In this document: positions 1 through 64,000 of the stretch, piece by piece
How the letters are laid out: each line of letters begins with the position of its first letter
How positions within the stretch are numbered: position 1 is the first letter of the stretch
Source of the DNA: Pseudomonadota bacterium
GTDB lineage: Bacteria; Desulfobacterota; JAPLJL01
Length of the DNA stretch: 64,000 bases
NCBI GenBank assembly: GCA_026388655.1
Contig: JAPLJI010000067.1
Coordinates: 1,316-65,315 of the forward strand
Reading direction: 5' to 3'
The notes under the pieces: model-generated
What the model saw: only the letters and a program-made list of their open reading frames with translations
Told to the model about the DNA's origin: nothing
The model's database searches: none
Position numbers and translations under genes: made by a program

Positions 1-316
1 TCACCGTGTTTTTTGCCCCCAGGCCGGCGTTGACGCTGAAAGCCGCGGCGCTCTTACCCTGGAGGAAACCTTTCGGAATTGATTTCAAGAAAAGTTCGAG
101 TGGCCGGGCGATCCCGGAACGGAGGGGGGCGGTGCTTCCCTCGTGGCAGGGACTGCCGACCAGGATCAGATCGTATCCGGCCAATTCCCCGTATTTGATC
201 TCTTTGGAATTTTTAATCTCAGGGGTGACCTTGTTCTTTTCCATCCCGGCGGCGATATCCCGGGCGGCATCCAAGGTATGGCCGGTCTTGGTGTAATAAA
301 TGATGATGGCTTTCAT
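1..316 (-). CDS. Flavodoxin-family protein (3' end runs off the window)
   Basis: Not in the ORF track. Manual translation from ATG at 316: MKAIIIYYTKTGHTLDAARDIAAG...YDLILVGSPCH, with a flavodoxin FMN loop (Y-x-x-T-G-x-T) and GSP motif; AGGAGG RBS upstream. Confidence 0.8.
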   Translation of the reverse strand, partial: MKAIIIYYTKTGHTLDAARDIAAGMEKNKVTPEIKNSKEIKYGELAGYDLILVGSPCHEGSTAPLRSGIARPLELFLKSIPKGFLQGKSAAAFSVNAGLGAKNTV

Positions 317-496
317 AATTACCTGTCCTCCTTTCAGGTTTTAAACCTTGTGGTATCGATGGAATGCCGGTTTTTAATATGACCTGTGGTTGCTTTGAAT
401 GTTATTCTATTTTATCCCTGAAAAAAATCTTCCCAGAAAGAAACATTTTATTGCGATTATTTTACATTTTGCGATTATTTTACATCGAGGCTGGGC

Positions 497-602
497 TTAT
501 AGCCCCAACCCATTAATAGCTTTCTCGAGCTGATCTCTCCCGACACCAAGATACCTGACCAGCGAATGTAGGCTGCTTAGGATCTCAGCGATCGCCAGAA
601 TC
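497..602 (-). pseudogene. Tyrosine recombinase C-terminal relic (copy 1)
   Basis: Translates ILAIAEILSSLHSLVRYLGVGRDQLEKAINGLGL*, resembling the box II/catalytic-Tyr tail; homologous to 3161-3244 and 6140-6245. Confidence 0.65.
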
Positions 603-740
603 GGACATAAGATATTCAGATCACTTTTCGTTTGATTAAAAAGGGAGGAAAAATTCAGGCGGCACCCCCCACCTTCGCCAAGGCTACGGAGGACAGGCCG
701 CCGCCACCCCCCTTCACCGGAGAATCCTGTTCCTCAAAAA

Positions 741-977
741 GGCTGATTGTCAGGGACTTTAAGCTCCAGTCTGACCGATGAGGCGAAGGCGGAAGTCCGG
801 GCAATTCTAGATGAGAAAAAAATCGAGGCCTTAGTTAGGGTAGGGGTCTTTTCAGAATTTTTCCGGGAGGTGGGTAAAAAACGGATTGGTTAAAAACTCA
901 GCCGATTAGAACCTTTCCCATTTCCGCCCCCCAGGGGGGGCTAATTGGACATTTCAAGACAAACGACTAATCCCCGC
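741..977. repeat. Relic segment repeated in split form at 3317-3347 and 4680-4939
   Basis: 900-977 is nearly identical to 4862-4939 (GGGGGGGCTAATTGGACATTTCAAGACAAACGACTAAT); 741-771 matches 3317-3347. Confidence 0.85.
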
Positions 978-983
978 AAGCTC

Positions 984-1841
984 TTATTCCGTGCCCCCCG
1001 ATTTCTGCGGGAGAAGTTTCCTGGGCCGTATCTTTTTCCAGCGCTCACCCACCGGGCAGGCCCGCATGCACTCGATGCAGTGGTCAACGTCGGTGATTGC
1101 CGTTTGCCCGAACTCAACCAGGACATCGCGCCTTTTATTGTGTTTGCCTAGCATTTTCAGATAGGCGGGCCATTCCCGGAGCCGGGCGGGCTGAAGCCGG
1201 TTAAATCCGTAGGTCCAGTAAACGAAGCAGGGATCGACCTCATACCTGCCATCCTTGAGCGCACCCGACGGGCATGCCCGCTCGCATTTATCGCAACCTT
1301 TGATGCAAAGCTCGAGATCGCGCTGGGGATCGGGGGCAAGGGGCGCTTCCGTGATGATCCCGCCCAGCCTCTGATGGGGCCCGAACTCGGGCGTAAGCAG
1401 AAGATTTGAACGACCAATCTGACCCAGGCCGCAGCTGACCGCCGCGTGTTTCAGCGATAAATGCCCGAGCACGCGGGTCTGCCGGAATTTTCGGCCCGTG
1501 TCAGGATTTATTTTATATATCTCCACCGGCTTGTCGGCTGAGACCGGCAAGCCTAAAAAACCTTGCCGTTCCAGACTCCTACTGATCTCCTCGGCAACCT
1601 GGTCGAGAATTCGTGAGGTCTGCATCTTGTTCCGGGTCCAGAGCATGATGTCTGGCGAGTACACCGCTCCCAAAGAGTGAGCCACGGCCATAATGATCAC
1701 GCTCTTGGCCGAGGGCATAAGGCTGGCCGCGGGCCGGGGGGGAGAGGCAAGGATGAGTTCGCCCGCATCCGCTATCCCCACCAGATCAACTCCCCTGGAC
1801 AGGATATATTCTTTTACTCCGATTGCAGTTATTTCCATCAT
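984..1841 (-). CDS. Epoxyqueuosine reductase (QueG)/reductive-dehalogenase-like Fe-S protein
   Basis: GVDLVGIA, lmPsAKSVI, LSLKHAAVSCGLGQIGRSNLLLTPEFGP, CxxxCxxCxxxCP and CxxCxxxCP motifs. Confidence 0.8.
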   Translation of the reverse strand: MMEITAIGVKEYILSRGVDLVGIADAGELILASPPRPAASLMPSAKSVIIMAVAHSLGAVYSPDIMLWTRNKMQTSRILDQVAEEISRSLERQGFLGLPVSADKPVEIYKINPDTGRKFRQTRVLGHLSLKHAAVSCGLGQIGRSNLLLTPEFGPHQRLGGIITEAPLAPDPQRDLELCIKGCDKCERACPSGALKDGRYEVDPCFVYWTYGFNRLQPARLREWPAYLKMLGKHNKRRDVLVEFGQTAITDVDHCIECMRACPVGERWKKIRPRKLLPQKSGGTE

Positions 1842-1954
1842 AACCGGGGTCAAATCTCTAAGTTGGTGTTTGCTTCCTATAAAATGACTAATCCTCGCCT
1901 AAAACGGAACTTAAGGAACTACGTGGCCCCCAATTATAAGGGGCCAAGCTATAG

Positions 1955-2998
1955 CTATGCTTCTTCGTACAATCCCCTTGTTTTCGGATTCATGGCGGCA
2001 AGTCTCTTTTTCGCTTCCCCGGGATCGACGAATTCGAGCGACCCATCGGGATTCTGCACCACCACTCCGCCTTTTCTGATCAGGTCAGCGCGCCTCAATC
2101 GTTCTTCTTTGTCGGCTACACAGATAAGCTGGCACTGGCCGCAGGTCAGAAATACTCGGTACCCGGGGAAGAGAAAATGATGAAAACCGCCGCCGGCTTG
2201 GGGCCGCTTGAGTACCTTGGGGACCGCCTGGGCGAGAGCCGGCATAAACTCTTCATCCTTTTGCGGGATGGGCAGCCTGCCCGGACACCAAGTGGACCAC
2301 TTACCTGACTTTGAGAGGCCAGTAAAGCCGCCGCAAACATAGTCGCACCTCATGTGAGAGTTTCGTTTGGAATAGGTAAAGTCAATCCCGCCAAGTGTAA
2401 CGGTAGTTTTTTCGGATTTATCCATCATCCCCGAAGCACACATGGACAAGCACAAACGGCATTTGTCGCAATAGTTGTCCTCGGAGGGCAGCGGGTCCGT
2501 CGGCTCCAGTTCGGCTTCGGTAATCACGGAACCCAGAATGATTCCCGCGCCTTCCTTTTTCCTGATCACATTACCCGAGAGTCCAAAATGACCAACCCCG
2601 GAACGAACTGCCAAGTAGCGATGAGAGATCGGTGGTAACTCATCATAGGCGCCATGTTCTGTGTCCGTCCGATACTCGGCATTCACAGCCAGGGGAATCG
2701 ATTTATGTCCAATCCGGGTTAAAAAATTGGAAACCTCGAAGGCGATACCGCTGACCAGGATATTGGTGCGGACGTTGTCCCGGTCGTGCGCAAGCCGGTT
2801 CTCCCGCTTGAGGAAGGATAAGATCTTATCCTGGTCGAGCGGAAGCGCAAAGGAAATGGCTGACCTGGCGGTCGGCATCACGTATGTCAGGTCGGTTGAG
2901 GGAGGACCTCCAGCCAGCGTCTCGGTAGTCGAGAACCCGACGGCTATTGACCCGAGGTTTTCCAGGGCCTCCCTAATCAGTTCGTTTAAATTTTGCAT
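1955..2998 (-). CDS. QueG/reductive-dehalogenase-like Fe-S protein (second, divergent)
   Basis: vmPTARSAIS, ISHRYLAVRSGVGHFGLSGN, LGSVITEAEL, CDKCRLCLSMC, CGQCQLIC. Confidence 0.8.
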   Translation of the reverse strand: MQNLNELIREALENLGSIAVGFSTTETLAGGPPSTDLTYVMPTARSAISFALPLDQDKILSFLKRENRLAHDRDNVRTNILVSGIAFEVSNFLTRIGHKSIPLAVNAEYRTDTEHGAYDELPPISHRYLAVRSGVGHFGLSGNVIRKKEGAGIILGSVITEAELEPTDPLPSEDNYCDKCRLCLSMCASGMMDKSEKTTVTLGGIDFTYSKRNSHMRCDYVCGGFTGLSKSGKWSTWCPGRLPIPQKDEEFMPALAQAVPKVLKRPQAGGGFHHFLFPGYRVFLTCGQCQLICVADKEERLRRADLIRKGGVVVQNPDGSLEFVDPGEAKKRLAAMNPKTRGLYEEA

Positions 2999-3150
2999 TA
3001 TAATCTCCTTAAATTGATACTATGCGGCAGCCCGCGCTCTTGAGGGAATCAATTGTTTCTAATTCGCCCGATTATATCAAATAATTATTTCAAAAGGGAA
3101 TTGTAAATGATTATTCCAGTCCGATTAAAATTAAACTTTTGTCTAGATAA

Positions 3151-3178
3151 AAAAACGGGCTCAAAACTTGAGCCCGTT
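3151..3178 (-). terminator. Intrinsic terminator-like hairpin
   Basis: Minus strand AACGGGCTCAAGTTTTGAGCCCGTT followed by a T run; overlaps the stop codon of integrase relic 2. Confidence 0.6.
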
Positions 3179-3244
3179 CACCGCTTTATCAATCTGGTCC
3201 TGTCCCGTTCCTAAATACCTGACCAGTGAGTGCAGGTTCGAGTG
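3161..3244 (-). pseudogene. Tyrosine recombinase C-terminal relic (copy 2)
   Basis: Translates HSNLHSLVRYLGTGQDQIDKAVNGLKF*, with the canonical H-x8-Y spacing of integrase box II. Confidence 0.7.
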
Positions 3245-3359
3245 ATATTGTTTGATTGGGTTTAAATTAGGGAAGGAAAAAGGCTTCGCTCAGTATCAGC
3301 CCTGAGCTTGTCGAAGGGCTGATAATCCGGGACTTCAAGCTCCAATCCGCGCGCAGCCC

Positions 3360-4502
3360 TCATGCCGACAGCCCGCGGTCTCCTTCCGGCAAGCGCATCC
3401 ACCCGGGCACCGCCGGGTTGAGCAGCCACAGGAACCGCTGGTCCACGTGGGGCATGAGCCCCAGCACCGCCGGGATCAACTTCCGGGGACCCCAGGGATG
3501 CGTGGCCCACAGCAGCCGCCGCGTCAGGTAGCCGAGCTTCCACCACCGGTTCATGCGGCGGAATTCCCTGGCCGCCTTCTCCCGGTCATGGATGGCCATG
3601 GCTGCGATCCGACCGGAGACGAGGGCGCCATGCACGCCCAGGACCATGGAGGGGTCCTGCATGCCGGAGAGGGTTCCCGCCAGGATGAGATTGCCGCGAT
3701 AAAGCCGGGGGTTGGAAAAGGAGCCGGTGGGGGTGCCGACCAGGTTCTCGATCGTGTGCCAGCGGGGAAACGCCAGGCCCTCATCCTCCTGGAGCTGTTT
3801 CGGAAACCACTCCATGGCTGCGGCCGAGAGAGGCTTGCCCCGCTGAAACAGTACGGCGGCTCCGGTGCCGTTGACCGCGGCATAGTAGGCATAGTCGCGC
3901 GTGTGTTCGTGGTAATAGGCTACGCAAAACGGGCTGCGGCCCTCGGGGGCCGGGCCCCCGGCGAAAAGTCCATAGGCCCGGGTATAGGGGATGTCGAGGG
4001 CGTCGAAGGCTTCCCGGAACATGCCCGTGGCCACGATGGAGCCGGGCGGAAGATCGCTGAAGTCCTTGCGCGTGCGTACCGGCGTGCTGAAGGAAAAGCG
4101 CACCCCGCAATCCGTCGCCAGACGAAAAAGGAACGTATCGATTGACGACGGGCGAGTCCCGCGTTCGACCATCTTCATGTGGACATTGGCGGGAAGCGGG
4201 AGTTCGATGATCTTGCCGAAGGCCCGAATGCGCAGGTACGGCAAGGGATTGTAAAAAGGCACCGCCTGGGAGCTCTCCGGAGGGGAGAGGGGAAACCCCA
4301 GATACCGGTTCATGGCGTCAAGGTCCAGCGGGGTCATGTCTGCGAAGCAGAGCTCGCCCCCGCTGACGGCGGAAGCGTGGAGTGAGGCGCCGCCAATGAT
4401 GTCCTTCTGCTCCAGGACGGTGACGGCATACCCCTCGCGGGCCAGAATGATGGCCGCGGTCAGGCCCGAAAGACCGGCGCCCACGATGGTTGCCTGTTTC
4501 AT
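3360..4502 (-). CDS. NAD(P)/FAD-dependent oxidoreductase
   Basis: N-terminal IVGAGLSGLTAA...VLEQ..IGG Rossmann motif; C-terminal ILAGTLSG..GVHGALVSG. Confidence 0.85.
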   Translation of the reverse strand: MKQATIVGAGLSGLTAAIILAREGYAVTVLEQKDIIGGASLHASAVSGGELCFADMTPLDLDAMNRYLGFPLSPPESSQAVPFYNPLPYLRIRAFGKIIELPLPANVHMKMVERGTRPSSIDTFLFRLATDCGVRFSFSTPVRTRKDFSDLPPGSIVATGMFREAFDALDIPYTRAYGLFAGGPAPEGRSPFCVAYYHEHTRDYAYYAAVNGTGAAVLFQRGKPLSAAAMEWFPKQLQEDEGLAFPRWHTIENLVGTPTGSFSNPRLYRGNLILAGTLSGMQDPSMVLGVHGALVSGRIAAMAIHDREKAAREFRRMNRWWKLGYLTRRLLWATHPWGPRKLIPAVLGLMPHVDQRFLWLLNPAVPGWMRLPEGDRGLSA

Positions 4503-4679
4503 GACATCCTCCTGGTCGGGATAGGAAGTTGCTTCAAGGATAAGAAGTTACTTTGGCTGCCGTTACGTATAGCAAGGCCGGCATTGGGTGTCAACGTATT
4601 TCTGGCCGCCATTTTTTACTGGGGAAAGATCGGATTTACCAAGTTCGGTTTTATCTGGTGCAATCAGCTATACGCTCTC

Positions 4680-4939
4680 AAAGGCAAAGGCGAAAGGCCG
4701 ATCCATTTTGGCTGGGATTGAAAAGAAATCAAGGCCCTGAGCAGGGGCCTTTTTTTCCCTCGGCATCACGGGCGCAGCGAAATCCCACCCTGTCACTGGA
4801 TAGAGGGAATTGGTCAAAAGAGCTCTTTTGTCCAATAAAAAAAACGGCCGGGGATAACCTCCAGCCGATTAAAACCTTTCCCATCTTCGCTCTTAGGGGG
4901 GGCTAATTGGACATTTCAAGACAAACGACTAATTCCCGC
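4680..4939. repeat. Second copy of the relic segment at 780-977
   Basis: Near-identical 78 bp at 4862-4939; weaker similarity of 4680-4757 to 780-853. Confidence 0.8.
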
Positions 4940-5182
4940 TCTGGTAAAACTATCGAGGTTCCTGTTTTTAATTTCGTGGAAAGGGCCTGGTTCTTGATTA
5001 CGGCTCGGTGTTTGATAAGCATCATGAAAAAACAAGAAATTCAGTCCAAAGACAATCTGGAATTTGCTAAAATCTCAGGAATAGAACACCAAACGTCAAA
5101 GTAAAGACCTAGCCCCAGAAGTTTCACGATCACCGGTAGGGGAGTTCCCTTTTGGAATTCCTCGATGGGAAATCTTGGAATA

Positions 5183-5830
5183 TTAGAGCACAAACCGGAG
5201 GAAGAACTCTTTTGTTTCAGCCCATTCCGTTTCCCCGAGACGACGGGGCGCGCCGTTTTTCACCAGAGTAACGATTCCCTTACTTCTCTCGGCCTCGTCA
5301 AAAAAAACCAGCCCTTTCCGGATATGATAACCGTAATCCTCGGCCACCCCGAATTTGGTGAGAGTCCGGCTGATTAGCTCTTTCAGGTTAAGCCCCAGGG
5401 AGGTCACGATCATCCTAAGATCCACGAAGTCCTTGGCTGTCCCGCGCTGAACAATCGCGACGGTTTTCATCGCGGCGATATCTGAAGGGGAAGCCAGGGA
5501 TAGCCCGAGATTTTTGTCATCCCGAAGCGGCTCCAGGAGAGGGTAAGGGTACTTGAAGAGACTAAAACGCACTCCTTCCACCCGGGCCACCAAGGTATCC
5601 CTTTCGGATACCTGTTCGGAAACGAACGTGCACTCTTTCTTTATCGCTTCCCGGATCGGTTCGGTGAAAAATCCCTCCGGGGTAAAAAGGTCAATGTCCG
5701 TAGAAAGCCGGTGGCCGTAATACAAGGTTGCGGCGGTACCGCCGGCGAGATAGGTTCCGGAAGGCAGGGGAAAAGAAGCGGACCTCTTCAGGAGGGAGGC
5801 CACAGCCGGGGGAACGATCTCGTAAAACAT
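5183..5830 (-). CDS. Nucleotidyltransferase AbiEii/AbiGii-family toxin (type IV TA)
   Basis: YLAGGTA..YYGHRLSTDIDLF, DIAAMK, RGTAKDFVDL. Confidence 0.9.
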   Translation of the reverse strand: MFYEIVPPAVASLLKRSASFPLPSGTYLAGGTAATLYYGHRLSTDIDLFTPEGFFTEPIREAIKKECTFVSEQVSERDTLVARVEGVRFSLFKYPYPLLEPLRDDKNLGLSLASPSDIAAMKTVAIVQRGTAKDFVDLRMIVTSLGLNLKELISRTLTKFGVAEDYGYHIRKGLVFFDEAERSKGIVTLVKNGAPRRLGETEWAETKEFFLRFVL

Positions 5831-6087
5831 TGGGTTTCTTCCCTCTCCAGGCCGAGTCGCAGGCACCAATAATTAACGGTCCGGGGCGAAAGATATAAGC
5901 TTTGCTTTAAAACCTCGGTAATTTTATCCCGTTCATAGGTTTTGGAAAGAAGACCGATCTGCCGGTCTCCCCCATGCTCGAGAAGGCGCTCGACGATGAC
6001 GAACCAATCCTCCTTTAGATCGAGCGCTTTCAAATCCGCGTCCCAAAGGCAAGGTTTCAGGATTTCCTCGATTTCCGCCGGTACCAT
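5788..6087 (-). CDS. DUF6922-like cognate antitoxin
   Basis: LWD.D...LD......IVERLLEHGG motif; overlaps the start of the toxin. Confidence 0.75.
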   Translation of the reverse strand: MVPAEIEEILKPCLWDADLKALDLKEDWFVIVERLLEHGGDRQIGLLSKTYERDKITEVLKQSLYLSPRTVNYWCLRLGLEREETQCFTRSFPRLWPPS

Positions 6088-6139
6088 GAAGTTATTTTAA
6101 CACAAATACCGACGAAAAAATAGCGAAAATGACCATGCT

Positions 6140-6245
6140 ATTAGTACCATATTCCGCTTTTCCCACCTGGTCCTGGCCCGTTCCTAAATGTCTGACCAGC
6201 GAGTACAGGGGTCAATAAAACCGGTCCGGCCCGATCGCCAAAATC
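6140..6245 (-). pseudogene. Tyrosine recombinase C-terminal relic (copy 3)
   Basis: ILAIGPDRFY*PLYSLVRHLGTGQDQVGKAE; colinear with copies 1 and 2; internal stop and Tyr to His change. Confidence 0.6.
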
Positions 6246-6360
6246 CAAATCTCAAAAATTCAAATCAAATTATTTTATTAATAGATAAGGCGAGATTCTT
6301 CGCTTCCCTTGGCTACGCTCGGGATAAACCGCTCAGAATGACAAATTTAAGTAGGAATAA

Positions 6361-6435
6361 TGGAGGCGGCACCCGGATTCGAACCGGGGAATGAAGGTTT
6401 TGCAGACCTTTGCCTTACCACTTGGCGATGCCGCC
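6361..6435 (-). tRNA. tRNA-Cys(GCA)
   Basis: GGCGGCATCGCCAAGTGGTAAGGCAAAGGTCTGCAAAACCTT...GGTTCGAATCCGGGTGCCGCCTCCA. Confidence 0.97.
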
Positions 6436-6439
6436 GTAA

Positions 6440-6514
6440 TGGAGCGGGCAATGGGAATTGAACCCACGACCTCAACCTTGGCAAGGTTGCACTCTACCGC
6501 TGAGTTACGCCCGC
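6440..6514 (-). tRNA. tRNA-Gly(GCC)
   Basis: GCGGGCGTAACTCAGCGGTAGAGTGCAACCTTGCCAAGGTTG...GGTTCAATTCCCATTGCCCGCTCCA. Confidence 0.97.
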
Positions 6515-6775
6515 ATTTGGCTTGCTCTTAGAAGATAGAAAAAATCCTCCGAACTGTCAATCGAGAGAACCCCGGACATAAGATTTGGCAGGCGCGCCCT
6601 TCCGGGTGCGGGTATTTTTTTAATGATCTTCCCCCTCAACCCTTCCTTCTCCCCGGTGGGGAGAAGGTGAGGATGAGGGGGAATTTTTTCGCAGGCTAAA
6701 GCCTGCGGCTACCTAATCCATAAAATATATTTTCTCAACATCGTCAATCTCGACCGGTTCCGGCAGGTGCCTTTC

Positions 6776-6838
6776 TTGACAGGTAAACTCGGGGACATTA
6801 TTTTTTCCAATGGCACAATTTATCTAGAAGGTGCCATT
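6776..6838 (+). promoter_or_regulatory. Sigma70-like promoter and candidate metalloregulator operator of the Ni/Co transporter operon
   Basis: TTGACA (6776)-17 nt-TATTTT; perfect inverted repeat AATGGCAC-N14-GTGCCATT (6809-6838). Confidence 0.45.
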
Positions 6839-7051
6839 AGGTGTTATGAAATTGCCTTGGGAGGCACCCTGAGTTTTTAATGATGAAGTTACGAAGGCCC
6901 AATCCCTCCGCGGTCGGGATAAATCCCTCTGGAGTCGGGACAAGTAAATTGGGCAATTGGTATAAACGCTCAATGAATTGAGCAACTACGAAATCAATTT
7001 GGTTTATGTAGTTTGCCGATTTATCGGCCTTTTTTAAAAAAGAGGAGCTGC

Positions 7052-7732
7052 ATGCACATTCCAGATGGTTACTTGGGACCGGCGACCAGCGGGGTTTTCT
7101 ACGCGGTGATGCTGCCCTTCTGGGTAGCCGCGTCGAGAATCGTTAAGAAGACCCTGCAGGCCAAGCAGGTTCCCCTGATGGCGATCGGGGCGGCTTTCAG
7201 TTTCGTGATTATGATGTTTAACATGCCCATCCCGGGCGGCTCCACCGGCCACGCGGTCGGAGGCGTACTGGTGGCGATCCTGCTCGGCCCCTGGGCGGCC
7301 GTGATCGCCATTTCCGTGGCGCTGGTGGTGCAGGCACTGCTGTTTGGTGACGGGGGCATCACCGCCATCGGGGCCAACTGCTTCAACATGGCTGTGGTTA
7401 TTCCATTCGTCGGATATTATGTCTATGTCCTGATCAGCGGCGGCGCCCCGAAGGATTCCAACCGCAGAGTGATCGCCGCCGGTGTGGCCGGATATATCGG
7501 GATCAACGCGGCCGCGTTCCTGGCCGGCGTGGAATTCGGCTTACAGCCGTACCTTCACCACACCGCGCAAGGCCAAGCGCTCTATTGCCCCTACGGGCTC
7601 AAGGTCGCCATACCCATCATGACGGGGGAACACCTCCTGATTTTCGGTTGGGTGGAAGCAATCGTGACGGCGGGGGTAGTGAAATACCTGCAAAAACAGG
7701 CGCCGGAACTGCTGGGAAAGGAGACGCGTTAA
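7052..7732 (+). CDS. cbiM: ECF metal transporter S component CbiM/NikM
   Basis: N-terminal MHIPDGYL (NikM-type), GGSTGHAVGG, QALLFGDGGITAIGAN. Confidence 0.95.
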   Translation: MHIPDGYLGPATSGVFYAVMLPFWVAASRIVKKTLQAKQVPLMAIGAAFSFVIMMFNMPIPGGSTGHAVGGVLVAILLGPWAAVIAISVALVVQALLFGDGGITAIGANCFNMAVVIPFVGYYVYVLISGGAPKDSNRRVIAAGVAGYIGINAAAFLAGVEFGLQPYLHHTAQGQALYCPYGLKVAIPIMTGEHLLIFGWVEAIVTAGVVKYLQKQAPELLGKETR

Positions 7733-8067
7733 TGAAAATCACGACGCGGCTTTGGATTCTGCTGGGAATTCTCGTTCTGCTCTCGCCGTTGGGGTTGATT
7801 CTGCCCGAGCACTTCAAGGCCGGCAGCGCCTGGGGTGAATGGGGTTCGGATGAAATAAAAGAATTGGTGGGCTACGTTCCCACGGGACTAAAAAAACTTA
7901 GCGGTCTCTGGAACGCCCCGATCCCGGACTATGCCTTCCAGGGCTGGGGTGGAAAAGGGTTGTCGCACCTGAGCTTCGCCTACATATTCTCCGGCATCCT
8001 GGGCGCGGCGCTGATCGCGCTGGTGGTCTGGCTGATGGGTAAAATCTTCATCAAACCCGGCAAATGA
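7732..8067 (+). CDS. NikN/CbiN-like PDGLE-family membrane subunit
   Basis: LSPLGL..AWGEWG..APIPDY, two TM helices; start overlaps the cbiM stop. Confidence 0.85.
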   Translation: MKITTRLWILLGILVLLSPLGLILPEHFKAGSAWGEWGSDEIKELVGYVPTGLKKLSGLWNAPIPDYAFQGWGGKGLSHLSFAYIFSGILGAALIALVVWLMGKIFIKPGK

Positions 8068-8073
8068 GATCTT

Positions 8074-8904
8074 ATGCCTAAACAGGATTTTGTCGGGCGC
8101 TCCATCCGGGGCGCACTGTCTTTCTTCAAGGAATCCATCTTCGCGGATGAAATCGCCTCCCGGCCCGGGCTCCTGCAGTCGCTTGATCCCCGGATCAAAG
8201 CCGTGACGGTCTTGCTCTTTATTCTCCTGGTGATGTTCACCCGGAGCATCGCGGTCCTGGGCCTTCTTTATCTCCTGTGCCTCGCCCTGGCAATTCTTTC
8301 CAGGATCGGCTTGGGATTTTTTTTGAAGAGAACCTGGATCTTCATCCCTTTTTTTTCGCTGCTGATCGCCATCCCGGCGCTTTTCAGTTTTGTTTCGCCG
8401 GGCGAGCCGGTCATATCCGCGGGGCCGTTGATAATCACCCGGCCTGGACTCATGGCGGCCGGCATATTTCTAGGCCGCGTGGTCGCTTCGGTATCTTTGA
8501 CGGTGCTTTTAAGCATGACCACCCGGCATTTTGAGCTCTTGAAAGCCCTGCGTTTTTTTGGCGTTCCCCAGATGTTCGTGATGGTCCTGGGGATCACTTA
8601 CCGGTATATCTATCTTTTCGTGGAGATCGTGGAAAACACCTTCCGCGCGATCCGGAGCCGGGTTGGCTCCGGGATTCATTATCGGAAAGGACAGAAGGTT
8701 GTGGCCTGGAATATCGCCCATCTCTGGATCCGTTCCTACCTGCTCAACGAACAGGTTTATCAGGCCATGGTTTCCCGCGGTTTCCGGGGCGAACCGCTGA
8801 CGCTTAACCATTTTCAAACCAAGCCCAGAGACTGGCTCTGGCTGTTCGGGACGACCATGGCAATTCTCCTGCTGGCGTATGCGGAATACCGGACCAGGGC
8901 ATGA
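8074..8904 (+). CDS. cbiQ: ECF transporter T component CbiQ/NikQ
   Basis: LDPRIK, YRYI, AIRSR and AMVSRGF motifs. Confidence 0.92.
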   Translation: MPKQDFVGRSIRGALSFFKESIFADEIASRPGLLQSLDPRIKAVTVLLFILLVMFTRSIAVLGLLYLLCLALAILSRIGLGFFLKRTWIFIPFFSLLIAIPALFSFVSPGEPVISAGPLIITRPGLMAAGIFLGRVVASVSLTVLLSMTTRHFELLKALRFFGVPQMFVMVLGITYRYIYLFVEIVENTFRAIRSRVGSGIHYRKGQKVVAWNIAHLWIRSYLLNEQVYQAMVSRGFRGEPLTLNHFQTKPRDWLWLFGTTMAILLLAYAEYRTRA

Positions 8905-9704
8905 CCCCGGAAAAATTATTGGCCAGCACGCTTTTTGAATGTCGCGGCGTTCATTATTCCTACCAGGGCAGGTTCCCGGCCCTCAATGGCATTGACCTGA
9001 CCATTACCGAGGGCGAGAGAGTCGCCCTGGTGGGAGCGAACGGCTCGGGCAAGTCAACCTTTCTCCATTTACTGGACGCCTTGATTTTTCCCGACCGGGG
9101 AACTCTCATTTTCTCGGGGGAGGAGTTGACGGAAGCCTCCTTCCTGGATGCGGAGTTCTCCCTGAGATTTCGCCGGAAGATCGGCCTGGTTTTCCAGAAC
9201 CCGGAGGTCCAATTATTCTGCCCTACGGTCAGGGAAGATATCGCATTCGGCCCGCTCCAGCTGGGGATTCCGGAAGGGAAGGTGAAGGAGCGTTTGGAAT
9301 CTCTCGCCCAGACTCTCAGAATAGATCATCTTCTGGACCGCTCCCCGCATCAATTGAGCGTCGGGGAAAAGCGTAAAGTTGCCTTCGCTACGACCATGGC
9401 CATCGAACCAGAGGTGCTCCTTCTGGATGAGCCCACGGCGGGTTTGGACCCCAAAACCAGCACCCAGCTGATTGAAATGCTGATCCAAGCCTCTCATTCC
9501 GGAAGGACGATCGTTACGGCCACGCATGATTTGCACATCATCGAAGACATCGCTGACAAGGTTTATGTTTTTGGGCAGGATAAAAGACTGGCCGGCTCCG
9601 GCACTCCCGCGGAGATCCTGGGCAACACCGCGTTGCTGCAGGCCAACAACCTTATCCATATCCACCCTCACCACGATCGGGATCATAAAGTGATGAAGGC
9701 CTGA
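8901..9704 (+). CDS. cbiO: ECF transporter ATPase CbiO/NikO
   Basis: GANGSGKS, VFQNP, LSVGEKRK, LLLDEPTAGLDP; His-rich tail. Confidence 0.92.
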   Translation: MTPEKLLASTLFECRGVHYSYQGRFPALNGIDLTITEGERVALVGANGSGKSTFLHLLDALIFPDRGTLIFSGEELTEASFLDAEFSLRFRRKIGLVFQNPEVQLFCPTVREDIAFGPLQLGIPEGKVKERLESLAQTLRIDHLLDRSPHQLSVGEKRKVAFATTMAIEPEVLLLDEPTAGLDPKTSTQLIEMLIQASHSGRTIVTATHDLHIIEDIADKVYVFGQDKRLAGSGTPAEILGNTALLQANNLIHIHPHHDRDHKVMKA

Positions 9705-9775
9705 TCTCCCCCGGTTTCTTATCTGAATTAATGCCGTTGAATCATTTGTATTGTCTTTTTGGAAGGGATTTTTTT

Positions 9776-9893
9776 GTAGTATGCCGATTCACTTGTCCCG
9801 TCTCTGGGGGGATCGGCGGTTTTAAAATTGCCCGATCCCTCCCGTATCGGGATAAATCCCTCTGAAGTCGGGACAAGTAAATCGGGCAACTAC
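9776..9893. repeat. GTAG-type REP doublet, about 118 bp (family 1)
   Basis: GTAGTATGCCGATT...AATCGGGCAACTAC; other copies at 16105-16223 (inverted), 31843-31962 and 62321-62418, partial at 6897-6957 and 52580. Confidence 0.85.
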
Positions 9894-10028
9894 GTAATAT
9901 TTCCAAATACTGATAATATTTCTCGAATTTAATCTGGAAAACGCAAAAGTTCGGCAGGGTTTATTTAGTTGACGAAATCCATAACTAACAACCATAATTA
10001 AACCGCCAGTGAGAACGGGATAATTCGC

Positions 10029-11786
10029 ATGCTCAAGATCGACAAAATCGGCCCGCGCCGGTGGCTGGGCGTAGTGGTTTTTTCCTTGGGGGTTCTGGCC
10101 TGCCGGACCCTGCCTCCGCCCGCGCCGGGGCCGGCACCCAAACCAGCCTCGGCGCCCGAACCGGAGACCACCTTTGTCCTGCCCCAGTCTCCGGAAGCCT
10201 ACACCAGTTTCTTGCAGGCCCGGCTGCATTTTTTAGACGGTGATACTCAGGCCGCGATCGCTAAATACGAAGCCGCCCGCAAATTAAATCCCGAATCCCT
10301 GGATATCAACCTGCGCCTGGCCCAGCTCCTTTTGGGGATGGGTAAGATCAACGAGGTTTTGCCGCTGGCCGAGAGCCTGGTGCAAAAACACCCCCGTTCC
10401 ACGGATGCCCATCTGCTGCTGGGCTCGGTCGATGGGGCCCTGCGCAAGATCGAGCCGGCGATCGACGAATATCGCCAGGTATTAAAACTTGATCCGAAAC
10501 GGAGCGAGGCCCACCTTTACCTCGGTTCGCTGCTGGCGGAAAAGAAGGAATCCGCCGAGGCGGAAAAAGAGTTTATGAGGTTTGCCGAGGTTGAACCCCA
10601 GTCTCCCCTCGGGTACTACTACCTGGGCCGGTTGTCCGCTGAAAAAAAAGACTGGGGCAAGGCGGAAAGCTATTATCAGAAAACAATTGAGCGCCAGCCC
10701 AATTTCCTGGAGGCCCTGATCGAACTGGGAATCATCTATGAATTTCAGAAAAAAAGCGACCAGGCGGTGCAGCTTTACCAGAAATCCCTGACCTATTTCC
10801 CGGCCAATCCCCGCATCCTGGAGCGCCTCGGACAGATTTACATTTCCCGCAACAACTACAAAGAGGCCCTGGAACAGTTCAAGGAGCAGGAACGTTTTGA
10901 TACCGACAATCTCGACCTCCGGGTTAAGATCGGCCTGCTCGAATTTGAGGAGGGAAACCTCACCCAGGCCATCGAGGAATTTAATTTCGTCCTGACCGCC
11001 GAGCCGGCCCACCCCACGGCCAGGTATTATCTGGCCGCCGCCTATTTGAAATCAGGCCAGCCGGACCGGGCCCGCGAGGAACTGACCAAGGTCAACAGCG
11101 ATTCCCCTTTTTATCCGGAGGCCCAAATCCAGATCGCGGTGATGCAGGAAGAGAAGGATGACCGGGAGGGTGCGCTGGCCACGATCCAGGCCGCGCTCGA
11201 GAAAGCCCCCAACGAGATCGAACTCTACCGGGCTTGCGGTCATCTCCTGTTTCGGGCCAAGCGTTATCCCGAAGCCAGGGGAACGGTGGAGAAAGGGCTC
11301 AAAATCAAGCCGGATGACGTCACCCTGCTTTATCTTCAGGGAGAGATTTACGACTTCCTGGACGAGGATGATCTTTGTATCGAAACCATGAAGAGGGTCA
11401 TCCAGCTGGATCCCAAACACGCCGACGCCCTGAATTACCTCGGGTACCTTTACGCGGAAAAGGGGATCAAGCTGGAGGAAGCCGCGAGCCTAATTAATAA
11501 GGCCTTGGAAATCCGACCCAACGATGGTTTTATCACCGATAGTCTCGGCTGGGTCTATTATCAGCAAAAAAATTACCGCCAGGCCCAGGAAATGATCGAG
11601 CGGGCTTTTTCCCTGGTCGGGGATGATCCGACTATTGCCGAACATCTTGGGGATGTTCACTCGGCCCTGGGAGACCGGGGAAAAGCCATCCAGTACTTTA
11701 AAAAATCCCTCGAACTTAAACCCGAACCGGTCAAGGATCAAAAACGGATCGAGGAAAAGCTCAAACGCCTCCAGAATCCGAATTGA
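10029..11786 (+). CDS. TPR-repeat (lipo)protein
   Basis: Lipobox-like VLAC; many TPRs; ALNYLGY..AEKG and DSLGWVYY motifs of the TPR family that precedes lolB. Confidence 0.88.
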   Translation: MLKIDKIGPRRWLGVVVFSLGVLACRTLPPPAPGPAPKPASAPEPETTFVLPQSPEAYTSFLQARLHFLDGDTQAAIAKYEAARKLNPESLDINLRLAQLLLGMGKINEVLPLAESLVQKHPRSTDAHLLLGSVDGALRKIEPAIDEYRQVLKLDPKRSEAHLYLGSLLAEKKESAEAEKEFMRFAEVEPQSPLGYYYLGRLSAEKKDWGKAESYYQKTIERQPNFLEALIELGIIYEFQKKSDQAVQLYQKSLTYFPANPRILERLGQIYISRNNYKEALEQFKEQERFDTDNLDLRVKIGLLEFEEGNLTQAIEEFNFVLTAEPAHPTARYYLAAAYLKSGQPDRAREELTKVNSDSPFYPEAQIQIAVMQEEKDDREGALATIQAALEKAPNEIELYRACGHLLFRAKRYPEARGTVEKGLKIKPDDVTLLYLQGEIYDFLDEDDLCIETMKRVIQLDPKHADALNYLGYLYAEKGIKLEEAASLINKALEIRPNDGFITDSLGWVYYQQKNYRQAQEMIERAFSLVGDDPTIAEHLGDVHSALGDRGKAIQYFKKSLELKPEPVKDQKRIEEKLKRLQNPN

Positions 11787-12532
11787 AAAGGAAGTTTCTC
11801 CCCGTCCTGGCCCTTTTGATTCTGGCCGGCTGCGCCGCTTTGCCGGAGATTCCCTCCCCGGGAGCGCTCCGGGCCAATCTGGAATCCCCGCCGGTTCCTT
11901 CCACCCTGAAGGGGACGGGCGAGTTTCGTCTCCGGTCACCGGATGGGCTGGGAGCCCTGCGCTTTGCTTTCCTGGTCGCGGCCCCGGATCGTCTGCGGGT
12001 CCAGGCCTTAAGCCCTTTCGGCAACCTGGCTTTCCTGCTGGTGCAGAACCAGGAAAAACTGCAGATTTACGTGCCCCTGGAACATCTGTTGCTTGAGGAT
12101 GAGGAAGCCCGGTCGTTCCTCAACCGTTTTCTGCCCCCGGAAATCGGTACCGCCAATCTGATTTATTTCCTGAGCGGCCGCCTTCCGGACTCGCTCTGGG
12201 CAAGGCAGCTGGAAAGCGTCAGCTCCGAGGGGAGCACCCTGAAACTGAGGCTTCCGGGAAGCGGAGGGTGGGCGGAAGCGGAATATTCGCGGCGCCGGCT
12301 GCAATTGATGGGCCTGAAGGTTTTTAACCGGGAGGAAAGGCTCTCTTACCAGGTCAAGTTCAAGAATTATCGGGATAGGGCCGGTTTTCTCCTTCCCGCC
12401 CGGATCGAATTTCTTATTCCCGGTCCGGAGGGGGAAACCTCGGTCCGGATGGATTTCCTCGAGCTGGAGGTCAATCCGGAGCTTGCGGAAGACTCCTTTC
12501 GGATTCCCGCGCGGGAATCTTCAACCCCATAG
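11783..12532 (+). CDS. LolB/DUF4292-like lipoprotein
   Basis: LAGC lipobox, PDRLRVQALSPFG, C-terminal VNPEL...F; follows the TPR gene. Confidence 0.7.
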   Translation: MKRKFLPVLALLILAGCAALPEIPSPGALRANLESPPVPSTLKGTGEFRLRSPDGLGALRFAFLVAAPDRLRVQALSPFGNLAFLLVQNQEKLQIYVPLEHLLLEDEEARSFLNRFLPPEIGTANLIYFLSGRLPDSLWARQLESVSSEGSTLKLRLPGSGGWAEAEYSRRRLQLMGLKVFNREERLSYQVKFKNYRDRAGFLLPARIEFLIPGPEGETSVRMDFLELEVNPELAEDSFRIPARESSTP

Positions 12533-12932
12533 TCTTGCCCGTGGGTGGCGGGCTGAAATGGACGCTCCCCCTTCGACATAGCTCGGGAACTTCGGTCCTT
12601 CGACAATCCTAATAACGAAATGAGGCATTTTTTCTTTTTGGGGGGGTGGGTTTCGCTCCCCAAATAATGTGTGCGATCATAAAATCCCGGGCGGCGGTCC
12701 CGCAGGGCCTCGCCTTCGTTGGATCAAATCGTAAATAATCATCGAGTTCATCTGTGTCTCGTCTATAAAAAATTTGGGTCGCGAGAACCCACCCCCCGGG
12801 GCTTCTGAAAAACATAAGAAACCGGAAGAACCAAATGAACTAAATGAACCAGATGAACGATTTGTTTTAACTGCGGTCCCTCCGGGCCGTAGGCCCTACG
12901 AGCCGGAGGCTGCGGTCGGTGGTCGGCGGTCG

Positions 12933-13682
12933 TTAAAGTATCAGTCCGACCTTCAGGCTGTAAATCAGGAAATCCCTGGCCAGGTCAATTTCCGGGACAA
13001 TCTGGATAAGCATGAGCTTGATCCGCACCCCGGCATAACCTTTCAACTCCCGGGGCTCGGTCTTCTTCAGGTTGGCGGTATCGGGATTGAAGAAGATAAA
13101 GGACATTCCCACCCCGGTGTAGGGCTTGATCGGCCCGAGCCCCTTGCTGATGGAAAGATCGGTGGAGACGGTTTGCAGGCTGAAATCCGAAGCGCCCAGG
13201 GCGCGGTGGTAATTCACCCGGAGGGCCAGGGCCGGGGTCAGCATGGAGCCCTTGATGAAGGACCATTTGACTTCCCCCCCCACCAGGGAGATATTGCTGC
13301 CCAGAACCGTGGGTGCATAGGTGGCTCCGAGGTCGATCCCGAGCGGGATCCCCTTGCGCACGCTGATCTGGGGGAGAATCAGGACCGGCTTGGGATTGCC
13401 GCCTTCGATCGTGCTGTGCCAGTAGGTTTTCTCATCATGGATATCAGCCACGGAAACCCCGAGGCCGACATCAAGTCCCAGAACCAGGCCCAGGGGTTCC
13501 GAAGGGGCCAGGGGGATGGCGGAGGAGGCCAGGCCCAGTTCCCGGGCCATGCTATTCATGTCATCCTGATTTACATTGGTCAGGTTGATTTTGCTTCCGG
13601 CTTCAGTTGGGGGGGCGAGGATAAGAATTATTAAAGCGGCCGCGGATAAAACCCACCCCTTTTTTCCGATGAAATTTCGCAT
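12933..13682 (-). CDS. Putative outer-membrane beta-barrel protein
   Basis: Signal peptide, alternating amphipathic strands, C-terminal YSLKVGLIL. Confidence 0.6.
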   Translation of the reverse strand: MRNFIGKKGWVLSAAALIILILAPPTEAGSKINLTNVNQDDMNSMARELGLASSAIPLAPSEPLGLVLGLDVGLGVSVADIHDEKTYWHSTIEGGNPKPVLILPQISVRKGIPLGIDLGATYAPTVLGSNISLVGGEVKWSFIKGSMLTPALALRVNYHRALGASDFSLQTVSTDLSISKGLGPIKPYTGVGMSFIFFNPDTANLKKTEPRELKGYAGVRIKLMLIQIVPEIDLARDFLIYSLKVGLIL

Positions 13683-13839
13683 TTATCCTCCTGACGTTCT
13701 ATCGGGATAAATTCTAAAGAAGACCGGATGGATACGTCAAGCAAAGACCTCCCCCGCATTTTAATTTTTGGGCTTGACAGGCTTAAATTGAATTGTATAC
13801 ACTAACGGCGGTTTATCTAACGTAGGGAGGGAGATCGAG

Positions 13840-14232
13840 ATGAAAACGGTAAAATTCATCGGAATCGGGGCGGTGGTCATCGCCGGGGTTTTGATGTTGA
13901 TGTCCTCCCTGGCACAGACCGCGGCTCCCACGGCCCCCGAAAAAATCACGATCAAAGAGATTCAGAAAACCTTCGCTCCCGTGGATCTGAGTCACAAGGA
14001 CCATGTGGAGAAATATAAGAACAAGTGCGTGGACTGCCACCACGAGTATAAGGAAGGCGATGCCGAAGTGAAGAAATGCTCGGTCTGCCATGATCCGCAG
14101 GTGAAGAAAGACAAAGCCCCGGCCCTGAAAGATGCGTATCACCAGACCTGCATTAACAAGTGCCATAAGAAGGAAGCCGCGGCCGGGAAAAAAGCTCCGA
14201 CCAAGTGCCTGGAATGCCACCCGAAAAAGTAA
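13840..14232 (+). CDS. Class III (c3) tetraheme cytochrome
   Basis: Signal peptide; PV.LSHKDH, CVDCHH, CSVCH, AYHQTCINKCH (CX3CH), CLECH. Confidence 0.92.
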   Translation: MKTVKFIGIGAVVIAGVLMLMSSLAQTAAPTAPEKITIKEIQKTFAPVDLSHKDHVEKYKNKCVDCHHEYKEGDAEVKKCSVCHDPQVKKDKAPALKDAYHQTCINKCHKKEAAAGKKAPTKCLECHPKK

Positions 14233-15080
14233 TGAAGATCCGCGGAATATTTTACTCATCGCTCCTGACCTTGCTCCTGCCCCTGGCCGTCTGGGCGCAG
14301 GAACCGGCGGATTGTCTATCCTGCCACGGGGATAAGGAACTGAAAAAGGACCTCGCGGACGGAAAGACCCAGACCCTTTTCGTCGAGCAGAAGGATTATC
14401 TCCAGTCGGTCCACGGGAATCTTTCCTGCACGAGCTGCCACACGGGGATTACCGCGTCCCATCCCCAGGATCAGCCCGGGAAGGTTGACTGCGGGATCTG
14501 CCACGCCCAGGAGACTGAAGCTTATAAGAAGTCCATTCATGCCCAGGCCTTCGAGGCCGATCCTTCCGCTTCCCCGGATTGCCTGCGTTGCCATGGAACT
14601 CATCAGGTTCAGAAGAGCGGTTCCGAGAAATATAAGAAAACCGCCGTGGACCAGTGCGGTGAGTGCCACGCGGATTACCGCCGCACTTACTTCGACACTT
14701 ATCACGGGAAGGTCGTCAGCCTGGGAGAGACGAAGGATATGCCCCTTTGCTGGGATTGCCATTCGGCCCACGAGATCCTGCCCATGGCTGACCCACAATC
14801 CAATATTTCGAAAGAGAGGGTTTTGGCCACCTGCTTGTACTGCCATCCGGATGCCAACACCAAGTTCGCCCAATACAATGTTCACAGCGATAAGTACTCT
14901 TATAAAAACGATCCCATTTCTTTCTGGACATATTTCGTAATGGTCTTGATTGTATTCTTTGCCTTTGGATTATGGGTTCCCCATACGATTCTTTGGTTTA
15001 TTCGCGACTGGCTGGAAAATCGGAAGAAGAAGAAAAACCCCGAAACCAAACCCCCTGCCGAATCCGGAGGAGGTGCTTAA
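14232..15080 (+). CDS. Membrane-anchored multiheme cytochrome c (7 CXXCH)
   Basis: CLSCH, CTSCH, CGICH, CLRCH, CGECH, CWDCH, CLYCH; C-terminal TM helix. Confidence 0.9.
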   Translation: MKIRGIFYSSLLTLLLPLAVWAQEPADCLSCHGDKELKKDLADGKTQTLFVEQKDYLQSVHGNLSCTSCHTGITASHPQDQPGKVDCGICHAQETEAYKKSIHAQAFEADPSASPDCLRCHGTHQVQKSGSEKYKKTAVDQCGECHADYRRTYFDTYHGKVVSLGETKDMPLCWDCHSAHEILPMADPQSNISKERVLATCLYCHPDANTKFAQYNVHSDKYSYKNDPISFWTYFVMVLIVFFAFGLWVPHTILWFIRDWLENRKKKKNPETKPPAESGGGA

Positions 15081-15081
15081 G

Positions 15082-15975
15082 ATGTCAGAAACTGCACAGA
15101 TCCAGACGCCAGCCCACTCGGGTCAGGGAGAGGAAAGGGAGATCCTCCGGCTCTCCGGTTACCAGCGGTTCATCCACCTTCTGGTGGTGATCGCGTTTTT
15201 CATCCTGACTTTCACCGGGATCCCCCTGAAATTCCATGATTGGGCCTGGGCGAAGCTGATCATCCAAGCCCTGGGTGGTTACGAGGTGGCTCGTTACCTG
15301 CACCGGGCCGGCGCGATCTTAACCTTCCTTTACATTTTCCTCTATTTTGCCGAGGTCGCGTACCGATTCATTATTAAGAGAGAAAAGGGGCTTTTCTGGG
15401 GGCCGGACTCGATCATTCCCCGGGTGGAAGACATCACCCACGTCGTCCAGATGGTGATCTGGTTTTTAATCGGGGGGAAACGCCCGAAGATCGACCGCTG
15501 GGCTTACTGGGAAAAATTCGATTTCTTCGCCGAGGCCTGGGGGAATTTCCTCCTCGGGCTGACCGGCCTGATTCTCTGGTTCCCGGCTTTCTTCACCCGC
15601 CTCCTTCCCGGCTTCGCGATCGGCATGTCGACCATCATCCACGGGATCGAAGCCTCCCTGGCAGTCTGCTTTATCTTCTTCATTCATTTTTTCAACGCCC
15701 ACCTCCGCCGGGCCAAGTTCCCGATGGACATGGTGATCGTGACCGGTCGGATGAGCATGCAGGAATTTGAGGAAGACCGGCCGGCCGAACTGGAGCGGGT
15801 GAAAAAAGACAACGCCCTTTTCTGGCACCAGGTTCCCCCGGCCTCTCCCGCCTTGGCCAAGGTCGGCAAGACGGTGGGCCTCATCCTCCTGGCCCTGGGA
15901 CTCGGGATCTCGGTCTGCATTACCTACTCCGTTTTTTTTGACTGGATTTCCCGGCTGATCCGATTCATCAGCTAA
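15082..15975 (+). CDS. Cytochrome b (FdnI/Cbc-type) membrane subunit
   Basis: QRFIH..TGIPLKF, LHRAGA, YWEKFDF, IHGIEA..IHFFN heme-b histidines. Confidence 0.88.
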   Translation: MSETAQIQTPAHSGQGEEREILRLSGYQRFIHLLVVIAFFILTFTGIPLKFHDWAWAKLIIQALGGYEVARYLHRAGAILTFLYIFLYFAEVAYRFIIKREKGLFWGPDSIIPRVEDITHVVQMVIWFLIGGKRPKIDRWAYWEKFDFFAEAWGNFLLGLTGLILWFPAFFTRLLPGFAIGMSTIIHGIEASLAVCFIFFIHFFNAHLRRAKFPMDMVIVTGRMSMQEFEEDRPAELERVKKDNALFWHQVPPASPALAKVGKTVGLILLALGLGISVCITYSVFFDWISRLIRFIS

Positions 15976-16067
15976 AGCCCCGGACCCATCGCCGTCCGAA
16001 ACATAAATTTTCCCCTCGCCTTCAAACGCTCCCCCGCGGGGAGAAGAGAGGGTGAGGGGTTTTAATT

Positions 16068-16280
16068 TAACCCGAAAAATGCAGTTGTTATTTCCTAATG
16101 TTTCGTAGTTGCCAGATTTACTTGTCCCGACTTCAGAGGGATTTATCCCGATACGGGAGGGATCGGGCGCTTTTGAAAACCGCCGATCCCCCCAGAGACG
16201 GGACAAGTGAATCGGCAGACTACAAAAAAATCCTCCCGCGAATGACGGAGGAATGGATTCAATCGCATTTTTCGGGGTTA
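16068..16280. mobile_element. MITE-like element (TIR AACCCGAAAAATGC) containing a family-1 REP
   Basis: TAACCCGAAAAATGC...GCATTTTTCGGGGTTA; sister copies at 31786-31998 and an empty one at 34571-34646. Confidence 0.6.
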
Positions 16281-16331
16281 ATTCGATCAAACCTGAACCC
16301 CGGTCCCATTATCTGGTAAAATAACAAAGCA

Positions 16332-17483
16332 ATGTCTTCAATTTCCTGGGGAAGAGTCCGGTTGCTTCTGAACAGCCGGGTTTTGCTCTTCGCTTCCATG
16401 ATCGTCATTTTTGTGACCCTGGTTCTCCTGGTGTCTTTCTTTGAAAGACAGGCGGCCAACGAGGGGTTTCGCGGACTGGGGGACGCTTTCTGGTGGTCGA
16501 TTGTCACGGCCACCACCACCGGTTACGGCGACCGGGTCCCGCAAACGGGGACCGGAAGACTGCTGGCGGTGGGGGTAATGTTCCTGGGCGTAATTTCCAT
16601 TTCGCTCATCACCGGTACGGTGGCATCGGTTTTGGTCGAAAGGAAAATTTTGAGGGGGTTGGGAATGGAAAAAATCAGCTTGAGCGGGCATCTGATCATC
16701 TGCGGATATAACTTCCGCCTGGCCCGGATTATCAGCGCCATCCGGAAAATGCATCCGGAGAATCTCGCTATCCTGGTGATCAACCAGGCGGAGGAGGAGA
16801 AAATGATGGAGGTCCTGTCCCAGACCAAGGACCGGCACCTCCATTTTCTCCGGGGCGACTACGTGCACGAGGAAATTTTGCGGCAGGGAAGCGTAGCCCA
16901 GGCCCAGGCCGCCCTGATCCTTTCCGATTTCACCTTTCCGGAGCGGACCGACGAACGGACAATTCTGGCGGCCCTGGCCCTCCGGGCGGTCAACCCCGGT
17001 CTCCGGATTATCGCCGAGATCCAGCGGGAGGAGAACATCCCCCATCTCCGGCGGGCCCGGGTCAACGAGATTGTCTGCGGCGATTCCTACACCCCTTTCA
17101 TCCTGGCCAGCGGGGTTTTGTCCTCCGGGATCCCCCGGACCCTGGATTTGTTACTCCAGCCCGGGTCGGCCCAGTCGCTAAAAATCGCCCCCATTCCGGC
17201 CGGCCTGGTGGGCAAGACCTTCAAAGACGTTCTCTCGCATTTTCGGGAAAAGGGTTCGGCCCTGACCATCGGCCTGGTCTCGGAAACCCGGAAGGGAATT
17301 TCTCTCTCGGATATCCTCTCCAGCGATTCCTCGGCGATTGACCAGTTCATTACCCGCAAGCTGGCCGAGGCCGAACCGGAAATCCTCACCCAGCGCGCCG
17401 GTCTGCAGGTTCTGCTCGCGCCCCCCGACGGGCAGGAGATCGAACCCAAGGATATGGCTTTGCTTTTAGGAGGCAAATCATGA
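16332..17483 (+). CDS. Potassium channel with RCK/TrkA-N domain
   Basis: WWSIVTATTTGYGD selectivity filter; HLIICGYN RCK domain. Confidence 0.93.
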   Translation: MSSISWGRVRLLLNSRVLLFASMIVIFVTLVLLVSFFERQAANEGFRGLGDAFWWSIVTATTTGYGDRVPQTGTGRLLAVGVMFLGVISISLITGTVASVLVERKILRGLGMEKISLSGHLIICGYNFRLARIISAIRKMHPENLAILVINQAEEEKMMEVLSQTKDRHLHFLRGDYVHEEILRQGSVAQAQAALILSDFTFPERTDERTILAALALRAVNPGLRIIAEIQREENIPHLRRARVNEIVCGDSYTPFILASGVLSSGIPRTLDLLLQPGSAQSLKIAPIPAGLVGKTFKDVLSHFREKGSALTIGLVSETRKGISLSDILSSDSSAIDQFITRKLAEAEPEILTQRAGLQVLLAPPDGQEIEPKDMALLLGGKS

Positions 17484-18007
17484 GCGCGGAGCTCGAAGCC
17501 TTGGCCGCCTTCCCGATTTTTTCGGAGCTTTCGGAAGAGGAATTGAAACGCATGGCGCAGATCCTGCGGCCGCTCCGAATCGAACCGGGGGAAGCGGTAA
17601 TCCGGGAGGGAGAGGTGGGAAACCAACTTTATCTCCTCATGGAAGGCCAGGTCGCGGTTTCCATCCGGATCGCCCTGCCCGCGCAGCTGGGCGGGAAAAA
17701 CACCCCCGAGGAAAAAGGGCTGATCAAGTATTCCGGAGCCGACCACGCCATTTTCGGTGAGCACGGGCTTTTGGGAGAAGAGCCCGCCAACCGGACGGCC
17801 ACGATCACCGCCCTGACCCCCTGCCGGATGCTGGAATTTTCCCACTCGGATCTGGAAAGCCTGGTGCGGGAAAACCCCCACTTAGGTTTTAAATTGATCC
17901 GGAACCTCTGCCGGGTACTGGCCGAGCGCCTCCGCCAGGCCAACCAGGATATCGCCAAGCTGACCACGGTTTTGTCACTGGTCCTGGAACACCGTCACTC
18001 TTCCTGA
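17480..18007 (+). CDS. Cyclic-nucleotide-binding domain protein
   Basis: IREGE.G..LY, FGE.GLL...RTATITA; coupled to the channel gene. Confidence 0.88.
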   Translation: MSAELEALAAFPIFSELSEEELKRMAQILRPLRIEPGEAVIREGEVGNQLYLLMEGQVAVSIRIALPAQLGGKNTPEEKGLIKYSGADHAIFGEHGLLGEEPANRTATITALTPCRMLEFSHSDLESLVRENPHLGFKLIRNLCRVLAERLRQANQDIAKLTTVLSLVLEHRHSS

Positions 18008-18205
18008 TTAGACCGCCAACGGCAGGAAGTGAAAAGTGAAAGGTAAAAGACAAGAAGTAATCTTTGATAAATTTTCCATCCTTTTAACTTCCTAGCGTTC
18101 AAACCTTCCCGCGCCTAGCTAACCTGAAACCTTTTTCCCGGGGCCGGGTTTATATCCAGTAAAGAGGTTCAGGAGATAAATAAATTGAAAAAAGGAGGAG
18201 AGGAA

Positions 18206-19816
18206 ATGAAGAGAAACCAATCGGGCAGAATCGGACTGATCATCCTGGCGGGTGGCGTCCTGCTTTTCCTGGCCGCTTGCGGCGGCGGGGGGAAGGAACC
18301 GGTTTCTTCCCCCGAGATGTCGGCGCAGGCCCAGTCCCTGGCGACCGAGATTGACGCCGGCCAGAACGTGGCCGATTTCGAGGAGGACACCGGAGATGTA
18401 ACCGATCAGGAAAACGACGCGGCTCAGGACGAGGGCGTGGCGCTGGCGCCCCCGGATCCGGCCTTTGCCGTGGGGGTCACGACCGCCGAATCCGGCGTGA
18501 TTTTCCCCCGGGCTTTCTTTCCCTTCGAACTCGTCCCCAGGGGAACGGTGGAGAAAAGCAAGGTGATTATTGATTATTACAATTGCGGCGCGCTGGATAA
18601 ATCCTTGTGCCGGATCAAGGACGTGGAGATTCCCTTCCAGTTCCCGGCCCGACATTGGCTGGACGCCGCCGAGGTTAAGACGACTTCAGCGCTGGTCTAT
18701 TCCAGCGCCTTGACCGGGATCACAGGCGACCTGAATCTCACCCATCGCTATGCCCCCCAACATCCGAATCTCAGCGGCCCGGCCGCCTATGTTTCCGCCG
18801 AATTCCAGGTGATCCGGGATACCCGGGGAGAAACTACCCAGATTACGAGCACGGGGACCGGGTTGTATTCGGAGAATCCCGCCAACCCTTATTACAGTTT
18901 CAGTTGGACGACCACCGGTTTTCCCGCCTCGGTCAAGGTCTGCCGCGAAGACGTGATCGAGCCCACCCAGATTGACGATTCCATTTTTTCCGACTCGACC
19001 ACCCGGATTCGGGAAACTCTCAAGACCTTTCCGGATGGAATCACCGCCTATTACCACCGTTCCGTGAAACGTGAAAACGGGGTGATTTACACCGATTCCT
19101 TCCGCCAGAACAGGAAGGGCGGCACGCTCTCCGTCCAGGCTGTGATTGATCCCGGGGCCGCCCCCCGCTGCCCTCTGGATGACACGGGCACCATCAATGT
19201 AACCCGCACCTTTCCGGTTGAGAGCGATCTTCCGGAGGGGGTGACCGTCCCGATTCGGGAGGTGACCGTTATCAGCAAACTGGGATTGACCGAAGATGCC
19301 TCCTCCACGCTTACCCTGAGTAACGGCCAGACCCTGACCCGGACCCTGACCCGCGAGGTCCAGAGCCCGGCGGGCTGCCAGGCCTGGGAAGCAACCTCTC
19401 CTAGACCGGCAATCGTGGTTCATGTCACCGGGCAGCTGTACCGGGGCGGGACGCTGGATCTCACGGTTACCCGCGACGAACTCGGCTTGAGCATCACCGG
19501 AACGCGGACCCAGCCGGACGGCAGCTATACCCAGGTTGAAATCACCCGTTACCGGGACGCGGAGGGAACCGAGATCAAGGCCGAGCGCTATGACCCGGAC
19601 AAAACCCTCCGGGCCGAGGTTTCGATCGACCTCAGGGGAAATCAGCAGGGCCGGGGACAGATTGCCATCTTCACCGAGGACGGGAATACCAATACCATTG
19701 GTCTCCGCTTCACCTGCGAAGGCAAAGGTTACTGGTATCCGAGCGACAAGCCCTCGGACAAGCATGTGTTCGGAAAAGAGAAATTTTTAAAATATGGACT
19801 AGAAAGGTATCTGTAA
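18206..19816 (+). CDS. Hypothetical beta-rich lipoprotein
   Basis: GGAGG RBS, LAAC-GGGG lipobox, Thr/Gly-rich; no recognised family. Confidence 0.75.
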   Translation: MKRNQSGRIGLIILAGGVLLFLAACGGGGKEPVSSPEMSAQAQSLATEIDAGQNVADFEEDTGDVTDQENDAAQDEGVALAPPDPAFAVGVTTAESGVIFPRAFFPFELVPRGTVEKSKVIIDYYNCGALDKSLCRIKDVEIPFQFPARHWLDAAEVKTTSALVYSSALTGITGDLNLTHRYAPQHPNLSGPAAYVSAEFQVIRDTRGETTQITSTGTGLYSENPANPYYSFSWTTTGFPASVKVCREDVIEPTQIDDSIFSDSTTRIRETLKTFPDGITAYYHRSVKRENGVIYTDSFRQNRKGGTLSVQAVIDPGAAPRCPLDDTGTINVTRTFPVESDLPEGVTVPIREVTVISKLGLTEDASSTLTLSNGQTLTRTLTREVQSPAGCQAWEATSPRPAIVVHVTGQLYRGGTLDLTVTRDELGLSITGTRTQPDGSYTQVEITRYRDAEGTEIKAERYDPDKTLRAEVSIDLRGNQQGRGQIAIFTEDGNTNTIGLRFTCEGKGYWYPSDKPSDKHVFGKEKFLKYGLERYL

Positions 19817-19830
19817 ACGGTTAGAGCTTT

Positions 19831-19860
19831 ACCCCCCGGGGCCTCCCGGCCCCGGGGGGA
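19831..19860. terminator. GC hairpin between convergent genes
   Basis: CCCCCGGGG...CCCCGGGGG stem. Confidence 0.55.
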
Positions 19861-19874
19861 TTATTTGGGCGGGA

Positions 19875-22157
19875 TTAAAACTTCCAGTCGCTTTCTTCTT
19901 TTTTCTCGTCTTCGGGGGCTTCGGCCTTTTCCTTTTCTTTTTCCTTGGCCACCCGGTGGAAGGGGATGACGCGGTTGCGGCCTTTCTGCTTGGCGGTGTA
20001 AAGGGCGAGGTCGGCCTTCTGGAGGAGCTCGTCCGGCTCCTGGGCGTCCTCCGGGCAACTCGCCACCCCCAGGGAAATGGTAACCCCGATCTTGCTTCCC
20101 CCCTCGATCGGGAAGGAACTCGACTCCACCAGCCGGCGGATGCGCTCGGCCAGCTTCATCGCCCCCTCGGAGTCGGTGTTGGGCAGGAGGAGAGTGAACT
20201 CCTCCCCACCGTAGCGGGCGACCAGGTCCATCTCGCGGGCCGCCCCCTTCAGGATGCGGGATAAACCCCGGAGGACCGCGTCGCCGGCCGGGTGGCCATA
20301 GCGGTCGTTCACCTTTTTGAAGAAGTCCAGGTCGATCAGGATCAGGGAGATCGGCTCCGGGTGCCGCACCGATCGGATGAATTCCTCCCGGATCCGTTCC
20401 TGGAAACGCCGGTGGTTGGAGAGACCGGTGATCGGGTCGGTGACCGCCTCGGCCTCCTTCTCGTGGAAGAGCCGGGCTTTTTCCAGGGAGATGGCGATCT
20501 GGTTGGCCAAGACGTCGAAGATCTTGACCTCGTACTCGGAAAATAAATTCGCCGCCTTGCCCAATAAGGTAAAGGACCCGATCACCCTGCCTTCCACGGA
20601 GAAGGGAATGGTCAGGATGGATCGGGCCCCCCGGATCTTGATTTCCTTGGAGAAGATGGGGCGCTCCTGGTCGCGCTCGTGCAGGTTCCCCTTGCAGAAG
20701 ATTTTTCGGTAGGAGTCCAGGACCCAGCCGACCAGGCCATCCTCGATTCCGAAGCTTTTCTGGAGGGTGGACTCGGCCCCCTCGCCCCGGGCGGCCTGGA
20801 TCACGCTTCTCCCGGTGGACTCGTCGAAGGTGGCGATGGCGGCGAAGTCGTAAGGAACGATCTCGAGGATGGAATCGAGGCCCAGGTTTAAAACCTCCTC
20901 CATGCGGAGGGCGGCGGAGAGCCTTTTCGAGATTTCGTAGAAGGCGGCGAACTCGGTGGCCTCGATCGACATCTGGTGGCGGATCTCGGCGTTTTCAATC
21001 GTGTCCACGATCTGGGAGGCCACCACCTCGAGGAGCTTGCGCTGTTCGTCGGTGAAGGCGGAGATGTCGCGGGAATCGATGGCGAGGACGCCGATGATCT
21101 CGGGGGCGGATTCCGCCGGGGCATGGCTCAAGCGGGGAGTATTTTCCGGGTCCCCCGAGCTCGGGGCGCGCCGGGAGGAGGGGAAAACCCCCGGGTTAAT
21201 CGGGACGGCCAGGAAGGAATGGATGCCCTCCTCCCGCGAGTAATAATTGATCCCCTTCAGGGGGTTGGCCAGCTCGTGCAGCTGGATGGGGGAATGGTTC
21301 TGGTAAACCCAGCCGATCACCCCCTCGCCGGAGCGGAAGGTTTTCTCGAAATTCAGGTAATCGCTGTCGGAGATGCCGTCCTTGAGCCGGAGCCGATTGC
21401 CGTCGGGCTCCCAGAAATAAATCAGGACCGAGAAGGGATGGATGGTTCGCTTCAGGATTTCCAGGACCCGGTAGATCCGGTCACCCAGGTCGAAGGCCTG
21501 GGCGATTTCCCGCTTTTCCCGGGATTCCTTGGAGATCTTCTCGAGCTTAAAGGTGCTGTGCTCCCCGCGGTCGGCGGCGTGCCCCGCCCCCGCTTCGCCC
21601 AGGGAACGGGCGTCGCGGTTGATATCAGCCAGGCGGGACTTGGCCTTGTTCCGCCACTTGCGTTCGGATTTGAAGGCGCCCCCGAAAACCAGGACGAAGA
21701 CGAGCGCGAAGAAAGCGTGGGAGCCCAGGGTTTCCGCCTGGCTCCAGAATTCGAACTTGATCAATTGGTGGGCGGTTTCCAGGGAGAGCGCGAAGAGCAT
21801 AATCAGGAGGGCGTGAAGGATTGGAAAATAGAGGGCGAGCATGGTGAGGATGAAGTACTTGAGGGGGTAAAGCAGGGGCCCGATCTCCCCGGTGGCCTGG
21901 AGCGGGATCTCGAAGGTGAGGATGAGGAGAAAGCCGAACTCGAGGTTGTCCCGGAGGGAAGGTTTTTCCACCCGGAGGTAGGAAAACAGTTTTTCCCCGG
22001 TCAGGGCGACCAGGACGACGACCAGGACGATGGGGGAGGCGGAAAGATCCCGGAGCCGGGAAAAGTAATCAAAGATGACGAAGAGGGAGAAAAACGGAAT
22101 CGCGGAAGGATAGAGGAAGCGCTGGACTTTTTGCTCCCAGAAGCCTCCCTTGGTCAT
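19875..22157 (-). CDS. Membrane diguanylate cyclase (TM-GAF-GAF-GGDEF)
   Basis: DLDFFKKVNDRYGH, RxxD I-site (REMD), ARYGGEEF; two GAF domains. Confidence 0.93.
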   Translation of the reverse strand: MTKGGFWEQKVQRFLYPSAIPFFSLFVIFDYFSRLRDLSASPIVLVVVLVALTGEKLFSYLRVEKPSLRDNLEFGFLLILTFEIPLQATGEIGPLLYPLKYFILTMLALYFPILHALLIMLFALSLETAHQLIKFEFWSQAETLGSHAFFALVFVLVFGGAFKSERKWRNKAKSRLADINRDARSLGEAGAGHAADRGEHSTFKLEKISKESREKREIAQAFDLGDRIYRVLEILKRTIHPFSVLIYFWEPDGNRLRLKDGISDSDYLNFEKTFRSGEGVIGWVYQNHSPIQLHELANPLKGINYYSREEGIHSFLAVPINPGVFPSSRRAPSSGDPENTPRLSHAPAESAPEIIGVLAIDSRDISAFTDEQRKLLEVVASQIVDTIENAEIRHQMSIEATEFAAFYEISKRLSAALRMEEVLNLGLDSILEIVPYDFAAIATFDESTGRSVIQAARGEGAESTLQKSFGIEDGLVGWVLDSYRKIFCKGNLHERDQERPIFSKEIKIRGARSILTIPFSVEGRVIGSFTLLGKAANLFSEYEVKIFDVLANQIAISLEKARLFHEKEAEAVTDPITGLSNHRRFQERIREEFIRSVRHPEPISLILIDLDFFKKVNDRYGHPAGDAVLRGLSRILKGAAREMDLVARYGGEEFTLLLPNTDSEGAMKLAERIRRLVESSSFPIEGGSKIGVTISLGVASCPEDAQEPDELLQKADLALYTAKQKGRNRVIPFHRVAKEKEKEKAEAPEDEKKEESDWKF

Positions 22158-22465
22158 TATTGTTCCCGGAAGAGGAAGAGGACCTCGTTTTCCCTGAGCA
22201 TCCCCAGATCCTGGCGGGCGAGCCGCTCGATGTAGGCCGGATCGGTTTTCAAATGCTGGATCTCCTGGCGGAGCCGGACGTTATCCGTTTCGACCGTGGC
22301 GATCTTCTGCTGGAGGTCGGAAAACTCGAGCTTGAGCCGGTGCAGGTGGAAGAAACCCTGGTCCCCGAGAATCCCGTATATAACCACGACCAGGCAGGCC
22401 AAAAAAAGCAGATAAAAAACCCGTTTATATTTGGTCAGAGACTGGCGAAGACTGGTTAACGGCAC
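22157..22465 (-). CDS. ftsB: Septum formation initiator FtsB/DivIC
   Basis: TM, GDQG, coiled coil, IERLARQDLGMLRENE. Confidence 0.85.
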   Translation of the reverse strand: MPLTSLRQSLTKYKRVFYLLFLACLVVVIYGILGDQGFFHLHRLKLEFSDLQQKIATVETDNVRLRQEIQHLKTDPAYIERLARQDLGMLRENEVLFLFREQ

Positions 22466-23310
22466 TTTTTCTCTGAATTAAAAATTAAACATCAGCGTTG
22501 GAAAATTCAAATTTTTTCTTTTTATTTGGTTTGGTTTGATTTTGCCTGTTTTTGGATTTTTTAACGTATTTTGGACCCAATTTGGACACAGGATTTTTTA
22601 TCCTCCAAGGTTATTTTATCGCAATTTTTAAAGTTAAGCGAGATTAAAGGAAGAGAGATGAAAGATTGTCCCGATTTTATTCTTTTTCCGACGAGACACC
22701 GATATGAAAAATATCTTGTCGTTTGAAATGAGAGGAAATTAAAAGAGCGAAAGCAAAACTCTCAGCTACGAGATAGAGGTTTTTATCTGGGCTATTCTTT
22801 GATTATTATGGAAAGGAATTCTTTTTCTGCCCAGATCGCTGTTCGAATGCAGATGGGGTCAGCCCTTGACATTGGACTTTCTGGTCTATCTCATCTATTT
22901 AGTCTGTCTAGTCTGTTTGGTCTAAAAATGGCAGATGGCAGATAGCAGATAGCCAGCCCAGACTTAGCCGATGGCCGACGGCAGACCGCAACAAAATACA
23001 GAGGTTCAGGGTTCAGTGACGAACGCCGAACGCCGACCACGGACCGCAGACCAGAGGCAAAACGCAGGAGGCAAAGCGTAGAAATAACATCGCGGACCCC
23101 TCGCCCTGGCTCGGGGCAAGCGGCTGACCGCTGAGATAACAAACGCAGAAAAAAACCCAGGGTCAGGTCTTTACCTTGCTGTTTGCGATGATATTTCCAA
23201 CTTTTTCCTCACCAAAAATCCCTTCCTCCGCTCAAAATTATCTGAAGAATTAAATACTTACAAAAATTCTTTTAAATCTTTGAAAATATTTCCATCGAAA
23301 TGACATTAAT

Positions 23311-23484
23311 AGAGGGTGTTAGGGGTTTTGATTTAAACATTCGAAATTAGATGAAAAAACGAAAATATTTGATCTGGTCTAATCCGGTTGTTTTTTATAG
23401 AGTGCATTAGCTTGCTAATGCAATGCATCGGCGAGCCGATGCAGTCCAAAGAAGATAATTTATGAAAAACCCCTAACACCCTCT
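23311..23484. mobile_element. MITE with perfect TIRs and AAT target duplication
   Basis: TAGAGGGTGTTAGGGGTTTT (23310-23329) is the exact inverse of 23466-23485; flanked by AAT/AAT. Confidence 0.75.
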
Positions 23485-23562
23485 AATAAAAAATCTAGTA
23501 TGGGTAAATTTTCTAGGCTTTTTTGATTCGAGAAAGATGGTAAAATAACATCAGGGAGATTG

Positions 23563-24067
<505 letters not shown>

Positions 24068-24406
24068 AAATTAACAGTTCTGGTTCTCATCGCTGATTTT
24101 CCTGCCCGGTGTCCGGTCTTGTTTTTTTCCAGCTATATAACGACCGCTGACCCAGTAAAAGCAGGTGACAGAACCTGACATAGGCATATTTTGTTTGGAT
24201 AAAAACCACTTTCCGCTTATAAATCCAATTTTTAATTTAATAAAACTTCATAAGATGGCGATGATTCATTCCCATCTGTCTACGGAACATCCGGGAGGGA
24301 GAGAGCGGGAATTGAGAATTCGTCCCAAAATCGTCTCTAACCGGGATTTACGAAGCCGAGGGAAAAATAACCTATATCGGAACCTATTGAAAATAGGAAT
24401 AAATTT

Positions 24407-24481
24407 TGGTGGAGGATAAGGGATTTGAACCCTCGACCCCTGCGTTGCGAACGCAGTGCTCTCCCGCTGAGCTAATCCCCC
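24407..24481 (-). tRNA. tRNA-Ala(CGC)
   Basis: GGGGGATTAGCTCAGCGGGAGAGCACTGCGTTCGCAACGCAG...GGTTCAAATCCCTTATCCTCCACCA. Confidence 0.95.
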
Positions 24482-24557
24482 GCTTGCTAACGGTGGGTGA
24501 CCCCACCCACGCTTGCTTTCAGTTTAAAATCATTCGGCACCGAGGTCAAGCAGTCAG

Positions 24558-24910
24558 AATTTACGATTGACGATTGCCGAATGACGAATGAAAAACAAAA
24601 CAAACCCGGGAAAAGGTGAAAGGTCAAAGGTGAAAGGTGAAGGACAAGAAGGATTTACGAATGACGAATGACGAATGACGAATGAAAAACCAAATAAACC
24701 TGGGAAAAGGTGAAAGGTGAAGGACAAGAAGGATTTACGATTTACGATTGACGATTGACGATCCTCCTACGCCAAGGCTTCGGAGGACAAGTCGAAGGAC
24801 AAGTTGCGGAATGAAAAACCAAACAAACCTGGGAAAAAGTAATGGGCAGGGGCAGGGAGCAAAGGGCAAAGGACGAAAAAAGTGATGGGTAGGCACCAGG
24901 CACCGGAAGA
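24558..24910 (+). repeat. Array of heptamer tracts with a constant linker
   Basis: (TGACGAW)n and (GGTGAAA)n tracts; GAATGAAAAACMAAAYAAACCYGGGAAAA three times. Confidence 0.85.
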
Positions 24911-24994
24911 AAATAATAGGGGAGAGATCAAGCGCCTCCTGTTTTTTTAGGTCGGCATTATAATTAAAATAACCATACAGTTGAGGAGATTGAT

Positions 24995-25279
24995 ATGACG
25001 GAAAGGATTTCGGTTCTGAAAGTCAGGCAAAACCTGGGTGAAATTATTAACCGGGTTTATCTGCGCAATAATCAATTCATTATCGAAAGGGCCGGAAAAC
25101 CGGTGGCGGCGTTAATCCCGGTGCAAAAATTGGAGCAGATCCAGGCCGCCGCCCGGGGCCGGATCAAGGAGATTCTCGAAAAAAATCAGAAGGCTAATCC
25201 GGATTTGCCTTCGGCGAAAGCGAGCGAACTGGTCAGGGAAGCGGTCAGGGAAACCCGGAAACGATATCGGGCCAAATGA
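24995..25279 (+). CDS. Phd/YefM antitoxin (partner apparently truncated)
   Basis: ISVLKVRQNLGEIINRV..IIERAGKPVAAL. Confidence 0.88.
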   Translation: MTERISVLKVRQNLGEIINRVYLRNNQFIIERAGKPVAALIPVQKLEQIQAAARGRIKEILEKNQKANPDLPSAKASELVREAVRETRKRYRAK

Positions 25280-25373
25280 TCAGGGCGGTGGACTGCTGAA
25301 TTCTTTCTTTTCCGAAAGAGCCGCCTAAAAATATCCCTGCCTAAATAATCCCGAAAAAGGAAAAAAGAGCGTC

Positions 25374-25631
25374 TTATTTCGATTTAAGTCGGCGGCGCAT
25401 CTCGGCACTGGAGATCCCACCCTCTTTCAAATGCCGCAACCTCGATCTCTCGATTAGAGCCAGAAATTCAGGATGGGAGCTGAGGGTAATCGTCTCTAAA
25501 TCCGCATTTTTTATCGCGACCAAGGCGGCGACGGGTTTACCGTTCTCAGTCAGAATTACCGGCTCTTTTTTCAACCCCTGGGCATATTTTGTCAGAGGGG
25601 CGGTTGCCTCGGCCATTTCCAAGGTTTTCAT
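25374..25631 (-). CDS. Phd/YefM antitoxin
   Basis: EPVILTENGKPVAALV. Confidence 0.88.
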   Translation of the reverse strand: MKTLEMAEATAPLTKYAQGLKKEPVILTENGKPVAALVAIKNADLETITLSSHPEFLALIERSRLRHLKEGGISSAEMRRRLKSK

Positions 25632-25927
25632 AATTTTATTTCCTCCTTACCTATTTTAACTCGATTGCGCAATTTTACTCCTATAGCCCGAATATAAACG
25701 ACGGGTTCGGGTTTTTCCGCAAAGTCGTAATAAACCCGAAGATCTCCGATTCTAAGTTCCCAAGGGGCCAAGGGATTTGGTCTCATTGGTTTCCGGTTTC
25801 TGGTTTCGATACTGGGCTGATTTTCAAGTTGCTTTTCAACATTGTCAAGAATAATTGCCTGCTGACGGGTGGTGAGAACGCGCAAATGCTCTTCGGTGTC
25901 GGGAGAATATTCGATTCGGTATTTCAT
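25628..25927 (-). CDS. RelE/ParE toxin
   Basis: YRIEYS...WELRIGDLRVYY..V.IRAIG; toxin-first order. Confidence 0.88.
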   Translation of the reverse strand: MKYRIEYSPDTEEHLRVLTTRQQAIILDNVEKQLENQPSIETRNRKPMRPNPLAPWELRIGDLRVYYDFAEKPEPVVYIRAIGVKLRNRVKIGKEEIKL

Positions 25928-26312
25928 TTGTACTATTGAAAAGATTTAAGGAACGCTTAAATAATAGTATAGCCTAACGCACAGGGAAAGAGATATTTTT
26001 CGAGGAGGGAGGAGCCCCTGATGGGTTTGTGCAGATTCGTGCTGGGGATAAAAATCGTCAGCCCGCAGGAATTGGTAAAAATAATAGATTGACCGCCGCG
26101 AGAAGCTGGAAGGAGGGAAGAAAGTTAAAAGTGAAAAGTAAAAAGTGAAAGGTTAGAGCACCAAGGCATCCCTCGGCTCCGCTCGGGACAGGCCAGGCAC
26201 CAGATAGACTTAACAGAACAGACAGACCAATCTTTCTACAAAGAATGGAGAATGTAAAAAATATCCCCCTTTGTTCGAAAGGGGGATTGAGGGGGATTTT
26301 AAATAATTTTTC

Positions 26313-26771
26313 CTAAACAAACAGTAACGCCAAGGTCTCGGCGAGCATGGCGGGTTTGTCCTGACCCTGCACCTCGATGGTGTTTTCCAGGGTCATCAGG
26401 AGCCGGCCGCTCCCCTTTTCCGCTATCTCCAGGACCTTGAACCTGGCGCGGATCTTGCTCCCCACCGTCACGGGATTCAGGAACCGGACCTTGTTCAGCC
26501 CGTAGTTCACGGCCATCTTGATGTCCGAGGGGAAAACCTTGACCTGGAAGTGAAAATAAGAGAGCAGGGAGAGGGTCAGGAAGCCGTGGGCGATGGGGGT
26601 TTTGAAGGGGCCATCCTTGGCCTTGACCGGGTCCACGTGGATCCACTGGCGGTCATCGGTGCACTCGGCGAAGGCGTTGATCCGGGCCTGGGTCACCTCG
26701 AGCCAGTCCGAAACCGCGACCTCTTTTCCCACCGAGTTCTTTAATTTTTCCAGCGTGAGAGCTTCGGCCAT
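26313..26771 (-). CDS. MaoC/NodN-family dehydratase
   Basis: FAECTDDRQWIHVD, IAHGFLTLSL, NYGLNKVRF. Confidence 0.93.
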   Translation of the reverse strand: MAEALTLEKLKNSVGKEVAVSDWLEVTQARINAFAECTDDRQWIHVDPVKAKDGPFKTPIAHGFLTLSLLSYFHFQVKVFPSDIKMAVNYGLNKVRFLNPVTVGSKIRARFKVLEIAEKGSGRLLMTLENTIEVQGQDKPAMLAETLALLFV

Positions 26772-26986
26772 TGCAACCTCCTTTTAATAAAAAAAAGTTT
26801 CGGGTCTCTAGTCTCTGGTCTCTGGTTAAAGAAAAAAAGAGAGATTCTTCGCCCTTCGACAGGCTCAGGGCTCAGAATGACAGCCATTTTTACATGATAT
26901 TTCTGAGATTGCCGCGCCTTCCCCCTTCGCCAAGGCTTCGGAGGACGGGTCGGCTCGCAATGACAAATTATGGAAGAGTGATGTTC

Positions 26987-28828
26987 TCATGGGACGGGGG
27001 TTGTGACCGCGGGAGGGGTGGCAACTGGACTGGGGGCCGGGCTCTCGGCGGTTTTGACCCAGATAACCAGGCGGGAGGGGTGCTCCGCGTCGTGGTAGAT
27101 CCGTTGGTGGGCGATGACGGGGGTCGTTTCCAGGGCCTGGTCGCCTCCGGTGTTAAGGTTGCGGGCGTAGCGGGGGAAGTTGGAGGAGGAAATCTCCACC
27201 CGGATCCGGTGACCGGCGCGGAAGAGGTTGGCGGTCTGCCAGAGGTCGATGGTGTACTCGTAGATCTTTCCGGGCTGGATCAGGGCTTCTCCCTTGAGCA
27301 ATCCTTCCCGGTAACGGGCCCGGATGATCCCGTCCTGGAGGAGCAGGGCCTTTCCGTTCGGGAGAACATCAATAAGCTTGGCGGAGAAATCGGTATCCAG
27401 GGCGCTGGTCGAGGCGAAGAGTTTAACCTGGATGGGGCCCGAAATCTCCAGCGGCTCGGTGAGCGGCGGGGTGGTGTAAACGAGAACGTCATTGCGGGAT
27501 TCGAGCGGGAGCTGGTTGGCCGGGCCGTAGAGCCAGGAGGCGTGGAAATGGCTGGTAAAAAAGGGAATAAGGAGGTTAGACCCGCCCCGGGTGGGAACCG
27601 GGTCCAGGGGATCGTACTCGAAGTAATCCGGGATATCACTTCCGGCCGGGTCCCGGCTTAAACCGCCGTCCCCGGAAACAGTATTGGCCTTGCCTTGGCT
27701 GTGCAGATAGTATTCCGCGGGCGCGAAACCGGCGGGTGGCCAGTCCTCCGCGGTTTTCCACTCGTTGGCCCCCATCAGGAAGTAGCGGACCGGGGGAAGT
27801 TTTTCCGCCCCGTTATCCACCCCTTTCAGCCAGTGGTCGTACCAGGCGAAGGTTTCCGGGAACTGGAAAACGTCCTCCTTGACCTGGATGTCATCTGTTC
27901 CGTCTCCGCCGATGCCGACATGGGACCAGGGGCCGATGATGAGCCGGGATTGCTTGGCGAGGCCGTTTCCCTCCTGGCGCAGGCGCTGGAAATCGGCGAG
28001 CTGGGGGCCGAGGAACATGTCATACCAGCCGGCCACCACCAGGGCGGGGGTCTGGATCAGGGAATAGGAATCCTGGAAGTCAATCTGTTTCAGGAGATGC
28101 CGGGAGCGCTCGGGGCTCGCCACCTCGTTGAAGTAATAGACGTCCTCGCCGAGGGTGTCATCGACCTTTTCCACGGGCAGGGCATTAAGGGCGTCGAAGT
28201 GGTTCAGGGGATTCAGGAAGGTGGTTTCCTTGATGCCGGTTAAACCGAAGAAGGTGAAGATAGTGAGCAGGTTCATTACCCCCCCCCGGAAAATGGCTTC
28301 GTGCATGTTCGGGCTGGTCAGCGTGGGGGCCATGACCTTGAGTTCGGGGAGGGAAGGGGCTACCACCCACTGGGTGTATCCCAGGTAGCTTAAACCCCAA
28401 CTCCCAATCTGGCCGTTGCACCATTGCTGTTTCTGGATCCAGCGGAAGTTGTCGAGACCGTCCTGGGCGTCGAAAATGAAGGGAAAGAATTTTCCCTCGG
28501 AATGGAAGCGCCCGCGGGTGTCCTGGACAACGAAAGCATAACCCCTTTCGGCGAAAATCCGGCCCAGCATGGGGAGCAGCCCGGCGAAGCGCTTCCCGTA
28601 GGGGAGCCGGGTGAAGAGGACGGGGAAGGAGCCGGGGGCCTTGGGCAGGTAAACATCCGTGGCCAGGTGGACACCGTCGCGCATGGGCACCATGACATCC
28701 TTCTCGACCTTGACCCCGAATTGGGCGGGGGGCAGGTGGAAAAAAACCGCGTTCAGGCGGGAACAGCCGGAGACCAAGCCCCAGAACAGAAGGGCGAGCG
28801 TGACAATCAGGAGTCTTTTATTACTCAT
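26987..28828 (-). CDS. CocE/NonD-family hydrolase (lipoprotein)
   Basis: VPMRDGVHLATDVYLP, QDTRGRFHSEG, GLSYLG nucleophile, GWYD, IGPWSH. Confidence 0.93.
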   Translation of the reverse strand: MSNKRLLIVTLALLFWGLVSGCSRLNAVFFHLPPAQFGVKVEKDVMVPMRDGVHLATDVYLPKAPGSFPVLFTRLPYGKRFAGLLPMLGRIFAERGYAFVVQDTRGRFHSEGKFFPFIFDAQDGLDNFRWIQKQQWCNGQIGSWGLSYLGYTQWVVAPSLPELKVMAPTLTSPNMHEAIFRGGVMNLLTIFTFFGLTGIKETTFLNPLNHFDALNALPVEKVDDTLGEDVYYFNEVASPERSRHLLKQIDFQDSYSLIQTPALVVAGWYDMFLGPQLADFQRLRQEGNGLAKQSRLIIGPWSHVGIGGDGTDDIQVKEDVFQFPETFAWYDHWLKGVDNGAEKLPPVRYFLMGANEWKTAEDWPPAGFAPAEYYLHSQGKANTVSGDGGLSRDPAGSDIPDYFEYDPLDPVPTRGGSNLLIPFFTSHFHASWLYGPANQLPLESRNDVLVYTTPPLTEPLEISGPIQVKLFASTSALDTDFSAKLIDVLPNGKALLLQDGIIRARYREGLLKGEALIQPGKIYEYTIDLWQTANLFRAGHRIRVEISSSNFPRYARNLNTGGDQALETTPVIAHQRIYHDAEHPSRLVIWVKTAESPAPSPVATPPAVTTPVP

Positions 28829-29393
28829 TATCTTTTTCTCCTTTCGAGGTTTTGGCCCTCGGGATGCGGGAGGCGATTTGAGTCTTGGTCCGTTTTATCA
28901 GGTAGAACTGACAGATTAGGCCCAGGAACAAAAATAGGAAAAAGAGCTTGGGATGCTGGATCTGCTTCGCCAGCATCGCCGAGCCGAGGAAAGTGGTCAG
29001 GATAGCGGCGATCTGGAGAATATACCGGCTCGCCACGGCGCCGAGAATAATCCCGGCAACCAGACGGATAATCAGGAGAACATCGGAGCTATGCGGCCAG
29101 GGGACCAGCGAGCCCGGGAGGATTTCCGGAAGGAAGCAGCCGAAAAGGAAGGCGAAGAAAATGACCGCCAGCTCGGCGAAGAGGGGGACCAGAAAAATCC
29201 CGGCGATCCCCCCGGCGATGGCCACCCCCAGGAACATCCACGGGGAGAGATTGAGATTAAGGTAAAGCTCTAGGACCTGGAGGACGAGGAAGAAGGTGGC
29301 CCCCCCCAGAAAGAGACCGAGGACCCGAAGCCCGAACTTGACTACGAGGAAGCCAAAGAGGATAAGCAGGATGAAAAGGATAATCGTAATCAA
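28821..29393 (-). CDS. Multi-pass membrane protein (DUF4203-like)
   Basis: 6-7 hydrophobic segments; overlaps the CocE start. Confidence 0.65.
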   Translation of the reverse strand: MITIILFILLILFGFLVVKFGLRVLGLFLGGATFFLVLQVLELYLNLNLSPWMFLGVAIAGGIAGIFLVPLFAELAVIFFAFLFGCFLPEILPGSLVPWPHSSDVLLIIRLVAGIILGAVASRYILQIAAILTTFLGSAMLAKQIQHPKLFFLFLFLGLICQFYLIKRTKTQIASRIPRAKTSKGEKDNE

Positions 29394-29399
29394 GGGATC

Positions 29400-29662
29400 A
29401 AATTCCTAATTCCTAATTTCTAATGTCTAATGAAAACCCAAGTTCCAATTTCCAATGACCAGCCTGCAATTACCAAACAATGACCAATGCCTAATTTCTA
29501 ATTACTAATCAAATCCCAATGACTAATGACCGGATTTTAATTTTATTGAATATCTAAATAGGCATTAGGATTTAGACATTGATTAGGCATTAGGTCAATT
29601 AGAAATTAGAAATTTTAGCCAGTCATTGATTAGAAATTCGTCATTAGAAATTAGAAATTTTC
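29400..29662. repeat. Inverted pair of heptamer tracts
   Basis: (CTAATTT/CTAATGM)n on the left, (AAATTAG/KCATTAG)n on the right. Confidence 0.75.
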
Positions 29663-29667
29663 AATCG

Positions 29668-30519
29668 TTAGACTCCATCGCCGGACGAGATTTTTTGCTT
29701 GATAATAAAATAAACCAGGCCCTGGATATAATCATCCTTCATGATGAAATTGGCGGCTTCTTTTTCGGTGTTGAAGAAACCGATGCCGACCCGGTAGATG
29801 TCCTTACCCTCCGCGCTTTTTTCATAGGTAATGAAGGCGTCGTAACCTTTACTTAACAGGTTGGACTGGTATTTTAAAGCTTCCTCCTGGCTCAGGAATC
29901 CTTCCAGGCCCACGATGTACGCCTCCTTGAGGTCATACTGCTTTTCCGCTTCCGGGACGGCAGCGAGCTTTTCCTCGGATTTTTTCAGGTGGTTTTCTTC
30001 GCGGGTGATCCGGTTGCTGAAAAGGAAACGCGAGCTCCAGTATTTATCGTTCAGACTCGCGAAGCTGATGCCCTTGCTGCTGGCGGCGTGGGCGAATTTC
30101 TTGTTCTCCAGGTGGATCCCCACGTGGGTAACATTGCCCTGGCCCTTGGTGTCGAAGAAGAGCAGGTCGCCGTAGCCGAGTTTTTCCGGACCGATCTTTT
30201 CCCCGCAGAGGCTCTGGAGGTAGCTGTGCCGGGGAAGGTTGATCCCCTGGTCCTGGAAGGCCCGCATCACGAAACCGGAGCAGTCAAACCCCCGTTCCGT
30301 GCACCCGCCCCAGCAGTAGGGGATGCCCAGCCGCCCCTGGATGAACGTGTTGAGCCGGCCCCGGTCGATGGCGCGGTCAATGGTCTTGGCCGCGAGGGCG
30401 GCCAGGAGAACGAAGCTCAAAGCCAGGATGAAAATCCGGCGGAGAGGGACAAGCTTGTCCCTCCCCACGGGCGGGGAGGGACAATTTTTCCGGGGGCCAG
30501 GTTTGTCGATTTTCATCAT
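29668..30519 (-). CDS. NlpC/P60 endopeptidase with SPOR domain
   Basis: PYCWGG..GFDCSGF, GDLLFF, HVGI..F.HA; C-terminal YRVGIGFF. Confidence 0.88.
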   Translation of the reverse strand: MMKIDKPGPRKNCPSPPVGRDKLVPLRRIFILALSFVLLAALAAKTIDRAIDRGRLNTFIQGRLGIPYCWGGCTERGFDCSGFVMRAFQDQGINLPRHSYLQSLCGEKIGPEKLGYGDLLFFDTKGQGNVTHVGIHLENKKFAHAASSKGISFASLNDKYWSSRFLFSNRITREENHLKKSEEKLAAVPEAEKQYDLKEAYIVGLEGFLSQEEALKYQSNLLSKGYDAFITYEKSAEGKDIYRVGIGFFNTEKEAANFIMKDDYIQGLVYFIIKQKISSGDGV

Positions 30520-30864
30520 TGCCGGTTTAAACTATTATTAACAGTTCCCTCATGTTTGGTTATTATAACCCAGGAATTTCGATTTGATAAATTGTCTTCT
30601 AATTTGAGTGAATGACGAGTTGTTTTTGGTTATGTGTCATTCCTACGAAACTTGTCCTCGAGTGCTTTAATCGGGGAGCAGGAATCCAGGGTTTTGTAAT
30701 TCAAGAGAAAAGAATATAAAAACTTTTTCTGGATCCCCGCTGGAGTTTATCCCGCCGCTGGCGGGATGGGGATGACAGAGTGGGGATGGATCCATGCTGG
30801 AGTTTGTCCCGCACTCTAATGCGGGATGGTGATGACAGATGAAGGACGTGCGGTATAAAAAATC

Positions 30865-31632
30865 ATGAAGACCGAAGATATCGAAATCAAGCATGAGGGA
30901 ATCTCGATCCGGGGCAAGATCTATCTTCCCGCCGGCTCCCCGCGGGGGCAAAGCCCCGTGGTGATTTTATGCCATGGGATTCCCCGCGGGATTCCCGACC
31001 CTAAAGATCAAGGGTACCTGCCCCTGCTGGAGGATTTAGTCCAGGCGGGTAGGATCGCGGTATTTTTCAATTTCCGGGGAGCGGGGGAGAGCACGGGAAA
31101 TTTTGATCTTCGGGGATGGACGCGGGACCTCCGGGAGGTGGTGGATCATTGTTACCAGGATCGCCGGGTTGATAACAAAAGGATCGCGTTGTGGGGTTTC
31201 AGCGGAGGGGCGGCCACCTCGGTCTGCGTGGCCGCCCGGGATCCCCGGATCGCAGTAGTGGCGGTGTGCGCCTGCCCGGCGCGTTTCGATTTTTGGGAAA
31301 ACGAGGGCGCGCTGAACTATTTGCTGGAGCATTTTCGCGCGATCGGTCTTGTTCGTGACCCGGATTTTCCCCCCTCTTTCCCGGAATGGCGGGAAGGCTT
31401 TGTGAAAATCGCTCCGGAAAAATGGGTTGCCCACATCTCTCCCCGGCCGCTTTTAATCGTCCATGGTGATGCGGATGAAACCGTGAAGGTTGATCACGCT
31501 TACAGGTTGTATCAAGTTGCCGGGGATCCCAAGGAGATCAGGATTATACCCGGCGGGGAGCACAACCTGCGCCAGAACCCCCAGGCGGTGCGGGAGGTTC
31601 TTGATTGGTTGAAAAAAATTTGGGGTGAATAA
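30865..31632 (+). CDS. Alpha/beta hydrolase
   Basis: CHG, FRGAGES, GFSGG nucleophile, HGDADE, GGEH. Confidence 0.9.
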   Translation: MKTEDIEIKHEGISIRGKIYLPAGSPRGQSPVVILCHGIPRGIPDPKDQGYLPLLEDLVQAGRIAVFFNFRGAGESTGNFDLRGWTRDLREVVDHCYQDRRVDNKRIALWGFSGGAATSVCVAARDPRIAVVAVCACPARFDFWENEGALNYLLEHFRAIGLVRDPDFPPSFPEWREGFVKIAPEKWVAHISPRPLLIVHGDADETVKVDHAYRLYQVAGDPKEIRIIPGGEHNLRQNPQAVREVLDWLKKIWGE

Positions 31633-32011
31633 TTGAGAATGTTTTATTAATACGATAGGTGAGGAGAATTCATCCTACCCCTTGAGGGGGGAGGATGAAG
31701 GAGAGGGCGAAAAGAGAGGTTTGTTGATCACCCTCCCCTCGTTCCCCTCCCATCAAGGGAGGGGAAATTTGTGGTAAAAGATTATTAAACCCGAAAAATG
31801 CGAATAAATTCATTCGGACGTCTTTTGCCAGCGGATTTTAATGTAATATGCCGATTCACTTGTCCCGTAACTGGGCGGGGTTGGCGGATTTTAAAATCGT
31901 CCGATCCCTCCGTTGTCGGGATAAATCCCCCTGAAGTCGGGACAAGTAAATCGGGCAACTACAAGGCATTCGGAAAGATTAAAGCATTTTTCGGATTAAA
32001 ATCCTCCTAGG

Positions 32012-32045
32012 AAAAAAACGGGGCGGCCCGGTGAGGCCGCCCCGA
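32012..32045 (-). terminator. Intrinsic terminator
   Basis: CGGGGCGGCC-loop-GGCCGCCCCG with a T run on the minus strand. Confidence 0.7.
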
Positions 32046-32079
32046 AATAATTCTCGGGGAAAATGGCGATTTCAGTTAT

Positions 32080-32601
32080 TTATTTGAAATCTCCCCGGCG
32101 CAGGGCGGCCATGTAGTGGGCCCCGCAGAGGCCCCGGGAGCGGGAAGGCTTTTGGCAATCCCGCACGGAGCAGACCTTTTCCCCGCGGGCCTTGCGGCCG
32201 ACCTTTTTCCCGCGGAGTTTTGTCTGGGTCCGGGATTTCCCTTTTCCTTTGGGTCCGATGCCCCGGAATTCGCCGTGGCGCAGGGCGGCCATGTAGTGGG
32301 CCCCGCAGAGGCCCCGGGAGCGGGAAGGCTTTTGGCAATCCCGCACGGTGCAGACCTTGCTCCCGCGGGCTTTGCGGCCGGCCTTTTTCCCCCGGGCTTT
32401 GCGGCCCGGGCGGGAGGAGGTAGATAAGCCGGTCAGACGTTTCTCAATCCGGCCCAGCGCGTGTTCAATTTCATTGATGCCCCTCTCCAGGAGGGGCCGC
32501 TGTCTTTCCAGGACCCTCTTCAACCTGTCTTCCACCAGTTTGTTAATCGCGGTCACCAGGTCCGAGCCCGATTTCTTTCCCCAGAGTTTCTTTCTTGCCA
32601 C
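32080..32601 (-). CDS. Basic VegA-like protein with two C-x4-C-x9-C-x2-H fingers
   Basis: Coiled coil, K/R/G linker, 2x CxVRDCQKPSRSRGLCGAHY; GAGGA RBS before GTG. Confidence 0.75.
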   Translation of the reverse strand: MARKKLWGKKSGSDLVTAINKLVEDRLKRVLERQRPLLERGINEIEHALGRIEKRLTGLSTSSRPGRKARGKKAGRKARGSKVCTVRDCQKPSRSRGLCGAHYMAALRHGEFRGIGPKGKGKSRTQTKLRGKKVGRKARGEKVCSVRDCQKPSRSRGLCGAHYMAALRRGDFK

Positions 32602-32781
32602 TTTGTCCTCCTTTCGACAACGAGCAGTTTCGTTTTAATGAAGCCAATCCGTCAGGAAAAATATTTTCTCACGTTTCGGATCAGCGGGGTTTAACTCATG
32701 TTATCATCACGATTTTAAAAACACAAGTCAACATATTTTTTATCAGAAATAAAATATTCTTCTCACCGATTTGCATCTGAA

Positions 32782-33285
32782 TTATATGAATCTTTCGAAA
32801 CGGTCCTTTTTAGCTTTGCAGATAGGGCAAAGCTCGGGCGGGTGATCGCGGGCGCAGAGATAGCCACAAACTTTACAGCGCCACACCGGCAGGGGAAGGG
32901 AAGAGATCCCGGCCGCGCGCGCGGATTTTTTCGGGGCTTTTCTTTCGGCAGCGGGAGGGCGGTGTTCCGGCACCGATGCCGCTTTTTTCTCGCCCCTTAA
33001 CACGGCCGAGGAAACGTAAAGACTGCAGTAACAGGTGCCGTGATCGGTCAAGTCGGGATCGCGATAGTCGCAGGGACAAATAATATCAAGATCGTCGTCA
33101 CGGTTCCCGGAAGCCAGCCGGCACGGGCAGGAACAGTAACCGTAGCGTTTCTCATTGGTTAACAGCCCCTGAAGCAGTTGCCTGGTAAACTCAACATCCG
33201 AATTGAGATGATACCCTGATGATTCCGCTTCATTTTTTAACTTCTCGTGGAGGCGGCCGATGTCAGCCTGGGTCACTTCCGGCAT
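32782..33285 (-). CDS. Ferredoxin:thioredoxin reductase catalytic domain fused to rubredoxin (FDR-like)
   Basis: CPC..CPC..CYC motifs; C-terminal CKVC..CPIC. Confidence 0.92.
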
Positions 33286-33569
33286 TATTTTATCACCCGG
33301 CGGATTTTTTCTTCATCAAAGCCCACAATACAGGAGTCATCATTAATCACAATGGTGGGAAAGGAACACTGGGGATTCCAGCGCTTGATTTCCTCTACCG
33401 CGGTTTCCCTTTCCATTTCGGCCAGACTGTCAACATCGATATAGTCGTATTCAACACCCAGATCGTTCAAAAAGCCCTTGGTTTTACGACACCAGCCGCA
33501 GGTGGAGAGGGCGAAGAGTTTAATTTTCGCTTTGCTCTTTCCCGGTACATGAGTGAATTTCAACGTCAT
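33285..33569 (-). CDS. Glutaredoxin (NrdH-like)
   Basis: [21 protein letters not shown]. Confidence 0.92.
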
Positions 33570-33655
33570 GTAATCACCTCCTGGTAGTTGGGTATGACTA
33601 GATTTTCGCCGCAGTTCTTATCAATGTCAAGGTAACCCAAGCGTGGATTCAGAAT

Positions 33656-33800
33656 AATTGATACTTCGACGGCGCCCAAACCATGCCCTTTATGGCGGGG
33701 TTTATCCTGAGGGGATTCACCCTGAAGGAAAAGAGGCGCCGCTCAGTGTCAACCCTTAGTATACCACGGGCTTTAGACCAGGGAAGTCGAAGGGTTGATT
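33656..33800. repeat. Composite palindromic element (second copy 50493-50608)
   Basis: AATTGATACTTCGAC.GCGCCCAAACC...AGAGGCGCCGCTCAGT.TCAACCCT...AAGTCGAAGGGTTGATT. Confidence 0.8.
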
Positions 33801-33959
33801 AACAGTTTTGCAACGATCTGGCGAAGAAAAAGCTAAGTCCTTCGATTCATAAGCTCGATAACGAACTTGTTTACTCAGGACTTAGTGCTGAGTGAGCATT
33901 ATTATTAGTTCGGTTTTGAAAAAACACGTTACCGTAACTGCGAATCGAAGCACGAGGAA

Positions 33960-34349
33960 TTACAGGAAATATTGCTTCAGGCGGTAATAAATCTGATCGG
34001 CCTGAGGATCGCGGGTGTGTATATGCAAATGTTTAACGATCTCTGAACAAGACCAATCGTGAAATTCCGTATACTTTTCCTTTACCGGTCCGATTATGCT
34101 CATCCAATCGTTCGCTCCCAGAAGCTCGCACTTGGCGGCGAAACCGAATCCCACCAATCGGGGCGAGTTGGTGTTGAAGTAACGCTCCATGCTAATTAAA
34201 ACCTCGTTCCAGATTTCCTCGGTTTTTTCCAAAGGAGGATCCGGGGCAACCGCGTGTTTCCGGGGAAGGTCCAGGGAGATGTTTTCCAGGGGATTCCTGG
34301 GTACCACCTTCAGATGGTCTTTCCGGTTCAGGTTCTCTGGTTTTTCCAT
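33960..34349 (-). CDS. Hypothetical protein
   Basis: 129-aa ORF with plausible composition; no motif recognised. Confidence 0.55.
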   Translation of the reverse strand: MEKPENLNRKDHLKVVPRNPLENISLDLPRKHAVAPDPPLEKTEEIWNEVLISMERYFNTNSPRLVGFGFAAKCELLGANDWMSIIGPVKEKYTEFHDWSCSEIVKHLHIHTRDPQADQIYYRLKQYFL

Positions 34350-34707
34350 TTATTTTTCTCTTTTTTTATTTTCTAACTCATTATTATTATATAACTGCAT
34401 ATTCTATTCCCGGGTTTAACATACACATTTACGAATTAAATTAATCCAGGAAAATCAGTTGATTACCAGGATTCGGAAGCGTGGGCTTGGATTTTTATGG
34501 GTGAGTTATTGAATGAGAAAAAAGGTACCCTGGTGAGAAATGATTTCTCAAAGACGGACAAATTTTGGCTTAAACCCGAAAAATACCATTGAAAACATTC
34601 CATCGTATTTCGCGAGCATTGGGAAATCCTGACAGCATTTTTCGGGCGAAAATGAGTCGGAGAAAAGATAAAGATAAGGTTGATAAAAATAGTAACCGTT
34701 TCCCCGG

Positions 34708-36171
34708 TTAGGGTTTTTTCGGAATTAGATCCGCGAGACGGAGGGCGCTTTCCGCCGCCAGTTCGGTGCCGATGTTGTCACTGCCGGTATCCGAGCCCAC
34801 GAAATAAAGGTTTTCATAGGGCGACTTGAGCGGGGGCCGGCTTTTCCCCACCTGGCCGATGATCTGGGCCAGGCCGACGATGTCCGGCTGGAAGCGGCCG
34901 CTGTAATGGTTGATCATGGAAGTGGTGCCGAAGTCATACCAGAGGATGTGATTTTTCAGGCCGGGATAAAAGGTGTCCAGGTAATCCACGTGGAAGTTGA
35001 CCCAGTCCTTCCAGTGGGCGGACTCGAGGGGGGCGAGCCCGGGGAGATGGACGATCTGCTTGCCCTGTGGGGCGAGGCTCGGGTCCATATTGGAGGAAAC
35101 CGGGAGGAGGGCGAGGTTCATCGGGTCGGTGGTCGGGGGGATCTGGTCCTGGAGGACGAATTCCATCAGGAAACGGGCCAGGGAGGGGATCTCCGAGTCT
35201 TTCGGGAAGCTGAAAGCCACCGAGTCAGGGATCACCGGTTTATCCAGGGCCAGGTGGATGGCGATGGTGCCGATCCCGGCGAGCTTGCCGCAGGAGAGGC
35301 TTTCCGCGTAGTCGCGGTATTGCTCGGTCATGGTGGCCGGATCCAGCAGGCGGAGAACGGTTTCCTTGACCCCGATGTTGCTGATGATCAGGGGCGCCGA
35401 TACCACGGTGCCGTCCTTCAACTCCACCCCGGTGGCCAGGCCCTTTTCAACATTGATCCTTTCCACCTTGACCCCGGTTTGGAGCTCCGCCCCGTGCCGC
35501 CTGGCGATCCGGGCCAGGCCTTCCGGGATGGCTTTGCAGCCGCCCAGGGGATAACCCACGTTCGCCTCCCGCTGGTAATAGGCCATGACCCGGATCAACT
35601 CCCCCGCGCTGGCTTCTTTCAGGTTGGCGACGGCCAGGCAGATGACCTGCTGGTTGATGAAGGCCACTAGCTCGCGGCTCATCGGGAAGCGCTTCAGGAA
35701 ACTGGACATCGGGGTGTCGTCCAGCGCGAAGGTCTCGGAGTATTTCATTTTCGCGATGGTTTCATCCATGCTCCGGAGGGAATGAATGTCCGCCTCGGTA
35801 GCCGCGAAGGCCTGGCGGTAGGTTTGTTCCATCTCCGCCGGGGTCTGATAGGCCGGATTCGGGAAGGGATACTTCCGGCCGTTCTTGAGGAGGACAAAGG
35901 GGTTTTCCCGGGTCGGATGCCAGAACCGGATCTCGCCCTCGGCCCCGGTCTTTTTCATAATCTCGCCGTAGGGGCCCTTCTCGCACCGGCCGAACATGTG
36001 AATGAAGGCGTCCACCACGAAGCCTTCCTTTTCATAGGAGGTGCAGCGGCCGCCGAGAAAATTATTCCGCTCGAGCAGGAGGATTTTCATCCCCCGGTGA
36101 GAGAGGAGGGCGGCCAAGGCAAGCCCGCCGACCCCGCCTCCGAGAATAACGGCGTCAAAGTGATTTTTCAT
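34708..36171 (-). CDS. Phytoene-desaturase-like FAD oxidoreductase
   Basis: ILGGGVGGL..LLERN..GGRC....GF.VD, YP.GG, APQGKQ, NLYFVG. Confidence 0.88.
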   Translation of the reverse strand: MKNHFDAVILGGGVGGLALAALLSHRGMKILLLERNNFLGGRCTSYEKEGFVVDAFIHMFGRCEKGPYGEIMKKTGAEGEIRFWHPTRENPFVLLKNGRKYPFPNPAYQTPAEMEQTYRQAFAATEADIHSLRSMDETIAKMKYSETFALDDTPMSSFLKRFPMSRELVAFINQQVICLAVANLKEASAGELIRVMAYYQREANVGYPLGGCKAIPEGLARIARRHGAELQTGVKVERINVEKGLATGVELKDGTVVSAPLIISNIGVKETVLRLLDPATMTEQYRDYAESLSCGKLAGIGTIAIHLALDKPVIPDSVAFSFPKDSEIPSLARFLMEFVLQDQIPPTTDPMNLALLPVSSNMDPSLAPQGKQIVHLPGLAPLESAHWKDWVNFHVDYLDTFYPGLKNHILWYDFGTTSMINHYSGRFQPDIVGLAQIIGQVGKSRPPLKSPYENLYFVGSDTGSDNIGTELAAESALRLADLIPKKP

Positions 36172-36722
36172 TTTCTTCCCTCCGGTTTGTTCGGGGCCTG
36201 GGGATTTTTCACGGCCTCGAAGCCCAGGGCATACGGGCACTCGATGTTCAGGATTTTGACATTCTTGTTTTTCCCTTTCCCGACCAGCTGGAAACTCGCC
36301 ATCTCGATAAAGTAGCGGTTGAGGCTGCCGGAAAGGGTATTTTTTTTGATCGTCCAGGGCTTGAATTCCTTGTCCTCCTTGATGCTCATGATGATCTCGA
36401 TCGGGTATTCCTCCCGGAAGATATACTTGATGTCGTCCTCGGAGGGACGGGGCACTCCCTCCGGGTGGGAATGGTATTCCCCGATGAACTGATATTTGAG
36501 GTAATTGTCGATCATCCGGTAGAGCTTATGTTTTCTCATCGGATTGATGTAGATCATATCATATTTCCGGTTCGCCAGCTGGAAGGGAGTGGCCAGTTCC
36601 AGGAAGTATTTTTCCGGGGTTTTGTACCCGAAAAGCAGGCCGGCGCATTCGCGGGTGACCGAGGTTTCCACCGCGGAAAGGGTGAGGATCATAAAGGCGT
36701 TTTCGCTGATGTAGATATTCAT
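36168..36722 (-). CDS. JAB/MPN (JAMM) domain protein
   Basis: RECAGLL.G and EYHSHPEG..PSEDD JAMM motif. Confidence 0.85.
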   Translation of the reverse strand: MNIYISENAFMILTLSAVETSVTRECAGLLFGYKTPEKYFLELATPFQLANRKYDMIYINPMRKHKLYRMIDNYLKYQFIGEYHSHPEGVPRPSEDDIKYIFREEYPIEIIMSIKEDKEFKPWTIKKNTLSGSLNRYFIEMASFQLVGKGKNKNVKILNIECPYALGFEAVKNPQAPNKPEGRK

Positions 36723-37035
36723 TCTCTCGCAAAAAATTGTATGTCATTCTGAGCCAAAAGCGAAGAATCTTCTTTAAGATGTTTAACTTCGAGATCCTTC
36801 ACGGAGTTTACCCTGAGCACTTTGAGATTCTTCACTTCGTTCAGAATGACAAGAAGTGAAGGGTTTCCCGCGGCTTCTCATCCCGCCGCTCCGCACGGGA
36901 CACGCGGGACAGGCAGGATGACAGAAGCGAACGGGTTTAGGCGCCGTCCTGAATGAAATGAAGGAATGACAAATAACTTGGCCTTAGCTTTTCTCGATCG
37001 ACAAGTATAAATTAACCTGCTCTATTTCCCCCTTG

Positions 37036-37961
37036 CTAAGGAGATACCTGGAAACAACTGCTGTTGGAAATAAGCGGCCAGGGATTCATCCCCTTGAATC
37101 CCGTCCCGCGGCCGACCGGGTCGCCCCCGTAACCGGTGCGGACCGCGGTGATCTCCCAGCAGTAAATCTGGGGGGCGGAGAGGAGGCCGGCGGGGACGGC
37201 AAACTGGACCATCCCGGGGGAGAGGAGCGCCGAGTAAAACTCAAAGTAGAACCAGTCAAGGATACGGACCAAAAGGTAATCGGTTTCCATCGGGTCAAGG
37301 GTATTCACATTATGCCAGAACAGGGTGGGGGTGGTAGTGCCGACCTGGACGCCCAGGGGGGAATCCTGGACGGGAAGGTGAGAGACCGGGTAGAAGTACA
37401 GGCTTCGGTCGAGGGAAACGGTGTCGGTGGTATCGGAAGCGTAATAAGTGAAGGCGGTCTCGTCTTGGTAGCTCAAGCCCTCGTTCCCTGAATCCGGGAC
37501 GCCCGTGGTGATCGGGGTGGAATAATAGGATTGGTTCGACCCAGTGGGAACCAGCGGCCACTGCCGGCCGGCGGGGTCCTCCACCCAGGACAGGACGAAA
37601 TCCCCATCCGGATCAGAGGCTTCAAGCTCAAAATGAAGGTGAACGTTTCCGTTGGTAAAGACCTCGGCGTAGCCGGCCCGCCCGAACGCGTCGGCGATGA
37701 TGGCTATCCCGGAAACCGGGCTTTCACCGGACCGGGTGGCGGGACCGTCAGGGGCGGGGTCGGAGCCGTCAACCGAGTAACGTCAACCGAGTAATAAAAG
37801 AGGGCGGGTTCGCTGGCGATGAGGGTGATTTCCAGGGATTGGCAGTAGTAGCCTCCCGGGGGGTCGGCGGTGGTGACCGGGGGTGATTTGTCCTTCCCTC
37901 CGCAGGCGGAGAGAAGGACCAGCCAGGCCCAGAGGATAAACGCGATTCGCCGGCTTTTCAT
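37036..37961 (-). pseudogene. Fn3-associated/chitobiase-domain lipoprotein, frameshifted
   Basis: LSAC-GG lipobox, PPGGYY; removing the 14-bp duplication at 37767-37794 restores YYSVDGSDP and joins the two ORFs. Confidence 0.8.
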
Positions 37962-37982
37962 GATTATTAATAAGGATAAAGG

Positions 37983-38744
37983 TTATTTGCCGAGCTTATC
38001 CACGATGGATCCGACCCGGTCTCGAAAGCCGGGGAGATCCAGCGAAGTCGGCCGCCCCGAAAGATCGGCTTCGATCACCGCGGGATCGAGGGGAAGCCAG
38101 CCCAGGAGCTCAAATTCCCGGAGGGAGGTTTTGATCGTCTCGAGGTCAGATTCCTTCCGGACCTTATTGGCCACGATCCCGACCCGGAAGAGGCCGATAT
38201 CCCCGGCCAGTTTCCGGATCATTCGGGCGGCGGCCAGGGATCGCTGGCCCGGCTCGACCACCACCAGCATCCGGTCTACCGCGCCGGCGGTGGCGCGGCC
38301 CAGGTGTTCCACCCCGGCTTCCATGTCGATGACCGCGGCCTCGTTTCTTTCCAGGATCAGGTGCTGCAGCAGGGCGCGGAGGAGGGCGCTCTCCGGGCAG
38401 ATACAGCCGGCCCCACCCGCCTTCACGGTGCCCATCACCACCAGGCGGATGCCGTTTTGCTCCCGGCAGAAATTCTCCGGGATGTCCTCCACCCGCGGGT
38501 TGAGCTTGAAATAACCCCCGATTGATCCGGGCCTGGCCCCGGTCCGTTCGGCGATCAGGTCCTTCATCTCCGAGATCGGCGTGATCTTCTCCGGTTCGGG
38601 GAATCCCAGGGCGGCGCCCAGGCTGGCCACGGGGTCGGCGTCCACCGCCAGGATCTGGAGGCCCCGGTTTGAGAGATCCAGGCAGAGGAGGGCGGCGAGC
38701 GTGGTCTTGCCCACCCCGCCTTTTCCGCTCACGGCGATCTTCAT
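37983..38744 (-). CDS. cooC: CO dehydrogenase Ni-insertion ATPase CooC
   Basis: MKIAVSGKGGVGKTT, GCICP, DMEAGVEHLGR. Confidence 0.93.
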   Translation of the reverse strand: MKIAVSGKGGVGKTTLAALLCLDLSNRGLQILAVDADPVASLGAALGFPEPEKITPISEMKDLIAERTGARPGSIGGYFKLNPRVEDIPENFCREQNGIRLVVMGTVKAGGAGCICPESALLRALLQHLILERNEAAVIDMEAGVEHLGRATAGAVDRMLVVVEPGQRSLAAARMIRKLAGDIGLFRVGIVANKVRKESDLETIKTSLREFELLGWLPLDPAVIEADLSGRPTSLDLPGFRDRVGSIVDKLGK

Positions 38745-39043
38745 TTGTTTAACGTGCAATTCCCCGTGGTTTTGCCACGGGGTCACCTTGTTTCTGTCAT
38801 TCCGCACTTGATGCGGAATCCAGTTTTTTTGTTCGCCTGGATTCCCGCTTCCGCGGGAATGACAAACCAAAACTTAAGGATCGTTTTGAGAAAAATCCCC
38901 TGCGGTCTCGCCGCGGGAGCTTCATTGTCTCCCGAAAAATCAAACAAATTATCCTTTAGCGAAGAATCTCGGAAAAGAAAAGGTGTTTTGCTTCGCTCCG
39001 ACCTATCCATAGGCATTTTTATCCTCAATTCATTTATAAAAAT

Positions 39044-39847
39044 TTATTCCTCCAGGAGCGGCTGAAAAATGCTCTTCCCGGCCTCGAAAAACGATTTGAG
39101 ATGCTTCAGGTTCAGGCCGAAAATATTCAGGGCGGGCTCGGAACGCTTGGCCCCGGACTGGATAGAGACAGACACCCCCGGGAAAGAGTCCTTCAGGGTT
39201 TTGCGCACCTCCTCGAGCCTCGGTTTCAGGTTAGGGGGGACCTTCGGGACGCTGGTTCCTTCCGGGGCGGCTTGCCGGAGCTTCTCGGCCTCCTCCGCCC
39301 GGGTGGCAAGCTCGTAAGCCTCCTTGAAGCCGATCTCGCCGTCCTCCAGGCGCTTCAAGACCCGGGGCACACGGGCGACGGACAGGTAGCGGTTGACCGA
39401 GACCCGGTTCCGTCCGATCATCCGGCCGATTTCCTCGTCGGAATATTTGAAGCGTTCCTTCAACTCCTGGCAGATCATCACGATTTCGTAGGGGGTGTAA
39501 TCCTGGCGGCCGGTGTTCTCGGCGAAGCGGAGGCGCAGGGCCTCCTCATCGGACAGCTTGGGATAGATCTTGGCCAGGACCGCGGGTTTTCCTTCCTTCT
39601 GAAGTGCCACAACCCTGCGAAATCCATAGATAATTTGGAATTTTCCTGCCTTGTCCGGGCGGACCGCTATTTCCATTTTTTGCCCGCCGCCATGCCGGAT
39701 GGAGTCGCGAAGACCTTCCAAAAAGAAGGGGCCCTTCCGGAAGGCGAAATCCCGGCTTTCGGAAAGCTCGTTGAGCGGAATTTCCCGGAATTCAAAGGCT
39801 GAGGCCGGGGCTGTAATTTTCGGGCTGGCAGCTTTTTCCTTTTTCAT
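39044..39847 (-). CDS. ParB/Srx-like protein with HTH
   Basis: LRDSIR..G, QII.GFRRV.A, AENTGRQD.TPYE, HTH with RVSVNRYL. Confidence 0.75.
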   Translation of the reverse strand: MKKEKAASPKITAPASAFEFREIPLNELSESRDFAFRKGPFFLEGLRDSIRHGGGQKMEIAVRPDKAGKFQIIYGFRRVVALQKEGKPAVLAKIYPKLSDEEALRLRFAENTGRQDYTPYEIVMICQELKERFKYSDEEIGRMIGRNRVSVNRYLSVARVPRVLKRLEDGEIGFKEAYELATRAEEAEKLRQAAPEGTSVPKVPPNLKPRLEEVRKTLKDSFPGVSVSIQSGAKRSEPALNIFGLNLKHLKSFFEAGKSIFQPLLEE

Positions 39848-40135
39848 TTTTCCCTTCCTGATTACCCACGGGTGTAACCCGGGTTACATTTTTAGATGCC
39901 AAAATCCAGACCGGGGGTCATTATAGCATTTTTTTTGCGCGGCTCGTTTCGGTTGCGTTATTCGGTTGTGGGCTTAATAAATCCGCCGGACGTTGGCCGG
40001 AGACGAAGCGATCACCGCCTCTGGCGGGATTCCGCCAAAGGCGGAAGCGGCGTAACCGATCAACGTGATAAATGATAAGCAGATATTTTGTTTTTTCCCC
40101 GGGTTGGGATATACTAGGTCACCGAAAGGATAATT

Positions 40136-41173
40136 ATGGAACCGAAAAAAAGATTGACGGAACTCGCGCGGGCCTCGGGCTGAGCGGCCAAACTGGGTCC
40201 GGGCGACCTGATGAAGATATTGATGTCCCTGACCCCGGCGGTTGATCCCAACCTGCTGGTCGGGATGGACACCTGGGACGATGCCGCCGTCTATCGCCTG
40301 ACCCCTGACCTGGCCCTGGTGCAGACGGTGGATATCATCACCCCGGTCGTGGACGATCCTTTTGTCTTCGGGCAGATCGCGGCGGCCAATGCCTTGAGCG
40401 ACGTATATGCCATGGGAGGGAGGCCCCTGACCGCGATGAACATCCTGGCGGTCGAGGCCTGTGTTGATCCTTCCATACCCCGCGAGATCCTCCGGGGGGC
40501 AGAGGCCAAAATCAAGGAATCCGGGGCGGTGGTCGTGGGTGGTCACTCGGTAGATGACCAGGAACTCAAGTTCGGGCTTTCCGTCACCGGGCTTGTTCAT
40601 CCCGACAAGATCCTACGCAACAGCCTGGCCCGGCCGGGCGATGTTTTAATCCTGACCAAGCCGATCGGCACGGGGATTATCGCGACGGCGATAAAGGGAG
40701 GTGTGGTTTCTCCGGAGGCTTTGGAAAAAGCCATCAAATCCATGACCGCCTTAAACCGGGAAGCTTCGGAGGCCGCCCTCGATTTCGGGGCCCACGCCGC
40801 CACGGACATTACCGGATTTGGTCTGATCGGCCATGCCTTCGAAATAGTCCGCTTCGGTAAAATCAAGGCCAGGATTTTCGCAGGCAAGGTACCGATTCTT
40901 CCGGGGGTTAAGGACTTGATCAAGGAGGGCATGGTTCCGGGCGGGACCAAGCGCAACCAGGATCATTTCGGTTCCCAGGTCAGGGTTGATTCCGGGGTCT
41001 CAGAGGAACAGAAGCTTATCCTTTTCGATCCCCAGACATCGGGGGGGCTTTTGATCGCCATTTCTGTGGAATCAAGCTCGAAACTTATTGAAAAGCTTGG
41101 AAAATATCTGGCTGTGATTGTCGGAGATATCAGGGAAGGAAAGGGCGAACTAGAGGTTATTTCGGGCGGTTAG
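40136..41173 (+). CDS. selD: Selenide, water dikinase SelD (selenoprotein, UGA codon 16)
   Basis: AAAGGA RBS, ATG 40136, RLTELARASG-U-AAKLGP; DDAAVY, AANALSDVYAMGG, TDITGFGL, DPQTSGGLL. Confidence 0.95.
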
Positions 41174-41184
41174 AAAATGGTTTT

Positions 41185-42138
41185 ATGATCGGAATTCTAA
41201 TTAATCCCAATTCCGGCAAGAATAAAAAAGGACGCTGCGGGCCCGAGGAGCTCGAGGCAATTCTGAAGGGCGAGGCTGTTGCCCGGGCCATTTACTCCGG
41301 ACGAGCGGTGGAAGCGGCGCTTCGCGAATTCCGGGACCGGGGGGTGGATCTCCTCTGCGTCTCGGGAGGCGACGGTTCGATGCACCTCACCTTGAGCCAA
41401 GTAATCGCGTTTTCCCGGCAGGAAAAATGGGAGCTTCCGCTTTTTTATCCCCTCCGGGGAGGGGTGATGAACGTAGTGGCCAACGAGGTGGCCTCGCGGG
41501 TGGGGACCCCGGCCACCCAGTGCCAGAAACTGCTCCCGGTTTATCAGCGGATCAAGGCCGGCGAGCCCCCCAAAATATATACCCAGCCAATTATGCGGAT
41601 CCAGGATCCCCAGCTCCCCCGGGGGGAGACCTACTCCTTTACCTTCACCGGGGCGATGCTTTACCGGGGTTATCACGCTTATTATTCCGGAGCCCCGCCC
41701 ACCTTGTGGAAAGCTTTCCGGGTGGCTTCCCAAATTATTTACGGGGTGGCCACCAAGAATCACTGGTCGGTCCAGACCCCCGAAAAATTAAGGGCGGACG
41801 GCCAGGCGCTCCCCTTCGATGAGGTGCTTTTCACCCTGGCGGCCACCTTGCGAAAGATGGTTCTCTGGTTCTCTCCTTTCGCCCCGATTGACCGGCCGCT
41901 TTCGGGGGAATTCTACGCTTACTGCTGCGCCCTTTCGCCCGGAGAGACGATTCGTCATCTTTACGCTTTCTCGCGGGGTAAGCGGAAGAGCGAAAGGCTT
42001 TTCAATCAGACCGTCAAGGAGCTCACCATCGAAGGTCGGGATGGCTATACCCTGGACGGCGAGATTTACCCGCGGAAAGAAGGCTACCGTATCCGGATCA
42101 CCTGCGGCCCGACACTCAACGTATTAAAACTCGATTAG
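41185..42138 (+). CDS. Diacylglycerol-kinase-family protein
   Basis: INPNSG, SGGDGS, GG.MN, TLDGE. Confidence 0.82.
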   Translation: MIGILINPNSGKNKKGRCGPEELEAILKGEAVARAIYSGRAVEAALREFRDRGVDLLCVSGGDGSMHLTLSQVIAFSRQEKWELPLFYPLRGGVMNVVANEVASRVGTPATQCQKLLPVYQRIKAGEPPKIYTQPIMRIQDPQLPRGETYSFTFTGAMLYRGYHAYYSGAPPTLWKAFRVASQIIYGVATKNHWSVQTPEKLRADGQALPFDEVLFTLAATLRKMVLWFSPFAPIDRPLSGEFYAYCCALSPGETIRHLYAFSRGKRKSERLFNQTVKELTIEGRDGYTLDGEIYPRKEGYRIRITCGPTLNVLKLD

Positions 42139-42410
42139 TTATTGGGACCGAGGGTTCCAGATTTTTCTCAAGAGAATGAAAATCCCCCTTGTCCCCCTTT
42201 TTACAACCCCGCCAGGGCGGGGCTTTATTGAAAGAGGGGCAGGGGAGATTTGGAATCTAAAACCTTTTGATTTAGAATAAGAAAGCTTTAAATCTAAAGT
42301 GAAGAAATAATGAACCAGTCGAAGAAACCCCGCCGCATCTTTCGGAAACGGCCCAGGCCGGCGAAAAAAAAGAAATCCACTTTCCGATCGATTCCGCCCC
42401 CCGCTGGGAG

Positions 42411-43050
42411 GTGAACCTGGCCTGGTTCATGAAATTGATAATCCTGGTCACCATTTTTGTCGAGTTTGTTTACGGGGAGTTCCTCTACGGGCTCTGGGGG
42501 CTGGTGGCCTTCGGGATCAATTTTCTCCCGATCCGGTTCGCGAAAAGCTCCAAGACCATCCTCCCGATTGAGTTCGAGATCATCCTGCTCGTGATCCTTT
42601 CCCTGGACGTGGTCTTTGGAAGGTTCCTGCATCTTTACGACACGATAATTTATTACGATAAGATTATCCATTACCACGATTCCATCCTGATCGCTTTTTC
42701 CGGTTTTCTTTTGATCTATTCCCTTTATTTCACCTTATTTCACCAACCGGATCCGGACCTCGCCCGTCCTCGCGGGTTTGATCATCGTCCTGGTCACGGT
42801 GGGTTTCGGGGGGATCTGTGAGATCATGGAATACGCCGCCGATAATATTTTCGCGGATGGGGCGCAGGGGTCACCGGCGATGTCGGCAATCGACGACACG
42901 ATGTGGGACCTGATTTGCGATTTCCTGGGCGGGATCGTGGGGGCCGTGTTCGGCACGCTCTACATCCGCTATTCCCACCGCACTCATCGGCGCAGGTTTT
43001 ACAAGCTCATGACCGCACTGACCGGGGAGCCGGCGGAACGGGCGGGATGA
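42411..43050 (+). pseudogene. DUF2238/YjdF-like membrane protein, frameshifted
   Basis: YDKIIH, GGICEIMEY, DDTMWDL motifs split by a 10-bp duplication at 42725-42744. Confidence 0.78.
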
Positions 43051-43105
43051 GCGGGAAGCCAAGAATCGGGCCCGGCGGTTCCGGCCCGGGGGAGGTAGGA
43101 TGCCA

Positions 43106-44260
43106 ATGAAGGATTACGATGTTTTCATCGCCGGCGGGGGGATCGGGGGCTCAGTAGCCGCCAAGTTCGCCGCCCGCGGGGGCCTGAAGACCCTGTTCGT
43201 CGAGAAGCAGAAGACGCCCCGGGGCAAGCCCTGTTCGGGCATCCAGTTCAAATACTTCGAGAAGATCCTGGGAGAAAAGATCCCCCGGGAGCGACTCTGC
43301 CGCCACCAGATCGCCCGGATCGAGACCCATTTTCACGATGGCACCTCCTTCCGGGCCCCCTTCCCGATGTTCAACTACATGCGCAAGACCTTCGATCACT
43401 GGCTGAACCAGGTGGCCCGGGAGGCGGGAGCCGAGTTCCGGGACGAGTGCGAGTTCCTGGATTTCGAGGAGACCGGCGAAGAGGTGACGATCACGGTCCA
43501 GCCCCGGGGGGGAGAACCGGAGAAGCTCCGGGCCCGCTACGCCCTGGACGCGACCGGCCTGACCGCCATGCCGATGCGGCGGAAGCTCCGGCCCCATGAT
43601 TTCGGAAGCAAGGCCGCCGGCGGCGGGATCAATTTCTACATCGACGGCCCCGCCCGGCTGGACCCCAAAACCGTCTACCAGTTCTGGGACCTAAATTTCA
43701 GCGACGCCATGTTTGCCTGGATCTACACCAAGACCCTCGATGACGGCCGGGACTACTGGGTGGTGGGCACCGCCTGTACCAGCGGCGACATCCGCGAGCG
43801 CCAGCGGCTTTTTTACAATTATGTCCGGGAGAAGTTCGGGATCCAGGGCCGGATCGTGGAAAAGGAGGAACTCCTGACCGGGATGGACATGAAATCGCGG
43901 GACCGGGTCTGGCTGGGCCAGGGCCGTATTCTTATGGTGGGCGACGCCGCGGGCCTCCTGGATGGGGTCCGGGGCGTGGGGCAGGACGCGGCGGCGATCT
44001 CGGGGAGGCTGGCGGCCAAGGCTATCCTGCGCTCCCGGGAGACCAGGACCCCAGTGCTCGAGGAATACGCCCGGTTGACCCGGCCGATCGTCGCCCAGAC
44101 CCGGGCCAACCAGGAGCGCGAGATCGATCAGTGTAAAAACAACGAGGAACTCAAACGGTATATCAAGAGCAACATGTTCAAAACGGGGGCCAAGATGCTG
44201 GTGCAGATGTTTCTCAACTACTTTCGGCCGGTGGAGAGGCTCCGCCTCCTGCCCCCCTGA
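43106..44260 (+). CDS. Geranylgeranyl-reductase-family FAD oxidoreductase
   Basis: IAGGGIGGS, PRGKPCSG, RKTFDHWL, DATG, VGDAAG. Confidence 0.88.
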   Translation: MKDYDVFIAGGGIGGSVAAKFAARGGLKTLFVEKQKTPRGKPCSGIQFKYFEKILGEKIPRERLCRHQIARIETHFHDGTSFRAPFPMFNYMRKTFDHWLNQVAREAGAEFRDECEFLDFEETGEEVTITVQPRGGEPEKLRARYALDATGLTAMPMRRKLRPHDFGSKAAGGGINFYIDGPARLDPKTVYQFWDLNFSDAMFAWIYTKTLDDGRDYWVVGTACTSGDIRERQRLFYNYVREKFGIQGRIVEKEELLTGMDMKSRDRVWLGQGRILMVGDAAGLLDGVRGVGQDAAAISGRLAAKAILRSRETRTPVLEEYARLTRPIVAQTRANQEREIDQCKNNEELKRYIKSNMFKTGAKMLVQMFLNYFRPVERLRLLPP

Positions 44261-44308
44261 AATTCAGGATGTATCAATGCGTTAGTTTATAGAAAGGAGA
44301 AAACCAAA

Positions 44309-44650
44309 ATGGAAGGCTTCCTAACGAAGAGGATAGTCACGGTGGCTTTGGCCCTGTTGATCGCCCTCTGGGCGGGTTCCGCGCTGATGGTGAAAAGCGC
44401 CCCGGCCGGGGAGCCGGAAAAGGCGGAGGCGGTCCAGCTCAACGCGAATATCACCCTGGCGGACAATCTGACCGCGCTCAAGGGAAAGACGGTGACCGTG
44501 ACCTTATCGGCGGGTCAGTCCCTGTCCGGAACGGTAAAAGACGTTAAGAACGGCCTTTTGCATCTGGAGAAGCTCGCCGGGAAGGAATTTTACGACGCGC
44601 TGGTGGTGATCGAGGATATCAGCGTGGTGGAGATCCGGGCGAGAAAGTAA
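44309..44650 (+). CDS. Exported hypothetical protein (Sm-like fold possible)
   Basis: Signal peptide; GKTVTVTL..G..LSGTV...ISVVE. Confidence 0.7.
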   Translation: MEGFLTKRIVTVALALLIALWAGSALMVKSAPAGEPEKAEAVQLNANITLADNLTALKGKTVTVTLSAGQSLSGTVKDVKNGLLHLEKLAGKEFYDALVVIEDISVVEIRARK

Positions 44651-44680
44651 AACGGGTATCCGGGAAAGGGGATCGGGTCA

Positions 44681-46249
44681 ATGGGAACAAGAAGCGGATA
44701 TGAATACGACGCCATCATCATCGGCACGGGCATCGGGGGCCTGGTGGCCGGGGCCTACCTGGCCAAGGCGGGCGCCCGGGTCATGCTTTACGAGCACCAC
44801 AGCCAGCCCGGGGGATACTTCACGTCTTTCACCCGGCAGGGCTTCACTTTCGACGGCGGGATCCAGGCCTGCGAGGACTGCGGGATGCTATTTTCCGTCC
44901 TGCGCCAGATCGGCGTGCTTGACCGGGTGGAGCTCAAGAAAGCCAGGTTCGGACTGGCCACCCCCGATCATTTTGCCGTGCTCGACTCCCTGGAGAGCGT
45001 GCAGGCCTTTTACCGGGAGCTAATCAAAGTCTACCCCGACCAGGCCGCCGGGATAAACCGGATTGTCGAGGACGTCGGCAATTTCTGCCGGGTGATGGAG
45101 GCCTACTGCCAGCTTCCCAATCCCATGTTCGGGCCCCTGCGCCAGGCCATGGCCACCTACCCGGGATGGCGGAAAAAATACAAAGGGGATTTGAAACACT
45201 CGAAAGAATTCGTGGAATACATGAAAATCCCCTTGGATGTTTACCTGCAAAAACGGCTGACCAATGCCGACCTGATCCTTTTTATCAAGCAGATGATGTA
45301 CGCGGGGGCGCCGGCCTCGTTCACGCTCTCCTTTTACTACTTCGTGATGGATTATTACCATCCCCGGGGCGGGTTCCAGTCCATTTCCAACGCCCTGGCC
45401 GACTTCATCACCGAGAAGGGCGGGAAAATCCAGTATAAAACCCTAGTGGAGGAGATCGTGCTGGAGAACGGCCGGGCCGCGGGTGTCAGGTTGAAAACCG
45501 GGGAGATCATCCGCGCCCCCTACATCATCTCCAACAGCGACGCCCGCCGGACCTTCCTGAAAATGCTCCCGCCCGAGGCCACGCCGGAGACCTACCGCTG
45601 GCGGCTGGCCGAGACGCCGGTTTCCGATTCGGTCATCACCGTATTCCTGGGCGTGGACATCCCGGCGGAGGAAATCAAAACCCGGGACTGCAAGCATATC
45701 TATTACCTGCCCGACTACAAAGGGGTGGACGTGCTCAAGTCGCTCGACGACGAGGACGCTTACACCCGGGCGCCGGTGGAGATCTGCATTCCCTCGCTCG
45801 AGGACCCCTCCATGGCCCCGCCGGGGAAGACCGCGATCGTGTTACAGAGTCTGGCTTACATGAACTACGCGAACAACTGGGGGACCGAGAACGGGAAACG
45901 CACCGAGAAGTACAAGGCCCTGAAGGAGAAAGTCTCGAACCAGCTGATCGCGAACGCGGAGAAGCTCATCCCCGGGCTTTCGGGAAAAATCGTGTTCAAG
46001 GCCGTGGGCACGCCCTACACGAACGAGCGCTACACGCTCAACTCGGAAGGGGCCACCGCCGGCTGGACCTACAACCCGACCAAGGCGATGAACACGGGGT
46101 GGGAAGGAATGAAGGGATTCAAGACCACGGTGAAGAACCTCTACCTAGTGGGACACTGGACAATGTCGCCCGGGGGGGCGCCGGCAGGGTTCATGTCGGG
46201 CCGGATCGTCTCCTCCCTGGTCAAGTGGCGCCTCCGGATGAGGATTTGA
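44681..46249 (+). CDS. Phytoene-desaturase-like FAD oxidoreductase
   Basis: IIGTGIGGL, EHHSQPGG..SF...GF.FD, PRGG, TP.T.ERY, NLYLVG. Confidence 0.9.
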   Translation: MGTRSGYEYDAIIIGTGIGGLVAGAYLAKAGARVMLYEHHSQPGGYFTSFTRQGFTFDGGIQACEDCGMLFSVLRQIGVLDRVELKKARFGLATPDHFAVLDSLESVQAFYRELIKVYPDQAAGINRIVEDVGNFCRVMEAYCQLPNPMFGPLRQAMATYPGWRKKYKGDLKHSKEFVEYMKIPLDVYLQKRLTNADLILFIKQMMYAGAPASFTLSFYYFVMDYYHPRGGFQSISNALADFITEKGGKIQYKTLVEEIVLENGRAAGVRLKTGEIIRAPYIISNSDARRTFLKMLPPEATPETYRWRLAETPVSDSVITVFLGVDIPAEEIKTRDCKHIYYLPDYKGVDVLKSLDDEDAYTRAPVEICIPSLEDPSMAPPGKTAIVLQSLAYMNYANNWGTENGKRTEKYKALKEKVSNQLIANAEKLIPGLSGKIVFKAVGTPYTNERYTLNSEGATAGWTYNPTKAMNTGWEGMKGFKTTVKNLYLVGHWTMSPGGAPAGFMSGRIVSSLVKWRLRMRI

Positions 46250-46252
46250 GAT

Positions 46253-46708
46253 ATGAATCCGCAAATGAAATACAAACACACCAACATCGTGGCGCGGGAT
46301 TGGAGGGTGCTGGCTAAATTCTACGAGGAGGTCTTCGGTTGTGTCAGGGTGCCGCCGGAAAGACATTTATCGGGTGAATGGCTGGAAAAGGGGACGGGGG
46401 TAAAAAGCGCCGAGATATCCGGGGCGCATCTTCGCCTGCCGGGTTGTGGCGAACAGGGGCCGACCCTGGAGATATTCAAGTATTCAAGGAATGAAACAAA
46501 ACCGCCGTCTGTAGCGAACCGTGAGGGTTTTGCCCACATCGCGTTTGAGGTTCAGGATGTTGAGCGGGCGATGGCCCAGGTACTGGCCCATGGCGGCAAA
46601 AAGATCGGCGAGGTTTCAACCGCCATGGTTGAGGGGGTAGGGAAGCTGACGGTTGTATATGTTGCCGATCCAGAGGGCAACATCATTGAGCTGCAACGGT
46701 GGGATTAA
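46253..46708 (+). CDS. VOC/glyoxalase-family protein
   Basis: HTNIVA.D...FY..VFG, HIAFEV, DPEGNIIEL. Confidence 0.9.
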   Translation: MNPQMKYKHTNIVARDWRVLAKFYEEVFGCVRVPPERHLSGEWLEKGTGVKSAEISGAHLRLPGCGEQGPTLEIFKYSRNETKPPSVANREGFAHIAFEVQDVERAMAQVLAHGGKKIGEVSTAMVEGVGKLTVVYVADPEGNIIELQRWD

Positions 46709-46819
46709 TTCGACCACCCCTAGATTCCCGCTCCCCGATTAAGAACTTCGAGGACAAGCTCCGCGGGAATGACAGCGAACAAACCAAGACGAAAAAACGA
46801 AAATCAGAAAGGGAAATTA

Positions 46820-47452
46820 ATGAAGATTCTCGGGTTGTGCGGGTCGCCGATCAAGAAAGGGAATGCGTACGTCTACCTGGGAAAGGCCCTGGAGCCAATC
46901 CAGGGCACGGGGCCGGAGATCGAGATCGTCGAACTCGCTAAAAAGAAGATCGAGGACTGCGTCCATTGCAACTGGTGCCTGAAGAACAAGGATGTTAAAA
47001 AGATCTGCGCCCAGAATGACGACGGGGAGGAAATCCTCCACAAAATAAAATCCTGTGACATCCTGGTGGCGGCTTCACCGGCCTACTACGGGCGGATGAC
47101 GGGGAGGATGGCAAGCATCTTCGACCGCACCCGGCCCTTCATTTTCAGCCCCGCCCATCGGGGCGTGATGAAAGACAAGCTGGGGGTGGCCCTGACCGTG
47201 GGATGGGGGCGCAACTCCGGGGTGGAGACTACGTTACTTTCCATTGTTTACAGTTTCATGGTCCTCGAGATGCTCCCAGTTAGCTACCACGAAGGGGGGG
47301 CGCTTTTCGGGGCGGCGGGTATCTCGAACCCGCTCCTTGTTCGGCGGGAAAAGAACGACCATCACGCCATCGAAGCCGACCTGCCGGGCATCCTGGCCGC
47401 CCAAGGGGTGATCAAAAGGGCGGTAGACTTAAGCGGGAGAATAAAGAGATAA
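46820..47452 (+). CDS. Iron-sulfur flavoprotein / NADPH-dependent FMN reductase family
   Basis: GSP..GN, CxxCxxC...C, ASPAYYG. Confidence 0.88.
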   Translation: MKILGLCGSPIKKGNAYVYLGKALEPIQGTGPEIEIVELAKKKIEDCVHCNWCLKNKDVKKICAQNDDGEEILHKIKSCDILVAASPAYYGRMTGRMASIFDRTRPFIFSPAHRGVMKDKLGVALTVGWGRNSGVETTLLSIVYSFMVLEMLPVSYHEGGALFGAAGISNPLLVRREKNDHHAIEADLPGILAAQGVIKRAVDLSGRIKR

Positions 47453-47733
47453 AACCTAATGACGATCCTCCTTCGCCAATCCATACTGCGCCGTAGGTTT
47501 TCACCTCCACCAACCCTACTACGCTGAAGCTTCGAAGGATGTAGGCTACGTCGGGCCGGAGGATAGGGGCTTCGGGGGACAGGTTAACGAATGACAATTG
47601 TAGATTGAGAAATGGGTCGAATAAGTAAAAAATCTCTGCTTTTTAACTCGAACCCTTGAACCCTTGACCCCGCAGGCCCTTCTTTTCTGACTCGAAACTA
47701 GAAACCAGAAACTCGAAACAGGTGTGAATCATC

Positions 47734-47773
47734 TTGACATGATTTCACTATTCTGGTAATCTAGTACCAGAAT
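47734..47773 (+). promoter_or_regulatory. Sigma70 promoter overlapped by a palindromic operator (likely Rrf2 autoregulation)
   Basis: TTGACA-17-TAATCT with TG extension; ATTCTGGTA-N6-TACCAGAAT. Confidence 0.7.
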
Positions 47774-47792
47774 TCTTAATAGGGGATTGGCG

Positions 47793-48248
47793 ATGGCGAA
47801 GATTCTAAACATTTCCGAAGCGGTGTCCCTGGCGTTGCACGCGGCGCTGATGATGTCGGCCAACCCGGGCCGGCTGATTTCCACGCATGAGATCGCGACC
47901 GCGCTCCAGGGTTCGGAGGCGCATCTCGCCAAGGTCCTCCAGCGCCTGGTGAAGGCGGGCCTGGTGGAGTCCATCCGGGGGCCCGCCGGAGGTTTCCGGC
48001 TGAAAAAGAAGCCGTCGGAGATCTGTCTGATCGAGATTTTTGAAATAATCGAGGGCAGGCTCGCGGAAGACAAATGTTTGCTTTCTTCCCCGATCTGCCC
48101 CGCGGGGTCCTGCATCTTCGGCGGGATGCTGGATTCGGTCAACCGGCAGGTAAAGGATTATCTGACCAAAACCCAGCTTTCGGAGTTTTGTAATCTTTCT
48201 CTTCCTCGGAAGGGAGGAAAACATGGCCAGGCGAAGAAAAATCATTGA
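47793..48248 (+). CDS. Rrf2-family transcriptional regulator
   Basis: HLAKVLQRLVKAGLVESIRGPAGGF; three Cys (C-x6-C-x4-C). Confidence 0.93.
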   Translation: MAKILNISEAVSLALHAALMMSANPGRLISTHEIATALQGSEAHLAKVLQRLVKAGLVESIRGPAGGFRLKKKPSEICLIEIFEIIEGRLAEDKCLLSSPICPAGSCIFGGMLDSVNRQVKDYLTKTQLSEFCNLSLPRKGGKHGQAKKNH

Positions 48249-48990
48249 GATCGATGAAAAAAAGTGCAACGGCTGCGGGCAGTGCGTCTCCGCCTGCGCG
48301 GAAGGGGCGCTCGAACTGGTGAACGGTAAGGCTAAACTCGTCAAGGATATTTACTGCGACGGGCTCGGGGCCTGCATCGGCGAATGCCCGGAAGGAGCCT
48401 TGAAGATCATTGAGCGGGAGGCCGGTTCGTTTGACGAAAAAGCGGTGGAGAGCCGGAAGGAGGGCAAGAAACCCAAAAGCAAGGGCGGCAAAACCCCGAA
48501 GACGGCGAAACCCGGCAGGACCGGGGAAACCCTGCCCTGCGGCTGTCCCTCGAACACCGTAATGGATTTGAAGACGACAAAGACTTCCACACCAGGGACC
48601 GCCGGGGAAATTCATTCCGAGCTTTCGCACTGGCCGATCAAGTTGAAGCTCCTCCCGCCCGAGGCGCCCTTTCTGAAGGGAGCCAACCTCGTCCTCCTTG
48701 CCGACTGCTCCGCGGCGGCTTATCCAAACCTGCACCCGCATCTCCTCCGGGGCCGGGCCATCGTTATGGCCTGCCCGAAGTTCGACGATCTCGAGGGGCA
48801 CATCAACCGGCTGGCGGCGATCCTGGAGGCTTCGCGTCCGAAAAACCTGACCGTGGTCATCATGGAGGTTTCCTGCTGCCGCGGTCTTCTCTTCGCCGCC
48901 GAGAAGGCGGTCGAGCTTTCCGGAGTAAAAGTGCCCATCACTAAAATGATAATTGGCCGAAGCGGGAAAATTTTGGAGAAAACGGAATAA
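48223..48990 (+). CDS. 4Fe-4S dicluster protein (hcp-associated ferredoxin type)
   Basis: CNGCGQCVSAC, CDGLGACIGECP, CGCP, WPIKL, ADC, CPK.D, MEVSCC. Confidence 0.88.
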   Translation: MARRRKIIEIDEKKCNGCGQCVSACAEGALELVNGKAKLVKDIYCDGLGACIGECPEGALKIIEREAGSFDEKAVESRKEGKKPKSKGGKTPKTAKPGRTGETLPCGCPSNTVMDLKTTKTSTPGTAGEIHSELSHWPIKLKLLPPEAPFLKGANLVLLADCSAAAYPNLHPHLLRGRAIVMACPKFDDLEGHINRLAAILEASRPKNLTVVIMEVSCCRGLLFAAEKAVELSGVKVPITKMIIGRSGKILEKTE

Positions 48991-49105
48991 GGTTAGGGTT
49001 ACGAAGCCCGTATCGTCCATCGGTAATGTCGTTCGTGTTAAAAGACGTGACCTAAAAACGTGACCGAAACGGGCCTCGTTACCTTTTGACGAAGGACGCT
49101 GATCG

Positions 49106-49876
49106 ATGTCAAAAACCATCTGCCCTGGTCAGGATACGCGGTTCTGGAAGCCCGGAGACATCTTCGAGGCGGTCTGCGGGAAGTGCGGCCGGCCGATCGA
49201 GTTTTTCAAGGATGACGCCGCCCGGCGCTGTCCCGGGTGCGGCCAGCGGGTGCAAAATCCCAAGATCAGCCTGGGCTGTGCCCAGTGGTGCGAGCACGCC
49301 CGGGAGTGCCTGGGCTATGATCCCAAAGAAGGCAACCCAGACTACGCCAAGGCTTCGTCGGGCTCGCAGAGCTCGGAGCAGGAAGAAAGCTTGGTGGATC
49401 GCCTGATCGAGGCGGTCAAAAAGGAATTCGGCTGTGATCAGAAACGCATCACGCATGCCTTGATGGTGCTGGAGAAAGCGCAAAAGATTTTACGTCGCGA
49501 AGGGGGCAATCCCCGCGTGGTTTTGACCGCGGCCCTCCTGCACGACATCGGGATCAAGGCGACCGAGCGCAAGCACGGCTCCGCCGCCGGCAAATACCAG
49601 GAAATCGAGGGACCGCCGATCGCCCAGCGGATCATGCGGGAACTCAATCTGGATGTAGAAACCATTGAGCACGTCAGCCGGATCGTCGGCAGCCACCACA
49701 GCGCTGGAGACATCGACACCCTAGAATTCCGGATCCTTTGGGACGCCGACTGGCTGGTGAACCTGCGGGAAGAATTCCCTCAGGCGGGGAAAGAGGAACT
49801 GGAAAAGAAGATCGCGCGGATTTTTAAAACCGGAACTGGGAAGGAAATGGCCTTGGATTTACTGCCTCCCCATTAA
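49106..49876 (+). CDS. Cys-rich zinc-ribbon + HD-domain phosphohydrolase
   Basis: CPGQD, CxxC x2, GCAQWC; RITHA, LLHDIG, SHH, DADWL. Confidence 0.85.
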   Translation: MSKTICPGQDTRFWKPGDIFEAVCGKCGRPIEFFKDDAARRCPGCGQRVQNPKISLGCAQWCEHARECLGYDPKEGNPDYAKASSGSQSSEQEESLVDRLIEAVKKEFGCDQKRITHALMVLEKAQKILRREGGNPRVVLTAALLHDIGIKATERKHGSAAGKYQEIEGPPIAQRIMRELNLDVETIEHVSRIVGSHHSAGDIDTLEFRILWDADWLVNLREEFPQAGKEELEKKIARIFKTGTGKEMALDLLPPH

Positions 49877-49987
49877 AGTTTATAGATTGTCAGTCATCCC
49901 TGCGAAAGCAGGGATCCAGGAATTTTCTAAAAAAACTGGATTCCGGCTTCCGCCGGAATGACAATAACAATTTAGGAGGAATTAACT

Positions 49988-50351
49988 GTGAGCAATATTG
50001 TACTTTATGTCCTCGTTGGTCTGGTCGCCGGGTTTTTCAGCGGCCTGATCGGGATCGGCGGGGGCGTAATCATTATCCCGATCCTGGTTTTGCTCTTCGG
50101 TCTCACGCAGCACCAGGCCCAGGGGACCACGCTGGCCCTTGCTCGTGCCTCCGGTGGGTTTGCTCGCGGCCCTGACTTATTACAGACAGGGATATGTAAA
50201 CCTGGAAATGGCCGCTTTGATTGCGGCGGGTTTCTTCCTGGGCGACCTGGGGGGCGCCCAGGTCGCGGTCGGGCTTTCCAGCGCGGTCCTGGAAAAGGTT
50301 TTCGGGGTTGCGCTTCTTTTGATTTCGGTCAAGATGATTCTGGGCAAATGA
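49988..50351 (+). pseudogene. TauE/SafE (TSUP) half-transporter with +1 frameshift near 50136
   Basis: GLIGIGGGVII.P, AQGTTLA in one frame, continuing LLVPPVGL.A..YY in another. Confidence 0.75.
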
Positions 50352-50640
50352 TGAGATTTGTTTTATTGTCATTCCGGGCTTGACTAAGCCTGCCCCGTAC
50401 TTGATACGGGGGAACCCAGTATATTTTTCTGTATTCCCACTCCCCGATTAATGACTTCGGGGACAGGTTTCGTGGGGATGACATGCGGGGAAAATTGATA
50501 CTTCGACAGCGCCCAAACCCGGCCCTTTAGGGCGGGGAAAGAGGCGCCGCTCAGTATCAACCCTGAGCATACCCCGGGTTTTAGACCGGGCAAGTCGAAG
50601 GGTTGATTCCTGCTCTACATGAATTAATAAGGAGGAAGAA

Positions 50641-52545
50641 ATGGAAGACAACCGGATTTCCTATCACGAGTCGGTTAGAAAAGCCTACGAGCGGATCAAA
50701 AAAGACGGCTTGACCAATATCTGGGACCGCTACGAGGCCCAGGGAATGGGGGGCAATCCCGACCAGCGCTGTCCTTTCTGCCTGGGAGGGGTTCGCTGCG
50801 ACTTCTGCTCCAACGGACCCTGCCGGGCCGACGTGGCCAAGGACAAACGGGGCGTCTGCGGGATCACCGGCGACGGGATGGCGATGCGGATGATGGTGCT
50901 CCGAAACGTCATGGGCGCCGCCACCTACCATTACCACACCGAGCAGACCTTAAAAACCCTGCGGGCCACCGCCCGGGGCAAGACCCCGTTCACGATCCGG
51001 GAGCCCGGGAAGCTCAAAAGCTTCTCCGAGCGCCTGGGGATCAGCATCAAGGGCTCCGACGCGGATCTCGCCCTCCGCCTGGCCGACTTCGCCGAAACCG
51101 ACTTCCATCGAAGCGCCGGGGAAGAAAGCCGGATCGTGGCCGCCTTGGCCCCGCCCGAGCGCCAGGACGCCTGGATCAACCTCGATCTTTTCCCGGGCGG
51201 CATCTACGGGGAGATGATGCGGGCGACCAGTTCCTGCCTGACCAACGTGGACGGTTATTACGTGAGTCTGGCCCTGAAGGCGATGCGGCTGGCCGTGGCC
51301 ACGGCCTACCAGTCCCAGATCGTGAACGAATACTGCCAGGATATCCTCTTCGGGATCCCCCGGCCCCATCCCTTCCGGGTGAACCTCGGGGTTCTGGACC
51401 CGGATTACGTCAACGTTCTTCCCAACGGCCACGAGCCCTTTCTCGGTTTTGCCATGGTCCAGCTGGCCCGGAAGCCCGAGTGGCAGGAGAAGGCCCGGGC
51501 CACCGGGGCCAAAGGCCTGCGCGTGATCGCGAATATCGAGACCGGGCAAGAGATGATCCAGCGCTGGAATACCGACGACGTGTTCTACGGCTTCACCGGC
51601 AACTGGATCATGCAGGAGGCGGTCCTGGCCTCGGGCGCGGTGGACCTGTTCGCTTGCGACATGAACTGCTCGATGCCGGTGGACCCGATGTACGCCCAGA
51701 AATACAAATTCAAGCTCGTCCCGGTGAGTGACCTGGTCGCTTTCGAGGGAGTGACCGAGCGGATTGATTACCTTCCCGAGAAAGCCGGGGTCCAGGCGGC
51801 CAGGCTTCTCGAAATGGCGATCGGCAATTTTAAGGAACGCCAGGCCTCGGTGGAGCCGATCCGGGGCCTCGGTGCCGGGGAAGCGGTGGTCGGTTTTTCG
51901 ATTGAGAGCATCCTCGACGCCCTGGGTGGGAGCCTCGACCCGCTTCTGGGCGCGATTAAAAGCGGGGCTCTGCGCGGGGTCGCCGGCCTGGTTTCCTGCA
52001 CCACCCTCCGGGATTCCGGCCAGGACGTCCACAGCGTCGCGGTGGCGAAGGAGCTGATCAAGCGGAACATCCTGATCCTTTCGATGGGGTGCGGGAACGG
52101 GGCGATGCAGGTGGCGGGGCTTTGCCGCCCGGAGGCCCGGGAACTGGCCGGCCCGGGCTTGAAGGCGATCTGTGAAAAACTCGGGACCCCGCCGGTCCTC
52201 TCCTTTGGGACCTGCACCGACACCGGGCGGCTGGCCGATCTCCTGTTGGCGGTTTCCACCGCCCTGGGCGGGGTTCCGCTTCCCGATCTCCCGGTGGCGG
52301 CGGTGGTGCCGGAATATATGGAGCAGAAGGCCACGATTGACGCGGTTTTCGCCCTGGCCCTGGGGCTTTACACCTATGTGAACCCGGTGCCCACTGTCAC
52401 CGGCGCGCCCAACCTGGTCAAGCTTTTAACCCAGGACCTGCCCGGGGTGACCGGGGGGATTCTCAACGTGGAGAAGGATGCGGTCAAGGCGGTGGACGGC
52501 ATTCTCGCCCACATCGAGGCAAAACGGAAGAAGCTCGGGATCTAA
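50641..52545 (+). CDS. cooS: CooS/Prismane-superfamily protein (non-canonical CODH)
   Basis: CPFC, CxxCxxGPC..GVCG B/D clusters; NGHEP, DMNC, SCTT, GCG, GTCTD, EQKA. Confidence 0.88.
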   Translation: MEDNRISYHESVRKAYERIKKDGLTNIWDRYEAQGMGGNPDQRCPFCLGGVRCDFCSNGPCRADVAKDKRGVCGITGDGMAMRMMVLRNVMGAATYHYHTEQTLKTLRATARGKTPFTIREPGKLKSFSERLGISIKGSDADLALRLADFAETDFHRSAGEESRIVAALAPPERQDAWINLDLFPGGIYGEMMRATSSCLTNVDGYYVSLALKAMRLAVATAYQSQIVNEYCQDILFGIPRPHPFRVNLGVLDPDYVNVLPNGHEPFLGFAMVQLARKPEWQEKARATGAKGLRVIANIETGQEMIQRWNTDDVFYGFTGNWIMQEAVLASGAVDLFACDMNCSMPVDPMYAQKYKFKLVPVSDLVAFEGVTERIDYLPEKAGVQAARLLEMAIGNFKERQASVEPIRGLGAGEAVVGFSIESILDALGGSLDPLLGAIKSGALRGVAGLVSCTTLRDSGQDVHSVAVAKELIKRNILILSMGCGNGAMQVAGLCRPEARELAGPGLKAICEKLGTPPVLSFGTCTDTGRLADLLLAVSTALGGVPLPDLPVAAVVPEYMEQKATIDAVFALALGLYTYVNPVPTVTGAPNLVKLLTQDLPGVTGGILNVEKDAVKAVDGILAHIEAKRKKLGI

Positions 52546-52673
52546 TAAGAAGCTCAAAGCTCAAAGGTGAAAGGTCAAAGTAGTTGCCCGATTTATCGGG
52601 CTCCTTGGAAATGACGGGCGCAAGTCTCTTCCTTGATGAGGTCGGTTTTTCGGGAAGCAATAGTGGAGGAAAG

Positions 52674-53851
52674 ATGAAAACGCTGACTCCTGCTTTAACC
52701 TTCATCTTCCTGGTTTTTTGGGTGTTGACCGGGGGAACGGCGCGGGCGGAAGAGGTGGATTGCGCCGCCTGCCATAAAAAGGTCACTCCCAATATCGTTT
52801 CGGACTGGGAGTTAAGCCAGCACGGGCAAAACCAGATTGATTGCTCGGCCTGCCATGGGAGCGATCACAAATCCGAAAAGGACGTGAAGAATGCCCGGAT
52901 TCCCACCCCGGAGGTCTGCGCCGAATGCCACGAGGAGAAGGTCCGGGAGTTTAAAAACGGGAAGCACGCCCGAGCCTGGAGCTCGATGAAGGCGATGCCC
53001 ACCTTTCACTGGCAGCCGATGGTGATGATCGAGGGAATGAAGGGCTGCGGGGGATGTCACAAGATCGGCCTCAAGACCGAAGCCGAGATCAAGGAGCTTT
53101 CCAAGGCGGGAAGGGGATTCGGGATGGCCTCCTGCGACGCCTGCCACACCCGGCACCTGTTTTCGGTAGCCGAGGCGAGCCAGCCCCAGGCCTGCCAGAC
53201 CTGCCACATGGGTTTCGACCACGCGCAGTGGGAGATGTATTCCACCTCCAAGCACGGGGTCCGCTACCTCCTGAAGCAGAACAAGACCCTGCCCGAAGGC
53301 GCGGCCGCGCCCAAGTGCCAGATGTGCCACCTGCCCGGGGGAAACCACGCCAACCAGACCGCCTGGGGCTTCCTGGCGGTGCGAATGCCCCTGCCCGAGG
53401 ACAAACAGTGGGCGCGGGACCGCGCGACCTTGATGCAGGCCCTGGGGGTTTTGGACCCGGAGGGGAAACCCACCCCCCGCCTGGAGGTAATCAAAAAGGA
53501 AAAGGTGGTCCGCCTGACACAGGAGGAGTGGCAGAAGGAGCGGTCATCCAGACCGCGGATCGGATCATGGCCGAGGCGATCCGGATCGTGGCGGATTTAT
53601 ATAAGGATGGCCTGTTCAAGAAGCCGAAGGAATACACCTTCGCCTACCCGGATCTCCTGACCTTCCACGATGCTACCACCCTGATCGAGGAGAAACTTTT
53701 TCTGATGTTTTTCGAATATCGGATGCGCACCTTCCAGGGATCGTTTCACCTGAACCCGGATTACGCTTTCTGGTACGGCTACAGCAAGATGCAGCTCGAC
53801 CTAGTGGAGATCAAGGACATGGCGGAGGAAATGAGGCGCCTGAAGAAGTAA
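52674..53851 (+). pseudogene. HAO-like multiheme cytochrome c, frameshifted near 53542
   Basis: 7 CXXCH, CHTRH.FS, CHMGFDH in one frame; ADRIMAEA..FQG.FH.NPDY..WYG in another. Confidence 0.8.
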
Positions 53852-54118
53852 CCGGTTGCCGCAGGCTTTTCGATCAGATCCCGAGGCATTGTGGCCGAGG
53901 GAAGGCTGGAAAAAAAATGCGGATTGACGATTTACGAATGACGAATGACGATTTAAAAACAAAATCCCTGGATTCCCGCTCAAAACACCGCGGGAATGAC
54001 AACCTATTCCAATATCGGTCCCGACACTGACATTGACACCGGCACCGATACTAATAATTATCGATAAAGAGTTGACCTGCCTTATTTCTTGCCATAAAAT
54101 AATGGCAGGAGGTGAGCC

Positions 54119-54391
54119 ATGGCAATTAACCAAAAAAACTTGCATGTTCCTCTATCCGAAAATCTTTATTCCCGCCTTCGCGAGACAGCCGATTTAACCC
54201 AAAGGCCGGCTACGGAATTGGCCCGGGAGGCGATTCAGACCTGGCTGGAGATTAAAGAACGCGAAGCTCTACGTGAAAAAATTCAAGAATACGCGATGAA
54301 AGCGGCCGGAACGCTGGATGATCTTGATCCGGATTTAGAGGAGGCGGCTATTGAACATCTGACCTCATCACGAAAACGGAGGCGCAAATGA
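54119..54391 (+). CDS. RHH/CopG-like antitoxin
   Basis: KNLHVPLSE..Y.RL...ELAREAI; ATGA overlap with the toxin. Confidence 0.75.
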   Translation: MAINQKNLHVPLSENLYSRLRETADLTQRPATELAREAIQTWLEIKEREALREKIQEYAMKAAGTLDDLDPDLEEAAIEHLTSSRKRRRK

Positions 54392-54735
54392 AGCGGGGCG
54401 AGGTCTGGTGGGCCGAGTTGCGTCCGCGGTCGGGTTCAGAGCAGAAAGGGAATAGACCGGCCATAATTATCTCCCATGATGGTTTTAATTCGATACCGGG
54501 GTGGCGCTCGATCATCATTATTCCGGTTTCAACCTCCCCCCGCCAACTATTGAGGGGACCTACGTCCATTCCAATCCCGGCGGGTGAAGGGGGAATTGAT
54601 CGTGATTCCGTTGCCCTTTGCCACCAGGTTACGACCCTTGACCGGGCCAAGCTTACTAAATGTCTGGGACTTTTATCTTTGCCAATGCTGGAAAAGATTG
54701 AAGCCGGTCTAAAAGCCGCAATGGATTTATTATAG
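54388..54735 (+). CDS. PemK/MazF toxin
   Basis: RGEVWWA.L.P..GSEQ.G.RPAIIIS.D.FN, SVALC.QV.TLD. Confidence 0.93.
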   Translation: MKRGEVWWAELRPRSGSEQKGNRPAIIISHDGFNSIPGWRSIIIIPVSTSPRQLLRGPTSIPIPAGEGGIDRDSVALCHQVTTLDRAKLTKCLGLLSLPMLEKIEAGLKAAMDLL

Positions 54736-54956
54736 TGAAAGGAACCAAGAAGAAGGTAAGTATCGTGCTTTCCGAAAAACGGCATCGGAGGAAGGCAGCG
54801 CTGGATTCCTACCGGGAGGGTTTAATCAGCCTGGGTAAGGTTGCGGAGATCCTCGGCCTTGATCCGGTCAGCGCCAGGCGCTACCTGAAGGAAAAGGGTA
54901 TACCGATCCGGAGTCAGGATCTTCCGGAAATCCAAAAAGACGCGGACAATGCCTGA
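54735..54956 (+). CDS. UPF0175-family antitoxin (possibly 5'-truncated)
   Basis: Y.EG.ISLGKVAEILG......L...GI. Confidence 0.65.
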   Translation: MKGTKKKVSIVLSEKRHRRKAALDSYREGLISLGKVAEILGLDPVSARRYLKEKGIPIRSQDLPEIQKDADNA

Positions 54957-55077
54957 GATTGTCTGGGCCGGTTTTCCGGTAGTTTGTCGGCCTGCCTCAC
55001 TTCCCTCTTAAATTTGATCTGGTTTAGAATATCCCCGCGAAAACATGGGGATTCGAAAGACTGAGAAAGGAGGCCAC

Positions 55078-56268
55078 ATGAGAGACGTCGTAATCGCCGG
55101 GTACTTAAGGACAGCTCAGTCCCGATCCCGACCCCGGGATCCGGAGCGAGACGTGTTTCATAAACTGCGGGCGGATGATCTCCTGGCCCGGCTGATGCCG
55201 GCACTGATGGAGAGATTGAAGCTCGATCCCAAGGAACTCGACGATTTTATCGTCGGTTCGGCCATGGGGATTATCGAAAACTGGACCTATGGCGGCCGGC
55301 TTCCAGTGTTGCTGGCCAATTTCCCGGAAACGATAGCGGCTAAATTCGTGGACCAGCAGTGCGGCTCCTCCATGGCCGCGATTCAGATCGGCTACATGGA
55401 AATCGCCACCGGCAACGCCGACATGGTGATGGTCAGCGGGATGGAGCACATGACCCGGGTGCCGATGGGCGGGACCCCCGAGTCGCTTTCCCCCAACCTG
55501 ACCCTGGCCTCCGAGGAAAAATTCGCCCACTGGGATTTCATGACCACGATGAACATGGGCTTCACCGCGGAGAAGCTTTCCGGTGAAGCTGGGGTCAGCC
55601 GGGCCGAACTCGACGCCTGGGGACTGCGGTCGCATCAGCTTGCCGCCAAGGCCCAGGCGGAGGGGTTTTTCAAAGGAGAGATCCTGCCGATCGAGGCCGA
55701 GCAGGCTGACGGCAGTATCCTGACGGTGGACACGGACCAGGCCGTGCGGGGGGATACCACCATCGAAGGCCTGGCCAAGCTGAAACCCGCCTTCCGGCCC
55801 AACGGGATCATCACCGCCGGTAACTCCTCACCCCTGAACGCCGCGGCTTCCTGCATGGTGCTGATGGCGAAGGAAAAGGCCCAGCAGAAGGGGATCAAGC
55901 CCCTGGCCAAGATCAAGTCGATCGGATTCGCGGGGGTGGATCCTACCGTGATGGGCAAGGGCCCAGTCCCGGCCAGCCAGAAAGCCCTGAAGGCGGCGAG
56001 CCTGAAAGCGGGCGACATTGATTACTGGGAAATCAACGAGGCCTTCTGCATCGTGGCCCTCTACTGCATCAAGCAGCTCGGCTTGCAACCCGACCGGGTG
56101 AACGTGATGGGCGGCGGGACGGCCATCGGACATCCCCTGGGTGCGACCGGTTGCCGGCTGGTGGGAACCCTGGCCCGGATTCTCGAAGCGAAAAAGGCAA
56201 GGTACGGCCTCGCCAACGCCTGCGTGGGCGGCGGCCAGGGCGTGGCCACGATTATTGAAAGGGAATAA
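55078..56268 (+). CDS. Thiolase (acetyl-CoA C-acyltransferase)
   Basis: QQCGSS, TAGNSS, EINEAF, GHPLGATG, CVGGGQG. Confidence 0.95.
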   Translation: MRDVVIAGYLRTAQSRSRPRDPERDVFHKLRADDLLARLMPALMERLKLDPKELDDFIVGSAMGIIENWTYGGRLPVLLANFPETIAAKFVDQQCGSSMAAIQIGYMEIATGNADMVMVSGMEHMTRVPMGGTPESLSPNLTLASEEKFAHWDFMTTMNMGFTAEKLSGEAGVSRAELDAWGLRSHQLAAKAQAEGFFKGEILPIEAEQADGSILTVDTDQAVRGDTTIEGLAKLKPAFRPNGIITAGNSSPLNAAASCMVLMAKEKAQQKGIKPLAKIKSIGFAGVDPTVMGKGPVPASQKALKAASLKAGDIDYWEINEAFCIVALYCIKQLGLQPDRVNVMGGGTAIGHPLGATGCRLVGTLARILEAKKARYGLANACVGGGQGVATIIERE

Positions 56269-56272
56269 TCAA

Positions 56273-56482
56273 ATGAACGACGGGTCCAAAAAATTCTTAT
56301 GGGGATTCCTGGCCGGGGTGTTGGTGACGGTGGTCTTTTTCTACATCGGGGGTTTCACCTTTTTAACCCGGGGAGGCAACCGGGTGGAAAAGGAGGTCAA
56401 AAAGACCGTCAGCGAAACCACCAACGCGGTGGAAAACGCCGCCGACAAGACCAAGGATTTCCTCAAGGAAAAAACGCACTAA
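56273..56482 (+). CDS. Small membrane protein
   Basis: MNDGSKKFLWGFLAGVLV TM followed by a charged tail. Confidence 0.6.
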   Translation: MNDGSKKFLWGFLAGVLVTVVFFYIGGFTFLTRGGNRVEKEVKKTVSETTNAVENAADKTKDFLKEKTH

Positions 56483-56677
56483 ATCCCCCCCTTCCTTCTC
56501 CCCTTGGGGGAGAAGGAGAGGATGAGGGGTGATGAGATGCTTAACGGTCCTCGATCGTGTGTCTTCCGCCTTGGTGGAATCCCGCTAGAGGAGGCAATTG
56601 TTTCTTTAAGCGTCGTATTGGCTGAAAAAAACGCAGGCTGAAGCCTGCGGCTACCTCTTGGCGGTGAGATTTGAGGG

Positions 56678-57235
56678 TCAGCGAAAGCCCCGGATAAAAT
56701 CCCCCGCCTTGATCGCCCGGATGATCCCGTCCCGGTCGCGCGGGCCCTCCACCTCAATCCAGGCCCAGCCGCATTCGTCGGCGTGGTGGGAATCGTCGGT
56801 CGCCACCTTGGGCAGGGGAATCTCGCGGACGTTGTATTGGGCGTAGTAGCGCCCCTTGTGGGTCACCTCGATCGCGTCCACCTTCAGGGTTTTGTTGACC
56901 ACCTCGATCCGCCGGAGGACCTCCGGGATCTCCATCCGGTATTGCGCCGGGTGGTTGAAGATAACGAGAAGCTCGGTATCCCCCCAGATCTTGGAGATAT
57001 GGGCGTAATTGATCTCGGCCCATTCCACTTCCAGGCCGTTGAAAACGATGAAATCCCTGTCCCCGTCCGGCAGGGCGGCGAAGTATCTCTGGTTGCTCCC
57101 GACCTGGTAATCGTGATCGGTGAAGGCCAGGAAGCCGAAGTCCAGGTCCCGGTAGACCTTCAGCATTTCCGCGGGAGCCAGACTCCCGTCGGAGAGATTG
57201 GTGTGAATATGCAGGGCGCCTTTGATATAAGGCAT
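56678..57235 (-). CDS. PHP-domain protein
   Basis: LHIHTNLSDG, TDHD, GLE, NHP, TDDSH. Confidence 0.88.
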   Translation of the reverse strand: MPYIKGALHIHTNLSDGSLAPAEMLKVYRDLDFGFLAFTDHDYQVGSNQRYFAALPDGDRDFIVFNGLEVEWAEINYAHISKIWGDTELLVIFNHPAQYRMEIPEVLRRIEVVNKTLKVDAIEVTHKGRYYAQYNVREIPLPKVATDDSHHADECGWAWIEVEGPRDRDGIIRAIKAGDFIRGFR

Positions 57236-57507
57236 ATCAAATCAAATCCCAATTACCAAATTCCAATAACCAAACCCTTCGACTACGCTCCCTTCGACTC
57301 ACTAAGGTTCGCTCAGGGCCTGCATGGCAGGCAATTACCAAATATTAACAACCGAGCTGGAAACTTCAAACTCGAAACCTTAGAACTTTGAACCTTGAAC
57401 CTTGAACCTTAAACTCTACGATGAAAGGCTTTAGCCTTGCGGAAGGACTTGTTATTATCTATCGGAAAGAAATAACCAGGTTTTCCAGCATCCGAGGAGG
57501 ACAGGAA

Positions 57508-58176
57508 ATGGCAGAGATCAAGGTAATCCAGTCAATCATGAAAGAAAATGACAGGGTGGCGGAAGAAAACCGCCAGTGGTTCGATAAGAACCGGGTCTTC
57601 ACCATCAACCTGATGAGTTCCCCCGGTTCGGGCAAGACCACGATCCTGGAAAAAACCGTGGCCCGGCTCAAGGACCGGTTCAAGATCGGCGTGATCGAGG
57701 GGGATATCTACACGAGCGCGGACGCCGACCGCCTCCGGCCCCTGGGTATTCCCCTGGTTCAGATCAATACCGGGCCCTTCGGGGGTGACTGCCACCTTTC
57801 CGCGGCGATGATCCGGGCCGCCCTGGACGGGTTCAACCCCGGGGAGATCGAGCTGCTTTTTATCGAGAATGTCGGCAACCTGGTCTGCCCGGCCGAGTTC
57901 GAACTCGGGGTGGAGCGCGATGTGGCCATTCTTTCCATCGCCGAAGGGGAGGACAAACCCCTTAAGTACCCCCTGCTTTTCCGCCGGGCCCACCTCTTGC
58001 TGCTCAGCAAGATGGATCTGCTCCCGCACCTGCAATACGACCGGAAACTGGTCGAAGAGAACGTGAGAAAGATCAATCCCAAGCTTCCGATCATCCCGGT
58101 ATCCGCCAAAACGGGGGAGGGTTTCGATTCCTGGATCGAGTGGATTGTGGCCCAGATGAAGAACGGAAAGAAATAA
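57508..58176 (+). CDS. hypB: Hydrogenase Ni-incorporation GTPase HypB
   Basis: SSPGSGKTT, IEGD, CHL, IENVGNLVCPA, EGEDKPLKYP. Confidence 0.95.
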   Translation: MAEIKVIQSIMKENDRVAEENRQWFDKNRVFTINLMSSPGSGKTTILEKTVARLKDRFKIGVIEGDIYTSADADRLRPLGIPLVQINTGPFGGDCHLSAAMIRAALDGFNPGEIELLFIENVGNLVCPAEFELGVERDVAILSIAEGEDKPLKYPLLFRRAHLLLLSKMDLLPHLQYDRKLVEENVRKINPKLPIIPVSAKTGEGFDSWIEWIVAQMKNGKK

Positions 58177-58290
58177 ATTTCTTTTTCGGATTTAGAATTT
58201 TGTCCGTCGGGGGATTAAACAATCTTGATTTTGGTCTGTTTATTAATTGAAATTTAAAATTAGTGAATTTTTTTAAACGGAGGAGGGAAA

Positions 58291-58983
58291 ATGGGTGAGA
58301 AAAACGTGGTGCGGAAGATTGACAATCTGGTGGCGGTCCGGAACGTGATCCTGAGCGTGTCGGACAAGGGCGGGCTCAATGAATTCGTTCCGGAACTGGT
58401 GAAGATCTGTCCCGGGATCCGCCTTTATTCCACGGGGGGCACTTTCAGCTCCCTGAAGAGCATTCTCGCCGACCAGGGGAAGCCGCCGCTTTTACAGCAG
58501 ATCTCGGATTACACCGGCCAGCCGGAAATGCAGGGCGGGCTGGTCAAGACCCTCGACTTCAAGGTTTACCTCGGGCTCCTGTCCGAAACCTACAACCCGG
58601 CCCACGCCGACGACCTGAAACGGACGGGGGCGGTTCCCTTCGATCTCATGGTGGTCAATCTGTATCCTTTCCGGGAAACCATCGCCAAACCCAGGGTCAC
58701 GGTGGAGGACGCCCGGGCGAATATCGACATCGGCGGCCCCTGCATGGTCCGGGCCTCCGCGAAGACTGTCAACCGGGAGGCGATCCTGGTCGATCCCAAG
58801 GATTATTCCCGGATCCTGGAAGAATTGAAGAAAAATAAGGGCAAAATCTCCCTGGCCACCCGCTTCGAACTGGCCCAGAAGGCCTTCCGTCACACCGCGG
58901 AGTATGACACGACGATTAGTGGGTACCTGGGAAAAACCGACTTCGGCAAGGTCAAGGGGGCTTATCCCGAGATTGCCGGGTAG
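58291..58983 (+). CDS. PurH N-terminal (IMP cyclohydrolase/MGS-like) domain as a standalone gene
   Basis: LSVSDK, STGGT, VKTL, VVNLYPF, IDIGGP, AFRHTAEYD. Confidence 0.85.
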   Translation: MGEKNVVRKIDNLVAVRNVILSVSDKGGLNEFVPELVKICPGIRLYSTGGTFSSLKSILADQGKPPLLQQISDYTGQPEMQGGLVKTLDFKVYLGLLSETYNPAHADDLKRTGAVPFDLMVVNLYPFRETIAKPRVTVEDARANIDIGGPCMVRASAKTVNREAILVDPKDYSRILEELKKNKGKISLATRFELAQKAFRHTAEYDTTISGYLGKTDFGKVKGAYPEIAG

Positions 58984-58986
58984 GGG

Positions 58987-59715
58987 ATGGGAAAGAAACC
59001 AGCCCGCCGGGCTGCGCGGAGATGGCCCTTCTGGGCGGGTCTGATTCTCGCGGGGCTGGCTCTCGGGTTTTCCGTTTACATTGTATATCTGGGTCGGGAT
59101 CTTCCGGACGTTTCCCCTTACCGGAAGAAAATCCCGTCGGCCCGGGGGGAGCGGATCTTCGTACCCTTTGCCGCCATCCCCGGGGTTTTGGTCAAGGCGG
59201 TGATCGCCGCGGAGGATTGTAACTTTTACCGGCACCACGGCCTGGATTACGAGGCCATCTGGGATGCCTTCAAGGAAAATATCTCCGAGGGGCGGGTGGT
59301 CCGGGGCGGGAGCACCATCACCCAGCAGCTCGCGAAAAACCTTTTTCTTTCCAAGGAAAGGACCCTGAGACGGAAGATCCGGGAGGCCCTGATCGCCCGG
59401 GAGCTGGAGCGGAAACTTTCCAAGCAGCGGATCCTCGAGCTTTATCTCAACGTGGTGGAATGGGGGGACGGGATCAACGGGGTGGAGGCGGCCTGCCGCC
59501 GGTATTTTCACAAGTCGGTGCCGGAGATTTCCGTGGCGGAAGCCGCGGTTCTGGCGGCGATGCTTCCCAACCCCCATTATTACAGCCCCTTTCGCCACCA
59601 GGACAAGCTGGAACGCCGGGTCCGCCGGCTCCTGATGCATATGTGGAAGAACCGTTCCATTTCCCCGGACCAATACCGGGAGGCGCTTAATTCTCTCTCC
59701 GTCAGTGTTTTATAG
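58987..59715 (+). CDS. mtgA: Monofunctional peptidoglycan transglycosylase
   Basis: AAED..FY.H.G.D, RGGSTITQQLAKNLF, RK..E, LELYLN. Confidence 0.85.
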   Translation: MGKKPARRAARRWPFWAGLILAGLALGFSVYIVYLGRDLPDVSPYRKKIPSARGERIFVPFAAIPGVLVKAVIAAEDCNFYRHHGLDYEAIWDAFKENISEGRVVRGGSTITQQLAKNLFLSKERTLRRKIREALIARELERKLSKQRILELYLNVVEWGDGINGVEAACRRYFHKSVPEISVAEAAVLAAMLPNPHYYSPFRHQDKLERRVRRLLMHMWKNRSISPDQYREALNSLSVSVL

Positions 59716-59796
59716 CGAATTGACAAAAAGGGGATTTTGTAATTTTATGTCAGGGCGGCATTTTCATCACTTAAAATTCAAGGAGAGGACTGGCAC

Positions 59797-61050
59797 ATGG
59801 CGAAAGACCTGAAGGCGATGTACAAGACGGTTATGGACGACCATTTTCCCCGGAAAATGGAGATCAGCTTTATCGATGAGGGGGGCAAGCGCTCCACCCT
59901 GCAGTATGAAAAGGTGAGCTGGGTGATCGAAGGGGTGGAGAAGGGGCTCCGCTACGGGGAGAACCCGGGACAGGAGGCGGCCCTCTTCAAGCTCGTCAAC
60001 GGGAACCTGGTCCTGGGGGAGGTCAAGACCATCGACCCGGGGAGATACCTGGCTTCGAACATGGAAATGCTCCAGTCCGGCAAGCATCCCGGGAAAACCA
60101 ACATCACCGACGTGGACAACGCCCTGAACATCCTCCGCTATTTACCGGAGCGGCCGGCGGTGGTGATCGTCAAGCACAATAATCCCTGCGGGGCGGCCCG
60201 GGCCGACAGTCTGGAACAGGCTTACCGGAAGGCGTTTTCCGCAGACCGGGTGGCGGCCTTCGGTGGGGCGATCGCCCTGAACCGTCCGGTGGATAAGGCC
60301 ACGGCCGAGGGGATCAACGCCCAGTACGCCGAGGTGGTGGCGGCCCCGGACTACGAGGAGGAGGCCTTCCAGATCCTGGCCCAGCGCAAGAATTTACGGA
60401 TTCTCCGGATCGAGAACATCGCCCGGCTCGAGCAGTGGGTGGGCCGGCAGTTCGTGGATATCAAGAGCCTGATCGATGGGGGCATTATCGTCCAGGCCTC
60501 CTTCGTCCCGGTGACCCGCAAGCCGAAGGACCTCCAGCCCGCGGTCTGCGAATACAAGGGCAAGGAATACAAAATCAAGCGCCAGCCCACGGAAAAAGAA
60601 ATCCAGGACATGCTCTTCGGCTGGCTGGTGGAAGCGGGGGTATCCTCCAACTCGGTGCTTTATGTCAAGGACGATGTCACCGTCGGGATCGGCACCGGGG
60701 AACAGGACCGGGTGGGGGTGGCGGAGATCGCCCGGGACAAGGCCTACCGGAAGCTGGCCGACCGTTACTGCTTCGAGGCCTACAAGGTTCCCTACAACGA
60801 CCTGAAGGACGAGGACAAGCGCCGGGAGATCGACGAGCGGGTGAAAAAGGAACGGGGCGGAATTCCCGGTTCGGTCATGGTCAGCGACGCTTTCTTTCCC
60901 TTCAAGGACGGGGTGGAAGTGGGAATCAGGGAGGGCGTCGGCGCGGTGATCCAGCCGGGAGGATCGGAGCGGGATTTCGAGGTGATCGAGGCCTGCAACG
61001 AAGCTAACGTCGCCATGATGTTTACCGGGCAGCGATCCTTTAAACATTAA
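59797..61050 (+). CDS. purH: PurH C-terminal (AICAR transformylase) domain as a standalone gene
   Basis: LRYGENP.Q, VKHNNPCG, AFGG, SDAFFPF.D, QPGGS, RSFKH. Confidence 0.88.
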   Translation: MAKDLKAMYKTVMDDHFPRKMEISFIDEGGKRSTLQYEKVSWVIEGVEKGLRYGENPGQEAALFKLVNGNLVLGEVKTIDPGRYLASNMEMLQSGKHPGKTNITDVDNALNILRYLPERPAVVIVKHNNPCGAARADSLEQAYRKAFSADRVAAFGGAIALNRPVDKATAEGINAQYAEVVAAPDYEEEAFQILAQRKNLRILRIENIARLEQWVGRQFVDIKSLIDGGIIVQASFVPVTRKPKDLQPAVCEYKGKEYKIKRQPTEKEIQDMLFGWLVEAGVSSNSVLYVKDDVTVGIGTGEQDRVGVAEIARDKAYRKLADRYCFEAYKVPYNDLKDEDKRREIDERVKKERGGIPGSVMVSDAFFPFKDGVEVGIREGVGAVIQPGGSERDFEVIEACNEANVAMMFTGQRSFKH

Positions 61051-61090
61051 AGGAGCAAAGCGCATAGCGTATAGGGCATAGCGTAAAAAA

Positions 61091-61114
61091 GTAGCCGCAG
61101 GCTTTAGCCTGCGC
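61091..61114. repeat. GTAG REP family 2
   Basis: GTAGCCGCAGGCTTTAGCCTGCG; also near 6689, 56632, 63824 and 63943. Confidence 0.75.
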
Positions 61115-61213
61115 TCCCAGTAAGCAGTATGCAGTAGGCAGTGAGCAGAAAAAACTAAAGAAAGCAGAGAAACGAGATTAACGATCCTAACGAACCTAAC
61201 GTTCTAAACGGAA

Positions 61214-61399
61214 ATGTGTGAATCCAGCGCTTATCTAAAAAAAGGCGAGAAGGAGGAATTGATCCTCAAGGATGTCACCCGCGTGACCTTTTCCCGGGAG
61301 GGGTGGGTGGAACTCGAGAATATCCTGGGGGAAGAGAAAAAGATCACGGCCCGGCTCAAGGAAATCAATTTCCTTGAGCATAAGCTGATTTTCGAGTGA
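61214..61399 (+). CDS. cooT: CooT-family nickel-binding protein
   Basis: MCESSAY...LENILGE....I.F.EH. Confidence 0.85.
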   Translation: MCESSAYLKKGEKEELILKDVTRVTFSREGWVELENILGEEKKITARLKEINFLEHKLIFE

Positions 61400-61529
61400 A
61401 GGAAAATATTATGGATGATAATCCTCCTTATTTTTCCCCCTCCCCTCGATGGCCTCTGGCTCTGTAGAGCCTCCGGCTCGGAGAGGAGGGGGTGGGGAGG
61501 AGAGGGTCATTGAAAAGAAGGAGGTAGAC

Positions 61530-62285
61530 ATGGCGGAGAGAAAACCGGTTATCGCGGGAAACTGGAAAATGTATAAAACCGGGAGTGAGGCAAAAAGCTT
61601 CATCACGGAATTGAAGGGGAAGATTGCCGGGGTCCAGGGGGTCGAAGTAGTGGTGGCCCCGCCCTTTACCGCCCTGGCCCAGGCGGCCGAGGCGATCAAA
61701 GGAAGCGCGATCGGGCTCTCGGCCCAGAATCTCCACTGGGAGGATCAAGGGGCTTTCACCGGCGAGATCGCCCCGCCGATGTTGAAAGAAATCGGCTGCA
61801 GCCACGTGATCATCGGGCATTCGGAGCGCCGCCAGTTTTTCGGCGAGTCGGATGAGTCGGTCAACCGGAAGACCAAGGCCGCCCTGAAACACGGCCTGGT
61901 CCCGATTGTCTGCGTCGGGGAAACCCTGGCGGAGAGGGAGGCCGGGAAGATCAAGGAAGTGATCGAGCGCCAGGTCAAAAAAGGTCTGGATGGATTGGGC
62001 GCGGACGCCAACCTGGTCCTGGCTTACGAGCCGGTCTGGGCGATTGGAACCGGCAAAACCGCGAGCCCCGAGCAGGCGGAAGAGGTGCATTTAATGATTC
62101 GGGAGCTTTTGACGCAGACGCTCGGTCCCGATTTTTCGTCCCGGACCCGGATCCTGTACGGGGGAAGCGTAAAGGCCGACAACATCAAGAGCCTGATGGC
62201 CAAGCCCAATATTGACGGGGCCCTGGTCGGGGGGGCCGCCCTCAAGGCCGATTCCTTCGCGGGGATAATCCGGTTTAAGGATTGA
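61530..62285 (+). CDS. tpiA: Triosephosphate isomerase
   Basis: AGNWKM, GHSERR, AYEPVWAIGTG, YGGSV, GALVGGA. Confidence 0.97.
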   Translation: MAERKPVIAGNWKMYKTGSEAKSFITELKGKIAGVQGVEVVVAPPFTALAQAAEAIKGSAIGLSAQNLHWEDQGAFTGEIAPPMLKEIGCSHVIIGHSERRQFFGESDESVNRKTKAALKHGLVPIVCVGETLAEREAGKIKEVIERQVKKGLDGLGADANLVLAYEPVWAIGTGKTASPEQAEEVHLMIRELLTQTLGPDFSSRTRILYGGSVKADNIKSLMAKPNIDGALVGGAALKADSFAGIIRFKD

Positions 62286-62436
62286 TACCGAAAAATGAAA
62301 TTGATTTTTTCTGTCTTCCTGTAGTTGCCCGATTTATTTATCCCGATTTCAGAGGGACTTGTCCCGAAGGATGAGGGATCGGGCTATTTTAAAAACCGCC
62401 GATTAATCGGCATACTACAAAGAAATCTCGCGCAGG

Positions 62437-62478
62437 AAAAAAGCCGCCCAGGCTTCAGGGGCCCAGGCGGCTTTTTTT
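62437..62478. terminator. Bidirectional terminator
   Basis: AAAAAAGCCGCC...GGCGGCTTTTTTT. Confidence 0.65.
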
Positions 62479-62585
62479 ACTGGGAAATCCCCCTTCCATC
62501 CCCCTTTGAAAAAGGGGGATGAAGTTACCCCTCTTTTTCTAAAGAGGGGTAAGGGGAGATTGGCATAATTTTAATCGAATTAAAT

Positions 62586-62927
62586 TTAAAACTTCCTCTT
62601 CCTTCGAGCGGCCTGGTAATGGGTCCCGCACAGGCCCCGGGACTTGGCCGGCTTCCAGCAGCCCGGAATCCGGCAGTCCTTGCGGATCATGGGTCTTTTT
62701 CCCCTCTGGGTGGAGGACTGGGTGTCTTCGGAAGCAACCGGAGTCAATTCGGCCAGGCGCTGGTCGAGGTGGTGCAGGGATTTTTTGATCTCGATAAAGT
62801 TCTCGAATGTCCGAATGCTCTGCATGGTGATCATGGCGTCGATCTGATGCTTGATCAGTTCGCTTAAAGCCTTGGCCATGGGATTGCTGGACTTGAGCGC
62901 TTCGGGCTTAAACTTTCTCTGGGTCAT
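62586..62927 (-). CDS. VegA-like protein with one C-x4-C-x9-C-x2-H finger
   Basis: Coiled coil then CRIPGCWKPAKSRGLCGTHYQ; AGGAG RBS. Confidence 0.72.
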   Translation of the reverse strand: MTQRKFKPEALKSSNPMAKALSELIKHQIDAMITMQSIRTFENFIEIKKSLHHLDQRLAELTPVASEDTQSSTQRGKRPMIRKDCRIPGCWKPAKSRGLCGTHYQAARRKRKF

Positions 62928-63080
62928 GGTTTGCTCCTTTCTGGAGGAGAGTCAAAAATAAATTGTATCTTGCCGGTGTGAATCGTGTCAACGAAAATTC
63001 CCTCGCAAAATTTGATACCGGTTTCTTGGCCGGGAAAGTAAAATGAAGGGAAAAGCCGGCGCGGCCGGAGGAGGGGCGCA

Positions 63081-63596
63081 ATGAGCCAGAAAACCAAAAA
63101 AAAGAAACGATCGGTTTCCGGGTGGCGGTTAAAATCGATTGGCTGGATCCGGACGCCGTATAAAGAGAAGGCCCCCCGCCACGGCCGGGAAAACGACCCG
63201 GGGATCTTCCGGCTGGTGCTCGACCCCGAATATGCCGGGGGGTTGGACCACCTCGGGCAGTTCAAATATATCTACGTGATCGCTTATCTGCACCAGTCGG
63301 GGAAAAAATATCCCTTGAAGGTCAGCCCCCCCTGGGCCCGGGGAAAAGTCGTGGGGGTTTTCGCCAGCCGCTCGCCCCAGCGCCCCAACCCGATCGGGCT
63401 GACCATTGCCAGGATAAAAAAGATCAGGGGAAATGAAATATTTACCACCGGGCTTGACCTCTTGGACGGGACCCCCCTCCTCGATATCAAGCCCTACATC
63501 AAGGACGCCGACGTGAAATCAAAAGCCAATAACGGCTGGATCAGGAGAAATCTCAACAGTCCCTGGTCGAAGCAAAAGGACAAAAGTAGCCGGTAG
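63081..63596 (+). CDS. tsaA: tRNA m6t6A methyltransferase TsaA/TrmO
   Basis: IG.IRTPY, GVFASRSP.RPNPIGL, GLDLLDGTPLLDIKPY. Confidence 0.88.
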   Translation: MSQKTKKKKRSVSGWRLKSIGWIRTPYKEKAPRHGRENDPGIFRLVLDPEYAGGLDHLGQFKYIYVIAYLHQSGKKYPLKVSPPWARGKVVGVFASRSPQRPNPIGLTIARIKKIRGNEIFTTGLDLLDGTPLLDIKPYIKDADVKSKANNGWIRRNLNSPWSKQKDKSSR

Positions 63597-64000
63597 GCAG
63601 CAGCCGGTAACCGGTAACCGGTACCAGATTAAATATGTAGTGGTCGTTTATCCCGTAAGGAAGCTTGCTCGACGGGTTTGCAGGGCAAGCCCTGCCACTA
63701 CAAATAATTGGGCAGAAAGGTGAAAAAGACGGTGGCTTGGCAGTTAGGTGGCTGGAAAAAAAGAATTGACGATTGACGATTTCAGAATAAAAACCAAATA
63801 GGCAAACCAGATGAACCAAATCGGTAGCCGAAGGCTTTAGCCTGCGTAAAAAAATGCGGATTGATGATTGCGGCCTCCGGCCCACGCTTCCAGCCCGTAG
63901 GGCTTACAGGCCGGAGGGATTGCGGAATGAAAACCAAAAAACGTAGGGCAAGGCTTTAGCCTTGCAGTGGAATGCTGGATTGTAAAGTAGCTCCTGCGGG

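Follow-up and report, generated by a model that had tools for sequence, protein, structure and literature searches.

Sedentary chromosomal integrons hold, at one locus, a long row of small and mostly co-oriented accessory units that are separated by related recombination-site-like repeats, include toxin-antitoxin units and differ almost completely in content among close relatives. With integrases of the SSV1 type, the int gene itself contains attP and is split on integration. Described CIME tandems consist of two or three units, and the primary papers on CIMEs and their accretion are reportedly Pavlovic 2004 and Bellanger 2011. CIMEs and tandem accretion at tRNA genes and other target genes are treated in a section of PMC5704250, for example for elements related to ICESt1 and ICESt3 in Streptococcus thermophilus. 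The locus analyzed here, at a tRNA-Cys gene in a window of 64,000 nucleotides (the whole stretch of DNA under study) from an uncultured sediment bacterium, resembles CIMEs as that section describes them in having lost integration genes while keeping att sites, in its tandem position at the 3' end of a target gene, where newcomers integrate beside decayed elements, and in its composite structure with direct repeats of the target's end (PMC5704250). It differs in its many units (at least five junctions in 27 kb), in the same int deletion scar in all of them, in a unit size that ranges from one gene to one operon, and in a putative parent integrase of 193 aa that consists of the catalytic domain only; no conjugation genes were seen at the array, and its units are putatively mobile. 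With integrons it shares a single locus, a long row of small, mostly co-oriented and repeat-separated accessory units, toxin-antitoxin genes and an almost complete turnover of content, but no IntI gene, attI or Pc is present at the array, its junctions measure 300-500 bp and are centred on a copy of the tRNA 3' end (integron attC hairpins measure 60-140 bp), and each unit comes with promoter-like and terminator-like parts of its own. The reading that we favour, and consider reasonably probable, is that integrase-less, CIME-like elements accreted in tandem at tRNA-Cys and have since decayed.

The tRNA-Cys(GCA) gene occupies positions 6361-6435 of the minus strand (ARAGORN; Rfam tRNA, 65.4 bits), beside a tRNA-Gly gene (6440-6514, minus strand). 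Downstream of tRNA-Cys stands a long row of unrelated accessory genes with copies of one eroded integration scar between them, and the window covers the tRNA-proximal 6 kb of this composite island of ~27 kb. That the array extends leftwards beyond the window, as the first-pass annotation had suggested, is confirmed by 141 identical nt at the end of contig C168 and the start of the window's own contig, C189; the congener G001 is syntenic across this join. The repeats are also anchored at tRNA-Cys as claimed: the core repeated at the att-like junctions is the tRNA-Cys 3' end (6361-6374), and all copies of this core and of B-start (the first part of a conserved block B) in this genome lie in the one stretch of ~27 kb with tRNA-Cys at its end. 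The nhmmer matches to B-start with E<0.01, six at five places (one is split by an insertion), are found only on C168 and C189 and on a single strand. The 11-mer AGGCGGCACCC has four copies in the 3.56 Mb genome, three of them in junction context (the tRNA, position 657 of the window and C168:28273), and the 15-mer ATGGAGGCGGC[AG]CCC has three, which are the tRNA and two B-starts on C168. Three observations count against accretion at this site: the C168 junctions at 21423 and 28270 have core and B without left spacer or int relic, genes of the distal array lie in both orientations, and a B-end copy is carried by C23, a contig not placed in the genome.

The three minus-strand relics that recur in the window translate as previously given and are, by sequence similarity, what is left of a small tyrosine recombinase, namely its last 21-37 codons. 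A profile HMM of five relic peptides, run against 1.84 billion proteins, retrieved P0005 (55 aa, E 6.2e-8), which matches positions 129-168 of the 172 in PF00589 (E 1.9e-8) and is 87% identical to P0009, an intact 193-aa relative from a metagenome that belongs to the same Pfam family. Aligned with hhalign to 11 integrase C-termini, the relic profile brings box II His and Arg-Tyr into register (P 4.4e-4), and none of 300 column-shuffled controls (mean 8.6, maximum 15.9) reached the observed score of 26.6, so that the identification of the relics as tyrosine-recombinase tails holds. Relic A1 (497-607) keeps the last ~37 codons and the stop, corresponding to P0009 residues 156/157-191 (tblastn: E 1.4e-7 and 64% over 36 aa against the whole genome, 66% over 35 aa in a small database), and a 2-codon deletion takes out its box II His. 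Relic A2 (3161-3244), with the last 27 codons and the stop, retains the box II His and the Arg-Tyr and is identical to P0009 167-193 at 24 of 27 positions (E 3.2e-10, 89%, whole genome). In relic A3 (6140-6245), 84% identical to A2 in nucleotides, some 21 codons are recognisable (71% over 21 aa, small database), the nucleophile Tyr has become His, an in-frame stop lies upstream and the tail is decayed. A repeat search of the window places the three in one family of co-oriented 56-nt copies at 517-572 (66%), 3181-3236 (reference) and 6154-6209 (84%); elsewhere in the genome relic A is absent, being restricted to the window's contig. A possible fourth, older int fragment (5113-5154, minus strand; QKGTPLPVIVKLLG against P0009 153-166) is not significant (tblastn E 1.1, small database).

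In each complete junction the int-tail is followed by a spacer, the spacer by a copy of the tRNA-Cys 3' end and this copy by block B, the arrangement of an attP site. Next to A1 come spacer type 2 (608-654), the core (655-667, plus strand), whose 11-mer is identical to 6364-6374, a GTAG-containing REP-type insertion (668-700) and block B1 (701-977, plus strand), made up of B-start (701-790; nhmmer E 4.5e-24), a degenerate hairpin (~823-850) and B-end (900-977). Junction 2 (3245-3347, plus strand) has a spacer-2-like stretch (3245-3289), a REP (~3290-3313) at the position expected for the core, of which this unit has no copy, and a B-start fragment (3314-3347); the rest of the block, B2b (4680-4939, plus strand), follows farther on, with a bidirectional terminator hairpin (4731-4751) and B-end (4862-4939). 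Spacer type 1 (6246-6360), a spacer 2 interrupted by a REP-like insertion, lies between A3 and the tRNA and is 90% identical over 102 nt to an internal junction of G001 (C256). Spacer type 2 is conserved, and the modules on G001:C40, G002:C34, L064/L066 and L067 likewise have it after the core. The REP-type insertions are genome-wide: piece 668-700 has one further match on C189 and ~20 more on 18 other contigs, and other modules carry different REPs at the core/B spot. Identity between the two block B copies is 82% for 738-771 against 3314-3347, 72% for 876-939 against 4839-4902 and 98% (44/45) for 933-977 against 4895-4939; of the 78-bp end described as nearly invariant, this applies to the last 45 nt, the whole being 89.7% identical. 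Block B had been taken for a second relic, but it has no coding signature.

The cargo calls agree with Pfam and NCBIfam, and all these genes lie on the minus strand. A flavodoxin gene (2-316; PF00258, E 1e-5) runs off the start of the window, encodes 160 aa in full on the contig, is 97.5% identical in amino acids to its G001 orthologue and may be cargo or flank left of junction 1. Two QueG-like Fe-S proteins follow, the first also reductive-dehalogenase-like (984-1853; Fer4 families of Pfam; TIGR00276, 42.6 bits against a cut-off of 200) and the second at 1955-2998 (Pfam and NCBIfam), both scoring far below the family cut-offs; between them lies a partial extra B-end (1881-1915, plus strand) that by eye resembles the C23 copy. 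An FAD/NAD(P)-binding oxidoreductase (3360-4502; NAD_binding_8 and DAO) is situated inside block B2, and in G001:C40 junction 2 is likewise found with this gene (91% amino acid identity). The last unit encodes an AbiEii-type nucleotidyltransferase toxin (5183-5869; PF08843, E 6e-17; PADLOC AbiEii) and its DUF6922 partner (5788-6087; PF21956, E 2e-12).

Comparison with G001 and G002 bears out the expectation that in relatives these repeats enclose other cargo. At the same tRNA, the sister species G002 has an array of at least 35 kb (its contigs C13 and C34 join through 127 identical nt), with at least eight junctions in 35 kb and with four core copies and three B-starts in that stretch downstream of tRNA-Cys. 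Its cargo is nearly all different: apart from junctions and right flank, the two arrays have in common a single gene, for an acyl-CoA dehydrogenase (85%). Between this genome and G001, gene order also differs at junctions. The int breakpoint motif ...CTTATGYCYGGATTCTGGCGATCG recurs in at least nine junctions of three genomes and three metagenome contigs (two each in the window, G001 and G002, and one each in L064, L066 and L067, that of L066 being the L064 junction on an overlapping contig). One ancestral deletion, copied afterwards, is the simpler account of this shared 5' breakpoint; it replaces the earlier idea of three deletions leading to the same remnants, with which the unequal relic lengths (37, 27 and ~21 codons) do not fit either. 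Against the favoured reading, junction identity between this genome and G002 (74-85%) is not above the backbone identity of 84%, so the junctions could be old and vertically inherited, and the cargo differences could owe much to loss; in L066, moreover, the array follows aspS-gatA-gatB with no visible tRNA.

An improbable alternative dispenses with site-specific integration: the tRNA-Cys flank, with an old int pseudogene, would have been duplicated in place by unequal crossing-over, and later, when DNA had been taken up, homologous recombination would have put unrelated genes between the copies or swapped them there. It would accommodate a hybrid junction of G001 (A1 tail with A3-type upstream part), which shows recombination between junction copies, the ~1.3 kb insertion inside block B that brought the oxidoreductase gene and its upstream region without a core, and the acyl-CoA dehydrogenase gene, whose flanks are not shared. 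But in most junctions the tRNA 3'-end copy stands exactly at the boundary of two conserved arms, and the core also recurs without the int-side arm (on C168) and with other arms (on L064, with four core copies within 10.4 kb), which is the signature of crossover within the core and not of segmental duplication.

A second alternative, to which we give very little credence, is that the repeats are kept for a function other than mobility, as an intergenic module of terminator, structured RNA and promoter that shields adjacent cassettes from one another. Some parts would suit such a role: junctions have the bidirectional terminator and a terminator-like hairpin on the cargo strand, formed by the core and the following G+C run (674-657, minus strand, in the scan), B-start is free of indels in seven copies and can adopt a three-stem fold, the relic A hairpin has G-C, G-U and A-U variants, and the three best sigma-70-like sites in 7.1 kb of G002 (10/12 matches each) are all in junctions, just upstream of the next gene. 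A strong intrinsic terminator (3153-3179, minus strand; a 12-pair stem, then a T run) overlaps the last A2 codons, and the same hairpin directly follows tRNA-Cys in G002:C13 (86% over 50 nt). On the other side, just one of 27 predicted B-start pairs has a double change, no Rfam family matches at E<=1, and the -35 box of the promoter is itself decayed int coding sequence, so that any function would be secondary at best. Relic A and block B are 87% and 67% identical to their copies in the orthologous G001 junction, against 76-95% third-codon identity in neighbouring genes; by this comparison the junction is no better conserved than synonymous sites and the junctions diverge at the neutral rate or faster. 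Together with one lost core and the REP invasion, this does not support the idea that the remnants are retained sites.

The search for an intact integrase, proposed with the first-pass annotation, gave a divided result: neither this genome (94% complete) nor its congeners G001 and G002 encode a cognate one, and no array locus has a PF00589 gene, whereas the metagenome supplied P0009. We propose a P0009-like recombinase as parent of the array, for which adjacency to tRNA-Cys and its targeting are predicted. P0009 scores below every curated cut-off, integron-integrase models included (42 bits against 265), has matches in 934 plasmid records, with identities that reach 38%, is of the same size as the small plasmid-borne tyrosine recombinases that are annotated 'site-specific integrase' (~185-190 aa) and can be aligned over its full length to FimE/FimB-type models (5-178 of 198; 10-177 of 200). 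Unlike those of FimB/FimE-type DNA invertases, the relics here belong to junctions that form direct repeats at a tRNA gene, which suggests integration rather than inversion or multimer resolution. The short C-terminal int fragment beside a tRNA-derived core recalls the SSV1 type; an int split of that kind was rejected, because nothing similar to the first 150 residues of P0009 is found across the core from the relic, so that the fragment is a deletion product.

Trans-mobilisation of the array is possible. As a working gene-capture platform, which we regard as unlikely, it would contain non-autonomous cassettes (promoter, gene or operon, terminator, and attP with a dead int tail) that are excised and re-integrated at tRNA-Cys by a 193-aa helper recombinase, which an autonomous element of the same kind, present in the population, would provide in trans. 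Consistent with this are one deletion scar beside many different cargoes in several genomes, the almost complete turnover between sister species whose flank is 84% identical, an intact relative with a tail 89% identical to A2, and frequent toxin-antitoxin cargo, as in other cassette arrays. Contigs from sediment runs also have an in-register join of A3 to spacer 2 (6246 to 607; depth 7 of about 15-20 in X1 and 21 in X3), an alternative junction arrangement, but it differs by 2/4 letters from the exact recombinant and may come from another strain. Also opposed are the lack of a helper gene both in the three genomes and, at E<=1e-22, in 401 genomes from the phylum, the neutral or faster evolution of the junctions, the missing core and the REPs that disrupt the core-B boundary; paralogous junctions within the genome are 66-90% alike, which argues against a recent burst.

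Under the preferred reading of decayed accretion, against which it counts that no intact element was seen, elements of one family would have integrated site-specifically, time after time, at the 3' end of tRNA-Cys and so produced the island; their integrase, a tyrosine recombinase of ~193 aa with no domain but the catalytic one, would have had its gene immediately next to the attachment site. Each junction inside such a tandem would equal attP, with an int-side arm (spacer and int), core and B-side arm, and in this lineage the int-side arm would derive from a single ancestor that had lost roughly the first 150 int codons, which would make the units integrase-less and CIME-like. The present array would be a decaying fossil, since it has no cognate integrase, has lost one core and has REPs in its junctions; pieces of the dead int may have been recruited as predicted -35 boxes, and cargo may have turned over through a helper integrase in trans or by homologous recombination between the repeated junctions. 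As we read it, the scar records small mobile elements that accumulated at one site and whose own integrase was lost afterwards.

The full junctions between the units of this array have a common order, which from left to right on the forward strand comprises an integrase (int) tail read on the minus strand, a spacer, a copy of the tRNA-Cys 3' end (the core), often a REP, the start of a second block (B-start), a hairpin terminator and the end of that block (B-end). In the window, which covers positions 1316-65315 of contig C189, ARAGORN places two minus-strand tRNA genes, tRNA-Cys(GCA) at 6361-6435 and tRNA-Gly at 6440-6514; just upstream of this pair lies a 26-nt inverted repeat (6616-6692, 85% complementary, 3-nt loop) that is the source of spurious microRNA matches in Rfam. 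The core sequence is GGGTGCCGCCTCCA, and its copies, all co-oriented with the tRNA, are found at 655-667 in the window and at 21423 and 28270 of C168 (the left neighbour of the window's contig, C189), with four more in contig C34 of the sister species, G002, and four in the metagenomic contig L064. This placement is not explained by chance: the 11-mer AGGCGGCACCC has four copies in the 3.56-Mb source genome (G000), three of them in a junction or tRNA-Cys context, and the 15-mer ATGGAGGCGGC[AG]CCC has three, in tRNA-Cys itself and in two B-starts on C168 (a loose scan allowing two mismatches in the core returned an uninformative 171 matches). Direct repeats of the tRNA 3' end bound the units, as in cis-mobilizable elements (CIMEs), except at junction 2, where the core is absent.

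Two types of spacer are found, a conserved type 2 (608-654) and a type 1 (6246-6360), in which a REP-like insertion interrupts the type 2 sequence and which in G000 adjoins the tRNA. All parts are present in the syntenic junction of the congener G001, including a type 1 spacer (90% identity over 102 nt). At tRNA-Cys itself the tRNA body stands where block B would be, and each internal junction has an arm-core-arm structure equivalent to an attP, as is expected from serial integration in a tandem array. In the parental element the int gene would begin beside the core and point away from the tRNA; P4-type islands have an int that starts by the core and is oriented in this way.

The minus-strand relics A1 (497-607), A2 (3161-3244) and A3 (6140-6245) had been annotated as tails of a tyrosine recombinase; their translations were reproduced, and a repeat search found three co-oriented copies (517-572, 3181-3236 and 6154-6209) with 66-84% identity to the middle one. 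The relic peptides alone have no Pfam match at E<=0.1 or E<=10 and only six PDB matches at E<=10, with no integrase among them, and a search of longer proteins that share words with P0001 gave nothing. These early failures are due to the short query, and identity was settled by a longer profile and by P0009, an intact 193-aa metagenome recombinase (PF00589). When P0009 was searched against the whole of G000 with tblastn, it matched A1 (E 1.4e-7) and A2 (E 3.2e-10), with 24 of its last 27 residues conserved in A2; A3 has 84% DNA identity to A2 and, across 21 residues, 71% identity to P0009. A fifth, longer relic copy on the metagenomic contig L067 keeps ...PILTIAEILDHSGLDAPVRYLGTGQDQ..., and a five-sequence A profile aligned by hhalign with the C-termini of 11 integrases from G000 and G002 placed the box II His and the Arg-Tyr in register (P 4.4e-4; score 26.6, reached by none of 300 column shuffles, with mean 8.6, sd 1.9 and maximum 15.9). 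The same profile gave six matches at E<=0.001 among 1.84 billion representative proteins, including the 55-aa P0005 (E 6.2e-8), which reads ...HSMRKTAGTQMMRNGTPIPVIAEILDHNDLHSLVRY... and matches PF00589 (E 1.9e-8) at positions 129-168 of the 172 of the profile. Relic A can thus be aligned to the C-terminal box II region of PF00589 (conserved His, Arg-Tyr nucleophile). None of the relics retains an open gene for the whole catalytic domain (Arg, Lys, His, Arg, His/Trp, Tyr): only 21-37 codons are left, start codons are absent and stops lie upstream, A1 has lost the box II His, and A3 and the G001 copy carry His at the position of the nucleophile Tyr. The matches of P0009 and P0005 and the hhalign and shuffle results identify A1-A3, by sequence similarity, as dead C-termini of a tyrosine recombinase, in agreement with the first-pass annotation.

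With a 25-position A profile, no convincing match came from other genera among 401 genomes (best outside match, E 0.004), viral contigs matched neither the A profile nor the B-start pattern (0 matches to the latter), and the sole true relic match in a search of genome contigs was L048, whose relic is that of G001. L049 was rejected as a chance match inside a repeat protein. P0003, P0004 and P0006-P0008 match via several short partial stretches (3-12 each), and P0007 and P0008 were discarded as repetitive proteins. The relic can form a hairpin with G-C, G-U and A-U variants, treated as incidental with four sequences only.

P0009, a longer relative of P0005, is a complete PF00589 protein, and with its relatives it forms 17 clusters at E<=1e-10, mostly of 183-219 aa (two shorter forms, of 175 and 102 aa, are also recorded), four of them of exactly 193 aa. 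This small family is itself uncharacterised: it spans only the catalytic half of XerC/XerD models and the full length of FimB/FimE-type invertase models, and it scores under every curated NCBIfam cut-off. The proteins P0009-P0025 make up a sparsely populated family that has no N-terminal DNA-binding domain. Distant relatives of P0009 (<=38% identity) occur on 934 plasmid records, many of them Enterococcus, Bacillus and cyanobacterial plasmids. No close relative was found in G000, G001 or G002, nor at E<=1e-22 in 401 genomes of the phylum.

From the core in the direction of the cargo, sequence is conserved to ...GAATTTCTTATGYCYGGATTCTGGCGATCG, where int homology starts (PILAI..., around residue 157 of P0009). 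The same breakpoint is found in at least nine junctions, namely two each in the window, G001 and G002:C34 and one each in L064, L066 and L067, the L066 junction being the same as that of L064 on an overlapping contig. Relics are 37 codons long in A1 and L067, 27 in A2 and ~12 in most G002 junctions, differences that are attributable to later decay only. This is most simply accounted for by one ancestral deletion of approximately the first 150 int codons and subsequent copying of the junction; the three parallel deletions to the same remnants that had been proposed are therefore unnecessary, and the shared breakpoint does not bear them out. The tails of the four tyrosine recombinases in G000 differ from the relics. 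In G002 the decayed int codons provide a TTGACC -35 box, and in a 7.1-kb stretch of that genome the three best sigma-70-like sites (10/12 matches each) all lie in junctions, each just upstream of the next gene. The putative junction promoters are of the TTGACC-N16-TAnAAT type. In the window, the interval between A1 and the flavodoxin gene holds two 18-nt direct repeats (TTTTACATTTTGCGATTA-like; 441-493), which G001 has conserved and which may act as the flavodoxin promoter or operator.

The pieces of block B are conserved to different degrees (738-771 vs 3314-3347, 82%; 876-939 vs 4839-4902, 72%; 933-977 vs 4895-4939, 98%), and a partial extra copy of B-end is found at 1881-1915. Seven copies of B-start align with zero indels, and their variable columns fall on the three codon positions in numbers of 8, 12 and 13 over 22 codons, showing no coding bias. 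A protein relic was rejected on this lack of bias and because the B ORFs have no Pfam match; the 101-aa ORFs that run across B-start in G002 are made of REPs. A structured RNA was also discarded: a three-stem fold of B-start is possible, with a double change in only one of 27 pairs, and Rfam matched the two tRNAs only, leaving A and B unmatched at E<=1. An SSV1-type split int, in which the other part of the gene would lie beyond the core, was rejected too, since P0009 finds no match in any B block (tblastn, E<=5) and the N-terminal int part is missing there. On its sequence, we read block B as the probable non-coding far arm of the element and not as a gene relic.

Dispersed REP-type repeats occupy 668-700 and ~3290-3313; the former has GTAG on the other strand and ~20 further matches on 18 other contigs, plus one on C189. 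REP-type repeats (some with GTAG) have been repeatedly inserted at a single position, the hairpin that the tRNA-derived core makes with the start of B, as seen in the window at 668-700, 3290-3313 and 6290-6345 and in junctions of G001, G002 and metagenomes, and different junction copies hold different REPs there. Several B-starts (C168:21448-21590; L015:1329-1497; L016:1279-1440; L066:5060-5250) also contain a ~75-nt insertion, flanked by duplicated GCTGATA, whose interior holds a spacer-like piece and a REP. An FAD oxidoreductase gene with ~180 nt of upstream DNA lies inside block B, between B-start and terminator, in the same junction of G000 (window 3348-4680) and G001 (L016:2385-3603), unmarked by any repeat.

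The array continues to the left of the window, as the first-pass annotation had anticipated. C168 and C189 overlap by 141 identical nt, the end of the former matching the beginning of the latter, and synteny with G001:C256 extends over this join, which puts the B-start copies and cores in one ~27-kb stretch ending at tRNA-Cys. This stretch contains, on a single strand, all cores and the six nhmmer B-start matches at E<0.01 (five places, one of them split by an insertion), together with a B-end copy at C168:10303. In G002, where C13 ends with the same 127 nt that begin C34, four cores, one degenerate core and three B-starts are found within 35 kb downstream of tRNA-Cys; right after the tRNA come a type 2 spacer and the terminator hairpin that in the window overlaps the A2 tail, and the int codons are absent.

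The cargo gene calls made earlier (type IV toxin-antitoxin; FAD oxidoreductase with two QueG-like enzymes; flavodoxin) hold, and the variable cargo predicted between the same repeats in relatives was found in the comparison of G000, G001 and G002. Besides the junctions and the right flank, the G000 and G002 arrays have a single gene in common, for an acyl-CoA dehydrogenase (85%), with unshared flanks. G000 and G001, diverged by 5-24% at third codon positions, differ after the second QueG-like gene, where G001 has a DUF362 gene and G000 has junction 2 and the oxidoreductase, which in G001 has a different left neighbour. G001 also has an extra hydrolase gene by the flavodoxin gene. This PETase-like alpha/beta hydrolase gene (L015:6246-7397, in G001:C256) lies between flavodoxin and ferredoxin-nitroreductase genes, at a site that in G000 holds only ~340 nt of REP-rich DNA. 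In the metagenomic contigs L064 and L066 the junction family is found between a pilus operon, toxin-antitoxin genes and a kinase, with four cores in 10.4 kb of L064, and one toxin gene of L064 is absent from L066. These contigs are near-identical, and the gene that differs (L064:5727-6404 vs L066:10344-10960), encoding a toxin-like NTP_transf_8 nucleotidyltransferase, is inside a junction-bounded unit. The L064/L066 array follows aspS-gatA-gatB with no visible tRNA, at odds with a simple tRNA-anchored picture.

Only relics of the integrase are found at the array: no PF00589 gene is present on C168, C189, G002:C13/C34, G001:C256/C40 or L064-L067, and the four such genes of G000 are on C176, C56 and C117. 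Two of them are adjacent and full-length (C117:7267-9431; 378 and 336 aa), are unrelated to the relics and may mark another mobile element. Integration genes have thus been lost and att sites kept, as in a CIME. The proposal that the junctions are retained sites was not sustained. In the orthologous junction of G001, relic A is 87% and B 67% identical (block pieces 76-79%), compared with 76-95% third-position identity in neighbouring genes, so that conservation between G000 and G001 is no higher than at synonymous sites; one core has been lost, REPs have invaded the core-B boundary in most copies, and paralogous junctions inside G000 are 66-90% alike. These observations argue against selected sites and recent bursts. 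It is doubtful that the array is nevertheless an active platform served by a helper recombinase in trans, a reading favoured by the near-complete turnover of cargo between species and by the existence of an intact metagenomic relative of the recombinase.

In four freshwater-sediment sequencing runs (X1-X4) the reference is covered by contigs whose ends fall at the junction repeats, and parts of the window have no contig cover in X4, a gap to which no meaning is attached. A join in register between A3 and spacer 2 (6246 to 607, with four other letters between) was found at a depth of 7 in X1 and 21 in X3, which shows that alternative arrangements exist at the junctions; it is not an exact recombinant, and in contigs a strain variant, a tandem duplication and a circle look alike. 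Joints from 516 to 5127 (X2, side 30), 733 to 3269 (X3), 3185 back to 578 (X3, depth 3.4) and 3317 to 6698 (X3, side 21) were rejected as short-sided or out of register, and probably derive from paralogous junctions or other strains.

Decayed islands are known to accumulate in tandem at tRNA genes, usually as two or three large elements, and the inference of serial integration at tRNA-Cys, with integrase relics and variable cargo, stands. The literature retrieved under the terms CIME and accretion contained no description of such arrays. The closest described concept is the tandem accretion of CIMEs (PMC5704250), and compared with that account the units here are more numerous and smaller, and have a shared deletion scar and a minimal recombinase. 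Unlike an integron, the array has no intI, attI or Pc at its head, which is a tRNA gene, and its junctions, as judged by eye, are of 300-500 bp and centred on the tRNA 3'-end copy. It would be a long shot that this genus has, at tRNA-Cys, an integron-like cassette platform of different build, with a ~400-bp attP and a dead int stub per cassette. On that platform, and with as little likelihood, each single-gene or operon cassette would have its own promoter and terminator, and a 193-aa recombinase encoded elsewhere in the population would insert and remove cassettes at the tRNA 3' end, leading to near-complete cargo turnover between sister species.

In two sister species one tRNA gene heads an array, 27 kb long in one and at least 35 kb in the other, whose gene- to operon-sized units are separated by copies of one attP-like junction with the same integrase deletion scar. 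If these units are still mobile with a helper, they would represent a second route to integron-like cassette arrays, in which a tRNA is the target of a minimal 193-aa tyrosine recombinase. If they are immobile, the locus would still be a natural record of integrative elements turning non-autonomous, of the reuse of a dead integrase as promoter parts, and of junction repeats driving rearrangement.
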